This document shows, one piece after another, positions 1 to 64,000 of a stretch of DNA of 64,000 nucleotides. Positions within the stretch are counted from its first letter, which is position 1, and every line of letters starts with the position of its first letter. This DNA is from Bifidobacterium callimiconis (lineage in GTDB: Bacteria > Actinomycetota > Actinomycetes > Actinomycetales > Bifidobacteriaceae): the NCBI RefSeq assembly GCF_003952005.1, contig NZ_QXGJ01000007.1, positions 29,841 to 93,840 on the forward strand, in the 5' to 3' direction. A program made the position numbers and the translations under genes. The notes beneath the pieces were generated by a model, which saw only the letters and a program-made list of their open reading frames with translations, did not search any database and had not been told where the DNA came from.

Positions 1-465
1 TTCACCCCGTGGAACCTGTTCCCGTTCATGCCCGACGTGGACTACATCATGACCCGCGGCGACCGCGCCGGCCTGTACGCCTCCGTGATGACCTTCTGCC
101 GTAAGTCCACCGGCGCCATCGCCACGTGGGTTGCCGGCATCCTGCTCGAGTTCACCGGCTACAAGGCCGACACCATGAAGAGCTTCGACACCACGCCGCA
201 CAACGTGCAGGTGGGCATCGTGCTCGTGTTCTTCCTCGGCACCTGCATCCTGATCGCCTGGGCCCTGTGGCTGAGCCGCCACATCTACTTGGATCGCGAG
301 ACCCACGGCGTGCTCAAGGCCGAGATCGAGCGCCTTGAGCAGGGCGGCGACAAGAAGGACGTCAGCGACGAGGCCCGCAAGGTGGCCGAGGAGCTCACCG
401 GTCACCCGTACGAGAAGCTGTGGCCGGCCCTCGACAAGAACGGCCGTCCGATCGAACAGGTCTGA
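1..465 (+). CDS. GPH/MFS-type sugar:cation symporter, C-terminal fragment (gene starts upstream of window)
   Basis: Translation aligns with the C-terminus of the paralogous transporter at 16489..18012 (…GLYASVMTF.RKST…A. .GILLE/LTEGGY…); charged C-terminal tail; stop at 465. Confidence 0.6.
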   Translation, partial: FTPWNLFPFMPDVDYIMTRGDRAGLYASVMTFCRKSTGAIATWVAGILLEFTGYKADTMKSFDTTPHNVQVGIVLVFFLGTCILIAWALWLSRHIYLDRETHGVLKAEIERLEQGGDKKDVSDEARKVAEELTGHPYEKLWPALDKNGRPIEQV

Positions 466-642
466 CGCCCGCGAGACATGAGCCGCGAATGGCAGCAGTC
501 GTTCGCGGCTCCTTTCATATGCATTCCATAGCCGAACACTCCATAACCGAATAGTCAAATAACTGAATACACAACTGAATACCGACCAAATAGAAAACCA
601 ATCGGGAACAATCGATCCCGTCAATCCGAAAGAGGCAATGCA

Positions 643-1077
643 ATGGCGCAGATCATTCTGTACAACGAGAAGATCGACAAGATGGTGTTCATCCAGGCCG
701 AGATCAACGACGGCAAGGTGACGTTCAGCGGGCTTGACCAGGCCGGCCAGCTCGACTTCGCCACGCCCGCCGACCAGATCGAGCCGACTCTGGCCGCGCT
801 GACCGAGGCAAACACCTTCGTGCTCAACGAGGGTCTCGACGGCAAGTTCAAGTCCATGACCTACGGCGAGTGGGAGGCCCTGCGCTGCGCCCAGGCCAAC
901 GCCGGCATCAAGGCCAAGGTGGACGAGCTGTCCGCCTCCGACGAGGCCAAGGCCGAGATCAAGGGCTTCTTCGACTCCTTCACCGACTCGATGACCGTCA
1001 AGTACATCCAGGGCAAGCGCTCCTGGGGCCAGATCTACGACGAGCTCTTCGCCGACTTCTCCAAGCTCGCCAAGTAG
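643..1077 (+). CDS. hypothetical cytoplasmic protein (144 aa), function unknown
   Basis: Clean ORF with AGAGG RBS upstream of ATG; followed by a perfect 16-bp palindrome and a second hairpin plus T-run (terminator); no recognisable motif. Confidence 0.5.
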   Translation: MAQIILYNEKIDKMVFIQAEINDGKVTFSGLDQAGQLDFATPADQIEPTLAALTEANTFVLNEGLDGKFKSMTYGEWEALRCAQANAGIKAKVDELSASDEAKAEIKGFFDSFTDSMTVKYIQGKRSWGQIYDELFADFSKLAK

Positions 1078-1080
1078 CGA

Positions 1081-1170
1081 GTGGTAGGGGCTTGCGCTCC
1101 CCACGTCTTCTATCCATAGCGGCCCTGTGACGGCGTCCTCCCGATCCCGTCACAGGGCCTTTTCATTTTC
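1081..1170 (+). terminator. tandem hairpin terminator (perfect palindrome ggggcttgcgctcccc; then ggccctgtgacgg…ccgtcacagggcc followed by TTTT)
   Basis: Inverted repeats read directly from the sequence immediately after the stop at 1077. Confidence 0.6.
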
Positions 1171-1198
1171 CCCTCTATGCTCCCAGGCACCCCTCTCC

Positions 1199-1250
1199 GT
1201 GCTCCCTCTTGGGGAGGGAGCTGGCCGGCGAAGCCGGTCTGAGGGAGGGC
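1199..1250. repeat. family-A palindromic intergenic repeat unit (gtgctccctc…gagggagggagctggccggc…gccgg.ctgagggaggg)
   Basis: Same ~50-bp nested palindrome recurs >15 times in the window. Confidence 0.8.
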
Positions 1251-1671
1251 TCCCGGCGCATCCCAGCTCACTCTTCATCCACTCCCACAAAGAGTGCGCC
1301 AAAAATCACAACATCCAACACAATCGCACTCGCCTAAAACGGCTTATTTCCAACGATTCTCATGAAAAAACGAACATGGCCTCCAGTTCACGGAACGGAC
1401 CTCCCCGCAAAGAGTGCGCTGGGATTATTGCCAAACCACGTCAAATGATGGCAAATCGTTGCCAAAACACCCGCTCATCGGGGAAGATATCAATATCCGG
1501 CAATGCAGCAAGCGGTCTGTGCCGACCGCAAGTCGCCTCTCGTAGCCTAATCACCTCCGACCGTGCCGGTCAGAATATCCTTCGTCCGGGCGACTCCACT
1601 CGAATGATTGACGTTCGACAACAACAAACAGGACTTCGCGGTTTTGATCGGTTCCGTGATGTGTGTGCCAT

Positions 1672-1709
1672 AAACCCGTCCGGCTTTTCCTTCCGCCGGA
1701 CGGGTTTTT
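1672..1709 (+). terminator. rho-independent terminator (aaacccgtccggc…gccggacggg + TTTTT)
   Basis: GC-rich 10-bp stem followed by a T-run; ends a ~400-bp non-coding, lower-GC stretch. Confidence 0.6.
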
Positions 1710-1745
1710 CATGTTCGGCGTCGGGTGCAAATCCGTCCTCAATTT

Positions 1746-1762
1746 TGGAAAACGGTGGAAAA
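1746..1762 (+). promoter_or_regulatory. TGGAAAA-N3-TGGAAAA direct-repeat motif (site a)
   Basis: tggaaaacggtggaaaa; a possible -10 (tatagt) lies ~25 bp downstream. Confidence 0.4.
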
Positions 1763-1871
1763 TATGGGGGATAGGTGGCGCTATAGTGACCGTGAAACTG
1801 TTGGCAACACTTGATTTTGCGAATCGGGACACAACGTTGTGATCCGCTTCACAAAAAACAGCTTCAAAAAA

Positions 1872-1888
1872 TGGAAAACGGCGGAAAA
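1872..1888 (+). promoter_or_regulatory. TGGAAAA-N3-(C)GGAAAA direct-repeat motif (site b), upstream of the GH31 gene
   Basis: tggaaaacggcggaaaa. Confidence 0.35.
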
Positions 1889-2060
1889 TGAAGTCCGACA
1901 AAACCGGCGTCGCCGCAGACTGGAACCATCACGTGGTCATGCCCACCGCGACAACGACATCGCATCAGGCATCCTGGCCGCGCCATCAACAACCGCGAAC
2001 GATAACGAACGACGACGCATCGTCATCGCACGCGACAAGCAGCCAAGCAAAGGAGCCGTA

Positions 2061-4556
2061 GTGAAAATCAGCACCCTGCTCACCGGTCTGGAGAACCATG
2101 GCGATCACCTCGACGTGACCACCAACGGCGCCAAATTCCAGGTGTATCTGATCGACGAGAACATCATCCGCATCCGCAGCACGTTCAAGGACGAGTTCCC
2201 CGAGGAGCTCAACTACGCGCTCGTCAAGACCGCGTGGGCCGACGCCTCCGACGAGCTCATGGCCGGCGAGCGCACCCGCGTGGAGCCCATCGCCATCGAG
2301 CTGACCGAGCCCGAACCGGGCGTGCACGCCGCGTCCACCGGCAAATACACGCTGCGCATCCACACCGACCCGTTCGCATTCGAGATCGTGGACGAGGCCG
2401 GCAACGTGCTGCACTCCGACCTGCCCGGCCGCTCCTTCATGGAGGACAGCCTCGGCCGCCCCACCCACTACGTGAAGATGGGCGACCACAACTACTTCTA
2501 CGGCTTCGGCGAGAAGAGCGGCGAGCTCAACAAGATCCGCCGTCGCATGCGCATGCACAACACCGATTCGCTCGGCTGGGACGCCTCCAAGTCGGACCCG
2601 CTGTACAAGATGATCCCGTTCTACATCAACTTCGACGCCGAACGGAAGCTCACCCACGGCCTGTTCTACAACAACTCCGCCGACTCCGTGTTCGACATGG
2701 ACTGCGAGCACTCCAACTACTGGCTGCGCTACAGCTACTTCCAGGCCGAGGCCGGCGACATCGACCTGTACTTCATCGGCGGCCCGACCATCAAGGACGT
2801 GGTGGAGCACTACACCGACCTGACCGGCAAGACCGCGATGATGCCGCTCAGCTCCCTCGGCTACATGGGATCCACCATGTTCTACACCGAGCTCGACAAG
2901 GACTGCGACAAGGCTATCGAGGACTTCGTCGACACGTGCGCCAAGTACGGCATCCCCGTCGACGGCTTCTTCCTGTCGTCCGGCTACACGTCGGGCGAGG
3001 ACGGCAAGCGCTACGTGTACAACTGGAACTACGATCGTTTCCCGAGCCCGTCCGGCTTCGTCGAGGCGCTCGAGGAGAAGGGCGTGCAGGTGTCGCCGAA
3101 CATCAAGCCCGGCATGCTCAACACGCATTACCTGACCGACGAGTTCGAAGAGGCGCGCGCCTACGTGCGCACCGCCGACGATTCCGCCTCGCAGGTGGAT
3201 CGCTACTGGGGCGGCCCCGCGCATTTCGTCGACTTCACCAGCCCGGCCGGCCGTGCCAAGTGGAGCGAGCACATGACCAAGCAGCTGCTCGATAACGGCA
3301 TCCGCTGGATCTGGAACGACAACAACGAGTACGAGATCGCCGACAACGACGCCATCACCGAGGCCGAGGGTCTCAAGCGTCCGATCGGCGAGATGAAGCC
3401 GCTCATGAGCACGCTCATGGCCAAGACCGCGCACACCGCGATCGAGGCGTTCGACGCCGACGTGCGTCCGTACGTGACCAACCGTGCCGGCTACGCGGGC
3501 ATCCAGCGCTACGCGCAGACCTGGTGCGGTGACAACGGCACCACGTGGACCAACCTCAAGTACAACGTGCCGACCATCCTCGGCATGGGTCTGTCCGGCG
3601 TGGCCAATCAGGGCGCCGACATCGGTGGATTCGACGGCCACGCGCCCGAGCCGGAACTGTTCGTGCGCTGGGTGCAGAACGGCGTGTTCCAGCCGCGCTT
3701 CTCCATCCACTCGTGCAACACCGACAACACGGTGACCGAGCCGTGGATGTACCCCGAGTACACGCACTACATCGCCGACGCGATCCGTCTGCGCTACCAG
3801 TTGGCGCCGTACTACTACTCGCTGCTGCATGAGGCGTCCGTCACCGGCGCGCCGATCATGCGTCCGCTCGTCTACGAGTTCCAGGACGATCCGAACACGT
3901 GGAACGAGAGCTTCGAGTTCATGATCGGCTCCTCGCTGCTCGTGGCCAACGTGCTTGACAAGGGCGCCGAGTCCATCGACGTGTACCTGCCGGCCGGCAC
4001 CGACTGGTATGACTTCGAGACCCGCCAGTGGCTCGCCGGCGGCCAGACGATCACCGTGCCGGTGACGCTCGCCAGCATCCCGATGTTCCTGCGCGCCGGT
4101 TCGATCGTGCCGCAGTGCCCGGGACTGACCAACCTGCACAACCAGACGATTGACCACCTGACCCTGCTGGTCGAGCCGGGTGAGAAGACCGAGTTCGGCC
4201 TGTACGAGGACGACGGCGTGACCCGCGCCTACGAGCATGGCGACTACCTGAACACCACGGTCACCGTGAACCCGTCCGCCGACGGCGTGGACATCGACTT
4301 CGCCCGCGAGGGCGCGTTCGAGACCCGCGTGAAGACCATGGAACTCGAGGTGCTGTGCCGCCGCATCGCCCCGCTGAGCGCCGAAGTGGCCGGACGTACG
4401 ATCCCGCGCTTCCTCAACTACGACAAGTTCCTCGCCGCCGACGAAGGCTGGTTCTTCGACGGACAGACCCGCAAGGCGCTGGTCCGCTACGCCAACCCGA
4501 ACGGCGACTACCGCGCCAGCCTGGTCTTCAAGGCCAAGGATCTGGTCTCGATCTGA
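2061..4556 (+). CDS. glycoside hydrolase family 31 (alpha-glucosidase/alpha-xylosidase type)
   Basis: GH31 signatures (…IRWIWNDNNE… nucleophile region; …QTWCGDN… acid/base region; GFGEKSG…); RBS aaaggag then GTG at 2061; paralogue of 18107..20680. Confidence 0.85.
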   Translation: MKISTLLTGLENHGDHLDVTTNGAKFQVYLIDENIIRIRSTFKDEFPEELNYALVKTAWADASDELMAGERTRVEPIAIELTEPEPGVHAASTGKYTLRIHTDPFAFEIVDEAGNVLHSDLPGRSFMEDSLGRPTHYVKMGDHNYFYGFGEKSGELNKIRRRMRMHNTDSLGWDASKSDPLYKMIPFYINFDAERKLTHGLFYNNSADSVFDMDCEHSNYWLRYSYFQAEAGDIDLYFIGGPTIKDVVEHYTDLTGKTAMMPLSSLGYMGSTMFYTELDKDCDKAIEDFVDTCAKYGIPVDGFFLSSGYTSGEDGKRYVYNWNYDRFPSPSGFVEALEEKGVQVSPNIKPGMLNTHYLTDEFEEARAYVRTADDSASQVDRYWGGPAHFVDFTSPAGRAKWSEHMTKQLLDNGIRWIWNDNNEYEIADNDAITEAEGLKRPIGEMKPLMSTLMAKTAHTAIEAFDADVRPYVTNRAGYAGIQRYAQTWCGDNGTTWTNLKYNVPTILGMGLSGVANQGADIGGFDGHAPEPELFVRWVQNGVFQPRFSIHSCNTDNTVTEPWMYPEYTHYIADAIRLRYQLAPYYYSLLHEASVTGAPIMRPLVYEFQDDPNTWNESFEFMIGSSLLVANVLDKGAESIDVYLPAGTDWYDFETRQWLAGGQTITVPVTLASIPMFLRAGSIVPQCPGLTNLHNQTIDHLTLLVEPGEKTEFGLYEDDGVTRAYEHGDYLNTTVTVNPSADGVDIDFAREGAFETRVKTMELEVLCRRIAPLSAEVAGRTIPRFLNYDKFLAADEGWFFDGQTRKALVRYANPNGDYRASLVFKAKDLVSI

Positions 4557-4639
4557 GCGGATCGGATGGAGGGGTCGGGGTCCTCGTCGGAGCGGACTTC
4601 GATCCCGCTGTGGGGATTGTGATTTCTGTCGTAGTGGGA

Positions 4640-4765
4640 TCCCTCCCTCTGTCACGACTTTCGTCGTGACATCTCCCTCCCCTGGAGGGAGAACGAAGAT
4701 GTCGGGCGTTGTGCTCCCTCCAAGGGAGGGAGCTGGCGCGCGCAGCGCGACTGAGGTAGGGATCG
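4640..4765. repeat. family-A repeat cluster (long variant with outer ccctccctc…gagggaggg arms plus a short unit)
   Basis: Nested palindromes: tccctccctctgtcacgac…gtcgtgacatctccctcc and gtgctccctccaagggagggagctggcgcgcgcagcgcgactgagg. Confidence 0.8.
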
Positions 4766-4911
4766 CATCCTCCGCGTCGCAGTCAACATCGCAATCCGCG
4801 CCACACCGCACCCGCACGCTCATCAGAATATGTGACCCGGTCGGGCGGCAGAACCGCCAAGAACGCCGCCCGCCGGGCCAGAAAATGCAGTCATACATTT
4901 AGGAGAGAGTA

Positions 4912-6186
4912 ATGACTACGCAAACCACCGTAGGAGTCCAGCAGGACTCGAAGGCCGCCGAGCCCAAGTTCAACCTCGTGCGTTGGATGGCCGGCTACCT
5001 GGCCTTCTGGATCATCATGTCCATCGGCTTCGCCATGGTCAGCCAGGTGCTGCTGCCGCAGCGCATCAAGGACTTGGGCGCCGAAAACCCGACCGCCGTG
5101 CTCGGCACCATGACCGCCGTCGGCTCGATCGTCGCCCTCGTGGCGAACATCATCGTCGGCGCGCTGTCCGATCTGACCAAGTCGAAGTTCGGCAAGCGCA
5201 CCCCGTGGCTGTTCTGGGGCGCCTGGTTCTCGCTCGGCTTCTACTTCCTCATGGGCAACATCGGCATCATCGCCGGCCTGACGCTCGTGCTGTGGCTGAG
5301 CAAGATCGGCTTCAACATGATGAACTCGCCGATCTACTCCACCGTGTCCGACCGCGTGCCCGAACAGTACCGCGGCACCATCTCGTCCGCCATCGGCTTC
5401 GGCAACACGCTGGGCCTGGCCATCGGCGCGTTCGTCGGCTCCTACTTCGTCAACTCCGTGCGCTTCGGCTTCACCATCGCCGCAATCTGCATGTTCGTGT
5501 CCGCCATGCTGTTCCTGCTCATCATCCCGCGTGAGCCGGGCAACAAGAACGAGAAGACCGAACTCAAGGAAGGCAGCGTCTGGAAGCACGTCGTCTACTC
5601 CTTCACCCCGCCGGTCAAGGGCGCGTCCGACTTCTGGAAGGCGTTCTGCTGCCGTACCTTCCTGCTGCTGGCCATCCAGATGCTCGCCGGCTACTGGCTG
5701 TACATCTGCCAGGACTACATCGGCCTCGAGAAGAACGCCGCCGCCAAGGTCGTCTCCATGATCGCCATCTTCCAGATGATCGCCTCGATCGTGGCCATGA
5801 TCGTCGGTCCGCTGTCCGACCGCATCCACCGCCGCAAGCCCATGGTCGTGCTCTCCGCCTGCCTCGCCATGATCGGCTTCGCCGCCCCGATCATCATGCC
5901 GAACATCACCGGCATCTACTGCGCCGCCGTGTTCGTGGCACTCGGCCAGGGCATCTTCATGTCGATCGACCAGGCGCTGAACGTGGACGTGCTGCCCAGC
6001 AAGGAGAACGCCGGCAAGGACCTCGGCTTCATCAACGCGGCCACCACCGCCGGCCAGTCCGCGGGCATGGCGCTCACCTCCGCCATCGTGACCGCCACCG
6101 GCACCTACGACTACATCTTCCCGATCGCCATCGCGATGAGCGTACTCTCGATCATCTCGGTGCTCCTCATCAAGAAGGTCCGCTAG
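4912..6186 (+). CDS. MFS-family transporter (sugar/oligosaccharide permease candidate)
   Basis: 424 aa with ~12 predicted hydrophobic helices; AGGAGAG RBS; embedded in a GH31/esterase cluster. Confidence 0.75.
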   Translation: MTTQTTVGVQQDSKAAEPKFNLVRWMAGYLAFWIIMSIGFAMVSQVLLPQRIKDLGAENPTAVLGTMTAVGSIVALVANIIVGALSDLTKSKFGKRTPWLFWGAWFSLGFYFLMGNIGIIAGLTLVLWLSKIGFNMMNSPIYSTVSDRVPEQYRGTISSAIGFGNTLGLAIGAFVGSYFVNSVRFGFTIAAICMFVSAMLFLLIIPREPGNKNEKTELKEGSVWKHVVYSFTPPVKGASDFWKAFCCRTFLLLAIQMLAGYWLYICQDYIGLEKNAAAKVVSMIAIFQMIASIVAMIVGPLSDRIHRRKPMVVLSACLAMIGFAAPIIMPNITGIYCAAVFVALGQGIFMSIDQALNVDVLPSKENAGKDLGFINAATTAGQSAGMALTSAIVTATGTYDYIFPIAIAMSVLSIISVLLIKKVR

Positions 6187-6255
6187 TCAACACCATGCGC
6201 ATGGCTTCCCTCCAACCGAGGGAAGCCATCGTCGTTTTCAGGGAAAGGAGCGAAC

Positions 6256-7383
6256 ATGAACCAGCAGAATCCAACCGCGTCGCAGACTCCGTCTTCACCG
6301 ACCCCGCAGACGCATCTGCAATCCCAGACCATCACGCTCAACGAGGACCGCAACGTCACGCTGTCCGCCTACCTGCAGGGCGTGGGAGGCCAGTTCCGCA
6401 TCGACCGCCGACCCGCCGTGATCGTCATCCCCGGCGGCGGCTACCAGTACTGCGCCGAACCCGAGGCCGAGCCCGTCGCCCTCGCCTTCATGCGCGCCGG
6501 CTACCACGCGTTCGTGCTGCGCTACTCCGTCGCCGAACACGCCGGCTGGCCCAACCAGCTCGACGACTACGAACAGGCCATGTCACTCATCCGCGCGCAC
6601 GCCGACGACTGGGGCATCATCCCCGACCGCATCGCCGTGTGCGGCTTCTCCGCCGGCGGCCACCTCGCCGGCTGCGCGGCCACCATGTCCAGCCCCGCGA
6701 CCCGCCCCAACGCCGCCATCCTCGGCTACCCGGCGCTGCTCGCATCCTCCATCCGCGGCTGCGATCCCGCCGCACCCGATGTGGTCGACGCCGTCGACGT
6801 CACCACCTGCCCCTGCTTCGTCTTCGGCACGCGCGACGACGCGCTCATCTCCGTCAACAATCTCGTGTGCATGATCGAGGCGCTCGCCGACAACGGCATC
6901 TCCTTCGAATCGCACATCTACGCGTTCGGCCCGCACGGATTCGGCTCCGCATCGCCGAGCGTGACCGACGTGAGCAAACTGTCCGGCCGTGCCCGCCGCT
7001 GGCTCGACGACGCGATCGACTGGCTGAGTGAGATCTTCGGCACGCTCACATTGAACGGCATGACCGAGCCGCGCTGCCTGCCGCACGTGAGTGCCGACTA
7101 CGAGCCGTCGTTCTCGCTTGACTGCACGTTTGGATACCTGCGTCAGAACGAGCAGGTGGCCGGCGTGATGAAGCCGTTCCTCGACTGGTTCGACGAGCAT
7201 TACCTCGACGTGGCCGCCAGCATCGGCCCGGCCATGCTGCACATGGCCACCACGCAGGGCAAGCCCGGCTTCTACGCGCTCGGCGACGCCCGCACCATGC
7301 ACGAGATCCTCGCCAACACCCCGTTCGACAGCGGGTACGCCGACGATCTCGCCGCCGCCCTCGCCGCCATCGACAAGCGCTAG
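6256..7383 (+). CDS. alpha/beta-hydrolase fold esterase (acetyl-esterase/carboxylesterase-like) with ~110-aa C-terminal extension
   Basis: VIVIPGGGY oxyanion region; GFSAGGHLA nucleophile elbow (GxSxG); RBS gggaaaggag. Confidence 0.7.
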   Translation: MNQQNPTASQTPSSPTPQTHLQSQTITLNEDRNVTLSAYLQGVGGQFRIDRRPAVIVIPGGGYQYCAEPEAEPVALAFMRAGYHAFVLRYSVAEHAGWPNQLDDYEQAMSLIRAHADDWGIIPDRIAVCGFSAGGHLAGCAATMSSPATRPNAAILGYPALLASSIRGCDPAAPDVVDAVDVTTCPCFVFGTRDDALISVNNLVCMIEALADNGISFESHIYAFGPHGFGSASPSVTDVSKLSGRARRWLDDAIDWLSEIFGTLTLNGMTEPRCLPHVSADYEPSFSLDCTFGYLRQNEQVAGVMKPFLDWFDEHYLDVAASIGPAMLHMATTQGKPGFYALGDARTMHEILANTPFDSGYADDLAAALAAIDKR

Positions 7384-7454
7384 CCAAGCACCCCTTCCGG
7401 CTCCCTTCTCTGAGGGGATCTAGAGGGCTGACCGAGGGGAGCGTCGGTCTCATA

Positions 7455-7646
7455 CTGCGGGTTCGTATCGATATGCGCACAAACCCGCAGTGAACACCAC
7501 CGTCCGCTGCGGGTTTGTAATGACGCATATACAAACCCGCAGCGAAAGAGACTCCACACTGCGGGTTCGTATCGATCCTTGTGCGAACCCGCAGTAAAGG
7601 CTGCTACTCACTGCGGGTTCGTAATGGTGCGTGTACAAATCCGCAG
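7455..7646. repeat. periodic array of four 36-bp hairpin repeats (stem ctgcgggtt/aacccgcag) separated by three 16-bp spacers; period 52 bp
   Basis: Units at 7455-7490, 7507-7542, 7559-7594 and 7611-7646; stems conserved, 18-nt loops related but variable; lies between convergent genes. Confidence 0.85.
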
Positions 7647-7660
7647 CACTCCCACCCCTC

Positions 7661-8761
7661 CTACATCATCGCCGACGCAGGTGCCGCTGCGATCGAATCA
7701 CGCCGCACGAACTCGGACCGCATGCGGATCGGCGTCAGATCACCGTCCGACACGTGCAGCAGCCGATCAATGATGCGGTTCGCGGCCGCCGCACCCAACT
7801 CGCGTCGTGGCACGCGAATGCTCGACATCTTCGGCGTGCAGATCTCGCACTTCGGGGTGTCGTCGATGCCGACCAACGACACCTGCCACGGCACGCGCAG
7901 TCGATGCGCCTCCAGGAACAGCATGAATGCGTACGCCACGTCGTCGTTGAACGCGATCGCCGCCGTGGTCGGCCGTGCCAGATACGCGGCGAACGCCTCC
8001 TCCGATCGTTTTCCCACCGGATACGCGCACGGCGTACGACGGAATTTCAGCCCTTCGCGCTTGCACGCGGTGAGAATCGCGTTCGCGCGCAGTCCGTTCT
8101 GCCATGAACTGTCCGGACCGGGCAGATACGTGATCTGCTGATGGCCGAGCCGCTTGAGCTCGCGCACCGCGTCGGCGATGCTGTCTCCGTCGTCCGCGTA
8201 CACCGACTGCACGCCGCCCACGATGCGGTTGATCACGGCCAGCGGCCGCACCTGCGCCACCTTGCGGATCGTGGCGTCCGACAGCCTCGACGCGCTCAGA
8301 ATGATGCCGTCCACATGCGGGATGGTGCGTTTGATGATCGCCAGCTCGCTCGCCTTGTCCTCCTCCGTGTCGCACACCATGAGACCGAAATTGCGTTCCG
8401 CGCACTCGCGCTGGATGCTGCGCGCGAACTGCGCCGACACCGGATTCTCCAGATCGGTCACCACCAGTGCGAGCAGTCCGCGCAGATGCTCCTCCTCGCG
8501 CGGGATGATCGACTCGCTGCGGTATCCCAGCCGTTTCGCCGTTTCAAGCACGCGGCCCAGCGTCTTCACGTTCACGCGCGACGGCTGCCGGAACGCGCGC
8601 GACACCGTGGTGGGGGAGACCCCGGCCGCGGCCGCCACATCCCATATCGTCGCGGTTCTCGACTCCTGAACGCCGCTCGCATTCGCAACGTCGCTGTTCG
8701 CGTTGTCGTTCGTCACGCCATCGTTTGTCACGCCATCGTGTTCGCTATCCATACCCGACAT
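7661..8761 (-). CDS. LacI-family transcriptional regulator
   Basis: N-terminal HTH (ATIWDVAAAAGVSPTTVSRAF) plus periplasmic-binding-like sugar-binding domain; start chosen at MSGMDSEH; N-terminal GVTNDGVTND tandem duplication. Confidence 0.8.
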   Translation of the reverse strand: MSGMDSEHDGVTNDGVTNDNANSDVANASGVQESRTATIWDVAAAAGVSPTTVSRAFRQPSRVNVKTLGRVLETAKRLGYRSESIIPREEEHLRGLLALVVTDLENPVSAQFARSIQRECAERNFGLMVCDTEEDKASELAIIKRTIPHVDGIILSASRLSDATIRKVAQVRPLAVINRIVGGVQSVYADDGDSIADAVRELKRLGHQQITYLPGPDSSWQNGLRANAILTACKREGLKFRRTPCAYPVGKRSEEAFAAYLARPTTAAIAFNDDVAYAFMLFLEAHRLRVPWQVSLVGIDDTPKCEICTPKMSSIRVPRRELGAAAANRIIDRLLHVSDGDLTPIRMRSEFVRRDSIAAAPASAMM

Positions 8762-8782
8762 CGTAACCAATGGGCGCAGAAT

Positions 8783-8799
8783 TGGAAAATCATGGAAAA
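8783..8799 (+). promoter_or_regulatory. TGGAAAA-N3-TGGAAAA direct-repeat motif (site c) in the divergent LacI/MATE promoter region
   Basis: tggaaaatcatggaaaa. Confidence 0.4.
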
Positions 8800-8895
8800 T
8801 GAACGATGATTCGTCGGCACATGCGCCAATATGCTGTTGTAGGCCATGTACGGTCGTACCATTCAATGAGGAAGACGACAGCGCGGGAGGGAACC

Positions 8896-10365
8896 ATGTC
8901 CGAACCGGTAGAACAGAACGACCCCGCCAAACTCACCGAACCCGTCGGCACCGTCAAACGCGACGATTCCATCGATCCCGCTCAGCCAACCGGCCCCTCC
9001 AAGCACGACGACTCCACCACCGATCTCACCGTCGGCAGTCCGCTGCTGCGCATTCTCATCTTCTCCATCCCGCTCGTGCTCGGCACGCTGTTCCAGCAGA
9101 TGTACAGCTTCGCCGACGCGGTGATCGTCGGTCGACTCATCGGCGACGACGCCCTGGGCGCGGTCGGCGTCACCTACCCGCTCAACTTCCTCATCCTCGG
9201 CTTCGTGCAGGGCGCGTGCATCGGCTTCTCCATCCCCGCCGCGCAAAGCTTCGGCGCCAAGGACGAGCGCGACTTCCGACGCTTCATGTGGAACGGCGCC
9301 TGGCTCGGCGTGATCCTCTCGGTCGTGTTCACCGCCGCCATGGTCCTGCTCGCCCGACCCATGCTCGAACTCATCGGCACGCCCGCCGAACTGCTCGACA
9401 TGGCCGTCGAATACATCGTCGTCATCTTCCTCGGCATCCCCACGGCCATCCTCTACAACCATTCCGCCGCCCTGCTGCGCGCTGTGGGCGACTCCAAGCA
9501 CCCGTTCTACTTCCTGCTCGTCGCATGCGTGGTCAACATCGTGCTCAACTACACGTTCATCGGCGTGATCGGCATGGGCGTGATCGGCTCCGCGCTCGCC
9601 ACCGTGATCGGCCAGACTCTGTCGGCCGTGCTCAACTGCTGGTGGGCGTTCGCCAGGATCGACATCTTCCAGGTGCATCGTGACGAGATGGGCTGGTCCG
9701 GCCATCACATTGGACGACTCTGCTACGTTGGCCTGCCGATGGGATTCGAATACTCGGTGTCGGCGATCGGCGCGGTGGTGATGCAGGATGCGATCAACTC
9801 GCTCGGCGCCGCCATGGTGACCGCGCAGACCGCCGGCGAGCGCATACGACAGATGTTCACGCTGCCGATGGAAAGCGTCGGCATGGCGATGGCCACGTAC
9901 GCCGGACAGAACTACGGCGCCCGCCGACTCGACCGCATCAAGCTCGGTCTGCGCGACGGCGTGATCATTCAGGGCGTGTACTGCGTGATCGTATGGGTGG
10001 TGATCTTCCTGTTCAAGGCGCCGATGTGCCGGTTCGTGCTCGGCGACACCAGTGCGGCCGTGTTCGACGGCGCGGTGGAGTACCTGTTCATCATGAGCTG
10101 CTTCTTCATCATCCACGGCTCGCTGATGATCTTCCGCAACACGTTGCAGGGCATGGGCTACAGCACGCATGCGATCGTGTCTGGCGTGGGCGAGCTGATC
10201 GGTCGTTCGCTCGGTGGCTGGATCACGATCATCGGCGGCGGATACTTGGCCGTCTGCTACTCGAATCCGCTGGCCTGGGGTCTGGCGCTGCTCTACTGCA
10301 TGGTGATGGTCACGGTGATCATCCGCCGCAAGCACCGCGACCCCGAATTCGCCGTCCTCGCCTAG
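8896..10365 (+). CDS. MATE-family efflux transporter
   Basis: 12-TM protein with MATE-type N-terminus (…LLRILIFSIPLVLGTLFQQMYSFADAVIVGRLIGDDALGAVGV…); strong RBS gggaggg before ATG 8896. Confidence 0.8.
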   Translation: MSEPVEQNDPAKLTEPVGTVKRDDSIDPAQPTGPSKHDDSTTDLTVGSPLLRILIFSIPLVLGTLFQQMYSFADAVIVGRLIGDDALGAVGVTYPLNFLILGFVQGACIGFSIPAAQSFGAKDERDFRRFMWNGAWLGVILSVVFTAAMVLLARPMLELIGTPAELLDMAVEYIVVIFLGIPTAILYNHSAALLRAVGDSKHPFYFLLVACVVNIVLNYTFIGVIGMGVIGSALATVIGQTLSAVLNCWWAFARIDIFQVHRDEMGWSGHHIGRLCYVGLPMGFEYSVSAIGAVVMQDAINSLGAAMVTAQTAGERIRQMFTLPMESVGMAMATYAGQNYGARRLDRIKLGLRDGVIIQGVYCVIVWVVIFLFKAPMCRFVLGDTSAAVFDGAVEYLFIMSCFFIIHGSLMIFRNTLQGMGYSTHAIVSGVGELIGRSLGGWITIIGGGYLAVCYSNPLAWGLALLYCMVMVTVIIRRKHRDPEFAVLA

Positions 10366-10378
10366 TTTCCGGGCATAG

Positions 10379-10418
10379 CCAGTTCACGCTATGAAACCCC
10401 CTCAAAATCGTGAACTGG
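10379..10418. repeat. 40-bp palindromic element ccagttcacg-N20-cgtgaactgg (copy 1)
   Basis: 10-bp perfect inverted arms; two tandem copies here and a third at 15135. Confidence 0.7.
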
Positions 10419-10464
10419 GACGCGGCGCAAAAACCGCATGATGCCAATGATCCACACCCGATTT

Positions 10465-10504
10465 CCAGTTCACGCTCTGATCCCCCTTCAAAATCGTGAA
10501 CTGG
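10465..10504. repeat. 40-bp palindromic element ccagttcacg-N20-cgtgaactgg (copy 2)
   Basis: As copy 1. Confidence 0.7.
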
Positions 10505-11516
10505 AATCGGCTGAATTTGCCATTCCGATGCTCGCCTGGGGCAGGAATGAGGTAGGGAAGCTTCTGATTGGCGTGGCACCGGGGTCGGCTGTGTGCAGAA
10601 TCCTGTCGATGCACATGGTGGTGCCGATTTCCAGCATCTCCCGCCGGGGAATGATGATGCTCGACAACGGTGGTTCGAACATCTGCGCCAGTCGCGTGCC
10701 ATCAATGCCGAGCACCGACACCTGCTCCGGAATGCTCACGTCATGCTGCTTGAGGAACGCCATGAATCCCAAGGCCATTACATCGTTGTAGGAGATCACC
10801 GCCGTGGTGGGATGGTCAAGAAACCCCTGAAAGTCATGCCATCCGCCGCGGTAGGTGGGTGTTTCGCACTGCATGCGTCGCACTTTGAGCCCGTATCGTA
10901 CGCAGAGCCTGGCGATGATTTGCCATCGCTGCCCCTCCTGCCACGAGAGTTTCGGTCCGCCGAGGTAGGTGATCTGCCGGTGCCGGAGGGTGACGAGCCG
11001 GCTGATCGCCTCCGTCAGACTTTCCGTCAGATCGGGCGTTACGCAGGGCAGACCTCCGACGAACCGGTTCACCACGCTGATCGGTTTGATCTGCGCCGCC
11101 TTGCGCAGCACGGTGTCGGACAGCCTTGGGGAGATCATCACCACGCCATCGGCAAGCTGCAGCGCATTGTCAAGCAGGCGTCGCTCCTGTTCGACACTTT
11201 CCTCGCTATCGCTGATGGTGACGGAAAAGCCGCGTCGGATACCGGTGGATTGCAGGGTGTGGATAGCGGTGGCGAACGCGGGATTGTTGATGTCGGGCAC
11301 GATGGCCGTAATCATGCCGTGCAGTTTTTCCTCGGTGAACGCCTCGACTTTGTCCGAGCGATATCCCAATTCCTGAGCTACGAGTCGTACGCGTTGCGCG
11401 GTTTTGTAATTGACCCGGCCGGGTCGTGATAATGCGCGGGACACGGTGGCGGGGGAGACACCGGCCACAGATGCCACTTCCTCAAGTGTGACCTTTTTAT
11501 GACTGTTGTGCGCCAT
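10488..11516 (-). CDS. LacI-family transcriptional regulator
   Basis: HTH VTLEEVASVAGVSPATVSRAL; start taken at MAHNSHKK (11516); alternative upstream Met possible. Confidence 0.8.
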   Translation of the reverse strand: MAHNSHKKVTLEEVASVAGVSPATVSRALSRPGRVNYKTAQRVRLVAQELGYRSDKVEAFTEEKLHGMITAIVPDINNPAFATAIHTLQSTGIRRGFSVTISDSEESVEQERRLLDNALQLADGVVMISPRLSDTVLRKAAQIKPISVVNRFVGGLPCVTPDLTESLTEAISRLVTLRHRQITYLGGPKLSWQEGQRWQIIARLCVRYGLKVRRMQCETPTYRGGWHDFQGFLDHPTTAVISYNDVMALGFMAFLKQHDVSIPEQVSVLGIDGTRLAQMFEPPLSSIIIPRREMLEIGTTMCIDRILHTADPGATPIRSFPTSFLPQASIGMANSADSSSRF

Positions 11517-11549
11517 GTCATTGCCGCCGTCATTGCGCTTGCTCATAGG

Positions 11550-11566
11550 CGTCAATTGTATTGACG
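11550..11566. promoter_or_regulatory. candidate LacI-type operator, perfect palindrome cgtcaat-tgt-attgacg
   Basis: 17-bp perfect inverted repeat in the divergent region between the LacI gene (10488..11516) and the GH gene (11748..). Confidence 0.4.
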
Positions 11567-11747
11567 AATCGTTGTGTGAGCGGGCTTCCGCCAAGAGGGC
11601 AGACGTCATTCATCTGATAAAAGTGTGCTACCCATCGTATATTTCCCGCAACTGCAAAACGTGGAAAGAAAATCATCTAAGTTCGCGAGTTCCTTACAGT
11701 GAGAAGCTGCATCGGCAAGGATGCCGATACCGAATAAGGAGAGAATC

Positions 11748-13265
11748 ATGCCAACGATATCGCTGGATGCAACGAGGCTTCGTCATGTTCGCACGGTCGA
11801 TCCGCTGATGGCGTCGTACAACATCGAAATGACCGAAGTAACGGGCGGCACGTTCTGGAAGCGTTACGCGCCCGGTCAGATCAGCGGTGCTGAGCCGTTC
11901 GTCCTACACGGCATGGCTGACATGCGCAACAGCATGGAACCCTATCCGCCCAAGGACCTGCGCAACGAACGATTGCTCGCGTTGGCTAAGGCGCTCGGCC
12001 CCGCATGGGTGCGCGTGTCCGGCAGCTGGGCGTCGAACACCTACTACGACTTCGACGGCACGACCGGCGGCAAGGCGCCGGAGGGCTTCTCCAGTGTGCT
12101 CACCCGCGATCAGTGGATCGGTGTGCTTGATTTTGTCAAATCGATCAACGGTCATCTGCTCGTGTCCGTGGCCAACAGTACCGGCGTGCACAACACGCCC
12201 GACGGCAGTTGGGATCCGGCGCAGGCCAAGCTGCTGTTCGACTTCAGCCGCGACTACGGCGTGCCGATCGAGGCCGCCGAGTTCATGAACGAGCCGAACA
12301 TCCTCACTCCCGACAACTCCCCGGCCGATTATGGCATGGCCGAATATGCCCGGGATCAGGACGCGTTCTTCCGCTTCCTGCGCGAGAACTATCCGGACGT
12401 GTTATGTGTCGGACCGTGTGCATCCGAGATCGGCATTCCCGGTACGCCTCACAGCGTGGTCAATGCGCAGGCTAACGAGGCTGCCGGCAATACGCTCGCC
12501 GCGTTGGACTCGTTCAAGGCCGCCGATCTCATGCCGCATCTTCAGGAGCGTGCCGACGTGTTCAGTTACCACTGGTACAACGGCATCTCCGAGCGCGGCG
12601 CCAGCGTGCTCGGCCACCATTGGGATGCGTCGGAGGCAATGGGTGATGACTACCTATCCTCCGCCGAGTCTGCCTGCCGTGCCTACCTGCCGATGCGTGA
12701 CGAATATTTACCGGGCGCGCCGGTGTGGATTACCGAGAGCGCCGACGCCGGTCTCGGCGGCGATACATGGGCGTCCACGTATCTCGATGTGTTCCGCACT
12801 GCCTGCGAATTGGGTTCGTTCGGCGAACTGACCAATGGTGTGATCTTCCACAACACGCTCGCTTCGTCCGACTATGGCTGGTTGGATTTCGGTGATTTTT
12901 CACCGCGACCGAACTACTGGTTCGTGCTGCTGTGGAACCGTCTGATGGGTGCGGACGTGTATCGTGCCGATGACCAGACGCACGAAGGCGTGCATGTGTA
13001 CGCCCGCTCGCGCAAGGATGGTCGCGATGGCATGGCGTGGCTGATCGTCAACAATTCCAAGACCGAGGCGATCACTGTCGATGGTGTGGATGGCGGATGG
13101 CTCTATCAGCTCACCGCCGATGATCCGCATTCGCGCGACGTCCATCTCAACGGCACCGTGCTGGCACTCGGTCCGAACGACGAGCTTCCCGGACTGGATC
13201 CCGCCACCATTTCCGGCGATTTTGTCACGCTCCCTCCCGCATCCATTTCCTTCATCGTCCTCTGA
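11748..13265 (+). CDS. clan GH-A glycoside hydrolase, tentatively GH79-like (beta-glucuronidase/heparanase-type); family assignment uncertain
   Basis: (beta/alpha)8-type motifs incl. EFMNEPN (acid/base NEP); …WVRVSGSWASNTYYDF…; RBS aaggagag before ATG 11748. Confidence 0.6.
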   Translation: MPTISLDATRLRHVRTVDPLMASYNIEMTEVTGGTFWKRYAPGQISGAEPFVLHGMADMRNSMEPYPPKDLRNERLLALAKALGPAWVRVSGSWASNTYYDFDGTTGGKAPEGFSSVLTRDQWIGVLDFVKSINGHLLVSVANSTGVHNTPDGSWDPAQAKLLFDFSRDYGVPIEAAEFMNEPNILTPDNSPADYGMAEYARDQDAFFRFLRENYPDVLCVGPCASEIGIPGTPHSVVNAQANEAAGNTLAALDSFKAADLMPHLQERADVFSYHWYNGISERGASVLGHHWDASEAMGDDYLSSAESACRAYLPMRDEYLPGAPVWITESADAGLGGDTWASTYLDVFRTACELGSFGELTNGVIFHNTLASSDYGWLDFGDFSPRPNYWFVLLWNRLMGADVYRADDQTHEGVHVYARSRKDGRDGMAWLIVNNSKTEAITVDGVDGGWLYQLTADDPHSRDVHLNGTVLALGPNDELPGLDPATISGDFVTLPPASISFIVL

Positions 13266-13278
13266 CGCTCCCTTTCTA

Positions 13279-13330
13279 CGTGCTCCCTCCTCGGGAGGGA
13301 GCTGTCCGACAATCGTCGGACTGAGGGAGG
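13279..13330. repeat. family-A repeat unit
   Basis: gtgctccctcctcgggagggagctgtccgacaatcgtcggactgagggaggg. Confidence 0.8.
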
Positions 13331-13402
13331 GCACAGGGCACCCCCGCACGCTCCACCTAATACTTCCGCTACAACTCAACCCACTCAAAGGAGAGAAAAA
13401 CC

Positions 13403-14845
13403 ATGAGTTCCCCAACCACTACCGGAGGCACCGCCGTGCGCCCCTTCGGCATGCGAGACAAGGTCGGCTATCTGTTCGGCGACTTCGGCAACGATTTCAT
13501 GTTTACGTTCGCCAGCTCGTTCCTGATGATCTTCTACACCAAGGTGATGGGCGTGCCCGGCGCCGTGGTCGGCACCCTGTTCCTGATCGCGCGAATCGTC
13601 GACGCATTCGCCGACGTCACCGTGGGCGTGCTCGTAGATAAGGCCCCAGCTACGAAGAACGGTAAGTACCGCGTGTGGATGATGCGCATGGCCGCTCCCG
13701 TGGTCATCTTCTCGTTCCTGATGTACCAGACCTTCGCCATCGGCGCATCGATGGGCGTGAAGATCGTCTACATGTACGTGACATACATCATCTGGGGAAT
13801 CCTGTATTCCTCGGTGAACATTCCCTACAGCTCCATGGCGTCGCTGATCTCGCCCGAACCCGACGACCGTACCAGTCTGTCCACCTACCGTTCCGTGGGC
13901 TCCACCTGCGCCTCGCTGGTCATCGGCGTGGTCGCCCCGCTGATCATCTACTCGGCCGATGCCAACGGCAACCAGATCATCCGCGGCGGCGAGGGCACGC
14001 AGGTGTTCGCTCTGGTGTCCGGCATCTTCGCCGTGTGCGCGTTCCTGTGCTTCTTTGCCTGCTACAAGATGTGCACCGAGCGTGTGAAGCCGGAGGATCA
14101 TCACTCCGATACCGTCGAAGGCGAGCGCAAGTCCACGCTGCACATGATCGGCAACGCGCTGAAGAGCCGTTCCCTGTGGGGCCTGATCCTCATGTCCCTT
14201 TCGGCTACCATCGCCATGCTGTTCCTCATGCAGATGGTCAACTACCTCTACGCCGACTACTTCCGTTCCGCCGGCATGATCTCCCTGACCGTGATGTGCG
14301 GCTCCCTGGCCATGCTCGCCTGCGCGCCGCTGGTGAAGCCGCTGGCTAAGCGTATCGGGCACAAGGGTTGCGCGGTGTGCGGCCAGCTGATCGCCTGCGC
14401 CGCCGTGATCATGCTGTTCGTGCTGCACACCGACGTGCCGATGGTGTTCACCATTGGATACGTAGTCATTTTCTTCGGCGTGGGCATGAGCAACATGGTG
14501 TGCTACGCCATGGCGACCGACACCATCGACGACATCGAGGTCACGCAGAACATGCGCGAGGATGCCACCGTGTACTCGGTGTACTCCTTCGGACGCAAGG
14601 TTGGCCAGGCCATCGCCGGCTGGATCTCCGGCAACGCGCTGACCTGGGTCGGCTACAAGGCCGGCGCCGAGGCGGTGCAGACCGATGCCGTGCGCAACAA
14701 CATCTACAACTTCAGCACGGCGATCCCGGCCGCGGCGTTGGTCATCGGCGTGCTGCTGCTGATCTTCATTTACCCGCTGAACAAGAAGCGCGTCGACTCC
14801 AACGTCGCCGTTCTCAAGGCCAAGCGCGTGGCGGCCGAGGGCTGA
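13403..14845 (+). CDS. GPH-family glycoside/glucuronide:cation symporter
   Basis: GPH N-terminal signature (…DKVGYLFGDFGNDFMF…FLMIFYTKVMG…ARIVDAFADV…); paralogue of 27001..28449; RBS aaaggagag. Confidence 0.8.
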   Translation: MSSPTTTGGTAVRPFGMRDKVGYLFGDFGNDFMFTFASSFLMIFYTKVMGVPGAVVGTLFLIARIVDAFADVTVGVLVDKAPATKNGKYRVWMMRMAAPVVIFSFLMYQTFAIGASMGVKIVYMYVTYIIWGILYSSVNIPYSSMASLISPEPDDRTSLSTYRSVGSTCASLVIGVVAPLIIYSADANGNQIIRGGEGTQVFALVSGIFAVCAFLCFFACYKMCTERVKPEDHHSDTVEGERKSTLHMIGNALKSRSLWGLILMSLSATIAMLFLMQMVNYLYADYFRSAGMISLTVMCGSLAMLACAPLVKPLAKRIGHKGCAVCGQLIACAAVIMLFVLHTDVPMVFTIGYVVIFFGVGMSNMVCYAMATDTIDDIEVTQNMREDATVYSVYSFGRKVGQAIAGWISGNALTWVGYKAGAEAVQTDAVRNNIYNFSTAIPAAALVIGVLLLIFIYPLNKKRVDSNVAVLKAKRVAAEG

Positions 14846-14972
14846 TCCCCATCTTGGCTCTCCTCTCCGAGGCTGAGTCCGTGAAGTAAACGCCAGAGGC
14901 GTTTATAGGAATCAGGCGAGCCGACAGGCAAGCAGATAAAACGCGGCCGAAGGCCGTCCTTTCTTACAGGTT

Positions 14973-15082
14973 GAGCTGTCGGCGTAGCCGACTGAGGGGA
15001 GTGAGCGGTCAAACCCCTATGCGGGCGCATTCTCCCCTCAGTCCGCCTCCGGCGGCCAGCTCCCCTCAAAGAGGGGAGCCAG
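14973..15082. repeat. family-B repeat cluster (gaggggagctgtcggcgtagccgactgaggggag variant)
   Basis: ctcccctca/gaggggag nested palindromes. Confidence 0.75.
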
Positions 15083-15092
15083 ATCTACTCGA

Positions 15093-15128
15093 GTCCCTTC
15101 CGTTCCTCCCTTCGGAAGGGACTTTTTT
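15093..15128 (+). terminator. rho-independent terminator (gtcccttccg…cggaagggac + TTTTTT)
   Basis: Read from the sequence; could serve either convergent gene. Confidence 0.6.
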
Positions 15129-15134
15129 ATGTTT

Positions 15135-15174
15135 TCAGTTCACGAAATGCAGTCCTCTCGAAATCGTGAACTGG
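15135..15174. repeat. 40-bp palindromic element cagttcacg-N20-cgtgaactg (copy 3)
   Basis: Same arms as the copies at 10379 and 10465. Confidence 0.7.
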
Positions 15175-15184
15175 GATTGGCGGG

Positions 15185-16192
15185 TCACCGCTTTTGGAAC
15201 AGCCAGTTGACTATGGAGCCGGCCACCACGAGCAGCGCGCCGACCCAGAACGGCACGGACAGGCTCACATGCAGCAGTACCGCGCTCGCCGCCACCGACA
15301 GCAGTGGCGTGGCGTACGATGCGACGGCCATCGTCTCCATGCTGCCGTGCAGAATGCCGTAGCCCCAGCACGCATAGCCGCCGGCGATCGACGCGGCGGT
15401 GAGCACCACGATCAGCCAGTCGATCCAGGATGCCGCGGTCAGTTGGCCGATCAGATTTCCCATGACCGCGCCGATTCCGCGGATTCCCGCATCGCCGGCG
15501 CCTCCGCCTGTGCTGGCACTCCCGCCTCCGGTCATACCGGTATCCGTGACGAAGTGAATGATCCACAGCGCGAGCGCCACGAACGGGAAGAACACGCTCG
15601 TCCCGTCGTATCCGTTCGCCATCGACGGCGTGACCACGGCGTACACGGCCCATGCCACTGCGCCTGCGAGCGCGAGCGCGTACGGCAGGGGATTGGAGGC
15701 GATGTTGTGCGCGGCCGCATGCCAGTCCAGTCCGCTGTTGCCGCCGACCGATATGATCACGCCCGCGGTCGCCACGATTGCGCCGGGAACCGCATATCCT
15801 ACCGCGTGTTTGCGGTGTGAGACGGCCGCGGCCAGCAGCACCATGAGTGTGGGCCATAGATAGTTGACCAGGCTGATTTCCACGGATTGCGCGCTTGACG
15901 CCGCCAGTCCGATGGACAGTGAGATCGCCGATTCGTAGAACACGACCAGTCCGCCGCCGACGAGCAGGTATTTCAGCGGCGCCTGTTTCAGGGGTGCCGG
16001 TCGGTGGAAGATGAGCAGCAGGATCGCGCCGCAGGTGTAGATGAGCGGCGGTCCGAGTGTGGCTCCGAACGCTTCCGATACGAGCCTGACCAGTCCCATC
16101 ATGAGGCTCCATAGCAGGATCGCCATCATGCCGATCGCGGTCGCCGCGGCGGACGCGTCGGTTTTCTTCATCACCAATCTCATGCCCGTCAT
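15185..16192 (-). CDS. DMT-superfamily (EamA-like) permease
   Basis: ~10 hydrophobic helices; duplicated EamA-like halves. Confidence 0.65.
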   Translation of the reverse strand: MTGMRLVMKKTDASAAATAIGMMAILLWSLMMGLVRLVSEAFGATLGPPLIYTCGAILLLIFHRPAPLKQAPLKYLLVGGGLVVFYESAISLSIGLAASSAQSVEISLVNYLWPTLMVLLAAAVSHRKHAVGYAVPGAIVATAGVIISVGGNSGLDWHAAAHNIASNPLPYALALAGAVAWAVYAVVTPSMANGYDGTSVFFPFVALALWIIHFVTDTGMTGGGSASTGGGAGDAGIRGIGAVMGNLIGQLTAASWIDWLIVVLTAASIAGGYACWGYGILHGSMETMAVASYATPLLSVAASAVLLHVSLSVPFWVGALLVVAGSIVNWLFQKR

Positions 16193-16488
16193 GCTAGCAG
16201 CGGCGGTGCGCGGGGAGCGTTCTCACGGTGATCCTTCGGTTGTTTCCATGGTCATGCGGTCATCCTCGTTTTCCCCGATCCGGTTGCACCTCTGTGCGGC
16301 CATCACCCCCGTCTGTACCCCCTATTCGCATACCTGTTTTCATAAAACCCGACCGTTTACCGTCAATCGTCGCCCGACGATGTAAATCACTGCAAACCGG
16401 AATCCGCCACGACTTGTCAAGCCACACTGAAATCGTGCAACAACCGGCAACGACGTCGGTTCGCCGCAGAGAAGAAACGGAAACAGTC

Positions 16489-18012
16489 ATGGCAGACAAT
16501 AACAACCATATTCCCAGCGTGTATCGGCCGCGCAAGATCACGGTCGCACGCGCCATCGGCTACGGTATGCCGGACATGATGGGCGGCGGCGCATTCACGC
16601 TCATCGGCGCGTGGCTGCTGTTCTTCTGGACCACCTATGCGGGTCTGACCGCCATGGAGGCGGCCTCCATCCTGGCCATCGCCCGCGTGGCCGACGCCGT
16701 GATCAGCCTGTTCATGGGCGCGATCACCGATAATCTCTACCGCTTTAAGATCGGCAAGAAGTTCGGCCGTCGCCACTTCTTCCTGCTGATCGGCTCCCCG
16801 CTTATGCTCGAGTTCATCCTGCTGTGGATCACCGGCCTGAACTACTGGTACTACCTGATCAGCTACGTGCTGTTCGAGCTCGTGGCCGCCATGGTGCTCA
16901 TCCCGTGGGAGACGCTGCCCACCGAGATGACCGAGGACTACAACAAGCGCACGATGCTGTCCACCGCGCGTCTGGTGATCTCCTCCGGTAGCTCGTTCCT
17001 GGCCACGTTCCTGCCCGGCCAGCTGTTCAAGATCTTTGGCGAGGACAATCCGATGTCGTACACGTTCAACGCGATCGTGTTCGCCGTGATCTACATGGTG
17101 TCCGTGTTCATCGCCTACAAGACCACGTGGGAGCGCCAGATCACCCCGGAGATGGCCGCCAAGCTCGAGGCCAAGGCCAAGGAGGGCGCCGGCCGTACGT
17201 TCGGCGAGCAGCTCAAGGCCTACATCGCCACCGTGAAGCTGCGCACGTTCCGCAAGCACCTGATCGTCTACCTGTGCACCTTCACCGCCAAGGACACGTT
17301 CAACGCCGTGTTCGCCTACTTCGTGGTCTCCGTGCTCGGCCTGTCCGCCGGCGTTTCCAGCGGCGTGCTGTCGCTGAACATCATCGGCCTGCCGTTGACC
17401 ATCCTCGTTGGCTACCTGCTGGTCAAGTTCAGCCCGCGCTGGGTGTGGTGCGTCGGCATCGTGGTCGAGCTCGTCGCCTTGGTCGGCTTCTGGGTGCTCT
17501 CCGGCACCAGCATGAACGACCTGACGATGTGGCTGTACGTGGTCGGTCTGGTCTACAACATCGGCCTGGGCGCCGTGATCGCCACCCCGTGGAACGTGTT
17601 CCCGATGATCCCGGATCTCGACGAGCTGGTGTCCGGCGAGCATCACGAGGGCCTGTACGCCTCCGTCATGACGTTCGTGCGCAAGTCCACGGTCGCCGTC
17701 GCCACGTTCGTGGTCGGTCTGGTGCTCACCGAGGGCGGCTACGTCGAAGGCCAGATCGAGCAGTCGGTCGGCACCCAGCACACGATCACCGGTATCCTGG
17801 TGTTCGGCACCGGCGCGCTGCTGCTCGTCGCCCTGCTCACCGCGGTCACGTTCCGTCTGAACAAGACCACGCACACCGTGGTCAAGGACGAGCTCAACCG
17901 TCTGCGCAACGGCGGCCACAAGGACGACGCCCCCAAGGAGACCCGCGAGCTCATCGAGAAGCTCACCGGCACCAAGTGGGAGCACATCTGGGCCACCAAC
18001 CCCAACCAGTGA
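16489..18012 (+). CDS. GPH-family sugar:cation symporter
   Basis: MelB/GPH-like sequence; start at MADNNNH; C-terminus homologous to the 1..465 fragment. Confidence 0.8.
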   Translation: MADNNNHIPSVYRPRKITVARAIGYGMPDMMGGGAFTLIGAWLLFFWTTYAGLTAMEAASILAIARVADAVISLFMGAITDNLYRFKIGKKFGRRHFFLLIGSPLMLEFILLWITGLNYWYYLISYVLFELVAAMVLIPWETLPTEMTEDYNKRTMLSTARLVISSGSSFLATFLPGQLFKIFGEDNPMSYTFNAIVFAVIYMVSVFIAYKTTWERQITPEMAAKLEAKAKEGAGRTFGEQLKAYIATVKLRTFRKHLIVYLCTFTAKDTFNAVFAYFVVSVLGLSAGVSSGVLSLNIIGLPLTILVGYLLVKFSPRWVWCVGIVVELVALVGFWVLSGTSMNDLTMWLYVVGLVYNIGLGAVIATPWNVFPMIPDLDELVSGEHHEGLYASVMTFVRKSTVAVATFVVGLVLTEGGYVEGQIEQSVGTQHTITGILVFGTGALLLVALLTAVTFRLNKTTHTVVKDELNRLRNGGHKDDAPKETRELIEKLTGTKWEHIWATNPNQ

Positions 18013-18106
18013 TCGCATAAATCTCCGGCCGCCGGCCCTCTCTCCCCGGCGGCTGCCCAACCTTACTGCTCCTCAGAAAAACCAAAGGACACCGAAGGAC
18101 CTTTCA

Positions 18107-20680
18107 ATGAAGAAATCCGACAAGATCATCGCCCTCGAATCCAACAGCGACTACATCCACATCACCACCGGCGGCAGCCAGCTGCGCGTCTACCTCGTCG
18201 ACGACGACACCATCCGCTTCCGCTGCACGTTCGACGAGGAATTCGCCCCCGAGCATTCGTACGCACTGGTCAAGACCGCGTGGGAGGACGATCTCGACGA
18301 ACTGTTCGCGAACGAACGCACCCGCGTCACGCCCATCGCGCCGAACGTCGAGGAAACCGACGACTACTACGTCACCCGCACCGCCAAACTCGAGATCCGT
18401 CTGACCAAAGACCCGTTCGGCATCGAGATCTACGACACCGACGGCAACCTGCTGTACAAGGATCTCAAGGAACGCACGTTCATGGAGGACTCGCACGGCC
18501 GTCGCTACCACTACTCCGTGATCAACGCCGGCGACCACTTCTACGGATTCGGCGAGAAGACCGGCAAGCTCAACAAGCGTCTGCAGTACCTGCGCATGCA
18601 CAACACCGACACCTGCGGTCACGATGCCGAACTGTCCGATCCTCTGTACAAGCACATCCCGTTCTACGTGCGCTTCAACGACCACACGCGCAAGGCCATC
18701 GGCGTGTTCTACAACAATCCGTTCGACTCCGCGTTCGATCTGGGCCGCGAGTGGAGCGGCTACTGGGACAAGTACTCGTTCTACTGCACCGACGGCGGCG
18801 ACGTCGACATGTTCTTCATCAACGGCCCGACCATCCCCGAGGTCGTGGAACGCTACACCGACCTGACCGGCAAGACCGCGCTGCCGCCGCTGGGCAACAC
18901 CGGCTACACGCATACCACGATGTTCTACACGGAACTCGAAAAGGACGTGGACAAGGCGATCCTCGAATTCGTGGATCGCTGCAAGGCCAACGACATTCCG
19001 TTTGACATGTTCGGCATGGCGTCCGGCTACACGTGCATGCCGAACGGCAAGCGCTACCAGTTCCACTGGAACAGCGCCAAGTTCCCCGATCCGGCCGCGT
19101 TCATGGCGGAGATGAAGAAGCGCGGCGTGGCCGTCACGCCCAACGTCAAGCCCGGCATCCTCACCACGCACCCCGACTACGACGAGTTCGCCGACGCCGG
19201 CGCGTTCGTCAAGGACGAGACGGGGAAGAAGCCGGAGAGCGAACGCTACTGGGGCGGTTTCGCAGGCTTCCCGGACTTCACCAGCAAGGCCGGACGCGAG
19301 ATCTGGGAGCGCCACATGACCGAGGCGCTGCTGGACAACGGCATCGAAGGCATCTGGGACGACAACTGCGAGTTCGACATCCAGAACGCCGACGCCGTGG
19401 TCGACGGCGACGGCCGACCCACCACCGTGGAGGGCATGAAGCCGGTGCTCGGCAACATGATGGCCTACACCGCCAACCACGCGCTCACCCAGGCCCGCCC
19501 GAACACGCGTCCGTTCATCATCAGCCGCGCCGGATTCGCCGGCATCCAGCGGTATGCGCAGACCTGGGCCGGCGACAACTACACCTGCTGGAAGACGCTC
19601 AAGTACAACATCCCCACCATCCTCAACATGGGCCTGTCCGGCGCTGCCAACCACGGCTGCGACATCGGCGGCTGGTTCGGCCCCGCGCCCGAGCCGGAAC
19701 TGCTGGTCCGCTGGTTCCAGGAGGGCGTGTTCATGCCGCGCTTCATGACGAACTCGTCGAACACCGACAACTCCGTCACCGAACCGTTCATGTACCCGAA
19801 CTACACGCCGTACATCTCCCGCGCCGTCAAGCTGCGCTACGCGCTCGCGCCCACCATGTACTCGCTGCTGCGCGAGGCGTCGGTCAAGGGAAGTCCCGTC
19901 ATGCGTCCGCTCGTCTACGAGTTCCCGAACGACCCGAACTGCTGGGACGAGAGCTTCGAGTTCATGTTCGGCCCGAACATCCTCGTGGCGAACGTGACCG
20001 ATCCGGGCGCCACCGAGAAGAGCGTGTACCTGCCGGCCGGCACCGACTGGTACGACTTCCGTTCCAAGAAGCGTTACGAGGGTGGACAGACGATCAGCGT
20101 GCCGGTGGATCTCGACACGATCCCCATGTTCCTGCGCGCCGGTGCGATCGTGCCGATGACCGATGGCGTGACCAACCTGCACACGCAGACGATCGACCAT
20201 CTCACGCTGCTGGTCGAGCCCAGCGCGGCCGGTTCGTTCACGCTGTACGAGGATGACGGCGAGACCAACGACTACAAGGGCGGCAAGTATCTGGCCACCA
20301 CGTTCGAGATCGCGCCGGGCGCGGCCGCCAATCCGTACAGCACCGATGGCGAGAACAACGCCGGCACGTTCCCGGCGAGCGACGAAAGCCATGAGGTGAC
20401 GGTCATCCGCGCCACCTGCGACGGTTCGTATGCCAGCCGCGTCGAGCGTGTGGAGATGGACGTGTTCACGCACAACGTGCAGCCGTTCACCGTGGCGATG
20501 TCCGGTCCGTCCGGCGAGCGCTTCATCGAGAAGTTCTTCGATCCGGCCAAGTGGGAGGCCGCCGACGAGGGCTGGCTGTACGACATGGAGACGCGCACCA
20601 CGCGCATCAAGTACGCCAATCCGTCCGGCGACTACGAGATCCGCGTCAACTACGCGATCAACGACCTCGTCAAGATGTAG
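18107..20680 (+). CDS. glycoside hydrolase family 31 (paralogue of 2061..4556)
   Basis: GIEGIWDDNCEFDI and QTWAGDN catalytic regions; co-linear with the first GH31. Confidence 0.85.
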   Translation: MKKSDKIIALESNSDYIHITTGGSQLRVYLVDDDTIRFRCTFDEEFAPEHSYALVKTAWEDDLDELFANERTRVTPIAPNVEETDDYYVTRTAKLEIRLTKDPFGIEIYDTDGNLLYKDLKERTFMEDSHGRRYHYSVINAGDHFYGFGEKTGKLNKRLQYLRMHNTDTCGHDAELSDPLYKHIPFYVRFNDHTRKAIGVFYNNPFDSAFDLGREWSGYWDKYSFYCTDGGDVDMFFINGPTIPEVVERYTDLTGKTALPPLGNTGYTHTTMFYTELEKDVDKAILEFVDRCKANDIPFDMFGMASGYTCMPNGKRYQFHWNSAKFPDPAAFMAEMKKRGVAVTPNVKPGILTTHPDYDEFADAGAFVKDETGKKPESERYWGGFAGFPDFTSKAGREIWERHMTEALLDNGIEGIWDDNCEFDIQNADAVVDGDGRPTTVEGMKPVLGNMMAYTANHALTQARPNTRPFIISRAGFAGIQRYAQTWAGDNYTCWKTLKYNIPTILNMGLSGAANHGCDIGGWFGPAPEPELLVRWFQEGVFMPRFMTNSSNTDNSVTEPFMYPNYTPYISRAVKLRYALAPTMYSLLREASVKGSPVMRPLVYEFPNDPNCWDESFEFMFGPNILVANVTDPGATEKSVYLPAGTDWYDFRSKKRYEGGQTISVPVDLDTIPMFLRAGAIVPMTDGVTNLHTQTIDHLTLLVEPSAAGSFTLYEDDGETNDYKGGKYLATTFEIAPGAAANPYSTDGENNAGTFPASDESHEVTVIRATCDGSYASRVERVEMDVFTHNVQPFTVAMSGPSGERFIEKFFDPAKWEAADEGWLYDMETRTTRIKYANPSGDYEIRVNYAINDLVKM

Positions 20681-20693
20681 CCTCCTCTCCCTC

Positions 20694-20915
20694 GTGCTCC
20701 CTCCGAGGGAGGGAGCTGGCCGGCTACGCCGGACTGAGGGAGGGATCTTGCTCCTCGCAGGCTTCACCTCATCAGTCAGCCTTCGGCTGCCAGCTTCCCC
20801 TCAAGGGGAAGCCGGGTCATCCCTCCTTCATCCTTCCCCTCAAGGGGAAGCCCGGTCATCTCTCTTCTTCTCCTTCCCCTTGAGGGGAAGGAGTCGGCGT
20901 CAGCCGACGGATGAG
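20694..20915. repeat. repeat cluster: family-A unit + family-C array (ttcccctcaaggggaag hairpins, cggctgccagc…gccgacggatgaggtg)
   Basis: Read directly; begins 14 bp after the GH31 stop. Confidence 0.8.
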
Positions 20916-20957
20916 GTGACCGCCAGCCCCTCCTCCGGGAAACCCAACGAAAACCAC

Positions 20958-22055
20958 TCACCCGATCCCCGCCGCGATAAGTGGATTGATGGCGGCGATG
21001 CTGTCCCGTTGCACGAACGACGATTCGAAATGCAACGGCACGGCATCGCCGCCATCGTCGTTTACGCCGGCCGTTCCGTCAGCGCCGCCGATTCCACCGC
21101 CGGGCGCGATGTGCAGCAGCCGGTCGATCACGATCTTTGCCGCCGCATGGCCCATGTCGCGCCGCGGGAACGATATCGTGCTCAACGACGGCGTGATCGC
21201 CCGTCCCATGGGAATGTCGTCGATGCCCATCACCGAGATCTGCTGCGGCACGCCGATGCCGTGCGATTCGAGGAACCGTATGAACTCCACGGCGATGGCG
21301 TCGTTGAACGCGATCACCGCCGTGGTCGGCCGCTCCATGAACGCGTCGAACGCCGCGGGGGCGTTGCCGTCCAATGGGTAGGCGCAGGGCAGGAGTCGGC
21401 AAGTCAGGCCCATCGTCTGGCATGTGGTGAGGATCGTGTTGCGTCGAACGCCGTTCTGCCATGAGTTGTCCGGTCCGGCGATGTAGCTGATCGACCGGTG
21501 CCCGAGCCGTGCGAACACGCCGATGGCCCGGCGTAGGCTCGGCGCGCAGTCGAAGGTCACGCTGGTCACGCCCGGTACCACGCGGTTGAGTACCACTACG
21601 GGTTTGAGCTGCGCGAGTTTGCGAATGGCCGTGTCGGGCATGCGCGTGGAGTCGAGGATCACGCCGTCCACGTGGTTGAGACTGCGTTTGATGATGGCGA
21701 GCTCGGCCGATGTGTCCTCTTCGGTGTCGTTGACCATGAGCCCGTAGTTCTTTTCCACGCAGTACTGCTGCACGCCGCGCGCGTATTGTGCGGAAATCGG
21801 ATTCTCCAGATCGGTGACCACGATCGAGATGAGTCCGCGCAGTTCGTCGTCCTCACGGCTGTGGTGCACGATCGTCTCGGTGCGGTAGCCCAGCTCTTCC
21901 GCGGCGTCATGTACGCGGCGCAGTGTGGCGGCGCTCACCTTGCCGGGGCGTGAGAACGCTCTCGATACGGTGGCGATGGACACACCGGCCGCCTGTGCCA
22001 CGTCCCAGATCGTCGCCTGGCCCGGCTTCGCCCGTTCCGTTCGATTGTCGTTCAT
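20958..22055 (-). CDS. LacI-family transcriptional regulator
   Basis: HTH ATIWDVAQAAGVSIATVSRAF; RBS gggagg; downstream member of a two-LacI operon. Confidence 0.8.
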   Translation of the reverse strand: MNDNRTERAKPGQATIWDVAQAAGVSIATVSRAFSRPGKVSAATLRRVHDAAEELGYRTETIVHHSREDDELRGLISIVVTDLENPISAQYARGVQQYCVEKNYGLMVNDTEEDTSAELAIIKRSLNHVDGVILDSTRMPDTAIRKLAQLKPVVVLNRVVPGVTSVTFDCAPSLRRAIGVFARLGHRSISYIAGPDNSWQNGVRRNTILTTCQTMGLTCRLLPCAYPLDGNAPAAFDAFMERPTTAVIAFNDAIAVEFIRFLESHGIGVPQQISVMGIDDIPMGRAITPSLSTISFPRRDMGHAAAKIVIDRLLHIAPGGGIGGADGTAGVNDDGGDAVPLHFESSFVQRDSIAAINPLIAAGIG

Positions 22056-22071
22056 GAGCCTCCCGCCGTTG

Positions 22072-23103
22072 CTATTCCACTGCCGGGATCGGCTGATCCG
22101 GCGCCGGTCCCACGCTTTCGCGTTCGATGAACGTCGAGTATCGTACGACTGGCGTGGTGCTGCCGTCCGACGTGTGCAGAATCTTGGAGATGAGCTTGCT
22201 CGACGCGTCGGAGCCCATCTCCTCGCGCGGGATGTGCACAGTCGCCAGCGGCGGATTGCTGCGCGCCGACTCCGGCGTATCGTCGATGCCGATCACCGAC
22301 ACCTGTTCGGGGACGCGGATGTCGGCCGAGGCGAGCAGATCCATGAACTGCAGGGCGAAGATGTCGTTGAACAGCACCACGGCGGTGGTGGGGCTGCGCA
22401 TGAACTCGCGGAACGCGTCTTCCATGAGCGAGCCGGTGGCGCGTGTGGGCAGATGCGGGCCGGCGATGCGGCGCAGTTTGATCTGTTCGCGTTGGCATGC
22501 CACGAGCAGCGCCTGCCAGCGCAGTCCGTTCTGCCAGGAATTGTCGGGTCCGGCCACGTAGCTGATCGATCGGTGGCCGAGCGCCTTGAGCCGTCGCACG
22601 ATCTTGGTGAGCACGGGGCGATCGTCGCTGATCACTGACTGCACGCCGCTGACGAGTCGGTTGACCACTACGGTCGGGCGCATCTGCGCGGCCTTGCGCA
22701 CGGTGGAGTCGGACAGTCGCGACGACGTGAGGATCAGTCCGTCCACCTGCGAGGTCATGCGCATGATCGTGCTGCGTTCCAGATCGCGGTTTTCCTCGGT
22801 GATGGCCGTGAGCAGAATGAAGTTGCGGTCGAGACACGGCTTCTGCATGCCGTCCACGAAGTCGGCGAACACGGAGTATTTGAGATCGCTGGCGGTGGTG
22901 AGGATCATGCCACGTAGCGCATCGTCGTTCTGCGGTTCGAGATTCTTGGTGCGATACCCCAGTCGTTCCGCCACTTCGCGCACTTTCGTGGCGGTTTCCA
23001 GATTCACCCTGCCGGGTCGTGACAGTGCTCGGGAGACCGTGGTGGGGGAGACTCCTGCCTCCTTCGCCACGTCGCGGATGGTGACCTTCATGGATTCGCT
23101 CAT
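22072..23103 (-). CDS. LacI-family transcriptional regulator
   Basis: HTH VTIRDVAKEAGVSPTTVSRAL; stop 16 bp upstream of the next LacI gene. Confidence 0.8.
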   Translation of the reverse strand: MSESMKVTIRDVAKEAGVSPTTVSRALSRPGRVNLETATKVREVAERLGYRTKNLEPQNDDALRGMILTTASDLKYSVFADFVDGMQKPCLDRNFILLTAITEENRDLERSTIMRMTSQVDGLILTSSRLSDSTVRKAAQMRPTVVVNRLVSGVQSVISDDRPVLTKIVRRLKALGHRSISYVAGPDNSWQNGLRWQALLVACQREQIKLRRIAGPHLPTRATGSLMEDAFREFMRSPTTAVVLFNDIFALQFMDLLASADIRVPEQVSVIGIDDTPESARSNPPLATVHIPREEMGSDASSKLISKILHTSDGSTTPVVRYSTFIERESVGPAPDQPIPAVE

Positions 23104-23239
23104 CGGTATGCTCCTATGCTGTTCGTCGGGCGGATGCGACCTTCCTCGGCCCGTCCGTCCGTTTTCATGCTAACCGCTGCCCGCGCCGCATTCCAGTATT
23201 TTCACATGAATAGTTATCGACAGGTAAGTTTCGTGACAT

Positions 23240-23680
23240 GGTTTTCCTTCCCTTTGAGAGGAAACCCAGCCGTCCCTCCTTTTCCTTCCCCTCGGGAAAC
23301 TCGGTAGGGCTGCTCGCTCTTCTCCATCCTTCCCCTTGAGGGGAAGGTGTCGGCGCTAGCCGACGGATGAGGTGCAACGCTTCTGCTTGATTCCCTCGTG
23401 CTCCCTCCGAGGGAGGGAGCTGGCCGGCTACGCCGGACTGAGGGAGGGCACGCATCCTTTCAGGTCCTATTCCCACCTCATCAGTCAGCCTTCGGCTGCC
23501 AGCTTCCCCTCAAGGGGAAGCCCGCTCGTCCCTCCTTTTTCCTTCCTCTCAGCGGTAAGCCCGACAAGGTGTCCATCTTTTCATCCTTTCTCTCAACGGG
23601 AAACTCGGTAAGGCCGCTCGTCCTTCTCCATCCTTCCCCTTGAGGGGAAGGTGTCGGCGCAGCCGACGGATGAGGTGATT
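23240..23680. repeat. large repeat cluster (family-C + family-A + family-C)
   Basis: Multiple ccccttgaggggaagg hairpins and a gtgctccctccgagggagggagctggccggctacgccggactgagggaggg unit. Confidence 0.8.
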
Positions 23681-23731
23681 CGCATCAGCGAACGCAAGAT
23701 ACGCATCGGCACAGCCAATTCCTCACCCCTG

Positions 23732-23748
23732 TGGAAAACTATGGAAAG
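23732..23748 (+). promoter_or_regulatory. TGGAAAA-N3-TGGAAAG motif (site e), with conserved ATAAAGTGAGAA box ~30 bp downstream
   Basis: tggaaaactatggaaag … gcataaagtgagaatcac; upstream of the GH2 gene. Confidence 0.45.
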
Positions 23749-23920
23749 AAAATCCACCCCCGTTTTTCTCGCATAAAGTGAGAATCACTGGAACGGAACC
23801 GACAACGAGGTACCGGTACCGCTCCTTCAACCTCGACCAAGCACACACTCAACCGAACTCACCTCAGTATGGTCCGCGCGCATCGATCGCACGCCGACCC
23901 GGAACAAAAGGATGGCACAC

Positions 23921-26224
23921 ATGCGTTTTTCCGAAACCCTTCACGATGGATGGCTCTTCACTAAGGAGGCCGTCGACGGCGTTCCCGCCTACGCTCCGGG
24001 TCCCGAATGGGAGGCCGTTGAGGTTCCCCACACCTGGAACGCGTTCGACGGTCAGGACGGCGGATCCGACTACTACCGCGGCGCCTGCTGGTACGTGCGT
24101 CAGCTGACCCTCAAGCCCCATGCCCCCGAGACCCGCGTGTACCTGGAGTTCCAGGGCGCGGCGAACGTGGCCGAAGTCTACGTCAACGGCTGCAAGGTCA
24201 CCGAGCACGTCGGCGGCTACTCCACGTTCCGCGCCGATATCACTACTGCGCTCATGCCGGGCGAGAACGTGCTGGCTGTGAAGGTGAGCAATGAGGAGCG
24301 TTCCGACGTCTACCCGCAGATGGCCGACTTCACCTTCTACGGTGGTCTGTATCGTCCGGTCGAGGTGCTGTACGTCAACCCGACCCACTTCGATCTCGAC
24401 TACCATGCCGGCCCCGGTGTGACTGTCTCCTCCACGATCAAGGACGGCGCCGCGGTGCTCGACGCCCGTGCGTGGGTGACCGATGCCGCCGAGGGCGACG
24501 TGGTCAACTTCCAGATCTTCGACGACGACGGCAACGAGGTGGCGTCCGCCGCCCAGCCGGCCGACGTTGACGGCGGCAAGGTCCGCACCGAAATCGTCAT
24601 TCCCGACGCCCACCTGTGGCAGGGCGTGGAGGACCCGTACCTGTACGAGGTCGTCGCCACGATCATTCGTCACAACGAAGTGCTCGACGAGGTTTCGTTC
24701 CTGCACGGCGTGCGCGAATTCCGCTTCGACCCGCAGGAAGGCTTCTTCCTCAACGGCAAGCTCACCCCGCTGCGCGGCGTCTCCCGCCACCAGGACCGCC
24801 TCGGCAAGGGCAATGCGCTGAGCCTCGAGGATCACGTCGAGGACGCCTACCTGATCAAGGAACTGGGCGCCAACACCATCCGTCTGGCCCACTACCAGCA
24901 GTCCCGAGACTTCTATGATCTGTGCGACCAGCTTGGCTTCGTGATCTGGGCTGAGATCCCGTTCATCTCCAAGATGAACGACGATCCGGCCGCGCATCAG
25001 GACTGCCTGAGCCAGATGACCGAGCTCGTGATCCAGAACTTCAACCACGCGTCGATCCTCATGTGGGGCATCTCCAACGAGATCCTCATCGGCGGCGACA
25101 GCCCGCAGCTCGTGCAGAACCTCAAGGAACTCAACGATCTGGCCCACTCGCTCGACCAGACCCGCGTCACCACCATGGCGCAGGTGTCCAACACCCCCAA
25201 GGACTCCGAGCACAACCAGATCACCGACATCCTCAGCTACAACCACTACTTCGGCTGGTACGGCGGTCACCTCGAGGACAACGAGGCCTGGCTCGACGAC
25301 TTCCACGCCATGCACCCGGACCGCTCCTTCGGCCTGTCCGAGTACGGCTGCGAAGGCATCATCAGCTACCACACCGACGATCCGCAGTGCGGCGACTACT
25401 CCGAGGAGTACCAGGCGCTCTACCACGAGCACATGGCCCGCATCATCGACGAGCGTCCGTGGCTGTGGGGCACCCACGTGTGGAACATGTTCGACTTCGG
25501 CTGCGACGCCCGCAAGGAGGGCGGCGTCGAAGGCCGCAACAACAAGGGTCTGGTGACCATCGACCGCAAGATCAAGAAGGACTCCTTCTTCATCTACCAG
25601 GCGTACTGGTCGGCCGAGCCGATGGTGCACATCTGCTCCAAGCGCTACGCCCGCCGCGCCGCCGACACGATCGACGTCAAGGTCTACTCCAACCAGCCCG
25701 AGGTGGCGCTGTCCGTGGACGGCAAGCCGTTCGCCACGCTGGCCGCCTCCGCGCAGGACGATCCGCACATCTTCGTGTTCAAGGACGTGCCGCTCGCCGA
25801 GGGCTACACGCATGTGACCGCCCGTGCCGGCATCGCCGAGGACTCCGCCACCTGGCAGAAGGTCGCCGAACCGTACGAGCCGTACAAGTTCGTCGATCCG
25901 GAGGGCGGCAACATCGTCATGAACTGGTTCGACGATGTCTCCGCCGACGACGGTCTGGCCGTCGACGCCCCGTACGACGAGTCCTGCTACTCGGTGCACG
26001 ACACCGTCAGCGTGATCCTCGACAACCCCGAGGCCTCCGCCACGGTGACCAACGCCGCGTCCAGCATCGCGAACATGAGGATCAAGGCCAGCATGCTCGG
26101 CGTGCTTGGCAACAAGAGCCTCGTCGAGATGTTCGACCAGCTGCGCAGCATGTCCGGCAAGGCCGAGGATCTGGACCAGAAGCTCGCCTACCTCAACAAG
26201 CAGCTCCAGCAGATCAAGAAGTAG
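23921..26224 (+). CDS. glycoside hydrolase family 2 (beta-galactosidase/beta-glucuronidase-like)
   Basis: GH2 sugar-binding/Ig/TIM architecture; …ANTIRLAHYQQS…, WAEIPF, GLSEYGCEG nucleophile region; start ATG 23921 (or 23912). Confidence 0.8.
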   Translation: MRFSETLHDGWLFTKEAVDGVPAYAPGPEWEAVEVPHTWNAFDGQDGGSDYYRGACWYVRQLTLKPHAPETRVYLEFQGAANVAEVYVNGCKVTEHVGGYSTFRADITTALMPGENVLAVKVSNEERSDVYPQMADFTFYGGLYRPVEVLYVNPTHFDLDYHAGPGVTVSSTIKDGAAVLDARAWVTDAAEGDVVNFQIFDDDGNEVASAAQPADVDGGKVRTEIVIPDAHLWQGVEDPYLYEVVATIIRHNEVLDEVSFLHGVREFRFDPQEGFFLNGKLTPLRGVSRHQDRLGKGNALSLEDHVEDAYLIKELGANTIRLAHYQQSRDFYDLCDQLGFVIWAEIPFISKMNDDPAAHQDCLSQMTELVIQNFNHASILMWGISNEILIGGDSPQLVQNLKELNDLAHSLDQTRVTTMAQVSNTPKDSEHNQITDILSYNHYFGWYGGHLEDNEAWLDDFHAMHPDRSFGLSEYGCEGIISYHTDDPQCGDYSEEYQALYHEHMARIIDERPWLWGTHVWNMFDFGCDARKEGGVEGRNNKGLVTIDRKIKKDSFFIYQAYWSAEPMVHICSKRYARRAADTIDVKVYSNQPEVALSVDGKPFATLAASAQDDPHIFVFKDVPLAEGYTHVTARAGIAEDSATWQKVAEPYEPYKFVDPEGGNIVMNWFDDVSADDGLAVDAPYDESCYSVHDTVSVILDNPEASATVTNAASSIANMRIKASMLGVLGNKSLVEMFDQLRSMSGKAEDLDQKLAYLNKQLQQIKK

Positions 26225-26351
26225 CTTCCAGCCCGGTCCGACAGGACCCTGTGCATTCGTATCGCCTTGTGCGATGCCGCTATATCCAGAGCCCCGAAGC
26301 GTGTTCCCTTCCCCACGCTTCGGGGCGTTTTCATACTCTCCTTCGATCCCA

Positions 26352-26702
26352 TCGTGCTCCCTCCGAGGGAGGGAGCTGTCCGGCTACGCCGGACTGAGGG
26401 AGGGCTCGCATCCTTTCCGGTTCCATTCCCGCCTCATCAGTCAGCCTTCGGCTGCCAGCTTCCCCTCAAGGGGAAGCCGAGCAAAGCCGTCCGCCCTTCG
26501 TCATCCTTCTCTTCAAGGGGAAGCCCGGCAAGGCCGGCCATTCTTCCCCTCAAGGGGAAGCCGGGTCGTCCCTCCTTCTTCCTTCCCCTTGAGGGGAAGG
26601 CGTCGGCGCAGCCGACGGATGAGGTGCATCACTTTCGCCTGATCCCATCGTGCTCCCTCCATGGGAGGGAGCTGTCCGGCAAAGCCGGACTGAGGGAGGG
26701 AT
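26352..26702. repeat. large repeat cluster (family-A, family-C array, family-A)
   Basis: Read directly. Confidence 0.8.
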
Positions 26703-26746
26703 CCAACGCCCCGAAAACCTCCCACTCACCCCATCCCCACCTCCCG

Positions 26747-26763
26747 CGGAAACTCGTGGAAAC
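26747..26763 (+). promoter_or_regulatory. (C)GGAAAC-N3-TGGAAAC motif (site f), with conserved ATAAAGTGGGAA box downstream
   Basis: cggaaactcgtggaaac … gtataaagtgggaaccac; upstream of the GPH transporter/uidA. Confidence 0.45.
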
Positions 26764-27000
26764 ATTTTCGTCGCCATGTTTCCCCGTATAAAGTGGGAAC
26801 CACGCAGCGAGGCGATATGAACAACATTCATCCACGCTGCAAAGAGAAGTAACAGCAACATACCCACGTCACGCACAAACAGGGCCGTGCGTGTTCGACT
26901 ACCGCTTTGAAACCTGGCAAGTGAAAAAGCGCATCCGCACGAGGAAGCGTGGATGTTTGGTCTCCGAAAAAATCTGGCTCTGTCATGCCCAAGGGAGGGA

Positions 27001-28449
27001 ATGAAAGCAATGAGTGCTGCAAGCAATGCCAAGGCGGTCAAGCCGTTCGGCATGAAGGATAAAGTCGGCTACATGTTCGGCGACTGGGGAAATGACTTCA
27101 TGTTCATTTTCGCCAGCTCGTTCCTCATGGTGTTCTACACCAAGGTGATGGGCATCTCCGGCGCTGTGGTCGGTACCCTGTTCCTGATCGCACGAATCAT
27201 CGACGCCTTCGCCGACGTCACCGTGGGCGTGGTGGTCGACAAGGCCAAGACCCACCCGAACGGCAAGTACCGCGTCATCATGATGCGCATGGCCGCTCCG
27301 GTCACCATCTTCTCGTTCCTGATGTACCAGACCTTCGCCATCAACTCCTCGATGGGCGTCAAGATCGCATACATGTACGTCACGTACATCGTCTGGGGCA
27401 TCCTCTACTCCTGCGTGAACATCCCCTACGGTTCCATGGCCTCCGTGATCTCGCCCGAGCCCGAGCACCGCACCAGCCTCTCCACCTTCCGTACCGTGGG
27501 CGCCACCTGCGCCTCGCTGATCATCGGTGTGGTCGCCCCGCTCATCATCTACACCAAGGACGAAGCCGGCAACCAGATCATCCGTGGCGGTGAGGGCACG
27601 CACATCTTCATGTGGGTCTCCCTGATCTTCGCCGTCGGTTCCTTCCTCTGCTACTTCATCTGCTACAAGATGTCCACCGAGCGCGTCAAGGCCGAGGATC
27701 ACTCCGGCGCCAGCGCCGCCGAGGAGCGCAAGTCCATCGGTCACATGCTCTCCAGCGCCTTCTCGTCCCGCGCTATGGCCGGCATCATCGGCGCCGCCAT
27801 CGCTCTGCTGATGGCCATGCTGTTCATGCAGCAGATGGCGAACTACCTCTTCACCGACTACTTCAAGAGCTCCGCCCTGCTGTCCACCGTGAACCTGATC
27901 TGCAGCGTGCTCACCTTCGCCATCGCGCCGTTCGCTCAGCCGCTGGCCAAGAAGGTCGGACACAAGGTCATGGGTGTCACCGGTTCGATCATCGGCTGCG
28001 CCTGCATGTTCATCCTGTACGTCATCCACACCACCAACGCCGTGCTGTTCTCGGCCCTGTACATCCTGACCTTCCTGGGCATCGGCCTGTTCAACATCGT
28101 GATCTGGGCCATGATTACCGAGGTCATCGACGACATCGAAGTGCACAAGGGTGTTCGTGAGGACGCCACCTGCTACTCCGTGTACTCTTTCGCCCGCAAG
28201 CTCGGTCAGGCGTTCGCCGGTTGGTTCTCCGGTGCCGCCCTCGGCTGGATCGGCTACAAGGAAGGCGCTGCGGTGGTGCAGTCCCAGGAGACGCTGGATG
28301 GCCTGTACATGTACGTCACCCTGCTGCCCGCCATCTTCTTCGGCGTCATGCTCCTGATCCTCATCTTCATCTACCCGCTGAACAAGAAGCGCGTGGATTC
28401 CAACGCCGCGGCCCTCAAGGCCAAGCGTGAGGCCAAGGCCGAAGCCTGA
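27001..28449 (+). CDS. GPH-family glucuronide/glycoside:cation symporter (UidB/GusB-like candidate)
   Basis: ~75 % identical to the 13403..14845 product; immediately upstream of uidA; RBS agggaggg. Confidence 0.75.
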   Translation: MKAMSAASNAKAVKPFGMKDKVGYMFGDWGNDFMFIFASSFLMVFYTKVMGISGAVVGTLFLIARIIDAFADVTVGVVVDKAKTHPNGKYRVIMMRMAAPVTIFSFLMYQTFAINSSMGVKIAYMYVTYIVWGILYSCVNIPYGSMASVISPEPEHRTSLSTFRTVGATCASLIIGVVAPLIIYTKDEAGNQIIRGGEGTHIFMWVSLIFAVGSFLCYFICYKMSTERVKAEDHSGASAAEERKSIGHMLSSAFSSRAMAGIIGAAIALLMAMLFMQQMANYLFTDYFKSSALLSTVNLICSVLTFAIAPFAQPLAKKVGHKVMGVTGSIIGCACMFILYVIHTTNAVLFSALYILTFLGIGLFNIVIWAMITEVIDDIEVHKGVREDATCYSVYSFARKLGQAFAGWFSGAALGWIGYKEGAAVVQSQETLDGLYMYVTLLPAIFFGVMLLILIFIYPLNKKRVDSNAAALKAKREAKAEA

Positions 28450-28503
28450 TAATCCTCGAAGGGCTCCCACCACGGGAGCCCTTCCCATTACCCCTCGCTT
28501 TAC

Positions 28504-28555
28504 GTGCTCCCTCCAGGGGAGGGAGCTGTCACGCGAACGCGTGACTGAGGGAGGG
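28504..28555. repeat. family-A repeat unit
   Basis: gtgctccctccaggggagggagctgtcacgcgaacgcgtgactgagggaggg. Confidence 0.8.
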
Positions 28556-28623
28556 CTTCCATACCCGCGCACCTATCCAAATCTGTCCATCCATCCACTC
28601 ACCCCAACCGAAAGAAGACAACG

Positions 28624-30450
28624 ATGCCTTTTGAATCCCTCTACCCCCGCGTCACCGCCACCCGCCGCATGCAGAGCATGAACGGCTCTTGGGACTTCCA
28701 GTTCGACCCCGAATCCAAGGGCGTGGCCGAGGGCTGGACCAAGGGTCTGCCGAACCCGACCGACATGCCGGTTCCGGCAAGCTTCGCCGACGTGTTCACC
28801 GACAAGTACTCCCGTGAGTACACCGGCGACTTCTGGTACGTCACCACCCTGTTCGTGCCGGGCGAGTGGAAGGACGGCAGCGTCGACATCCGCTTCGACT
28901 CCGCCACCCACGCCGCCACCGTGTACGTCAACGGCACCGAGGTCGCGCATCACGAGGGCGGATTCCTGCCGTTCGTCGCGCACATCAACGACGCCGTCAA
29001 GTGGAACGACTACAACATCGTGGCCGTCAAGCTCAACAACGAACTGAGCTGGCAGACCCTGCCGGTCGGCGAGACCTATCGTCTGCCCGACGGCACGCTC
29101 GTCAGCGCACCGTACTTCGACTTCTACAACTACTCCGGTCTGCAGCGCAACGTGAACCTGCTGTACACGCCGAACGAGCGCATCGAGGATCTGGACGTCG
29201 TGCACCACATCGACGGCTCCGACGCCCACGTCGACTACACGGTGGCCACCTCCGGCGATCATGACGTCGAGGTCGTCGTGCTCGACGAGGACGGCGTCGA
29301 GGTCGCCCTCGCCAACGGCAAGCAGGGCACGCTCGACATCAAGGACGTGCACCTGTGGAACCTGCGCGCCGCCTACCTGTACAAGTTCGTCGTACGCATC
29401 AAGGACGGCGACACTGTCATCGACGAGTACTTCGACGAGATCGGCATCCGCACGGTCGAGGTGAAGGACTGCAAGATCCTGGTCAACGGCCGCGAGGTCT
29501 ACCTCAAGGGCTTCGGCCGCCACGAGGACTCCAACGTGCACGGCCGCGGCTTCGACGCGGTGATGAACAAGCGCGACTACGAGGACATGAAGTGGATCGG
29601 CGCGAACTCGTTCCGCACCTCTCACTACCCGTACGCCGAGGAGCAGCTGTACGAGGCCGACCGCGACGGCTTCTTCGTGATCGACGAGGCCCCGACCGTG
29701 GGCATGTTCAAGTCCACGATGAACTTCCTGGGCGCGTCCGGTGCCGTCGGCAACGACAAGCCGAAGACCTTCTTCGAGGAGGAGTCGGTGCAGACCGAGA
29801 CCCTGGCCATTCACCGCCGCACCCTCGAGGAGATGGTGGCCCGCGACAAGCGTCATGCCTCCGTGTGCGCGTGGAGCCTGCTCAACGAGCCCGACACCAC
29901 GAACGAGGCGGCCGTGCCGTACTTCGAGTCCATCTTCGATCTGGTGGCCGAGATCGATACGCAGAAGCGTCCGAAGACCTATGCCTCGATCATGATGTCC
30001 CCGGCCGGCGTGGACAAGACCCATCACGTGGCCGACTTCCTGATGCTCAACCGCTACCACGGCTGGTACGTCAACGGCGGCTACGCGATCTCCAAGGGCA
30101 CGATCGAGATGAAGGCCGAGCTCGAGAAGTGGCACGAGCTGGAGCCGACCAAGCCGATCATGTTCTCCGAGTACGGCGCCGACACCATGGCCGGCATCCA
30201 CAAGCTGCCGAGCGTGATGTGGAGCGAGGAGTACCAGGTCGAGGTCATGAAGATGTGGGCCGAGATCTTCGACTCCTACGACTGGATCGTCGGCGAGCAG
30301 CCGTGGAACCTCAACGACTTCCAGACCACCGAGGGCATCATGCGCGTGGACGGCAACAAGAAGGGCCTGTTCACCCGCGACCGCCAGCCGAAGATGGCCG
30401 CGTTCTTCCTCAAGGACCGCTGGACCGCCATCCCCGACTACAAGGCCTGA
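28624..30450 (+). CDS. uidA: beta-glucuronidase (GH2)
   Basis: Co-linear with E. coli GusA along the whole length, aligned from memory (NGSWDF/ GLWAF; WY…; DAVTHY/DSATHA; NNELSWQT; ANSFRTSHYPYAEE; WS..NEP; F/ITEYGADT; GNKKGIFTRDRQPK). Confidence 0.9.
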   Translation: MPFESLYPRVTATRRMQSMNGSWDFQFDPESKGVAEGWTKGLPNPTDMPVPASFADVFTDKYSREYTGDFWYVTTLFVPGEWKDGSVDIRFDSATHAATVYVNGTEVAHHEGGFLPFVAHINDAVKWNDYNIVAVKLNNELSWQTLPVGETYRLPDGTLVSAPYFDFYNYSGLQRNVNLLYTPNERIEDLDVVHHIDGSDAHVDYTVATSGDHDVEVVVLDEDGVEVALANGKQGTLDIKDVHLWNLRAAYLYKFVVRIKDGDTVIDEYFDEIGIRTVEVKDCKILVNGREVYLKGFGRHEDSNVHGRGFDAVMNKRDYEDMKWIGANSFRTSHYPYAEEQLYEADRDGFFVIDEAPTVGMFKSTMNFLGASGAVGNDKPKTFFEEESVQTETLAIHRRTLEEMVARDKRHASVCAWSLLNEPDTTNEAAVPYFESIFDLVAEIDTQKRPKTYASIMMSPAGVDKTHHVADFLMLNRYHGWYVNGGYAISKGTIEMKAELEKWHELEPTKPIMFSEYGADTMAGIHKLPSVMWSEEYQVEVMKMWAEIFDSYDWIVGEQPWNLNDFQTTEGIMRVDGNKKGLFTRDRQPKMAAFFLKDRWTAIPDYKA

Positions 30451-30472
30451 CGCCCGCGCCCTTCCCGCTGCA

Positions 30473-30895
30473 TGCTCCCTCCTCGGGCCATCCCTTCGTG
30501 CTCCCTATGTGGAGAGGCCGCGCAGCGACTCCATCTCTCCGCGCTCTCTCCCAAGGGCGTCTGCCAGCGGCCTCATCTCTCCGTGCTCCCTCCTCGGGAG
30601 GGAGCTGGCCGGCGTAGCCGGACTGAGGGAGGGTTTCGGCCCTATTCCCACCTCATCCGTCGGCTGACGCCGCCACCTTCCCCTCAAGGGGAAGGATGAA
30701 GGAGGAATGACCTGGCTTCCCCTTAAGGGGAAGCTGGCAGCAAGGGGAAGGATGAAGGAAGGACGACTTGGCTTCCCCTTAAGGGGAAGCTGGCAGCCGA
30801 AGGCTGACTGATGAGGTGCAGCGCTTTCACCCGATGATGTTGTTGCGCTCCCTCCCAGGGGCTGACCGGCGTAGTGAGGGGGTCACACCCTCACC
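30473..30895. repeat. large repeat cluster (family-A units + family-C hairpin array)
   Basis: Read directly. Confidence 0.8.
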
Positions 30896-30906
30896 TCTTT
30901 AAAAAT

Positions 30907-30923
30907 TGGAAAATAATGGAAAG
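30907..30923 (+). promoter_or_regulatory. TGGAAAA-N3-TGGAAAG motif (site g)
   Basis: tggaaaataatggaaag, directly after the repeat cluster; followed by a ~500-bp lower-GC non-coding stretch. Confidence 0.35.
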
Positions 30924-31430
30924 CCGTTGTTCTTGCGACGGCGGCTTCCCTACGATACGAAGTAGTTCGGTTCGAATAACGGCGTTCACCTTCCATGCCC
31001 GTCATTCTCCGATCTACTTCCCCTGATTTTGTCCGCAATGCCAGGGCGGGCAACAGTGAATGGACGGCGATGCCGTGGACCAGCTTGGAGGCCAGGTCCC
31101 GGTATCGTCGTCCTTTCTTTTTGCGCCGCGTCCACGTCGGCACATCCACGTCGTCGCGTCCGTATGGTCCGTATGTCGAAATCTGCCCGCGAATACGTCT
31201 TACTATGCGAAAACTTCCGCTCTTTACATCACCAAACCTCCGTTTTCGCGTCGATTTTCGTCCTTTTGACGCTGTGAATTGCGGATTTCGGGTATTTGGC
31301 GCCCCGAATTTCTCCCACCCTTGCCGAGTGCGATATCAAAGTGATATCATTTTGGTATCAGATGATCCGGTTTGCCGAAGCTCGTCGACCGGGATGACGT
31401 GCATCGGCGCGGATCGCGATAGGAAAGTGG

Positions 31431-32570
31431 GTGGTTGCAATGGGAAAGAACGGCGACGCCAACAAAGGTGGCGTCGGCATGGACGGAGCCAACAAGAATG
31501 ACAAGGCCATCGACCGCGTGAGCGGGGGAGTGGCGACTTCGGTCTCGACCCCGACCGTGGAACGTGAGGGCAGGGCCGGAAACGGCTGGAAGGCGCTCGC
31601 GTGGTCCCTGATCGGTTGGGTGGTGTCCATCGCGTTCATCGTCGCCGGTTCGACGACGATGGGCTCCGCAGAGAAGGGCGACGTGCCGTTTGTCATCGGT
31701 GTCGTGCTGCTGATCGTCGGCATCGTCGCGGTGGTCGCCATGACCATTCCGATGAGTGGATTCTTCACGCTGCAGCCCAACGAGGCGCGTGTGCTCGTAC
31801 TGTTCGGCGAATACCGCGGCACGGTGCGCGGCACTGGCTTCTACTGGGCGAACCCGTTCTATTCGCGTACGCTGCGGCCCGCCGATGCCGGAGAATCCGT
31901 CGAGGAAATGGCGGGCAAGGGCGGTAAAGGCAAGACCAAGGCCGATGCACCCGCAGGGATTTCGGCCAAGATCTCGTTGAGGGCCCGTACGCTCAACGGC
32001 CCGAAGCTCAAGGTCAACGATCGCAACGGCAATCCGATCGAGATCGCGAACGTGATCGTCTGGCGTGTGGTCGACACCGCCAAGGCCGTGTTCGACGTCG
32101 ATCAATACGATCAGTTCGTGACCACGCAGTCCGAGACCGCGCTGCGTCACGTGGCCAGTCGATATGCCTACGATCACAATGCGGAAAGCGATGATGCCGC
32201 CGCCGGTGAGATCACGTTGCGCTCAAATATTTCGGAAGTGTCCGAAGCGCTGAAGGAGGAGCTTGCCGAACGTCTGGCTCCGGCCGGCATCGCCATCGAC
32301 GACGCGCGACTGACCCACTTGGCGTACGCGCCCGAGATCGCGCAGGTGATGCTGCGCCGTCAGCAGGCCGAGGCGATCATCGCCGCGCGCACCAAGATCG
32401 TGCAGGGTGCGGTGAGCATGGTCGACATGGCGCTCAAGGAACTGGAACGTGATGGCGTGGTCGATCTCGACGAGGAGCGCAAGGCCGCCATGGTCTCGAA
32501 CCTCATGGTGGTGCTCTGCGGCGACAGCGATCCCCAGCCCGTGGTCAACGCCGGCACCCTCTACAACTGA
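31431..32570 (+). CDS. SPFH/band-7 (stomatin/prohibitin-like) membrane protein
   Basis: N-terminal TM helices then SPFH-like core (…NPIEIANVIVWRVVDTAKAVFDV…); exact start (GTG 31431 / ATG 31440) uncertain. Confidence 0.65.
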   Translation: MVAMGKNGDANKGGVGMDGANKNDKAIDRVSGGVATSVSTPTVEREGRAGNGWKALAWSLIGWVVSIAFIVAGSTTMGSAEKGDVPFVIGVVLLIVGIVAVVAMTIPMSGFFTLQPNEARVLVLFGEYRGTVRGTGFYWANPFYSRTLRPADAGESVEEMAGKGGKGKTKADAPAGISAKISLRARTLNGPKLKVNDRNGNPIEIANVIVWRVVDTAKAVFDVDQYDQFVTTQSETALRHVASRYAYDHNAESDDAAAGEITLRSNISEVSEALKEELAERLAPAGIAIDDARLTHLAYAPEIAQVMLRRQQAEAIIAARTKIVQGAVSMVDMALKELERDGVVDLDEERKAAMVSNLMVVLCGDSDPQPVVNAGTLYN

Positions 32571-32582
32571 CCTTCCCCAGGT

Positions 32583-32972
32583 TCCCCCTCAGCCCGCCAT
32601 GCGGCGGCCGGCTCCCCTCAGCGAGGGGAGCCCATGGGGTTTGGGTACGTAGAGGCTTATGACAAATACTCGTGGCTTTCCTCTCTGAGGGGGCAGCCTC
32701 CACTACTCCGGCTCCCTCCTCGAGGGGAGCTGCCGGCAAAGCCGACTGAGGGGAGTGGTGGGTTCATTCTCGTATGGTCGGATTCTCCCCTCAGTCCGCC
32801 GTACGGCGGCCGGCTCCCCTCCAAGAGGGGAGCCACGGGTGCTGAATCTCTTACTTGTCGGCAAGCCTCAACATACCCGAGCCGCGGGTGTTGTGCCTGT
32901 CGGTTCCATTGCAGTGGCTTCCCTTCCTGAGGGGAGCTGTCTGCGTAGCAGACTGAGGAGAGCTGGCACCTC
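32583..32972. repeat. family-B repeat cluster (ctcccctca…gaggggagc nested palindromes, ≥5 units)
   Basis: Read directly. Confidence 0.8.
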
Positions 32973-33208
32973 GAAACCCCTCGCATCCCGTCGATTCCAA
33001 CATGTTCCGGCATCGAGCGCCGCAAGCGCCCAACCGCTCCGCCGGCCGCGCTAAACTATAGAGCTCGTCCGCACGGAGTCTGTCGGTTCGCAGCCGGACG
33101 CCGTCATGCCGTCCGGACTCGTCCGCGACCATGCTCGACGAGTGCGCGCACCTTCCGTGCGTTCTCATCCCCGGTATCCCCGGTTCCAATCTCGGAAAGG
33201 AGACATCA

Positions 33209-33391
33209 TTGGCGAAGAAGCAATACCCGCTGAGGGTGGATCCCGAGCTGTGGGCCGCCGCGGAACGCTGGGCCTCCGACGAACTGCGCTCGGTGAACGG
33301 CCAAATGGAGTTCATCATCCGCGACTCCCTCAAGCGTGCCGGCCGACTCCCCAAGGATCTCCCGCCGACCCGCACCAATTCCCGCCATTAG
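33209..33391 (+). CDS. Arc/MetJ-type ribbon-helix-helix DNA-binding protein (60 aa, TTG start)
   Basis: KKQYPLRVDPELWAAAERWASDELRSVNGQMEFIIRDSLKRAGRL aligns with phage P22 Arc (PQFNLRWPREVLDLVRKVAEENGRSVNSEIYQRVMESFKKEGRI); RBS aaggaga 5 nt before TTG. Confidence 0.5.
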   Translation: MAKKQYPLRVDPELWAAAERWASDELRSVNGQMEFIIRDSLKRAGRLPKDLPPTRTNSRH

Positions 33392-33427
33392 CTGCGCTCT
33401 GCAACGTCCGGCATGGCCGTGCATTGA

Positions 33428-33479
33428 CGTGCTCCCTCCGAGGGAGGGAGCTGTCGGGCGAACGCCCGACTGAGGGAGG
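33428..33479. repeat. family-A repeat unit
   Basis: gtgctccctccgagggagggagctgtcgggcgaacgcccgactgagggaggg. Confidence 0.8.
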
Positions 33480-33559
33480 GATTCAAGAGCTGCCAAGCCG
33501 CAGAATCACCGACTCCCGCCTCTAACCAAACTCCCCGCCGCCAACCTCGCTCACTTCAC

Positions 33560-33831
33560 CCCAACTCCCCGCAACACTCCGGGCGTGTCGCAAACTTGCG
33601 CTCGTCCATCCCCATGGTGTATAGTCCAAGTTTTGTAAACCACAGACCGTTGGTTGGAGCCGCAAGGTTCCCGAAGATTGCCAGCGCAGGTTGAGAAACA
33701 ACGCCTTGGATTCAAGGTGCCGTGATGCACGCATGCGTCACAATGCTTGTTCGCTCCGCCTGTGCGCGGGGCTTTTTTATTGCTCTCATGGCTTTCCGGA
33801 ACAACTCACGGCCGAATTAGGAAGGAACGCC
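33560..33831 (+). promoter_or_regulatory. rplJ (L10) 5' leader / autoregulatory region (probable)
   Basis: ~270-nt untranslated region upstream of rplJ, by position and by analogy with bacterial L10 leaders; structure not verified. Confidence 0.35.
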
Positions 33832-34353
33832 ATGTTAAGGCCCGAAAAGGCTGAGGTCATCGCACAGCTTACGGAGCAGTTCCGTAACGCCGACGCCGTG
33901 TACCTCACTGAGTACCGCGGGCTGAGCGTGCCGCAGATCTCCGATCTGCGCGAAAAGCTGGGCCGCGATACTTCCTACACTGTGGCGAAGAACACGCTTG
34001 CTCGTATCGCTGCGAAGGAAGCCGGCATCGAAGGCCTCGAGGATCTCCTCAAGGGCCCGACCGCTGTGACTTTCGTCTCCGGTGACTACGTCGAGGCCGC
34101 CAAGGTCCTGCGTGATTTCGCCAAGGACAACAAGCAGCTCGTCGTCAAGGGCGGCTTCGCCGATGGCACCGTGTACGATGCCGAAGGCGTTACCAAGCTC
34201 GCCGACCTCGAATCCCGCCCGGTCCTCCTGTCCAAGATCGCGTACTCCCTCAAGGCTGTACAGACCAAGACCGCTCAGCTGTTCGTCGCTCTGCCCACCA
34301 AGGCGGTGCGCACCGTGGACGCTCTGCGCGAAAAGCAGGAGAAGGCCGCCTGA
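33832..34353 (+). CDS. rplJ: 50S ribosomal protein L10
   Basis: MLRPEKAEVIAQLTEQFRNADAVYLTEYRGLSVPQISDLREKLG…; RBS ggaagga. Confidence 0.9.
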   Translation: MLRPEKAEVIAQLTEQFRNADAVYLTEYRGLSVPQISDLREKLGRDTSYTVAKNTLARIAAKEAGIEGLEDLLKGPTAVTFVSGDYVEAAKVLRDFAKDNKQLVVKGGFADGTVYDAEGVTKLADLESRPVLLSKIAYSLKAVQTKTAQLFVALPTKAVRTVDALREKQEKAA

Positions 34354-34475
34354 TTCGCATTCTCCTAGGTTCCCTAGGACTGCGACTCGCCGCTTAAAGA
34401 AACAAAAAAATTTTGGTTGGTCGGTGATTTCAAGACCTTAACAAACCGACCGCCGCTGAATGAAAGGAAGCCATA

Positions 34476-34856
34476 ATGGCTAAGCTCAGCAACGAAGAGC
34501 TCCTGGAAGCTTTCGGTGAAATGACCCTCGTCGAGCTCTCCGAGTTCGTGAAGGCCTTCGAGGAGAAGTTCGACGTCGAGGCTGCCGCTCCGGCCGCCGT
34601 CGCCGTTGCCGCCGCTCCGGGCGCTGCCCCGGCCGAGGAAGAGAAGGATGAGTTCGACGTCATCCTCTCCGCCGTTGGCGACAAGAAGATCCAGGTCATC
34701 AAGGCCGTGCGCGCTCTGACCTCCCTGGGTCTGGCCGAGGCCAAGGCTCTCGTGGACGGCGCTCCGAAGGCCGTTCTCGAGGGTGCCAAGAAGGAAGACG
34801 CCGAGAAGGCCAAGGCTCAGCTGGAAGAGGCTGGCGCCACCGTCGAGCTCAAGTAA
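34476..34856 (+). CDS. rplL: 50S ribosomal protein L7/L12
   Basis: [34 protein letters not shown]…[27 protein letters not shown]…. Confidence 0.95.
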
Positions 34857-35065
34857 TGATGGCGGCGTGAGCCGCGCATATTACATATGCTTGTTGGAAC
34901 CCCGTTCCGTGTTCATGCACGGGACGGGGTTCCTGTATTTCCGCACAATGTATTTCCGCACAATGTGCAGATGTGCGACGCGTCCGTCGTTCCACCGCAA
35001 ATAATTCGGGAAGCCATGACACAATAGTGTTTGAGTGTCGTTTTGGGTTAGAGGAGGCATACGCT

Positions 35066-36619
35066 GTGAGTGATCAGCAATGGCTAATCAGGGTCAATGG
35101 CGTCGACGAATTGCGTGTCGATGCGGGGCAGACCGTGGTGATCGGCCGTAAGCCCCTGCGCCCCATGGCAGCGGAGCAGGGGACGATCCGTCTGGATGTG
35201 GAGGACACGACCAAATCGATGTCGAAACGTCACGCCCGTTTCGAGGTGGCGGACAATCTCAGCGCCAAACTTGAAGACACCGGCTCCACGAATGGTACGT
35301 ATGTGGTTCGCGACGACGGCGAACTCATGCGTATTCCCGCCGGTCAGGCGTTCATGCTGCCGCGTTCTCCCATGCGATTCCAGTTTGGCGACGTTCCGGT
35401 GGATTTTCTGAAGGTGCAGGCCGAGGCGCCGAACCGTCAGGTGACCGATCTGTTCTCATTCGCCGCGCCGGGCGGCCAGCAGAACGTCGATGCCGCGTCG
35501 ATGAGCGTGGATGACATTCTTGATCTTCGCGCCGGTGAACCCACTGGTCTGTTGAACACCAATACCGTGCGCAGCCGTATCGATGCGTTGCATGATCGTG
35601 CCGTGGCCGATCAGCTGCGACAGGGGCGTGGCACCGGCGGTTTCGTGGGCGGCTGGCTGAACGCGAATGGTCAGCCAACCGGGCAGCCGGCGTCCATCCA
35701 GCCGGTGTTCACCGCCAATCGCGCGGCACAGCAGCAGCCGATCGCACAGCAGCCGGACCAGCAGCAGGCCGTGGTGCGTGACACGCAGCCGCTGCAGCAG
35801 AACGTACAGCAGGCGCCGAACGCACAGTCCAGTACGCCGCAGTCCAGTACGCCGCAGTCCGATCTGCAGCAGGCCGCCGCGCAGAACATCGCGGACGACA
35901 CCGCGCGCGATGCATCGGATGAACCGGTGCAGCCGGCAACCGTCGCCGTGAATCCGAACGTCGGCATCGTGGCAAACGATGCGAATGCCGTCGCGGCAAA
36001 CACCGCCGTAGGCGCCGCGGAAAATCCGTCCGAATCCATCCCCGCGACGACTCCCGAGGGCGGCGTGTCTATCACGGCCACGACGCCCGCCGCAACCGAT
36101 GCGGTCGACGTGCCCGTCATGCAGGAGCGACCCGAACGTCAACCCGAACCGCGCGATCTGTTCCAGGACGCCGCAGCGGCCCGTCGCAGCACTGCCGAAC
36201 GAGTGAGCGCCCTGCCCGTCATCGATGCGAGCGGTGGCGTGATCGGCGGAGGCATGCGTCCGAACGCCGCTCTGGAACAGGCCGCCGCAGCCGATCACGG
36301 TCCGGCACCTCGTACCGCGTTCACTCCGGTATTCGAAGCCGGATCCGTCTTCGAACGGCTGTCTCGCGGCGAACTCAACCAGCCCGAGCCCACCATCGAG
36401 GTGGACGGCTTCACTTCGGATCAGGCCAAGACGTCGCGTAACTTCGACGAACAGTTCGACATGGCCAACCATCCCGAGCTGCTGCCGTTCCTGGCGATGA
36501 ACCCCGCGCTGTACCCCGATCTGTACGCGTGGCTGGAACTGCAGGGCAACGATGACATCGACCAGGCGCTGAGCAACAACAGCGGCTATCAGGAATTCAA
36601 GGCCGCCAAAGAGGAGTAG
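35066..36619 (+). CDS. FHA-domain protein with long Gln/Pro/Ala/Thr-rich low-complexity C-terminal region
   Basis: FHA core (…VVIGRKP…RLDVEDTTKSMSKRHARFEV…EDTGSTNGTYV…); RBS gaggagg then GTG 35066. Confidence 0.7.
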   Translation: MSDQQWLIRVNGVDELRVDAGQTVVIGRKPLRPMAAEQGTIRLDVEDTTKSMSKRHARFEVADNLSAKLEDTGSTNGTYVVRDDGELMRIPAGQAFMLPRSPMRFQFGDVPVDFLKVQAEAPNRQVTDLFSFAAPGGQQNVDAASMSVDDILDLRAGEPTGLLNTNTVRSRIDALHDRAVADQLRQGRGTGGFVGGWLNANGQPTGQPASIQPVFTANRAAQQQPIAQQPDQQQAVVRDTQPLQQNVQQAPNAQSSTPQSSTPQSDLQQAAAQNIADDTARDASDEPVQPATVAVNPNVGIVANDANAVAANTAVGAAENPSESIPATTPEGGVSITATTPAATDAVDVPVMQERPERQPEPRDLFQDAAAARRSTAERVSALPVIDASGGVIGGGMRPNAALEQAAAADHGPAPRTAFTPVFEAGSVFERLSRGELNQPEPTIEVDGFTSDQAKTSRNFDEQFDMANHPELLPFLAMNPALYPDLYAWLELQGNDDIDQALSNNSGYQEFKAAKEE

Positions 36620-36630
36620 AGACGAACACC

Positions 36631-39600
36631 ATGAATGCAACCGAGAACAAGCTCGAACCGGCGGCCGCATTGGAACGCATCCGTTCGTGGTACCGTGAGT
36701 ACCGCAACGAGCACGGACCTTCCCCGGTGGAGGATCTGTCCCAGCTGGAGGCGCGTCTCGATCTGACGCATGCGCATCCGTCGGGTATCGCGCAGCTGTT
36801 CGCCAGCGGCCACGTGCAGCTGAGCAGCCTGTTCCGTGACAGCGGCATGCTGCGCGCCGGTCAGCGTCGTCTGTCGCGCGTGCTGGAGGATCAGATCGCG
36901 GTGGAAAGCGCCAGCGGCAACGCACAGCTGTCCCTTGCCGTGGGCGTGGCCAGCTGGAAGGGCTCGGCCATGCCGCTGCTGCTCTACCCGGTGCAGGTGG
37001 ATCAGGAAGAGGGCGCCGAATCCCTCGCCCACGCGCAGATCCGGTTCACGTCCACCGCCACGCTCAATCCGGCGTTCATCTCCGCCATGCATGATCAGGG
37101 CGTGATGCTCGACGAGGATGCACTGCTTGACTCGTCGCAGTACGCCGACAATTCCCCGGAGACGTCCGCACTGTTCTCCCGCATCACGTCGTTGGTGGGC
37201 GATTCGGTGGATTCGTTCATCGTTGAGCGCGAGATCATCCTCGGTTGCTTCATTCACTCGTCCACATTGTTCATCGAGGAGGCGCAGACGCTGCTGCGTC
37301 GCATGGAGCGTGGTGTGACCGGCAACGATCTGCTCGACACACTCGCCGGCAACGACAAGGCCGCCGCGTTCCTGTCGGAGTATCCGGTCTCCTCGTACAC
37401 ACCGTACGACATCGATCCGCACAACGAACTCGAGATCGGCGACGTCGATAACGTCACGCGCTACGCCGCGCAGATTGTGTCGTCGGGCGCGTCCGCGTTC
37501 GTCGATCTGCCGGGCGGCCGCGATTCCGAATCCATCGCCGCCGGCGTGACTAGTCGTGCCATCATGAACGGCAAGACCGTGCTGTACGTGCCGTGCGTGC
37601 CGAGTCAGAAGCGTCGGTTCGTCAAGCAGGTCAAGCGTTACGACATGTCCGGCATGCTGCTCGACATCAACGACAGTGCGTTCAACAACGCCATCGACCA
37701 TCAGCTCATCGCGGCCGTCGGCTTCCAGCCCGGCACGGCCAGCGCACACTTCGACCAGGTGGCCGACGAGCTCGTGGGCGTGCGTACCCGTTTGGCCCGC
37801 TATCTTGGCGACCTGCACGGCAAGAACAAGGAATGGGGCATCTCCGCGTACGAGACGATCCAGAACCTCGCCCGCATCTCCGCGCTGCCCACGCACCCGG
37901 CCACGCACGTGCGCCTGACCGAAGGCACGGCCCGACAGCTGGGCAATTCCATGGACGCGTGGAGCAAGAAGCTCGTGCGTGCCGGCGAGCTCGGCGAGTT
38001 CGAGATCGGCCCGGAGGACACGTCGTGGTTCAAGGCCGCCGTGTACAGCGAGCAGGAGGCCGTGAACGCCTACCAGCGTGTGGTCCGTCTACTCGAGAAG
38101 CTGCTGCCCGACGTGCGCGAGCAGATCCGCATGGTGGTGGAGACCTGCGGATTCCCGATCCCGAACACCATGCAGGAGTGGAGCCGCCAGGTGGTGGTGC
38201 TCAAGAACCTGCGCCGCGTGCTCGACGTGTTCCAGCCGGCCGTGTTCGAGCGTGACATCCCCGCCATGATCGAGGCGTCCAAGTCCAAGGCCGCCCGCAA
38301 GACCGAGGGCACCACGATGGGCTTCTGGGAGCGTCGCCGCCACGTCAAGGAGGCGAAGAGCCTGCTGCGTGTGGGCGCCCAGGTGGAGGATCTGCACGAG
38401 GCGCTGCTCGTGGTGGCCAAGCAGGCCGAACAGTGGCGCATGTTCGTACCCCACGGCGGATGGCCCGTGCTGCCGCCCAAGCTCGACGACATCATCGACA
38501 CGCAGGACGCGATCCTCTCCGACCTGACCGCGCTGAACAGCGTGCTTGCTACCACGCCCGACGGCGCCGAACTCGAATCCGTGCAGTTCGCTGCGCTTGA
38601 ATCCCGTCTGCAGGCCCTGTTCGACGATCATCGTTCGCTCGACACTCTGCCCGAACGCAGCGCACTCGAGCGCGACTTCGTGGCCAACGGACTCGGCGAT
38701 CTCGTCGACGACCTGCGCAACCGTCGCGTCTCCAAGGACGCCGCCCCCGGCGAACTGCAGCTCGCCTGGTGGACCACCATCTTCGAACTGATCGTGCACT
38801 CCTCGCCGATCATCTCCAATCAGGACGGTTCCGTGCTCTCGTCCGCCTCCGAACGCTTCGCGCAGGTGGACGCCGAACACGTGGCCAGCGTTGGACCGAT
38901 GGTCAACCAGGAGATGACCAAGCGACTGAGCGAACTGCTGTTCTCCCGCTCGCACGAGGCGAACCAGCTGCACACGCTGCTCGCCAACCCGGCCCGTGTG
39001 CCGCTGAGCCGCCTGCGCCGCGACTACCCGAACATTCTCACCGCCACCAAGCCGATCCTCGTGGCGTCGCCCGCCACACTCGTGGCGAACACGTCGCTCG
39101 GCCATCTCGCCGACATCGCCATCATCGACTCCGCGGCCCACATGAACCCGCTGGAACTGCTGTCGATCCTGGCGCGTGTGGATCAGGCGGTCGTCATCGC
39201 CCACCGCGAGACCATCACGTCGCCCGCAGTGGCGGCCCTCGTGCCGTACCTCAAGCAGCTGAAGGTACGGGCGCGCGTCGACCATCGCGACCCGCGCATC
39301 TCCCGCTTCCTTGAAGACAACGGATACGGCAAGGTGCCGCTCATGCTGTCGTCGATGCCGAACCCGCGCGGCGGCGTACGCTACACGCGCGTCGAGGCCA
39401 GCGGCGTGCCGTCGCCCGTCACCGGACTGGTGGAAAGCAGCAAGAGCGAGATCGACAAGGTGATCGAGCTGGTCATCGGCCGCGCCACCGGATTCTCGAT
39501 CGTGCCGGCATCCTACTCGCTGACCATCGTGACCATCTCCCAGGTGCATCGCCAGCGCATCGGCGCCGAACTCAAATCCCGCAGCTCCAAGGATCCGGGA

Positions 39601-40368
39601 CTACGCAAGTTCCTGCGCCACGTGCGCATCGTCAGCCTCAACGAGGTCAGCGGCGTGGAATCCGACGACGTGATCATCACGCTCGGCTTCGCGCGCACCA
39701 CGCACGGCCGTCTCCTCCAGCAGTTCGGCATGCTCGAACTCAACGGCGGTGACGCCATGCTGCTCGACGCGCTCGCGCTCGCCCACGTGCATGTGGATGT
39801 CGTCTCCTCGTTCGGTTCCCAGGATCTTGATGACGAGCGCCTGCGCCAGCCCGGTGCTCAGCTCATGAAGAAGCTGCTCGCCTGGTGCGAGCACCTCGAC
39901 GAGGTGAAGGTGCCCGAGCCGCGCCCGCTGCCCAAGGAGTCGAGCACGCTGCTCATCGATCTGGCCGAACGTATGCGCGCCCGTGGCCTGCACGTGGAGC
40001 TCAACTACGGCTATCCCGACGGCATGAGCATTCCGATGGTCGTCGGCCTGCCCGGCAAGCCGTTCATTCTGGCCATCGAAACCGACGACGCCGGATTCAT
40101 GTCGATCCCGTCCACACGCCAGCGTCACCGCTTCGAGATGGAGGATCTGCAGGCCATGGGCTGGTCGGTCATGGTCGTGTGGAGCGTGGCCGCCTTCGTC
40201 AACCCCGACAAGGAGGTCGACCGCGTGGTGGCCCGCATGGCCGAGCTCGTCGGTGCTACCGGTGCCGCCGGTGCCGGTGCGAAGGGTGCCCAGCCGCGAC
40301 CCGCGTCCGGCGTCCCGGCCGGTCGTGCCGCCGGCGCTGCCAGTGCCGCTGGAACAAGGACCGCGTGA
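36631..40368 (+). CDS. large Upf1-like SF1 helicase homologue (DUF4011-like N-term, AAA_11/AAA_12-like core, C-terminal DUF559/Vsr-type REase-like domain); catalytic motifs apparently degenerate
   Basis: DUF4011-like LSLAVGVASW…LLLYPV; Walker-A position reads DLPGGRDSES (not GPPGTGKS); DExx position reads IIDSAAH; motif VI position reads SGVE; C-terminus …ETDD…GWSVMVVWS… resembles DUF559. Confidence 0.6.
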   Translation: MNATENKLEPAAALERIRSWYREYRNEHGPSPVEDLSQLEARLDLTHAHPSGIAQLFASGHVQLSSLFRDSGMLRAGQRRLSRVLEDQIAVESASGNAQLSLAVGVASWKGSAMPLLLYPVQVDQEEGAESLAHAQIRFTSTATLNPAFISAMHDQGVMLDEDALLDSSQYADNSPETSALFSRITSLVGDSVDSFIVEREIILGCFIHSSTLFIEEAQTLLRRMERGVTGNDLLDTLAGNDKAAAFLSEYPVSSYTPYDIDPHNELEIGDVDNVTRYAAQIVSSGASAFVDLPGGRDSESIAAGVTSRAIMNGKTVLYVPCVPSQKRRFVKQVKRYDMSGMLLDINDSAFNNAIDHQLIAAVGFQPGTASAHFDQVADELVGVRTRLARYLGDLHGKNKEWGISAYETIQNLARISALPTHPATHVRLTEGTARQLGNSMDAWSKKLVRAGELGEFEIGPEDTSWFKAAVYSEQEAVNAYQRVVRLLEKLLPDVREQIRMVVETCGFPIPNTMQEWSRQVVVLKNLRRVLDVFQPAVFERDIPAMIEASKSKAARKTEGTTMGFWERRRHVKEAKSLLRVGAQVEDLHEALLVVAKQAEQWRMFVPHGGWPVLPPKLDDIIDTQDAILSDLTALNSVLATTPDGAELESVQFAALESRLQALFDDHRSLDTLPERSALERDFVANGLGDLVDDLRNRRVSKDAAPGELQLAWWTTIFELIVHSSPIISNQDGSVLSSASERFAQVDAEHVASVGPMVNQEMTKRLSELLFSRSHEANQLHTLLANPARVPLSRLRRDYPNILTATKPILVASPATLVANTSLGHLADIAIIDSAAHMNPLELLSILARVDQAVVIAHRETITSPAVAALVPYLKQLKVRARVDHRDPRISRFLEDNGYGKVPLMLSSMPNPRGGVRYTRVEASGVPSPVTGLVESSKSEIDKVIELVIGRATGFSIVPASYSLTIVTISQVHRQRIGAELKSRSSKDPGLRKFLRHVRIVSLNEVSGVESDDVIITLGFARTTHGRLLQQFGMLELNGGDAMLLDALALAHVHVDVVSSFGSQDLDDERLRQPGAQLMKKLLAWCEHLDEVKVPEPRPLPKESSTLLIDLAERMRARGLHVELNYGYPDGMSIPMVVGLPGKPFILAIETDDAGFMSIPSTRQRHRFEMEDLQAMGWSVMVVWSVAAFVNPDKEVDRVVARMAELVGATGAAGAGAKGAQPRPASGVPAGRAAGAASAAGTRTA

Positions 40369-40619
40369 TGACCGCTGATTCCACTGCCGGCTCCACTGCC
40401 GGCTCCACCCAGTCGGGCGCATCCCGGCGCAAAAAGCATCGTCGCGTGGTGTTCAAGGGAACGGAACGGTTCGACGCCGAAGGATTCTTCGACGCCGAAC
40501 CTTCCAACGACCCCGACGCCCTGCGCGAGCGCGCCAACAAGTCCCGCGACGACGACCAGCGCATCCTGACCGAACTGCCCCCGCACTGGGCCAAGTTCGA
40601 CGCCGAAGGCCGCCGCTGA
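40368..40619 (+). CDS. small hypothetical protein (83 aa), start overlaps upstream stop (ATGA)
   Basis: ORF in frame 39885..40619; ATG 40368 overlaps TGA of the helicase-like gene; basic RRKKHRR stretch; no known motif. Confidence 0.4.
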   Translation: MTADSTAGSTAGSTQSGASRRKKHRRVVFKGTERFDAEGFFDAEPSNDPDALRERANKSRDDDQRILTELPPHWAKFDAEGRR

Positions 40620-40628
40620 AGAGACATA

Positions 40629-40675
40629 TCCTTCCCCTTGAGGGGAAGGTGTCCGCCAACGGCGGACGGATGAGG
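40629..40675. repeat. family-C repeat unit (ccccttgaggggaagg…cggacggatgaggtg)
   Basis: Read directly. Confidence 0.75.
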
Positions 40676-40805
40676 TGCTACCAGTGAACTCTCCATCCGC
40701 GTTTGTCGTCATTCCGGTTAGGATATGTAACCGATTGTCTTTTGACTTTGACGTTCGACTTGACGCTTGATCTGTGAAGTCCTGTGAGTTGTGGAGGAGC
40801 TACTC

Positions 40806-40997
40806 ATGCCTACGTATCATTACCGTTGCAAGAACTGTTCGTACGATTTCACCGAACAGCAGTCGTTCACCGACGACCCGATCACCGTCTGCCCGAAGTG
40901 CGGCGAGGAGCAGGTGCACAAGGTGTACGCCGCCCCGTCCATCGAGTTCAAGGGCCACGGTTTCTACCGCACCGACGGCGCATCCTCCAAGAAGTGA
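40806..40997 (+). CDS. FmdB-family zinc-ribbon protein (putative regulatory protein)
   Basis: MPTYHYRC.NC……CPKCG… two CxxC pairs; RBS ggaggag. Confidence 0.75.
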   Translation: MPTYHYRCKNCSYDFTEQQSFTDDPITVCPKCGEEQVHKVYAAPSIEFKGHGFYRTDGASSKK

Positions 40998-41137
40998 GTC
41001 GCATTCGTCGTAAAAATTTGTAGCGCACCCACATGGTCATGTGCCCACGATCGTTGCAATTGCAACGCTAATGCACATTCGACCACATTGGTCGCCAACA
41101 CTGGCCAAGGCATGTCTTCATCACGCACAGTGGAGAC

Positions 41138-41779
41138 ATGCCTTTTTCATTATTTTCATCATCGTCCCGCCGACGTGACGACACCGTGGCCGCCCGTCGA
41201 CGTCGTGCCCTCGTACGCCGTCTGACCATAGCGGTATGCGCCGGTCTGTCGGTGTGGCTGATTCTGCAGTGTCTGATGTCGTTGGTGGCGCGCGGCCCCG
41301 TGGCGGTGGCGTCCGCATCGATTTCCCGTGGTTCGACGATCACCGCCGCCAGCGTGACCATCGAACAGGTGCCGGTTTCCGCGATCACCGAGTCGGCGTT
41401 TTCGTCGGCGGACGATGTCGACGGACTGATCGCGCAGGTGGATATCGCCAAAGGCGAGCCGATCATGCGGGGAATGGCGACACGTGCGCCGGTGGTGGCC
41501 GCCGACCATACCGCCGTCGAGATCACGGTGTCAAGTTCGACGGATGCGCTGATGCCGGGGCGCGCCGTGCGATTGGTGGCCGCCGACCGTGTGCTCGCCG
41601 AATCCGCCATGGTGGTGAAAGTGCCGGAACGGGGGAGCGACGACTCCAGTGGGATTCTGTCCGGTCGGGGCGGCGATGACGCCACGGTGACGGTCGCGCT
41701 TACCGCCGAGGAGGCCATGGCCGTGCTCGCCGCCCAGGAAGCGGGCCCGATTCTCGCTGTGGCGCTCAGCGACGACTGA
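41138..41779 (+). CDS. SAF-domain (CpaB/RcpC-like) membrane-anchored protein
   Basis: Arg-rich N-terminus plus one TM; then beta-rich domain with SAF-like layout (…VDIAKGEPI…AVRLVAADRVLAESAMVV…). Confidence 0.5.
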   Translation: MPFSLFSSSSRRRDDTVAARRRRALVRRLTIAVCAGLSVWLILQCLMSLVARGPVAVASASISRGSTITAASVTIEQVPVSAITESAFSSADDVDGLIAQVDIAKGEPIMRGMATRAPVVAADHTAVEITVSSSTDALMPGRAVRLVAADRVLAESAMVVKVPERGSDDSSGILSGRGGDDATVTVALTAEEAMAVLAAQEAGPILAVALSDD

Positions 41780-41797
41780 GACGGGCTTCGCGGGTGA

Positions 41798-41917
41798 TCC
41801 CTCCCTCAGTCACGCTGCGCGTGCCAGCTCCCTCCCCAGGAGGGAGCACCAGATACAACCCCTTCGTGCTCCCTCCTGGGGAGGGAGCTGTCGGGCACCG
41901 CCCGACTGAGGGAGGGG
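41798..41917. repeat. family-A long repeat (outer ccctccctcagtc…gactgagggaggg arms)
   Basis: Read directly. Confidence 0.8.
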
Positions 41918-41942
41918 TCCTCTCCGCGCAGACAGCAGTCTT

Positions 41943-42566
41943 CTACCGCACTCGCGCAAACCCCTCCGGCGTCAGCACTCCGTCAACCGGCATGTCATGA
42001 TCCTCGCGCGGCAGCTCCCGGTCCACGAACTCCCACGGCCACACCACGGCGGTCACACTCGTGCCGGGCCGGCGCAACGCGAGCATGCGATCGTACCATC
42101 CGCCGCCGCGGCCCAGCCGCCATCCGTCATGATTCACCAGCACCGCCGCGGTGATCGTCATGTCGGCATCGGCAATGGCCTCCGCGGGCAGCGTCTCGCC
42201 GTCCGGTTCCTGCGGTCGGCGCTCGCCGGCGTCGGCAAGATCGTCCATCCGTTCCAGCACGCCCCAGCCGAGATCACGGCCGGCGCCCAGTCGCGGCACC
42301 AGAACTCGCACATCTCGCGCCAGCAGGTCGCGCAACAACGGCAGCGTGGACACCTCCGTACCCATCGACACGTATGCGGCCACCGTGCGCACGTCGTCGA
42401 ACAGACCGGCTTCCATCGCTGCGTCGGCCAGGCGCTCGCCGGCGGACTCCCGTTCCTCCGGCGTGGTCAGCCGGCGGCGGGCCAAGACCACGTGCCGCAG
42501 CGCGGACTTGTCATGCACGTCGTCGGGGAATGTCAGATCAACGGGCTCATTTGCAACTTCGCTCAT
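41943..42566 (-). CDS. 5-formyltetrahydrofolate cyclo-ligase
   Basis: …AAYVSMGTEVST…VLVP… and GRGGGWYDR motifs. Confidence 0.75.
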   Translation of the reverse strand: MSEVANEPVDLTFPDDVHDKSALRHVVLARRRLTTPEERESAGERLADAAMEAGLFDDVRTVAAYVSMGTEVSTLPLLRDLLARDVRVLVPRLGAGRDLGWGVLERMDDLADAGERRPQEPDGETLPAEAIADADMTITAAVLVNHDGWRLGRGGGWYDRMLALRRPGTSVTAVVWPWEFVDRELPREDHDMPVDGVLTPEGFARVR

Positions 42567-42630
42567 GTCACGGTTCTATCAGTCGCCTTCCACCGTCCAC
42601 GTCCGCTGACCGCATGACGAACATCCCCGT

Positions 42631-43347
42631 GTGAAGTCCGGCCGCTTGTACGTCCCTCGGCGGAACATGGTAGCCATGTTCCGGCTGTTTTCCAGAAATC
42701 AGGTGTCCGAGACGGGTAATGCAGACTTCCGCGTGCCGTCCGTGCTTGAGGCGCCGCAGGGATTCGCGCCGCTGCGACTTCGCCCCATGGTCGGCGCGGA
42801 TTGGGATGAATGGAGCGCCGCCCGCCAGCGTAACGAAGAATGGCTCAGGCCGTGGGATTCCGGCGACCCGCTGCACGGTGCCCCCGTAACGTTCGACGAA
42901 TGGCTCAATCGTCAGCGTGAGGCGGAGCGTTTGGGACGTGGCATCATTCTGCTGATGGAGCTCAATGACTGCATTGTTGGACAGATTTCGCTCGGCGCGG
43001 TCAACTATGGTTCCATGCGTACCGGCACCGTCGGGTATTGGGTCGACGAGGCGCATGCCGGACGGGGGTTGGCGCCGCTCGCTCTGGCCATGATCGGCGA
43101 CTGGGCGCTCACCGATCCGACCGGCCCGCAGCTGCATCGCATGGAGGTGGCGATCCTTCCGGAGAACGAGCGCTCCAAGCATGTTGTGGAGAAAGTGGGG
43201 ATGAATTTCGAGGGGGTACGGCACAGTTATATGTATGTGAACGGCCAGTGGCGCGATCATGAGGTGTATGTTCTGCTTGATTCCGACGTTTCCGGCTCGT
43301 TGACGAGTCGTCTGAAACCGGAATCGGGCCCGACACACCGCCCGTGA
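42631..43347 (+). CDS. GNAT-family N-acetyltransferase (RimJ/RimL-like)
   Basis: …IGQISLGAV…GYWVDEAHAGRGLAPLAL…; exact start uncertain. Confidence 0.7.
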   Translation: MKSGRLYVPRRNMVAMFRLFSRNQVSETGNADFRVPSVLEAPQGFAPLRLRPMVGADWDEWSAARQRNEEWLRPWDSGDPLHGAPVTFDEWLNRQREAERLGRGIILLMELNDCIVGQISLGAVNYGSMRTGTVGYWVDEAHAGRGLAPLALAMIGDWALTDPTGPQLHRMEVAILPENERSKHVVEKVGMNFEGVRHSYMYVNGQWRDHEVYVLLDSDVSGSLTSRLKPESGPTHRP

Positions 43348-45029
43348 GCCTTCGCGTTTTTTCAGGAGGTTACCCTATCGTAGAGTTCATGGATCTGGAT
43401 TCGCTCGCAAGTGTTGTGTTGTGGGCGATAGTATTGATACTTATGTTCGGTCTTCAGCCGTGGAAAACGATGAGCGGCATGAGGAACGCGATGGAGCATC
43501 GTCCAGACCGGTATTCCGCATCATTGCATATCATCGATATGGATGATGGTATGCACTTCGGCGACAGGACACCAACTACCGCCGGGAAAGGGACGGCTAT
43601 GCAGTCTGGGGCACAGGCAACCAAGCTCGATGATAAGCGGATCGAGCATGTGCGCGCGTTGCGTCGTGCCGCCATTCGTCGTCGTCAGATTCTCGTGGGT
43701 TCGCTGCTCGCCGTCGCCATCGTGGTGTTCGTTCTCGCCCTGCTGCTGCATTTCAGTCCGCTGTTCGCGTTGATTCCGGTTGTGCTTGATGTGATCGTGC
43801 TCGCTCTGGGTGTGCGCGCGTCCAAGCAGGCGCGCGAGTGGGAGCATAAGGTGGCCGCGGCCAAGCGTCGTGCCGCCAAGAAGAGCAAGGCGTCCGGCGC
43901 GGCGGCAAAGGGGGCTCGTAACCGTGGCACGGGTGCCGGTGCTGCCGCAGCGTCCGCTGCAGGCGAGCCCGACGCGCAGACCGCCACCGATGCGATGAGT
44001 GCGCAGGATATTCAGGCCGCGCTCGAGCGTGCCAAGGCGGAGAAGATCGCCGCCCTTCGTGCCCGTGAGCTGGAGCGTCGCGCGCGCGAGGCTGCCGCCC
44101 GTGCGCAGGCACAGTCCGTGATGCCGGATGACGATGAAGAAGATGTGGTTGAGGAGACGCCGTCTGCTGGTGTTTCGTCTGCCGGCGTTCCGGCTGCACA
44201 GTCCGCGCAGTCGCCGGCCACGATCGCTCCGCGCAGCCAGCGCCGCCATGAGACCGGCGAAACCCCGAAGGTCGCTCGCCAGCAGGCTGCAGGCGGTATG
44301 CGACCTGCAACGCACAAGCCCGTTTCGGCGCAGTCCCAGACCGCCGCGACCGCTGACGGTGCTGCCAAGCCCGTCGCCGCCAAGCCTGCGATCAAGGAGA
44401 AGCCGGCCGCCGAACCCGAGGACTTCACCAACGAACTCGAGCGGGTATCGCCGTCCCATGCGCTCGACGCATTCGAACTCGCCGCGAATCAGGATCTCAT
44501 CTCCTTCTCGCTGGGTGCCCCGCGCCATGGCAAGCCGGTCAAGGCCGCCGAACCGCAGAGCCTCGAGATCAAGTCCACCAAGCAGGTGGCCCACGCCGAA
44601 CCGGTGAAGGCCGCACCGGCCGCCGACGATAAGGCCAAGACCTCGTCAGATACGAAGCCCGCCGCTGTCGGATCCGATAAGGCTGGAATGACCTCGCGCT
44701 CCGATGCGAAGGCTGCCGCCGAGGAGCAGCGCTCCGGCCGGCCCGTGCAGGGTTCCTCCGCTCGTGCGCAGCGTGCCGCCCGTCCTGCAGCGAACGCCGC
44801 ATCGAAGCAGACCGCCCCGGTCACGCCTTCCAGCATTCGCCCGGCATCCGTTCCCAAGGACGATGCCGTGTCCCGTCTGGTAGGCGACAAGAAGGTCGAG
44901 GAGGCTGCCGCCCGTCGTGCCGAGCGCAAGGCCGCCGTCGCCGCCCACGCTCCGGTCGCAGCCCCCAAGGAGACCGAGGAATCCCTCGGCGTAAACGTGG
45001 ACGCCGTTCTGGCCCGTCGTCGCGGCTGA
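43344..45029 (+). CDS. hypothetical membrane protein with Ala/Lys/Arg/Pro-rich low-complexity C-terminal region
   Basis: 2-3 predicted TM helices near the N-terminus, then long charged/Ala-rich sequence; GTG 43344 overlaps upstream stop; start uncertain (ATG 43389 possible). Confidence 0.4.
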   Translation: MSLRVFSGGYPIVEFMDLDSLASVVLWAIVLILMFGLQPWKTMSGMRNAMEHRPDRYSASLHIIDMDDGMHFGDRTPTTAGKGTAMQSGAQATKLDDKRIEHVRALRRAAIRRRQILVGSLLAVAIVVFVLALLLHFSPLFALIPVVLDVIVLALGVRASKQAREWEHKVAAAKRRAAKKSKASGAAAKGARNRGTGAGAAAASAAGEPDAQTATDAMSAQDIQAALERAKAEKIAALRARELERRAREAAARAQAQSVMPDDDEEDVVEETPSAGVSSAGVPAAQSAQSPATIAPRSQRRHETGETPKVARQQAAGGMRPATHKPVSAQSQTAATADGAAKPVAAKPAIKEKPAAEPEDFTNELERVSPSHALDAFELAANQDLISFSLGAPRHGKPVKAAEPQSLEIKSTKQVAHAEPVKAAPAADDKAKTSSDTKPAAVGSDKAGMTSRSDAKAAAEEQRSGRPVQGSSARAQRAARPAANAASKQTAPVTPSSIRPASVPKDDAVSRLVGDKKVEEAAARRAERKAAVAAHAPVAAPKETEESLGVNVDAVLARRRG

Positions 45030-45039
45030 TTTTCCCCCG

Positions 45040-45360
45040 GCCCCTCCCTGTGGAGGGGCTGAAGGTGCGAGCGGACTGAGGGCGTGTTCTCTTCTTTCTT
45101 ATCTTTTACTCGTTACGCTTGCATCCTTGCTTTCGCCTCTTTGGGATGCTCCCCTCAGTCTGCCTACGGCAGCCAGCTCCCCTCAGCGAGGGGAGCCAAT
45201 GCTGTAATACTTCGGCTCCCCTCGCCGCCGAGGGGAGCTGTCCGCGTAGCGGACTGAGGGGAGCGTTCCACTCCCTCACGCCCCCATCTACGTTCCATCT
45301 TTTCCGGCTCCCCTCGCCGCCGAGGGGAGCTGTCGGCGAAGCCGACTGAGGGGAGTGCTC
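45040..45360. repeat. family-B repeat cluster (≥4 units) upstream of groES
   Basis: ggctcccctcgccgccgaggggagctgtc[cg]gcg[at]agc[cg]gactgaggggag ×2, plus partial units. Confidence 0.8.
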
Positions 45361-45400
45361 CGCTCCTTCCCCGCCCCATCTACGCTTCCGGCAAACTCCT

Positions 45401-45427
45401 TTAGCACTCAAGTTGGCAGAGTGCTAA
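45401..45427 (+). promoter_or_regulatory. CIRCE operator (HrcA binding site) ttagcactc-N9-gagtgctaa
   Basis: Perfect match to the CIRCE consensus TTAGCACTC-N9-GAGTGCTAA, ~115 bp upstream of groES. Confidence 0.9.
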
Positions 45428-45543
45428 TTTCGCGCTACCATAACGAATAGCGCAAAGGGACGTTCACCCGAGTGATCGTCAGCCTCTCGGCGGCGTTCTG
45501 GCGTGGGAATTGTTCGATTGCTCTTTGAAAGAGGAGGCCCACA

Positions 45544-45837
45544 GTGTCGATTGCACTCACACCGTTGGAAGACAAGATTGTCATCAAGCAGGCCGCTGCC
45601 GAAACCCAGACCGCTTCCGGTCTGTTCATTCCGGACAGCTCCAAGGAGAAGCCGCAGCAGGGCGAAGTCCTGGCCGTGGGCCCGGGCCGTCGCGACGACA
45701 AGGGCGAGCGCATCCCCGTCGATGTGAAGGTCGGCGACAAGGTCCTGTACTCCAAGTACGGCGGCACCGAGGTCAACTACGGCGGCGAGGACTACCTGAT
45801 CGTCTCCGCTCGCGACGTGCTGGCCATCCTGAACTGA
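45544..45837 (+). CDS. groES: co-chaperonin GroES
   Basis: [77 protein letters not shown]…; RBS gaggagg; GTG start. Confidence 0.95.
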
Positions 45838-46121
45838 TTTGATTCAGTCCGACGTCGGTCGTCATGACCGCGTCTTGCACACGTCAAGGCTCCCACCGAA
45901 TCTTCGGTCGGGAGCCTTTTGCATATCCGGGCGCAATCCGCACTATCGTGCCGCACTATCGCGTCAAATTTGGGGCGTCAAATACCCGAAATCCGCTCTT
46001 TGGGGCGCCAACAGGACGAAAATCGCCTCATATTCGGGAAGTTGACGCCCCAAAGAGCAAAAACGGGTATTCCGCGTCACGTTATAGTGGGGAATGACAG
46101 ACTTTTCGATGACGGGAGCCG

Positions 46122-47234
46122 ATGATGGGGGATCAGCATCACGAAGATCGATATCAGAACAGATATCGTGACGCATACGACGACCGTGATCCGCATGACG
46201 GACATTCTGCATACGACGATTCGGCCTTATCCGACCCCGCCGGAATCCCGCAACGCATTATCGACGCGCTCGCCGGTGTGCTGTCCTGCTCGCGCGACGT
46301 GATCGAACTGACCGTGACCGTACTGTGCGCGGGCGGTCATCTGCTGCTCGAGGACGTGCCAGGCGTGGGTAAGACCACACTCGCCCGCGCACTCGGCCAG
46401 TGCGTCGGCGGCACCGTGCACCGCATCCAGTTCACGCCCGACATGATGCCGTCCGACCTGACCGGCGTGAACGTGTACGATCAGCGCACGCAGCGCTTTG
46501 AGTTCCACCCCGGACCGCTGTTCGCCGACATCGTCATCGCCGACGAGGTGAACCGCGCCAACCCCAAGACCCAGTCCGCCATGCTCGAGGCCATGGCCGA
46601 ACGACAGATCAGCGTGGACGGCGTCACCCGCCAGCTGCCCGAACCGTATCTGGTGCTCGCCACGCAGAATCCGATCGAGCTCGAGGGCACGTATCCTCTA
46701 CCCGAAGCGCAGCTTGACCGCTTCATGGCCCGCACATCGATCGGCTATCCCACGCACGACGCCGAACGCGCCATGCTGCTCGGCACGCATGCCGGCGAAC
46801 CGCTGACCGATCTGCGTCCCGTGTGCTCCACGCTCGAGCTGGCCGACGTACTCGCCCGTGTGCGCGCTGTGCATGTGAGCGAGCCGGTGGCCGACTACAT
46901 CGTGTCGATCGTGCGTGCCACCCGCGATCATCCCGACGTGCGATTCGGCGCCTCGCCGCGCGCCGGACTGAACCTGCTGGCCATGGCCCGCGCCCGCGCA
47001 TACATCGACGGCCGTGATTTCGTCACGCCGAACGATGTCAAGACGTTGGCCGTCGTCGTGCTCGCGCATCGCCTCGTACCCCGTTCGATGACCGGATCGG
47101 TCGCATCCGCCGACCAGTGCGCACAGATCGTGGAATCGGTGCTGGAGTCGGTACCAGCGCCGAACGCCGGACGATCCGCCGCCTGGCAGTCCGGCCATTC
47201 GGCACGTTCCGCCCGATCGTCGCGGTCCCGATAG
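46122..47234 (+). CDS. MoxR-family AAA+ ATPase
   Basis: GHLLLEDVPGVGKTTLARALG (Walker A); ADEVNRANPKTQSAMLEAMAERQISV…; LATQNP. Confidence 0.9.
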   Translation: MMGDQHHEDRYQNRYRDAYDDRDPHDGHSAYDDSALSDPAGIPQRIIDALAGVLSCSRDVIELTVTVLCAGGHLLLEDVPGVGKTTLARALGQCVGGTVHRIQFTPDMMPSDLTGVNVYDQRTQRFEFHPGPLFADIVIADEVNRANPKTQSAMLEAMAERQISVDGVTRQLPEPYLVLATQNPIELEGTYPLPEAQLDRFMARTSIGYPTHDAERAMLLGTHAGEPLTDLRPVCSTLELADVLARVRAVHVSEPVADYIVSIVRATRDHPDVRFGASPRAGLNLLAMARARAYIDGRDFVTPNDVKTLAVVVLAHRLVPRSMTGSVASADQCAQIVESVLESVPAPNAGRSAAWQSGHSARSARSSRSR

Positions 47235-47249
47235 GCCCGGTGAACCGCC

Positions 47250-48455
47250 ATGCCCGTCATCCCGCCAGTCCTGCGCCACCGCGATGCGCCGTACCGACAC
47301 GGTATGGTGCGGCCGACCATGCGCCTGATCGTCATGCTGGCGCTCGCCGGCGTGGCGTTGTTCTTCGCGCTGGCGATCGACAGCGCCGCGCTCATGGCCT
47401 TCTCCATCGCCGTGCCCGTGCTGATGGCGGTGTCGCTGATGCTGGCGTTGTTGACGTGGATACTGATCCCGCACATTCAGGCTCCCCTCTCCGAGGGGAG
47501 CTGGCGCCGCAAGGCGACTGAGGGGAGTGATGGCTCAGGTGCTGCTCCCCTCAGTCTGCTGCGCAGACAGCTCCCCTCAGGGAGGGGAGCCAGAGGGATG
47601 GCGGCGGGATGGCTGATTCCGCGCGCGGTGCGTATTGAATATCAATGGTCGCAGCTGGATCAGCATGATCGGGTGATTCGTCGCATCCGTACCATCGACG
47701 AGCCGTCCGATCGGGGCCTGTACCACTTGGACGCCACGGCGATTACTTGGTTCGACGTATTTGGCCTGTGGAAGATCCGACGCCTGATTCGCGAGCGCGA
47801 CGGTCGTGACGAACTGCGGAATCCGCCGGACTCGTCCCTTGCCGATGCCGTCGGCGCCCAACCGATGTCGTCGAGAACCGGCCGTCATGACGACGCCGAC
47901 TCGGCCACGGTCCGGCGATACGAGTCCGGTGACCCGTGGCGCATGATCGCGTGGCGGGCGAGCGCGCACCGCGGCACGCTCATGACTCGCGAAGGCTCTC
48001 GCGACACGCGGTCCGACACGCTGATCGTGATCGACACGGCCACTACGCAAGACCTTGACGCATGCCTTGCCGCGGCGCTGCATCGATGCGTACGATTGCA
48101 CGCGGCCGGCGTGCGTGTGGCCGTGACGGACGGCGAGACGGTATACTCGAACGCCGATGCCATCGAACGGTTTCTGACGGCTGCCCAGTCGGGTGATCAT
48201 GACGTGACTGTCGAGGACCGTGCACGGTCCATCGCGGAGACGCTGAACCGCCTGACCGGATATGTTGCCGTACTGCTGACGCCGGAGTCGAATTCGGATA
48301 TCCCCACGGTTGTGCACACGACGGTGGAAACCTCTGGGGATTCCCAAAATCCCAACGAATCCCGCAATACGAAGAACGCCGGTGAATCCTCGGGGTTGAC
48401 GTTGGAGCAGGCGCTGAGAGCCGCGCTGCCGAAACGCCGTCTTTGCGTGGAGACG
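47250..48455 (+). CDS. DUF58-family protein (MoxR partner) with in-frame repeat-element insertion; 3' boundary not defined by a stop codon
   Basis: Two N-terminal TM helices; DUF58 signature RRYESGDPWRMIAWRASAHRGTLMTRE; reading frame continues without a stop into the transglutaminase-like gene. Confidence 0.55.
47477..47598. repeat. family-B repeat element embedded in-frame in the DUF58 coding sequence
   Basis: gctcccctctccgaggggagctggcgccgcaaggcgactgaggggag…gctcccctcagtctgctgcgcagacagctcccctcagggaggggagc; translated as …APLSEGSWRRKATEGSDGSGAAPLSLLRRQLPSGRGAR… with no stop. Confidence 0.75.
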
Positions 48456-51400
48456 ATGGCGGGGGAGCAGAATACGTGCGACGAGACGCGCAACAGAGCA
48501 TCCGATGATGTGAGTGAGGCTGCCCGCGGCAACGCGAAGACTTCTGATGCGCAGCGTAAGTTGCGGGCGCAGTCTCTCCCTCAGTCATACGACCGCGTGA
48601 CAGCGCCCTTATCGGAGGAAACGCCACACCAGTCTCCCTCTGATGGGGGCCGGCACGGCAGATCTGGGGAAGGGACTCCAACTCCCAGTACAGTGCAAAT
48701 AGCCAACACGGCCTGCCCCAGCGCATCTCCCATCCCCGCACGAATCGTCCAAGCCTTCGCCATACCGGCGTTGCTGGCGCTCGCTGTATGGCAGTCCAGC
48801 GCGCTGTTCGAGGCGGGCTGGTGGACGTGGTTCGCCTACGCCGTGCTGCCGATCGTCGGTCTGGAAGCCGTAATCCCCGCCAAACGCCGGCGAACCATAG
48901 CCCTACTTGGCGTGGCCACCGGTATTCTCGCCGCGCTCGCCGGTGTCGTCCTCGCCGTGCTGCGCATCCGTCAATACGATCTGCAGTCCGCCGTACAAAC
49001 TGCGTCCGCGTCCGCAAACGCATCAGCCACGTCCGGTGCCGCGGCATCGTCAATCCCAACGCCGTCAACCTCGTCAACGCTCGACACATTGCAGGGCATG
49101 AACGCCCAAAACCAGCCCGACGCGCTTCCCGCGGCGGAGAAAACCGGCTTCACCCATATTCTCGACGCGCTCGAATCCGGCGCCACCGAAATCTACGAAC
49201 AGTACGTGCCGGTCGTCATCAGCGGATATGCCGACGCGCTGCTTATCATCGCGGTCGCCGCCATCGCGATCGTTCTACGTCTGCTGCTCGCCGCCCGTCC
49301 GCTGCGCAACATCTGCACGATCCTGCCGATCGTCATCACCGCCGTGGCCTACGCGTGGGCCGGGCAGGAACTCGCCCTGCCATGGATCGCCGCTTGTCTT
49401 GCGCTTGGCGGCATCCTGCTGTGGGCCACGCACGACCATCGCACACGCATGCGCCCGCCGACGCCGATCATCGCATCCGTGCTCGTCGCGGCCATCGCCG
49501 TGGGATTCACGCCCATGGCCGTCACCGCCGCCCAACGCGTGGATATTTCGTTGGGTGATGGCGGCGGCGTGTTCTCCAACGGCACGATCAACCCGATGAT
49601 CGACCTCAAACGCGGCGTGAACCAGGCCGGCGCCACCACCGTGTTCACCTATACCGCCAACAAACGCCTGTACTTCCGTCTCGCCACGCTCGACGACTTC
49701 AACGGCGACACATGGTCGTTCTCCCAACGTCTCAGTGAACGCGGCGGATTCTACGGCGGCACGGCCGACGGTCAGACCGCATCCGAACCGGTCGACGGCA
49801 ACACCAGCGGCAGCGGCCGTTCCGGCTCGTTCGGCAGCGGCGGATTCCAATACTCGTCCTATTCGCCCTACAACCGGTTCGGCTATGATACCCCGCTCGA
49901 CCAGTATCTCGACATCCTCGGCGGTACCAAAACCGGCGGCCTGGAAAGCGCCGACTGGGAAGTCGACACCAAGGTGACCATCGACGCGCTCAACTCCCGC
50001 TTCCTGCCCGTGCCGTCCGGCTCCGTGGACACCAACCAGGTCACCTCATCCGGCGTCTGGCGTCGTGGCGGCGATTCGGCCTTCTACAGCACCAGCGAAG
50101 CCACCACGCCCGGCATGACCTACACCGCCAGCGGCACCTACATTCCGCCCATCCAATCGGCACAGGACTTCTCCACCATCGACGCACTCAACGCGGTGAA
50201 GGACAAGGCGAGCGAGGAGCGCACCTCACAGACCCTCCGCATTCGCATAGCCGACAACGATTCAGGCATCGTGACCGACACCAACGGCAAACGCATCGGA
50301 CGGTTCACGCAGGCCGGGCTCAAACTCGACGACAGCGTGATCGACGAATACGATCTGCAAGGCCGCTCCTGGCTGATCGGCATCCCCGACGTCGTGCCCA
50401 ACGACAGCGAAAGCACCGCCGGCATGACCGCGTACGAAGTGCGCGGCTACACCATCGAACTCAACCCCTCCGCATGGCTGATCCGTCTGATGAGCGGCAT
50501 GTACGGCGCGCTCGGCGCGGGAATGGAAAATCCAGACGGCGAGTTCGCGTTCCTCGTGCCGCCCCTGCAGACTCTGATCAACAACGACGGCACGATCGGC
50601 GGCGGCAGCGTGACTCAGGATGTCGAAAACGGCGACGTTACGTCGCAGAGCACGTCCGACTCGGGCGAAGTCATCGACGAGCAGATCCCCAACGGCTACG
50701 ACGAACTGCCGAACGCCCTGCCCAGCCAGGTGACGGCGATCGTCGACCAGGCCAAACGACAGGGCGTGCCGATCAACGGCTCCGGTGCCGAAAGCCAGAT
50801 CGCATCCATGGAATATCTGGTCAATTACTTCACCAACAACGGATTCACCTACTCGCTCAACGCGCCCGATGGATCCGGCCGCAACAACATGCAGGTGATC
50901 GGCGACTTCCTCGACCGCAAAACCGGCTACTGTGCGCACTACGCGTCCGCGCTCGCCGTGCTCGGCCGGGCCATGGGCGTCAAAACCCGCATGGTGCTCG
51001 GCTACGCGCCAGGCGGCGGCGCCTCCACCGACGGTTCCTACACGGTGGCCAGCAACCAGCTGCACAGCTGGGTGGAGGCGTACATCAACGGACTCGGCTG
51101 GATCCCCTTCGACGTGACCCCGGCCAGCGGCGACGACACCAGCGCGACCGTCGCCGCCGGACAGTCCTCCGCCACGCAAAACGCCGGAAACTCCGCCAGT
51201 TCTCAGTCGCCCTCCACGGAATCCTCCGGCTCCTCGTCGGCCTCGCAAAGCCCGTCGAGCGCGCCGTCCACAAGCGGTGCGAACAGCGACGGTGCGAACA
51301 AGAGCGGCAAAGCCAACAACAGCGACGGCAGTGGCGCAGACGATAACAGTCACGGACTGTCGTCGATGTTCGCCACGTTCAGCTGGTCGGGATTCCTCGC

Positions 51401-52031
51401 CTCGCGGGCGGTCAGAGCGCTCGGTGTCCTGATGCTGCTGGCGTTGGCGTATGCGCTCGTCACGGCCGGCATGTGGCTGCGCGCGTGGCGCCGACGTCGA
51501 CGACTGCGCGTGATCCGCGCCGGCGGGCCGGACATGTGGATCACGGCGTGGCGCGAACTGACCGATTCGGCATGGGATTGGTCAGTACGATGGTCGGCGA
51601 GCGCCACGGAACATGACATCGCCGAAACGATCATGCAATGGATGACCGGGTCGGCGGCAACCGCCGATCAGCCGGTGAACGTCACGGCCGAACCGGCAAG
51701 CCCCTTGACCGCATCGGTGGGAACCGAGGCCGCGCCAACAGGGGAGCGGTCCCCGAACGACGTCGCGATCATGCGTATCGCCGGTAACGCCGAATCCGAG
51801 GCCTATGGCAGTGCCGATCATTCACGTTCGACGTCGGCGGTGAACGCGGCGGTGAACGCGGCGGTGAACGCGGCGGACACCGAACCGGAGCAGGTCATCG
51901 TCATGATTGACGAACTCCGCACCGCATTGGCGAAATCCTGGGCCGGTCACGCCCGGTCATTGCCGCCTGCGATACGCGTCGTACGGTCGGTGTCGTTGCG
52001 GTTGATTCCGCGCTCGCTGTTCCGCCGATGA
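48456..52031 (+). CDS. transglutaminase-like (TgpA-type) membrane protein: DUF3488-like TM region, TGc core, C-terminal TM + DUF4129-like region
   Basis: ≥6 TM helices 48.7-49.5 kb; TGc motif …KTGYCAHYASALAVLGRAMGVKTRMVLGY…NQLHSWVEAYINGLGWIPFDVTP; start at GGAG-N4-ATG 48456 is a guess, no upstream stop in frame. Confidence 0.55.
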   Translation: MAGEQNTCDETRNRASDDVSEAARGNAKTSDAQRKLRAQSLPQSYDRVTAPLSEETPHQSPSDGGRHGRSGEGTPTPSTVQIANTACPSASPIPARIVQAFAIPALLALAVWQSSALFEAGWWTWFAYAVLPIVGLEAVIPAKRRRTIALLGVATGILAALAGVVLAVLRIRQYDLQSAVQTASASANASATSGAAASSIPTPSTSSTLDTLQGMNAQNQPDALPAAEKTGFTHILDALESGATEIYEQYVPVVISGYADALLIIAVAAIAIVLRLLLAARPLRNICTILPIVITAVAYAWAGQELALPWIAACLALGGILLWATHDHRTRMRPPTPIIASVLVAAIAVGFTPMAVTAAQRVDISLGDGGGVFSNGTINPMIDLKRGVNQAGATTVFTYTANKRLYFRLATLDDFNGDTWSFSQRLSERGGFYGGTADGQTASEPVDGNTSGSGRSGSFGSGGFQYSSYSPYNRFGYDTPLDQYLDILGGTKTGGLESADWEVDTKVTIDALNSRFLPVPSGSVDTNQVTSSGVWRRGGDSAFYSTSEATTPGMTYTASGTYIPPIQSAQDFSTIDALNAVKDKASEERTSQTLRIRIADNDSGIVTDTNGKRIGRFTQAGLKLDDSVIDEYDLQGRSWLIGIPDVVPNDSESTAGMTAYEVRGYTIELNPSAWLIRLMSGMYGALGAGMENPDGEFAFLVPPLQTLINNDGTIGGGSVTQDVENGDVTSQSTSDSGEVIDEQIPNGYDELPNALPSQVTAIVDQAKRQGVPINGSGAESQIASMEYLVNYFTNNGFTYSLNAPDGSGRNNMQVIGDFLDRKTGYCAHYASALAVLGRAMGVKTRMVLGYAPGGGASTDGSYTVASNQLHSWVEAYINGLGWIPFDVTPASGDDTSATVAAGQSSATQNAGNSASSQSPSTESSGSSSASQSPSSAPSTSGANSDGANKSGKANNSDGSGADDNSHGLSSMFATFSWSGFLASRAVRALGVLMLLALAYALVTAGMWLRAWRRRRRLRVIRAGGPDMWITAWRELTDSAWDWSVRWSASATEHDIAETIMQWMTGSAATADQPVNVTAEPASPLTASVGTEAAPTGERSPNDVAIMRIAGNAESEAYGSADHSRSTSAVNAAVNAAVNAADTEPEQVIVMIDELRTALAKSWAGHARSLPPAIRVVRSVSLRLIPRSLFRR

Positions 52032-52226
52032 CCGTTCATGATGAACGGAAACATCATGCGATCGGTTCCCGCACGGTGTGCAAACGATCATGCTGATGTC
52101 ATGAACGACGATTTTGCCGCATTTTTTGATACGGCACCCTTCAATTTCCCAGATAACCCGTGCATAATGAGGGCGATCGTCGCGCCTGAAACGGCAAGGC
52201 GACCACTGACATGAATCAGCAAGGAG

Positions 52227-52552
52227 GTGTCATGTCACAGCAGACTCAGGGGGAGACGCCTGACGAATCACAGGGGAAGACGCGGGGATTCACTGCCAGT
52301 CAACGGCAGTTGCTGGAGAGCCTGGACGCCGTCAGCCACGTTGATGCGCGGGGGAATATCCATTACACGAAAGAATTTTCCAAACACGCGATCGAGGAAT
52401 ACAGCCGAGGAAAAGGACCCAAGCAGATCTTCGCCGAAGCCGGATTTCCCTTGGAAATCATGGGATACAAGCGGATAGAGCGGGCCATGTACCGATGGCG
52501 ACACGCCTACGACACGCCGATTTGCGCACCTCGCAAAAATATGTTTATATAG
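52227..52552 (+). mobile_element. HTH/transposase-OrfA-like protein fragment (possible IS remnant) in a low-GC islet
   Basis: …YTKEFSKHAIEEYSRGKGPKQIFAEAGFP…YRWRHAY resembles the IS3-family OrfA HTH pattern; local GC clearly below the window average; directly upstream of a tRNA cluster. Confidence 0.3.
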
Positions 52553-52594
52553 CCGAGTTGCCGATCACGGAGGTCTTCCTCCGGGATGAGCAAT

Positions 52595-52676
52595 GGCGGA
52601 TTTCCCAAGCGGTCAAAGGGAGCTGACTGTAAATCAGCCGCTTCGTGCTTCAGTGGTTCGAATCCACTATCCGCCA
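52595..52676 (+). tRNA. tRNA-Tyr (anticodon GTA), type II with long variable arm
   Basis: Acceptor GGCGGAT/ATCCGCC; anticodon loop CTGTAAA; T-loop GGTTCGAATCC. Confidence 0.8.
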
Positions 52677-52677
52677 C

Positions 52678-52749
<72 letters not shown>

Positions 52750-52754
52750 CTCAT

Positions 52755-52828
52755 GGCGGGGTAGCTCAGCTGGTTAGAGCGTACGACTCATAATCGTAAG
52801 GTCAAGAGTTCGAGTCTCTTCCTCGCTA
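52755..52828 (+). tRNA. tRNA-Met (anticodon CAT; elongator vs initiator not resolved)
   Basis: GGCGGGGTAGCTCAGCTGGTTAGAGC…; anticodon loop CTCATAA; GGTC…TTCGAGTC T-arm. Confidence 0.75.
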
Positions 52829-52875
52829 CAAAACGTCGGAGAAGCCGGCGATGACACTATTATATGAGGTGAATG

Positions 52876-53043
52876 ATGGCAAAAAGCGCCGATATCCGTC
52901 CCGGCATCACGCTGGCCTGCACCGAGTGCAAAGAGCGTAACTACATTACGACCAAGAACCGTCGTAACACCCCGGACCGTCTTGAGCTGCAGAAGTTCTG
53001 CGCCCGTTGCGGCAAGAAGACCCTGCACCGCGAGACCCGCTAA
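52876..53043 (+). CDS. rpmG: 50S ribosomal protein L33 (55 aa; below the ORF-track length cut-off)
   Basis: [55 protein letters not shown]; tRNA-Thr/tRNA-Met/rpmG order as in many Actinobacteria. Confidence 0.85.
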
Positions 53044-53067
53044 GGTTTACGCTTAGGCAAGACTTCA

Positions 53068-53102
53068 AATCCCGATCACCATACGGTGGTCGGGATTTTT
53101 TG
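53068..53102 (+). terminator. rho-independent terminator after rpmG (cccgatcacc…ggtggtcggg + TTTTTT)
   Basis: Read directly. Confidence 0.75.
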
Positions 53103-53174
53103 TATTTGCTTCGCTGATGACGGAGCCGCTGGCCAACAGTTGATGAGTACTCGGCATGGGCCTTGCTGGTGGCG

Positions 53175-53293
53175 TTCCCTCCCTCAGTCACGCTTTGCGT
53201 GACAGCTCCCTCCCTCGGAGGGAGCACGAGGATAAGGAGCGTGTGCTCCCTCCCGGGGAGGGAGCTGGCCGCCGCAGGCGGACTGAGGGAGGG
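53175..53293. repeat. family-A long repeat overlapping the annotated 5' end of the murB ORF
   Basis: ccctccctcagtcacgc…gcgtgacagctccctccctcggagggagc…gtgctccctcccggggagggagctggccgccgcaggcggactgagggaggg. Confidence 0.8.
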
Positions 53294-53306
53294 CTTACCT
53301 GTTGAT

Positions 53307-54530
53307 ATGGTGGGCCATATGACTTCTCCTACTTTTGCGGATCTGACCACCATCGGCGTAGGCGGATCCATCGCACGTTTCATTGAACCCGACTCCCGCG
53401 TGGGCGTGATTGAGGCCGTCGAGGACGCGGACGATCGCGGCGTGCCGCTGTGCGTCATCGGCGGCGGCTCCAACATGCTGGTCAGCGATGAGCCGTTCAT
53501 GGGATTCGTCGTCCGTGATGCGAGACGATCCATCGGTGTTCCCGACGAAGTTGCCCCTGTCGAAGGCGACGACCGCACCGTACACGTGAGCGCCGAGGCT
53601 GGTACGAACTGGGATGACCTCGTCGAATTCTGCGTGCGACTCGGTCTGGAAGGCGTAGAAGGACTGTCCGGCATTCCCGGAACCGTGGGCGCGTCCGTGG
53701 TGCAGAACATCGGCGCCTACGGCCAGGAGGTCGCCGACAGCGTGGATTCCGTAGAGGTGTGGGACCGTGAAACCAAGAAGGTCGTGGAACTCACACCCGC
53801 CGATCTGCATTTCGGATACCGCACGTCGGCGCTCAAGTCGAGCATGTACCAGGCGCCCGCAACGCCTGCCGACAAGTATTTCCCCACACCGCGATACGTG
53901 GTGCTGTCGGTCACGTTCGCGCTGCGTCACAGCGCCACCGGTGTGGTCAACGTCGGTCAGCTCGCCCGCGCGCTCGGCGTGGAGACCGGAACCCGCCTGG
54001 AAACGCAGGCCATTCGTGACGCCGTACTCGCCGTGCGTGCCGGCAAGGGCATGCTCGAGGATCCCAACCGTTACGCCTCGCCGTGGATGCGCGGCACCAA
54101 GGAGGACCGCACCATCGCGGCGGCCATGGATGCGCTCAAGGCCGTGAACGGGTCCACCGATCCCGACTACAACCGTCACAGCTGCGGCAGCTTCTTCATG
54201 AACCCCGTGCTCACCGCCGATGCGGCCGCCACCCTTCCCGAGGATGCTCCCCGATTCGCTGCGCCTCTGCCCGACGGCAGCGGCACGCAGGGAGTGAAGA
54301 CCTCCGCTGCCTGGCTGATCGATCATGCCGGATTCCATAAGGGATTCGCCGTGCGCGAGGGCGCCGCCGCGTCGCTGTCCACCATGCACACGCTGGCGCT
54401 CACCAACCGTGGATCCGCCACCGCAGCCGACGTGGCCGAACTCGCCCGCACCGTGCAGAACGGCGTCGAATCCGCGTTTGGCGTGCGTCTGGTGCCCGAG
54501 CCCGTGGCCATCGGCATCGATCTGCGCTGA
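53307..54530 (+). CDS. murB: UDP-N-acetylenolpyruvoylglucosamine reductase
   Basis: FAD-binding …PLCVIGGGSNML…; start placed after the repeat at MVGHMTSPTF. Confidence 0.85.
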   Translation: MVGHMTSPTFADLTTIGVGGSIARFIEPDSRVGVIEAVEDADDRGVPLCVIGGGSNMLVSDEPFMGFVVRDARRSIGVPDEVAPVEGDDRTVHVSAEAGTNWDDLVEFCVRLGLEGVEGLSGIPGTVGASVVQNIGAYGQEVADSVDSVEVWDRETKKVVELTPADLHFGYRTSALKSSMYQAPATPADKYFPTPRYVVLSVTFALRHSATGVVNVGQLARALGVETGTRLETQAIRDAVLAVRAGKGMLEDPNRYASPWMRGTKEDRTIAAAMDALKAVNGSTDPDYNRHSCGSFFMNPVLTADAAATLPEDAPRFAAPLPDGSGTQGVKTSAAWLIDHAGFHKGFAVREGAAASLSTMHTLALTNRGSATAADVAELARTVQNGVESAFGVRLVPEPVAIGIDLR

Positions 54531-54857
54531 GTCGCACGCGACCGCTTTGACCATCGGTCGTTGATCGCGGACGTGGGTTTTCGGTCGTTGATCTTCGGCC
54601 GCTAACCATCATGAGGCCCGTCGGGAGGTGCTCCCGAGGGCTTCATGCTGTCTCTGGCGGTCTTCGCTTACCCTGCGAAACCGCTCCGGAACCGTTCCGA
54701 AAAACGATTGACGTCCCATATTGCGGACGTAACCGGCGCGTTGCCGGCAAATCCCCGCTCGTTTACTTGTTTTTTCACAATTCTTGTCTAATCTCTTCAA
54801 GGAACTACAACGGGAAGGCCTTGCAGCATCGCAGGTCCACTCCGGGAGAAGGACTAT

Positions 54858-56372
54858 ATGAATCTTTTACGAACCAAGACGGTCGAACAGACCCTCGCCG
54901 AAACCGATGAGGCCGACCGTAAACTCAAGCGCAATCTGAAATGGTGGGATCTGGCCATCATGGGCGTGGCCGTCGCCGTGGGCGCGGGCATCTTCTCCGT
55001 GGGCGCCCAGGCCGCCGCCTATCACGCCGGTCCCGCCGTGATCATCAGCTTCGTGATCGCCGGCATCGTGTGCGGTGCGGCCGTGATGTGCTACGCCGAA
55101 TTCGCGTCGATGATCCCCGTGGCCGGATCCGCATACACGTTCACCTACACCACGGTCGGCGAGATCGTGGCATGGATCATCGGCTGGGATCTGATCCTGG
55201 AGATGCTCATGGCCGGCTCCGTGATCTCCAAATACTGGGGCGTGTATCTCAACGACTTCTTCCGTCTGATGGGATGGAATCTCAACACCAACATCCAGAT
55301 CGGCTCGTTCGCGCTTGACGTGGCGCCGATCATCATCGTCGCGTTCTTCACCACGCTGCTCGTGTACGGCACCCGACTCGGCGCCCGCGTGGACGGTGCG
55401 ATGACCGTGCTCAAGATCGGCATCGTGTTCTTCGTCGTCATCGTCGGCTTCTTCTACGTCAAGGCGTCCAACTTCACGCCGTTCATCCCGCCGGCCGAAC
55501 CCGCGTCCTCCATTCAGACCGCCTCGTCCGAAGTGACCGGCATCTGGGCGCAACCGCTGTGGCAGTGGGCCACCGGCATGACCCCGTCCATCTACGGCAT
55601 CCCGGGCATCCTGTCCGGTGCCGCGCTCGTGTTCTTCGCGTTCATCGGCTTCGACGTGGTGGCCACCGCCGCCGAGGAGACCGACAACCCGAAGAAGGCC
55701 GTGCCGCTGGGCATCGGCACCGGCATGCTGCTCATCATCATCATGTACGTGGCCGTGGCCGTCGTGACCACCGGCATGGTCTCCTACAAGGACCTCGCCA
55801 AGGCGCAGAGCCCGTCGCTCGCCACCGCATTCGAGCTGGTGGGCGCCAACTGGGCCGCCAAGATCATCAGCTTCGGCATCGTGCTGGGTCTGGCCACCGT
55901 GGTCATGGTGCTGCTGCTCGGCCTCACCCGCATCGTGTTCGCCATGAGCCGTGACGGTCTGCTGCCGCGCGGCCTGTCCAAGACCGGCGTGCACGGCACC
56001 CCGGCCGTGCTGCAGGTCGTCTGCGGTGTGATTGTGGCTCTGGTCGCCGCGTTCTTCGACATCGGTGTGCTGTCCGACATGGTGAACATCGGTACGCTGT
56101 CCGCGTTCACCCTGGTGGCCATCTCCATTCCGATCATGCGCAAGAAGCGCCCCGATCTCAAGCGTTCGTTCACCATGCCGGGCAACCCGTGGATTCCGAT
56201 CCTCATCGGTCTGGCCAACCTGTGGCTCATGCTGAACCTCACCGTACTCACCTGGGTGCGTTTCGTGGTGTGGCTGATCGTCGGCTTCGCGATCTACTTC
56301 TCCTACGGATACCGCCACTCCCGTCTGGGCCTCGACCAGCTCAAGGGCGACATCCCCGCCGAGCTGCGCTAG
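54858..56372 (+). CDS. APC-superfamily amino-acid permease
   Basis: …WWDLAIMGVAVAVGAGIFSVGAQAA…AGSAYTFTYTTVGEIVAWIIGWDLILE…; RBS gggagaagga. Confidence 0.85.
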   Translation: MNLLRTKTVEQTLAETDEADRKLKRNLKWWDLAIMGVAVAVGAGIFSVGAQAAAYHAGPAVIISFVIAGIVCGAAVMCYAEFASMIPVAGSAYTFTYTTVGEIVAWIIGWDLILEMLMAGSVISKYWGVYLNDFFRLMGWNLNTNIQIGSFALDVAPIIIVAFFTTLLVYGTRLGARVDGAMTVLKIGIVFFVVIVGFFYVKASNFTPFIPPAEPASSIQTASSEVTGIWAQPLWQWATGMTPSIYGIPGILSGAALVFFAFIGFDVVATAAEETDNPKKAVPLGIGTGMLLIIIMYVAVAVVTTGMVSYKDLAKAQSPSLATAFELVGANWAAKIISFGIVLGLATVVMVLLLGLTRIVFAMSRDGLLPRGLSKTGVHGTPAVLQVVCGVIVALVAAFFDIGVLSDMVNIGTLSAFTLVAISIPIMRKKRPDLKRSFTMPGNPWIPILIGLANLWLMLNLTVLTWVRFVVWLIVGFAIYFSYGYRHSRLGLDQLKGDIPAELR

Positions 56373-56491
56373 CGCCTCCTGAAGGCTCTCCTCAGTCCAC
56401 TACGCCGTCCCTGTTATGGGGGCGGCGTAAACTATATGTTCAGTATGTGAAACGCCGCGGGGATGTGCGGCGAGACTGAAGGAGGTCGACT

Positions 56492-56815
56492 ATGCCTTAT
56501 GTTGTTGCCCAGCCGTGCGTGGATGTGAAGGACAAGGCCTGCGTGGACGAATGCCCGGTGGACTGCATCTACGAGGGCCCGCGCACGCTCTACATCAACC
56601 CGAACGAGTGCGTGGACTGCGGCGCATGCGAGCCCGTGTGCCCCACCGAGGCCATCTTCTACGAGGATGATCTTCCCGAGGAGTGGGCCTGGTACAAGGA
56701 CGCCGCAGTGGAATTCTTCGCCGAGGTGGGCGATCAGGGCGGAGCATCCGGCTTCGGCGAGATCGACCACGATCAGGCGCAGGTCGCCGCCCTGCCCCCG
56801 CAGAATCAGGACTGA
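56492..56815 (+). CDS. fdxA: ferredoxin (7Fe type, [3Fe-4S][4Fe-4S])
   Basis: [29 protein letters not shown]…[21 protein letters not shown]…; RBS gaaggagg. Confidence 0.85.
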
Positions 56816-56984
56816 GCGTCAACAGTACAGCGTCCTCGCAATACTCGGATACACACCGTACGATTCCGGCACGATACCTGTCCAGATCCCGCCAAAACGG
56901 GAGAACGGGCACGGTACGTGCCGGAATCTCTTATGATTACGCCCAATACGCATTCATTCGGAAACCCATGAACGGAGGCACCCC

Positions 56985-58130
56985 GTGGGATTCGCACCAT
57001 TCAGCACGCCATACGACTGGTCCCGACTGTCCGCCGCCAAAGCCGTGGCCGCACAGCACCAGGACGGCATGATCGACCTGTCCATCGGTTCGCCGGTCGA
57101 CGACGTGCCCGCCAGCGTCCGCACAGCGCTCGCCGACGCGGCCGATGCCCCGAACGCCTACGGATACCCCGTCACGCGCGGCACCAAACCGTTGCGCGAA
57201 TCGATCACCCGCTGGTTCGCCAAGACCCGCGGCGTGGATCTGAACGCGCTCGGCGCCGGCATCTGCCCCACGGTCGGTTCCAAGGAGGGCGTCTCGCTCA
57301 TGGCTTCGCTGCTTGGCCTCGGCAAGGGCGACGTGGTGGTGCAGCCGCGCATCTCCTACCCGACGTACGAGATCGGCACTCAGTTGGCCGGTGCGGAAAC
57401 GCTGAAGACCGACGTCGCCGACGTGGAATCGTGGGCGCATGTGCCCGGCGTGAAGATGGTGTGGGTCAACTCGCCGTCCAACCCCACCGGCGAAGTGCTC
57501 ACCGCGGCCCAGCTGCGTGCCATCGTCGAGGCGGCGCGACGCATCGGCGCGGTCGTGGTGTCCGACGAATGCTATGCGCTGATGGACTGGCGTGTGGTGA
57601 GTCCGGAACTGACCGCCACCGACTGCATTCTCGGCGACGACGTGTGCGGCGGCGATGCCGAGGGCCTGCTGTGCCTGTACTCGTTGAGCAAGCAGTCCAA
57701 CATGGCCGGCTATCGTACCGCACTGATCGTGGGCGACAACGAGATCGTGGCGCCCATGCTGGAAACCCGCAAGCAGATCGGCCAGATCATCCCAGGGCCG
57801 AGCCAGGCCGCCATGGCCGCAGGACTCGACGATCTGGACGCCGTACTCGACCAGCGTGCGCGCTACCGCGAACGTCTGGAACTGCTCGTGCAGGGGCTGC
57901 GCACGGCCGGATACGAGGCCGTGATGCCCGAAGGTGCGCTCTACGTGTGGGTGAAGGCCATCAGCGGCGACTGCTGGACCGACATCGACGCGCTCGCCAA
58001 GCTTGGCATCATCGTCAGCCCCGGCGAGTTCTACGGGGACAAGGCGTATCTGCGCGTATCCGCCACCGCAACCGACGCCGCGGTCAACGCCGCCGTCGAA
58101 CGTCTTGCCCACGCCTCTCCCGCCGCCTGA
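56985..58130 (+). CDS. dapC: class-I PLP aminotransferase, actinobacterial N-succinyldiaminopimelate aminotransferase (DapC)-like
   Basis: fdxA-adjacent aminotransferase as in other Actinobacteria; SKQSNMAGYR (PLP-lysine region); RBS ggagg + GTG. Confidence 0.55.
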   Translation: MGFAPFSTPYDWSRLSAAKAVAAQHQDGMIDLSIGSPVDDVPASVRTALADAADAPNAYGYPVTRGTKPLRESITRWFAKTRGVDLNALGAGICPTVGSKEGVSLMASLLGLGKGDVVVQPRISYPTYEIGTQLAGAETLKTDVADVESWAHVPGVKMVWVNSPSNPTGEVLTAAQLRAIVEAARRIGAVVVSDECYALMDWRVVSPELTATDCILGDDVCGGDAEGLLCLYSLSKQSNMAGYRTALIVGDNEIVAPMLETRKQIGQIIPGPSQAAMAAGLDDLDAVLDQRARYRERLELLVQGLRTAGYEAVMPEGALYVWVKAISGDCWTDIDALAKLGIIVSPGEFYGDKAYLRVSATATDAAVNAAVERLAHASPAA

Positions 58131-58159
58131 CCTCAGCGTGCCCCCGCCCGAACCCCAGC

Positions 58160-58210
58160 GTGCTCCCTCCAAGGGAGGGAGCTGTCCGCCATCGGCGGAC
58201 TGAGGGAGGG
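58160..58210. repeat. family-A repeat unit
   Basis: gtgctccctccaagggagggagctgtccgccatcggcggactgagggaggg. Confidence 0.8.
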
Positions 58211-58257
58211 CTCCCCAAGCAAAAAGCTCCCATAACCCATTCCATCCCCACATACAG

Positions 58258-58295
58258 AAACGCGCCCCGTCGGCAATCCACCAACGGGGCGCGTT
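58258..58295. terminator. bidirectional hairpin terminator (aacgcgccccgt…acggggcgcgtt)
   Basis: 12-bp GC-rich inverted repeat between convergent dapC-like and HIT genes. Confidence 0.55.
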
Positions 58296-58409
58296 CCACA
58301 AAGGAGAAAATCAGGGAGGAAGGGATACGGGGGAGGGGAGCAGTGACGGGCGAACGTCACCACTCCGTCAATCAATCAGAAATCAATCAGACAATCGAAC
58401 GACGATCGA

Positions 58410-58832
58410 TCAGAGGTTGGCGACGATGGCCTTGGCCAGCTCGTCATACTCGGCATCGGTCAGATGCACACGGTCGGGGTTCATGGCAAAGGTGCCGCCC
58501 CACTCGAACTCGTCGTCCTTGTACTTCGGCACCAGATGGAAGTGCAGATGATGACCGGTGTCGCCGTATGCGCCATAGTTCACTTTGTCCGGGTGGAACG
58601 TGGCGTGCAGGGCCTTGGCCACGCGGTCCACGTCGTCGAAGAAGGCGTTGCGGTCGGCCTCGCTCAGTTCCACGATCTCGGAGACGTGATGCTTGGACGC
58701 CACGATCACGCGGCCCTTGTGGCTCTGCTCCTTGAACAGCACCAGCTTGCTGGCCGGCAGTTCGTAGATCTTGATTCCGAAGGCATCGAGGGCAGCGCCC
58801 TCATCGCAGTATGCACAAGCTTCGTTGCTCAT
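58410..58832 (-). CDS. HIT-family (histidine triad) hydrolase
   Basis: HLHFHLVPK histidine-triad motif; start at MSNEACAYC with RBS gaaaggaa. Confidence 0.8.
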   Translation of the reverse strand: MSNEACAYCDEGAALDAFGIKIYELPASKLVLFKEQSHKGRVIVASKHHVSEIVELSEADRNAFFDDVDRVAKALHATFHPDKVNYGAYGDTGHHLHFHLVPKYKDDEFEWGGTFAMNPDRVHLTDAEYDELAKAIVANL

Positions 58833-59137
58833 TGAAGTTCCTTTCATAAGGTGCGATCTCGTCATGGAGACGCTGATTTCAGCATAGAAAATGCCATGTC
58901 CGTCATCATGTTCGTTGCCATGAGTTGCAACATTGTCAACAAAAGTCAAAAAAAGAGGCAAATGCTGGCAACAAAAGAAAGTGATCTGGCTCACGCTTCC
59001 TATCGTGTGAAGTGTTCAAAGGTTTGCATGGACGCAGACCTTACGGAAAGACGGAATACCACGATCACAGTCACACAGTGGCGGCCTGTGCCGTAGTGTG
59101 CGCGGTGGTCGAAAGGACCGAAGGAGGTTACGAGACC

Positions 59138-60544
59138 ATGGCTTTCATGGATGATGACTACCTGCTGACCACGGATCTGGCCAAGGAGCTGTTCCACGGT
59201 TACGCGGAGAGCATGCCGATCGTGGACTACCACTGCCATCTGCATCCGGAGGAGATCTACAAGGATCCGAACTTCAAGGACATCGTCGAGGCGTGGCTCA
59301 CCGACGGCAACAACTACGGCGACCATTACAAGTGGCGTCTGGAGCGTGCCAACGGCGTGCCGGAGGAGCTCATCACCGGCAACGGCGATCCGTGGGACAA
59401 GTTCTATGCCTACGCGCAGACCATGGAGAAGGCCATCGGTTCCCCGGTCTACATGTGGACCCATCAGGAGCTGCGCCGCTACTTCGGCATCACCGACGAA
59501 CTGAACACCAAGACCGCCAAGGCGATCTACGAGAAGACCAACGAAATGCTGGCCACCCCGGAGTTCTCCCGTCGTTCGCTGCTGCGTCGCATGAACCTCG
59601 ACACCATCTGCACCACCGATGATCCGGTCGATTCCCTCGAGTACCACATCGCGTTCGAGAAGGATGGCGGCGACACCTTCAAGATGATCCCGGCCATGCG
59701 CCCGGACAAGGCCCTGAACCCGGACAAGCCCGGCTTCTCCGAGTGGGTCGATCAGCTCGAGCAGGTCACCGGCGACACCGTCAACTCCTTCGACGACATG
59801 ATGGCCGCCATCAACAAGCGCGTCGACTTCTTCCACGAGCACGGCTCCCGCCTGTCCGATCACGCTGCCGACCTGATGCTGTATGCGCCGTCCACCGCGG
59901 CCGAGCGCGACGCGATCCTCGCTAAGGCCCGCGCCGGCGAGCCGCTGACCCTCGAAGAGGTCACCAAGTACCGCACCCAGCTGTTCCTGGACCTCATGAA
60001 GATCTACCACGCCCACGGCTGGACCATGCAGCTGCACATCCACGCCATGCGCAACATCAACGAGCGCGAGTTCGGCATCCACGGCGCCGACACCGGCTAC
60101 GATTCGATCAACGATCGTTCCATCGCCGAGCCGCTGGCCGCCCTGCTCAACGAGGCCGCCAAGACCGACTCCATCCCGAAGATGCTCATCTACTCGCTCA
60201 ACCCGAACGACTACCTGGCCATCACCACCATCATGGGATGCTTCCAGGGCGGCATGAAGCAGCGCATGGCCCTGGGCAACGCCTGGTGGTTCAACGACAC
60301 CCGCACCGGCATCCGCAAGCAGATCCAGACCATGGCCGAGGGTTCCCTGCTGGGCAACTTCGTGGGCATGACCACGGACTCCCGCTCGTTCCTGAGCTTC
60401 CCGCGCCACGAGTTCTTCCGCCGCATTCTGTGCGAGCAGCTGGGCGAGTGGGCCTCCCGCGGCGAGATCCCGTCGGATCTCGACACCCTGGCTCCGCTGG
60501 TGCAGGACGTCTCCTACAACAACGCCAAGGAGCTCTTCGCCTGA
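59138..60544 (+). CDS. uxaC: glucuronate isomerase (uronate isomerase)
   Basis: Aligns with E. coli UxaC from memory throughout (…DYHCHL…GDHYKWR…TTDDPVDSLE…GFDSINDR…LNPND…WWFND…LTDSRSFLS.PRHEFFRRILC…). Confidence 0.9.
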   Translation: MAFMDDDYLLTTDLAKELFHGYAESMPIVDYHCHLHPEEIYKDPNFKDIVEAWLTDGNNYGDHYKWRLERANGVPEELITGNGDPWDKFYAYAQTMEKAIGSPVYMWTHQELRRYFGITDELNTKTAKAIYEKTNEMLATPEFSRRSLLRRMNLDTICTTDDPVDSLEYHIAFEKDGGDTFKMIPAMRPDKALNPDKPGFSEWVDQLEQVTGDTVNSFDDMMAAINKRVDFFHEHGSRLSDHAADLMLYAPSTAAERDAILAKARAGEPLTLEEVTKYRTQLFLDLMKIYHAHGWTMQLHIHAMRNINEREFGIHGADTGYDSINDRSIAEPLAALLNEAAKTDSIPKMLIYSLNPNDYLAITTIMGCFQGGMKQRMALGNAWWFNDTRTGIRKQIQTMAEGSLLGNFVGMTTDSRSFLSFPRHEFFRRILCEQLGEWASRGEIPSDLDTLAPLVQDVSYNNAKELFA

Positions 60545-60745
60545 TCCACCTGAATCGACGTTCGCGCCGATTCGAGAAATCAAGAGAGAACGATCGTTCC
60601 GACGGCACGTGTCGATGCGCTTCCGATCGCGTCGATACGGCCGTCGGCCGGTTTCATAACTGAATATCGCAAAACTGAAGAAGAAAAGGAAGGACCGCAA
60701 CGACATCGTCGCCGTTGCGGGTTGTTATCAAAAGGTGAAAATACG

Positions 60746-62167
60746 ATGACTAGTGCAGTACAGGAAAAGGCCGAAGCGATTAACGGCCAGAAGAAGCTGA
60801 GCTGGCGAGAGAAGATCGGCTACGGCTTCGGCGATCTCGGCAACGGCTTCATGTTCGATCTGGGACAGGCCTACCTGACCAAGTTCTACACCGACGTCGC
60901 GCTGATCAACCCCGGCATGGTCGCCACGATCATGGCCACGACCAAGATCTACGACGCCTTCATGGACCCGATCGCCGGTGCGTTCGTCGACAGCCGTAAG
61001 ATCGGCAAGCACGGCAAGTTCCGTCCGGTCATGATGGTCGGCGCCATCGTGCTGTCCATCCTGACGATCATCACGTTCACCATGCCCGACTTCCCGATGT
61101 GGGGACGCATCGCCTACGCGTTCGTCACCTACATGGCCTGGGGCACCTGCTATTCGTTTACCAACCTGCCGTACGTGGGTCTCGCGAACGTCATGACCCG
61201 TGACGTCGACGAACGTGCGCAGCTGGCCACCACCCGTCAGGCCGGTTCGCTGGGCGCCCAGTGGATCACCGGCGTGGCCTTCATCCCGATCATCCTGCTG
61301 TTCTCCGATTCCAACGGCAAGGTCACCACGTTCCATGGCTATGCCGTGGCGGCCACGATCATGGCCCTGCTCGGCGTCTGCTGCTTCGCCGTCACCTTCT
61401 TCAGCTGCAAGGAGCACATCCAGGTTAACCGTGAGAAGACCGGCGACAAGGAGAAGGAAGGCGTCGGCGCTTACATCAAGGTGGTCTTTACCAATAAGCC
61501 GCTGCTCGCCATCATTCTGATGACCCTGTTCACCATCTCCGCCATGAACACCAACAACGCCATGATGCTGTACTTCGCCGAGTACAATCTGGGCAACATG
61601 GGTCTGCAGCCGGTGATCAACGCCATCCAGATGGGCTGCTCCATCGTGGCCATCCTCTCCATCCCGTTCCTGGTCAAGAAGTTCGGTAAGAAGCAGGTCG
61701 CCGTGGTCTGCTTCGTCGTGGGCGCCGTCGCCAACCTGATCAACTACTTCCTGCCGACCAACCTCGTCACCTTCATCATCTTCGTGACCATCGGCTACGT
61801 GTGCCTCGCCATCCCGAACGGCATCACCTGGGCCTTCGTCAACGACGTGATCGACTACGGCGAGTGGCACACCGGCATCCGTAAGGAAGGCATCACCGTC
61901 GCCGCATTCAACTTCTCCCGTAAGCTCGCTCAGTCCCTGGCCGCCGTCATCACCGCCGGCATCCTGGGCATCACCGGCTACGTCGCCAACCAGGTGCAGT
62001 CTCAGGCCACCCTGAACGGCATCAAGGGCGCAATGACCCTGTACCCGGCCGTGGCTCTGTTCGCCGCCATGCTGATCATCTTCTTCCTCTACGGTCTGAC
62101 CGACGACAAGTACCGCAAGATCGCCGATGATCTGAACAACGGCAAGTGGGAGAAGGGCAACCTCTGA
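60746..62167 (+). CDS. GPH-family hexuronide/glucuronide transporter
   Basis: GPH N-terminus (…EKIGYGFGDLGNGFMFDLGQAYLTKFYTDV…); immediately downstream of uxaC. Confidence 0.8.
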   Translation: MTSAVQEKAEAINGQKKLSWREKIGYGFGDLGNGFMFDLGQAYLTKFYTDVALINPGMVATIMATTKIYDAFMDPIAGAFVDSRKIGKHGKFRPVMMVGAIVLSILTIITFTMPDFPMWGRIAYAFVTYMAWGTCYSFTNLPYVGLANVMTRDVDERAQLATTRQAGSLGAQWITGVAFIPIILLFSDSNGKVTTFHGYAVAATIMALLGVCCFAVTFFSCKEHIQVNREKTGDKEKEGVGAYIKVVFTNKPLLAIILMTLFTISAMNTNNAMMLYFAEYNLGNMGLQPVINAIQMGCSIVAILSIPFLVKKFGKKQVAVVCFVVGAVANLINYFLPTNLVTFIIFVTIGYVCLAIPNGITWAFVNDVIDYGEWHTGIRKEGITVAAFNFSRKLAQSLAAVITAGILGITGYVANQVQSQATLNGIKGAMTLYPAVALFAAMLIIFFLYGLTDDKYRKIADDLNNGKWEKGNL

Positions 62168-62246
62168 TCCGATTTGATCTTCGGATCCGACTCCGGTTTG
62201 CTTCCGTCAGGTCGCTGACCTGACCCCAATAACCGCATATCCTCTA

Positions 62247-62296
62247 GGCCTCTGGTCCATGCGCTGCCTCCCGGCGCTGGGCCAGAGGCCTTTTTG
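62247..62296 (+). terminator. rho-independent terminator (aggcctctggtcca…tgggccagaggcct + TTTTT)
   Basis: Read directly. Confidence 0.7.
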
Positions 62297-62302
62297 CGTG
62301 TG

Positions 62303-62429
62303 TTCCCTCCCTCTGTCACGACATGCGTCGTGACATCTCCCTCCCCAGGAGGGAGAACGCCGAAATCCCCTTTGTATGTGCTCCCTCCGTGGGAGGGAGC
62401 TGTCCGGCAACGCCGGACTGAGGGAGGGA
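62303..62429. repeat. family-A long repeat
   Basis: tccctccctctgtcacgac…gtcgtgacatctccctcc + gtgctccctccgtgggagggagctgtccggcaacgccggactgagggaggg. Confidence 0.8.
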
Positions 62430-62464
62430 TCCAGCACCGTCAGCGCTCACTCTGACCTTCTCGC

Positions 62465-63949
62465 TCACTCCTCCCCAGTCCGGTGCGTCCCCCGCGGTCT
62501 GCGCAATCCCAACCGCACCGCATCGCTGCCATACCGCTGACGAATCGAATCCAACGCCTTTTCCGCCTGACTCATCCGCACGGCATTCACGCTTTTGATC
62601 GTCGCGTTCGTCATATGATCGCGGACGTCGTCGGCATTGTCGCTGGCGTTGCCGCCGCTCCGTCCGTGTTTGCCGGCCATGCCGGTATGTCCGCCATCAT
62701 CGCTGCCGCCATGCCTTCTCGTACTCTCGGCAACACGTGTCGTTCGTCCACCCGCCGAATCCGGGTTCCTATCGGCATCCTCCTCCGCCAGCAGATCGTC
62801 GAAACTCGCCTGCACCGGCGTCGTCGCCGTATCGGCAAGTCCGGAAACGCTCACCCCGGCAAGTCGCACCGGTCGGGGGAGATGCCGTCCGTCATCGGAC
62901 GCCGAGCCCTCCGGCATGCCCAACATGCGTTCCAGCAGTCGCACACTCTCCGGATAGATCGCGCTCGCCGTGGTCACCGGGGTCTCCACGGTATGCGACT
63001 TGGTCGAATATGACAGATCAGCGAACCGTAGTTTTACGGTGATCGTACGTGCCATGAGCCGCTTGCCCCGCAACGTGGACGCCACGCGATCGGCACCCCA
63101 CAGCAGCAGACTCGTCACCTCGCCGGCGGTGACGGCATCCCGATCGAAGGTGCGTTCCGCGCCGATGGACTTTTCCGGGGAGACCGGCGTCACCGCACGC
63201 TCGTCAAGTCCTCGGGCCGCCAGATACAGCGAATGGGCGTGCGTGGCGGAACCGCAGGCTTGCGCGATCTCCGTCTCGCTGAGTTCGGCCAGCTGTGCGA
63301 CCGTGGTCACGCCCCAATGCTCAAGCCGCCTGCCGAGCGCCGGGCCCACGCCGGGAATCGATCGCAATGGCAGCAGCTGTACGAATTCGGCCTGACGCGC
63401 TACCGGGATCAGCAGCATGCCGTTGGGCTTGGCGTTGGTGGACGCCAGCTTGGCCACGAGCTTGTTCGACGCCACGCCCACCGAACAGGTGAGTCCGAAG
63501 TTGCGGGCCACTTCGGAGCGCAGCCATGCGCCGATCGCCGTGGGACGCTCCCAACGACGCAGCGCCCCCGACACGTCCATATAGCATTCGTCCACCGACA
63601 CGCGTTCGATGCGATCGGTCACCTGGCCGAACAGTGCGAACACACGTCGGGAGATCTCCCGGTAATACGCCATATCTACGGGCAGAAAAACGCCTTGTGG
63701 GCACAGTCGTCGTGCCGTGGCCGTGGGCATGGCCGAGTTCACGCCGAACGGTCGTGCCTCGTAGCTGGCCGCCGACACCACCGATCGGGGACCGGTGCCG
63801 ATGATCACCGGTTTGCCTTTGAGCTCGGGGTGTCGAGCGATCTCGCAGGAGGCGAAGAAGGCGTCCATGTCGATGTGCAGCGTGGTGCAGCCCGTCTCGT
63901 CATGACCCCAGTCTCGTTTGGCGGCGGCAAGACGTGGCGAAGTACTCAT
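62465..63949 (-). CDS. dinB: DNA polymerase IV (Y-family) with extended C-terminal tail
   Basis: …LHIDMDAFFASCE…GKPV.IGTG…SVDECYMD… UmuC/DinB core. Confidence 0.85.
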   Translation of the reverse strand: MSTSPRLAAAKRDWGHDETGCTTLHIDMDAFFASCEIARHPELKGKPVIIGTGPRSVVSAASYEARPFGVNSAMPTATARRLCPQGVFLPVDMAYYREISRRVFALFGQVTDRIERVSVDECYMDVSGALRRWERPTAIGAWLRSEVARNFGLTCSVGVASNKLVAKLASTNAKPNGMLLIPVARQAEFVQLLPLRSIPGVGPALGRRLEHWGVTTVAQLAELSETEIAQACGSATHAHSLYLAARGLDERAVTPVSPEKSIGAERTFDRDAVTAGEVTSLLLWGADRVASTLRGKRLMARTITVKLRFADLSYSTKSHTVETPVTTASAIYPESVRLLERMLGMPEGSASDDGRHLPRPVRLAGVSVSGLADTATTPVQASFDDLLAEEDADRNPDSAGGRTTRVAESTRRHGGSDDGGHTGMAGKHGRSGGNASDNADDVRDHMTNATIKSVNAVRMSQAEKALDSIRQRYGSDAVRLGLRRPRGTHRTGEE

Positions 63950-64000
63950 GACTCCATGGTAGCGAGCGCGTGTGGGACTGGCGGAGTGCGGGACGGAGCC

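Follow-up and report, generated by a model that had tools for sequence, protein, structure and literature searches.

Within the window, the 64-kb stretch of Bifidobacterium DNA analysed here, a palindromic repeat lies in the coding sequence of a DUF58 protein. Is this repeat an insertion that is translated as part of the protein, as the RPEs of Rickettsia are, or does the gene start downstream of it, leaving the upstream membrane region as a separate small ORF or a decayed end? The first-pass annotation had raised both possibilities. The host ORF begins 15 nt after the stop codon of a MoxR-type ATPase gene (Table 1), and the same MoxR-then-DUF58 gene order is found in orthologous loci. DUF58 and the TgpA-like transglutaminase are usually separate genes in MoxR operons; in all four Bifidobacterium species examined (the window, L001, L002 and L003) the two are fused in a protein of 1400–1600 aa. 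Pfam places DUF58 at residues 221–269 of the host protein, TgpA_N at 507–830 and Transglut_core at 1182–1288, and no NCBIfam model matches it. The DUF58 match is barely above its gathering score (23.6 versus 23.4 bits), the AAA_3 MoxR gene adjoins upstream, and the DUF58 stretch containing RRYESGDPWRMIAWRASAHRG is invariant in four species. GC at the three codon positions of the ORF is 0.61/0.54/0.79 (GC3 0.79). A gene call recorded in a second assembly, GCA_018555655.1, starts at window 47319 (M24), encodes 1570 aa and reads through the repeat; no record of the exact 1593-aa product was found, because the recorded call starts at M24.

Table 1. Features of the host locus and repeat-bearing genes elsewhere; positions are those of the window unless a locus is named.
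Feature	Position	Strand	Basis
MoxR-type AAA+ ATPase gene, 370 aa	46122..47234	+	Pfam AAA_3 8.1e-63, AAA_lid_2 5.1e-21
Host ORF, 1593 aa: two-TM anchor, DUF58, TgpA_N, transglutaminase core	47250..52031	+	ORF list, Pfam
Two N-terminal TM helices, residues ~25-43 and ~47-75	47322..47474	+	Kyte-Doolittle 19-residue means 2.0-2.5
90 nt (30 codons, H75-L104) missing from B. vansinderenii orthologue	47471..47560	+	DNA alignment, columns 222-311
Left repeat unit	47480..47527	+	covariance-model match 47477-47527, 62.3 bits, E 3.2e-13
Left unit hairpin 1, GGCTCCCCTC-TCC-GAGGGGAGC		+	unit alignment and consensus structure
Left unit hairpin 2, GGCGCC-GCAA-GGCGAC; tail TGAGGGGAG		+	unit alignment and consensus structure
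Spacer between units, 17 nt, TGATGGCTCAGGTGCTG	47528..47544	+	sequence
Right repeat unit, inverted	47545..47591	-	covariance-model match 47545-47594, 72.7 bits, E 8.4e-16
Internal ATG (M117)	47598..47600	+	8 nt past repeat-derived GGGAGGGGAG stretch
DUF58 core including RRYESGDPWRMIAWRASAHRG	47910..48056	+	PF01882 23.6 bits versus gathering 23.4, E 3.4e-5
Lhr helicase gene	L053 880-4632	-	human-gut metagenome; in-frame units at 3623-3672 and 2451-2562
S9/S15 peptidase gene	L055 12475-14409	-	human-gut metagenome; in-frame doublet 13385-13506
P-type ATPase gene	L099 6073-8688, L100 1-1623, L120 5144-6337	-	in-frame repeat

The palindrome proved to be real. Its core spans 112 nt (window 47480–47591), so that the in-frame repeat first assigned to 47477–47598 stands but its extent does not, and it forms a doublet of two ~50-nt units in inverted orientation. 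The outer inverted arms (47477–47511 and 47560–47594) are 83% complementary, and the inner palindrome (47516–47527 and 47545–47556) is complementary at 12/12 positions. RNA folding of 47470–47605 gave −99.1 kcal/mol, compared with −64.3 ± 4.3 kcal/mol for shuffled sequences (z = −8.07), and 0 of 200 shuffles folded as well. Together with the intergenic doublets at 32707–32837 and 14949–15083 it belongs to a set of inverted doublets that form long hairpins of −73 to −99 kcal/mol; every sub-hairpin of the in-gene copy is perfect, no other doublet measured is as stable (−99 versus −83 and −73 kcal/mol), and its spacer is shorter than those of the intergenic doublets (27–37 nt). An Rfam scan of 44500–48500 returned no relevant family, only a chance miRNA match. 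Inverted ends are present, and no target-site duplication was seen in the flanks of eight repeat copies.

The element is a member of a repeat family, as the first-pass annotation had proposed under the name family B. A covariance model of the unit was built from 10 aligned ~50-nt units of the window, and it detected ~35 units in the 64 kb at E < 1e-3, falling into three sequence subfamilies, GGCTCCCCTC.., GTGCTCCCTCC.. and CCTTCCCCTT... Both halves of the in-gene doublet were among the ten input units, so their matches (E about 1e-13 for the left and 1e-16 for the right, the top-scoring unit within the window) are partly by construction; independent copies from B. vansinderenii and metagenome loci scored 57–73 bits. 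Each unit consists of hairpin 1 (GGCTCCCCTC-loop-GAGGGGAGC), hairpin 2 (GTCnGC-loop-GCnGAC) and the tail CTGAGGGGAG, with the blocks GAGGGGAGC and CTGAGGGG invariant across the unit alignment. RNAalifold predicted 13 pairs for this two-hairpin unit and a compensatory change in hairpin 2, where one pair occurs as CG (4), UA (3) and GC (2), and the tail covaries with the arms of hairpin 1 between the GGCTCCCCTC.. and GTGCTCCCTCC.. subfamilies. The pattern given earlier for family B (GGCTCCCCTC..GAGGGGAGCTG..hairpin..CTGAGGGGAG) is thus found here both as a two-hairpin structure and as a model match.

Where do the other copies lie? Related copies occur near 7.4, 15.0, 32.6–33.0 and 45.1–45.4 kb (BLAST against the window and motif listing), and according to a GC3-based gene map all other window units fall outside predicted genes. 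The unit pair at 53178–53292 reaches into the next ORF only where that ORF extends upstream of its called start; the gene, MurB-family by Pfam, starts at window 53319 in the gene call of the sister assembly. Most of the other units begin 12–260 nt past the stop codon of a same-strand gene, and single units are nearly all forward at this distance downstream of a + strand gene. Examples of the units in the window lie at 1197, 4709, 13278, 20692, 23396, 26352, 26648, 28502, 30581, 33427, 41864, 53241, 58158 and 62376. Three units of one subfamily (45149–45355) sit in the 515-nt gap directly upstream of groES (45544), and a single unit occupies the corresponding position in B. vansinderenii (L008 7759–7813), indicating that some intergenic copies are common to both species. 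A few units occur in B. vansinderenii and none in the B. tissieri-group loci. With about one unit per 2 kb of the window the family is very dense, and it apparently has no name; a literature search of limited coverage found no description of the family or of its coding insertions, in line with the earlier remark that such insertions are undescribed for bifidobacterial repeats.

ORF 47250–52031 renders the element as ...IQAPLSEGSWRRKATEGSDGSGAAPLSLLRRQLPSGRGARGM... with no stop, exactly as quoted in the first-pass annotation; 1479 codons follow the insert, and the 4.8-kb ORF is intact. The core runs from the last base of Q77 through A114 and adds ~38 residues, close to the ~40 first estimated, which are hydrophilic, net positive and rich in Gly, Ser, Arg, Ala, Leu and Pro. 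The left unit contributes APLSEGSWRRKATEGS and the right unit, in the frame of the gene, APLSLLRRQLPSGRGA. Two of the three forward frames are stop-free in this doublet and in most full copies, so survivable insertions should not be rare, and the open read-through by itself is unremarkable. The insert follows the two hydrophobic segments and precedes the DUF58 core identified by Pfam, the location originally described. An AF2 single-sequence model placed helices at residues 20–41 and 47–76 (block pLDDT about 62–84); in the same model the mean pLDDT was 40.9 and the insert was below 50, only the TM helices being moderately confident. Because the protein has an Arg-rich N-terminus followed by two helices, the repeat-derived segment should be cytoplasmic, and on this predicted topology the linker as a whole probably is.

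Relatives of the host protein were sought at both the protein and the DNA level. Homology searches with the proteins of 47250–48689 (first 480 aa) and 47598–48251 (DUF58 core) returned no match, and a protein-based metagenome scan yielded no relatives of the host protein; the searched protein index seems blind to the DUF58-TgpA family, since orthologues exist in NCBI assemblies. A genome scan recovered the orthologous loci of three species, B. vansinderenii, B. tissieri and B. catulorum, and look-ups with the window's MoxR and GroES proteins supplied further contigs resembling B. tissieri and B. vansinderenii, together with GCA_018555655.1. The resulting sets comprise L001, L008 and L010 for B. 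vansinderenii, L002, L006, L007, L009 and L012 for the B. tissieri group, and L003 for B. catulorum. All orthologues are fused DUF58-TgpA proteins, 1403–1562 aa in the three other species, with the same two-helix N-terminus, indicating that the gene starts upstream and that the TM part is genuine.

This alignment bears directly on the possibility that translation starts at the internal ATG, which lies at 47598 and not at 47595 as first given. Here, a repeat-derived GGAGG-like ribosome-binding site would drive initiation and the upstream TM region would be a decayed end or a small ORF; a second version takes the open frame for a sequencing or assembly artefact. The spacing of the repeat-derived stretch to the ATG would suit the former, and the corresponding residue in B. 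vansinderenii is likewise Met. However, four species, those free of the repeat among them, have conserved the two-helix N-terminus in frame and joined without a break to the DUF58 core, the −99 kcal/mol stem sequesters the putative ribosome-binding site, and in B. vansinderenii the GGGAG-to-ATG spacing is about 14 nt. An artefact is contradicted by GCA_018555655.1, an independent assembly of the same species with an identical insert and an identical open frame: over 16,294 positions it has 36 differences from the window, none of them in the insert, and shows neither a frameshift nor a stop in the repeat. Taken together, these two explanations are very improbable. Initiation at M117 was rejected on the orthologue alignment, which keeps the upstream TM region, and the artefact on the second assembly. 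The in-frame repeat is therefore confirmed as an observation, the reading of it as an RPE-like insertion is supported, and the downstream start is rejected.

The orthologues that lack the repeat support the reading of the site as an insertion of an otherwise intergenic element. In the B. tissieri group and B. catulorum the two-helix anchor and the DUF58 core are joined by a linker without the repeat, and the covariance model found zero units over these loci. Relatives without the insert thus exist, and they have kept the TM segment. From TM2 to QW(S/T)QLDQ the linker measures 57–58 aa in the window, compared with ~40 aa in B. tissieri and B. catulorum, where the sequence is unrelated, and ~30 aa in B. 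vansinderenii; the linkers of these species do not align with one another. The B. vansinderenii linker holds GCGCAGACAGCTCCCCTCAGGGAAGGGAGCC (RRQLPSGKGAK) at the equal site and in the equal frame, identical to the right arm of the window element at 33 of 35 positions. This unit is truncated: it matches model positions 4–40 of 50 (L001 4219–4252, 27.9 bits), ends inside hairpin 2 and carries a stem mismatch, and the remnant folds at −27.8 kcal/mol (z about −2).

Such a truncated unit is better explained by deletion than by insertion. The B. vansinderenii orthologue lacks 90 nt relative to the window (Table 1), and imperfect 7-nt direct repeats (CCGCACA and CTGCGCA) flank the junction. An in-frame loss of these 90 nt is the simplest explanation. 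If it is correct, the window species and B. vansinderenii inherited the doublet from their common ancestor, and from these sequences the insertion is probably older than the split between the two. The DNA around the insert is 10–18% diverged between them.

We consider it probable that the insert is a tolerated, RPE-like passenger in a permissive cytoplasmic linker of the DUF58-TgpA protein. According to this model, a doublet of a bifidobacterial REP-like repeat would have become fixed within the first 350 nt of the MoxR-associated gene, probably before the split from B. vansinderenii, having either landed in an open frame or been trimmed to fit one, with the downstream frame left intact. The length of the core, 112 nt, is not divisible by 3, which counts against this account. 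Translation would add the ~38 hydrophilic residues to the linker between the two-helix anchor and DUF58, and B. vansinderenii would later have lost 30 codons by an in-frame deletion between the short direct repeats across the hairpin. Since neither the length nor the sequence of the linker is constant from one species to another, the protein is most likely still functional, with the insert as a near-neutral passenger in a length-tolerant segment. We infer the neutrality of the insert, its topology, the order of these events and the production of the protein; for a functional product, the intact ORF, its GC3 and the allele shared with a second strain give indirect support.

The stability of the hairpin suggests a different possibility, in which translation is incidental and the in-ORF hairpin, 243 nt past the moxR stop, acts in RNA as an intra-operon decoupler, raising MoxR relative to DUF58-TgpA by pausing, by partial termination or as a barrier to 3′-exonucleases. 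The stem-loop is very stable and wholly intact, and most window units occupy the usual place of a 3′ stabiliser or terminator, forward and shortly downstream of a same-strand stop. Since the gap between moxR and the DUF58 gene is just 15 nt, the permissive linker would be the nearest available site. Moreover, transcript ends in B. breve frequently coincide with GC-rich stem-loops that lack a T tract (PMC5746004). However, B. vansinderenii has lost most of the hairpin, which was never present in B. tissieri and B. catulorum, whose operons are laid out in the same way; the stem is not followed by a run of T, and a promoter and terminator scan flagged nothing at the element. We regard a role of this kind as unlikely.

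The composition of the linker raises a further alternative, namely that the repeat-encoded Arg/Gly/Ser-rich peptide has been exapted as a spacer, an interaction segment or a membrane-proximal segment that the DUF58-TgpA protein of this lineage needs. Without the repeat residues the linker would be only ~19–21 aa in the window and B. vansinderenii, compared with ~40 aa in B. tissieri and B. catulorum, so the repeat may make up the linker length; the net positive charge would fit a cytoplasmic, membrane-proximal position, and a B. longum ATPase discussed below uses equal frames of the repeat (APLSEGS.. and APLS.LR.QLPS.RGA). Set against this, B. vansinderenii does well with 30 fewer codons, and the shared frames are simply the stop-free ones, a Lhr helicase and an S9 peptidase using another. 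A search of 1.84 billion cluster representatives with the 51-aa insert peptide gave no match at E ≤ 0.001, the power being low with so short a query. The codon-position GC of the insert (0.68/0.74/0.66) is not gene-like and differs from that of the host gene, as would fit recruited non-coding DNA. Exaptation is quite improbable, and both it and initiation at 47598 are less likely than an RNA-level role.

The tolerated-passenger reading nevertheless has to accommodate the age of the element. An old insert with perfect stems between flanks that have diverged by 10–18% would imply selection on the structure, gene conversion from other copies or a more recent second insertion, the more so as the B. 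vansinderenii remnant has already gained a stem mismatch, and if the insert is indeed old, its intactness points to something other than plain neutrality.

A large share of RPE-1 copies are intragenic, and in this respect the Bifidobacterium elements differ, with in-gene copies being exceptional (1 of ~20 window clusters, and ~4% of units among the metagenome matches listed). According to passages in PMC3184786 and PMC3733652, RPEs (Ogata et al, 2000) are ~100–150-nt palindromic repeats that lie in frame in ORFs, the product probably being functional. As far as those passages describe them, the likeness to our element consists of an in-frame insert of ~30–50 residues away from the conserved core, with related genomes carrying an insert-free gene. 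The sequences are unrelated, the hosts belong to Alphaproteobacteria and Actinomycetota, respectively, and the Bifidobacterium element is modular, its ~50-nt units being paired here as a doublet and found elsewhere as single copies; the comparison is thus one of functional class alone and claims no sequence membership. The REP elements of Proteobacteria, of which occasional copies lie inside genes (PMC3733652), resemble the family in form: REP/BIME/REPIN sequences are also short, GC-rich, imperfect palindromes, very dense and mostly just 3′ of ORFs, with inverted doublets that form a larger hairpin, several subfamilies per genome and occasional copies inside ORFs. They differ in that the Bifidobacterium unit has no terminal GTAG/CGTC tag of the RAYT-type REPs, GTAG being found only in some hairpin-2 loops, and consists of two hairpins and a tail in which the 3′ arm of hairpin 1 recurs. 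ORF-fusing MITEs include Correia/NEMIS, RUP/BOX/SPRITE and BRE of Bordetella (PMC3184786); these share with it small size, non-autonomy, inverted ends and open frames fusible into genes, whereas the Bifidobacterium units are far shorter than typical MITEs and lack a target-site duplication in the eight sets of flanks.

In-frame copies are not confined to the DUF58 gene. The exact pattern GAGGGGAGCTG-N12-16-CTGAGGGGAG was found in at least 120 human-gut metagenome stretches, with a median GC of 0.60 among the matches listed. Among the 130 matches listed, 114 lay outside coding-like ORFs and ~11 at the extreme 5′ edge of such ORFs, leaving a handful that were truly internal, with Pfam domains on either side. 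In a Lhr helicase gene (L053) one unit lies in the interval from WH_Lhr to DEAD_assoc, with a weaker doublet at a second site beyond it; an S9/S15 peptidase gene (L055) carries a doublet. A P-type ATPase gene of Bifidobacterium longum (e.g. WP_058062652.1) carries the repeat within its Hydrolase (HAD-like) Pfam match. At 90% identity the protein falls in a cluster of 1556 members, and lengths of 841, 858 and 862 aa occur among the 15 members listed. The 841-aa alleles have one unit, STAPLSEGSCRQKRLRDAVEG, and the 858- and 862-aa alleles a doublet, STAPLSPLRGQLPSERGAEKSELAPLSEGSCRQKRLRGAVEG, the one-unit and doublet forms differing by 17 aa, or 51 nt, in frame. The alleles were studied as proteins P0003, P0005 and P0007. 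This variation indicates that inserts can change in length without destroying the ORF; the window and B. vansinderenii differ in a similar way. In-frame coding copies of the family are rare yet recurrent, with a unit number that varies while the gene stays unbroken.

The survival of in-frame palindromes is a textbook curiosity from Rickettsia, known also for some proteobacterial REPs and MITEs, and the finding of an in-frame repeat opens no new mechanism. Its importance comes mainly from recurrence across Bifidobacterium genes, those of B. longum included, which, with the length-polymorphic ATPase alleles, extends the phenomenon to an important gut genus. For annotators, such segments are repeat-derived and not conserved protein motifs, and they offer natural insertion-tolerant sites in DUF58, ATPase, Lhr and peptidase proteins. 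It is conceivable, though distinctly unlikely, that bifidobacterial REP-like units are a recurrent RPE-like source of new peptide segments and strain-level length variation in conserved proteins, here DUF58-TgpA, the B. longum P-type ATPase, a Lhr helicase and an S9 peptidase, with at least some in-gene copies kept for function. If true, such copies could be in-ORF RNA hairpins that tune operon expression or selected linkers, and this would explain why the window structure is perfect although the insertion seems to be older than the species.

The comparison with GCA_018555655.1 also revealed a feature away from the insert. Thirty-four of the 36 differences from the window sit in 53411–53804, within the MurB-family gene, at spacings that are multiples of 3, and this cluster looks like a strain recombination tract.
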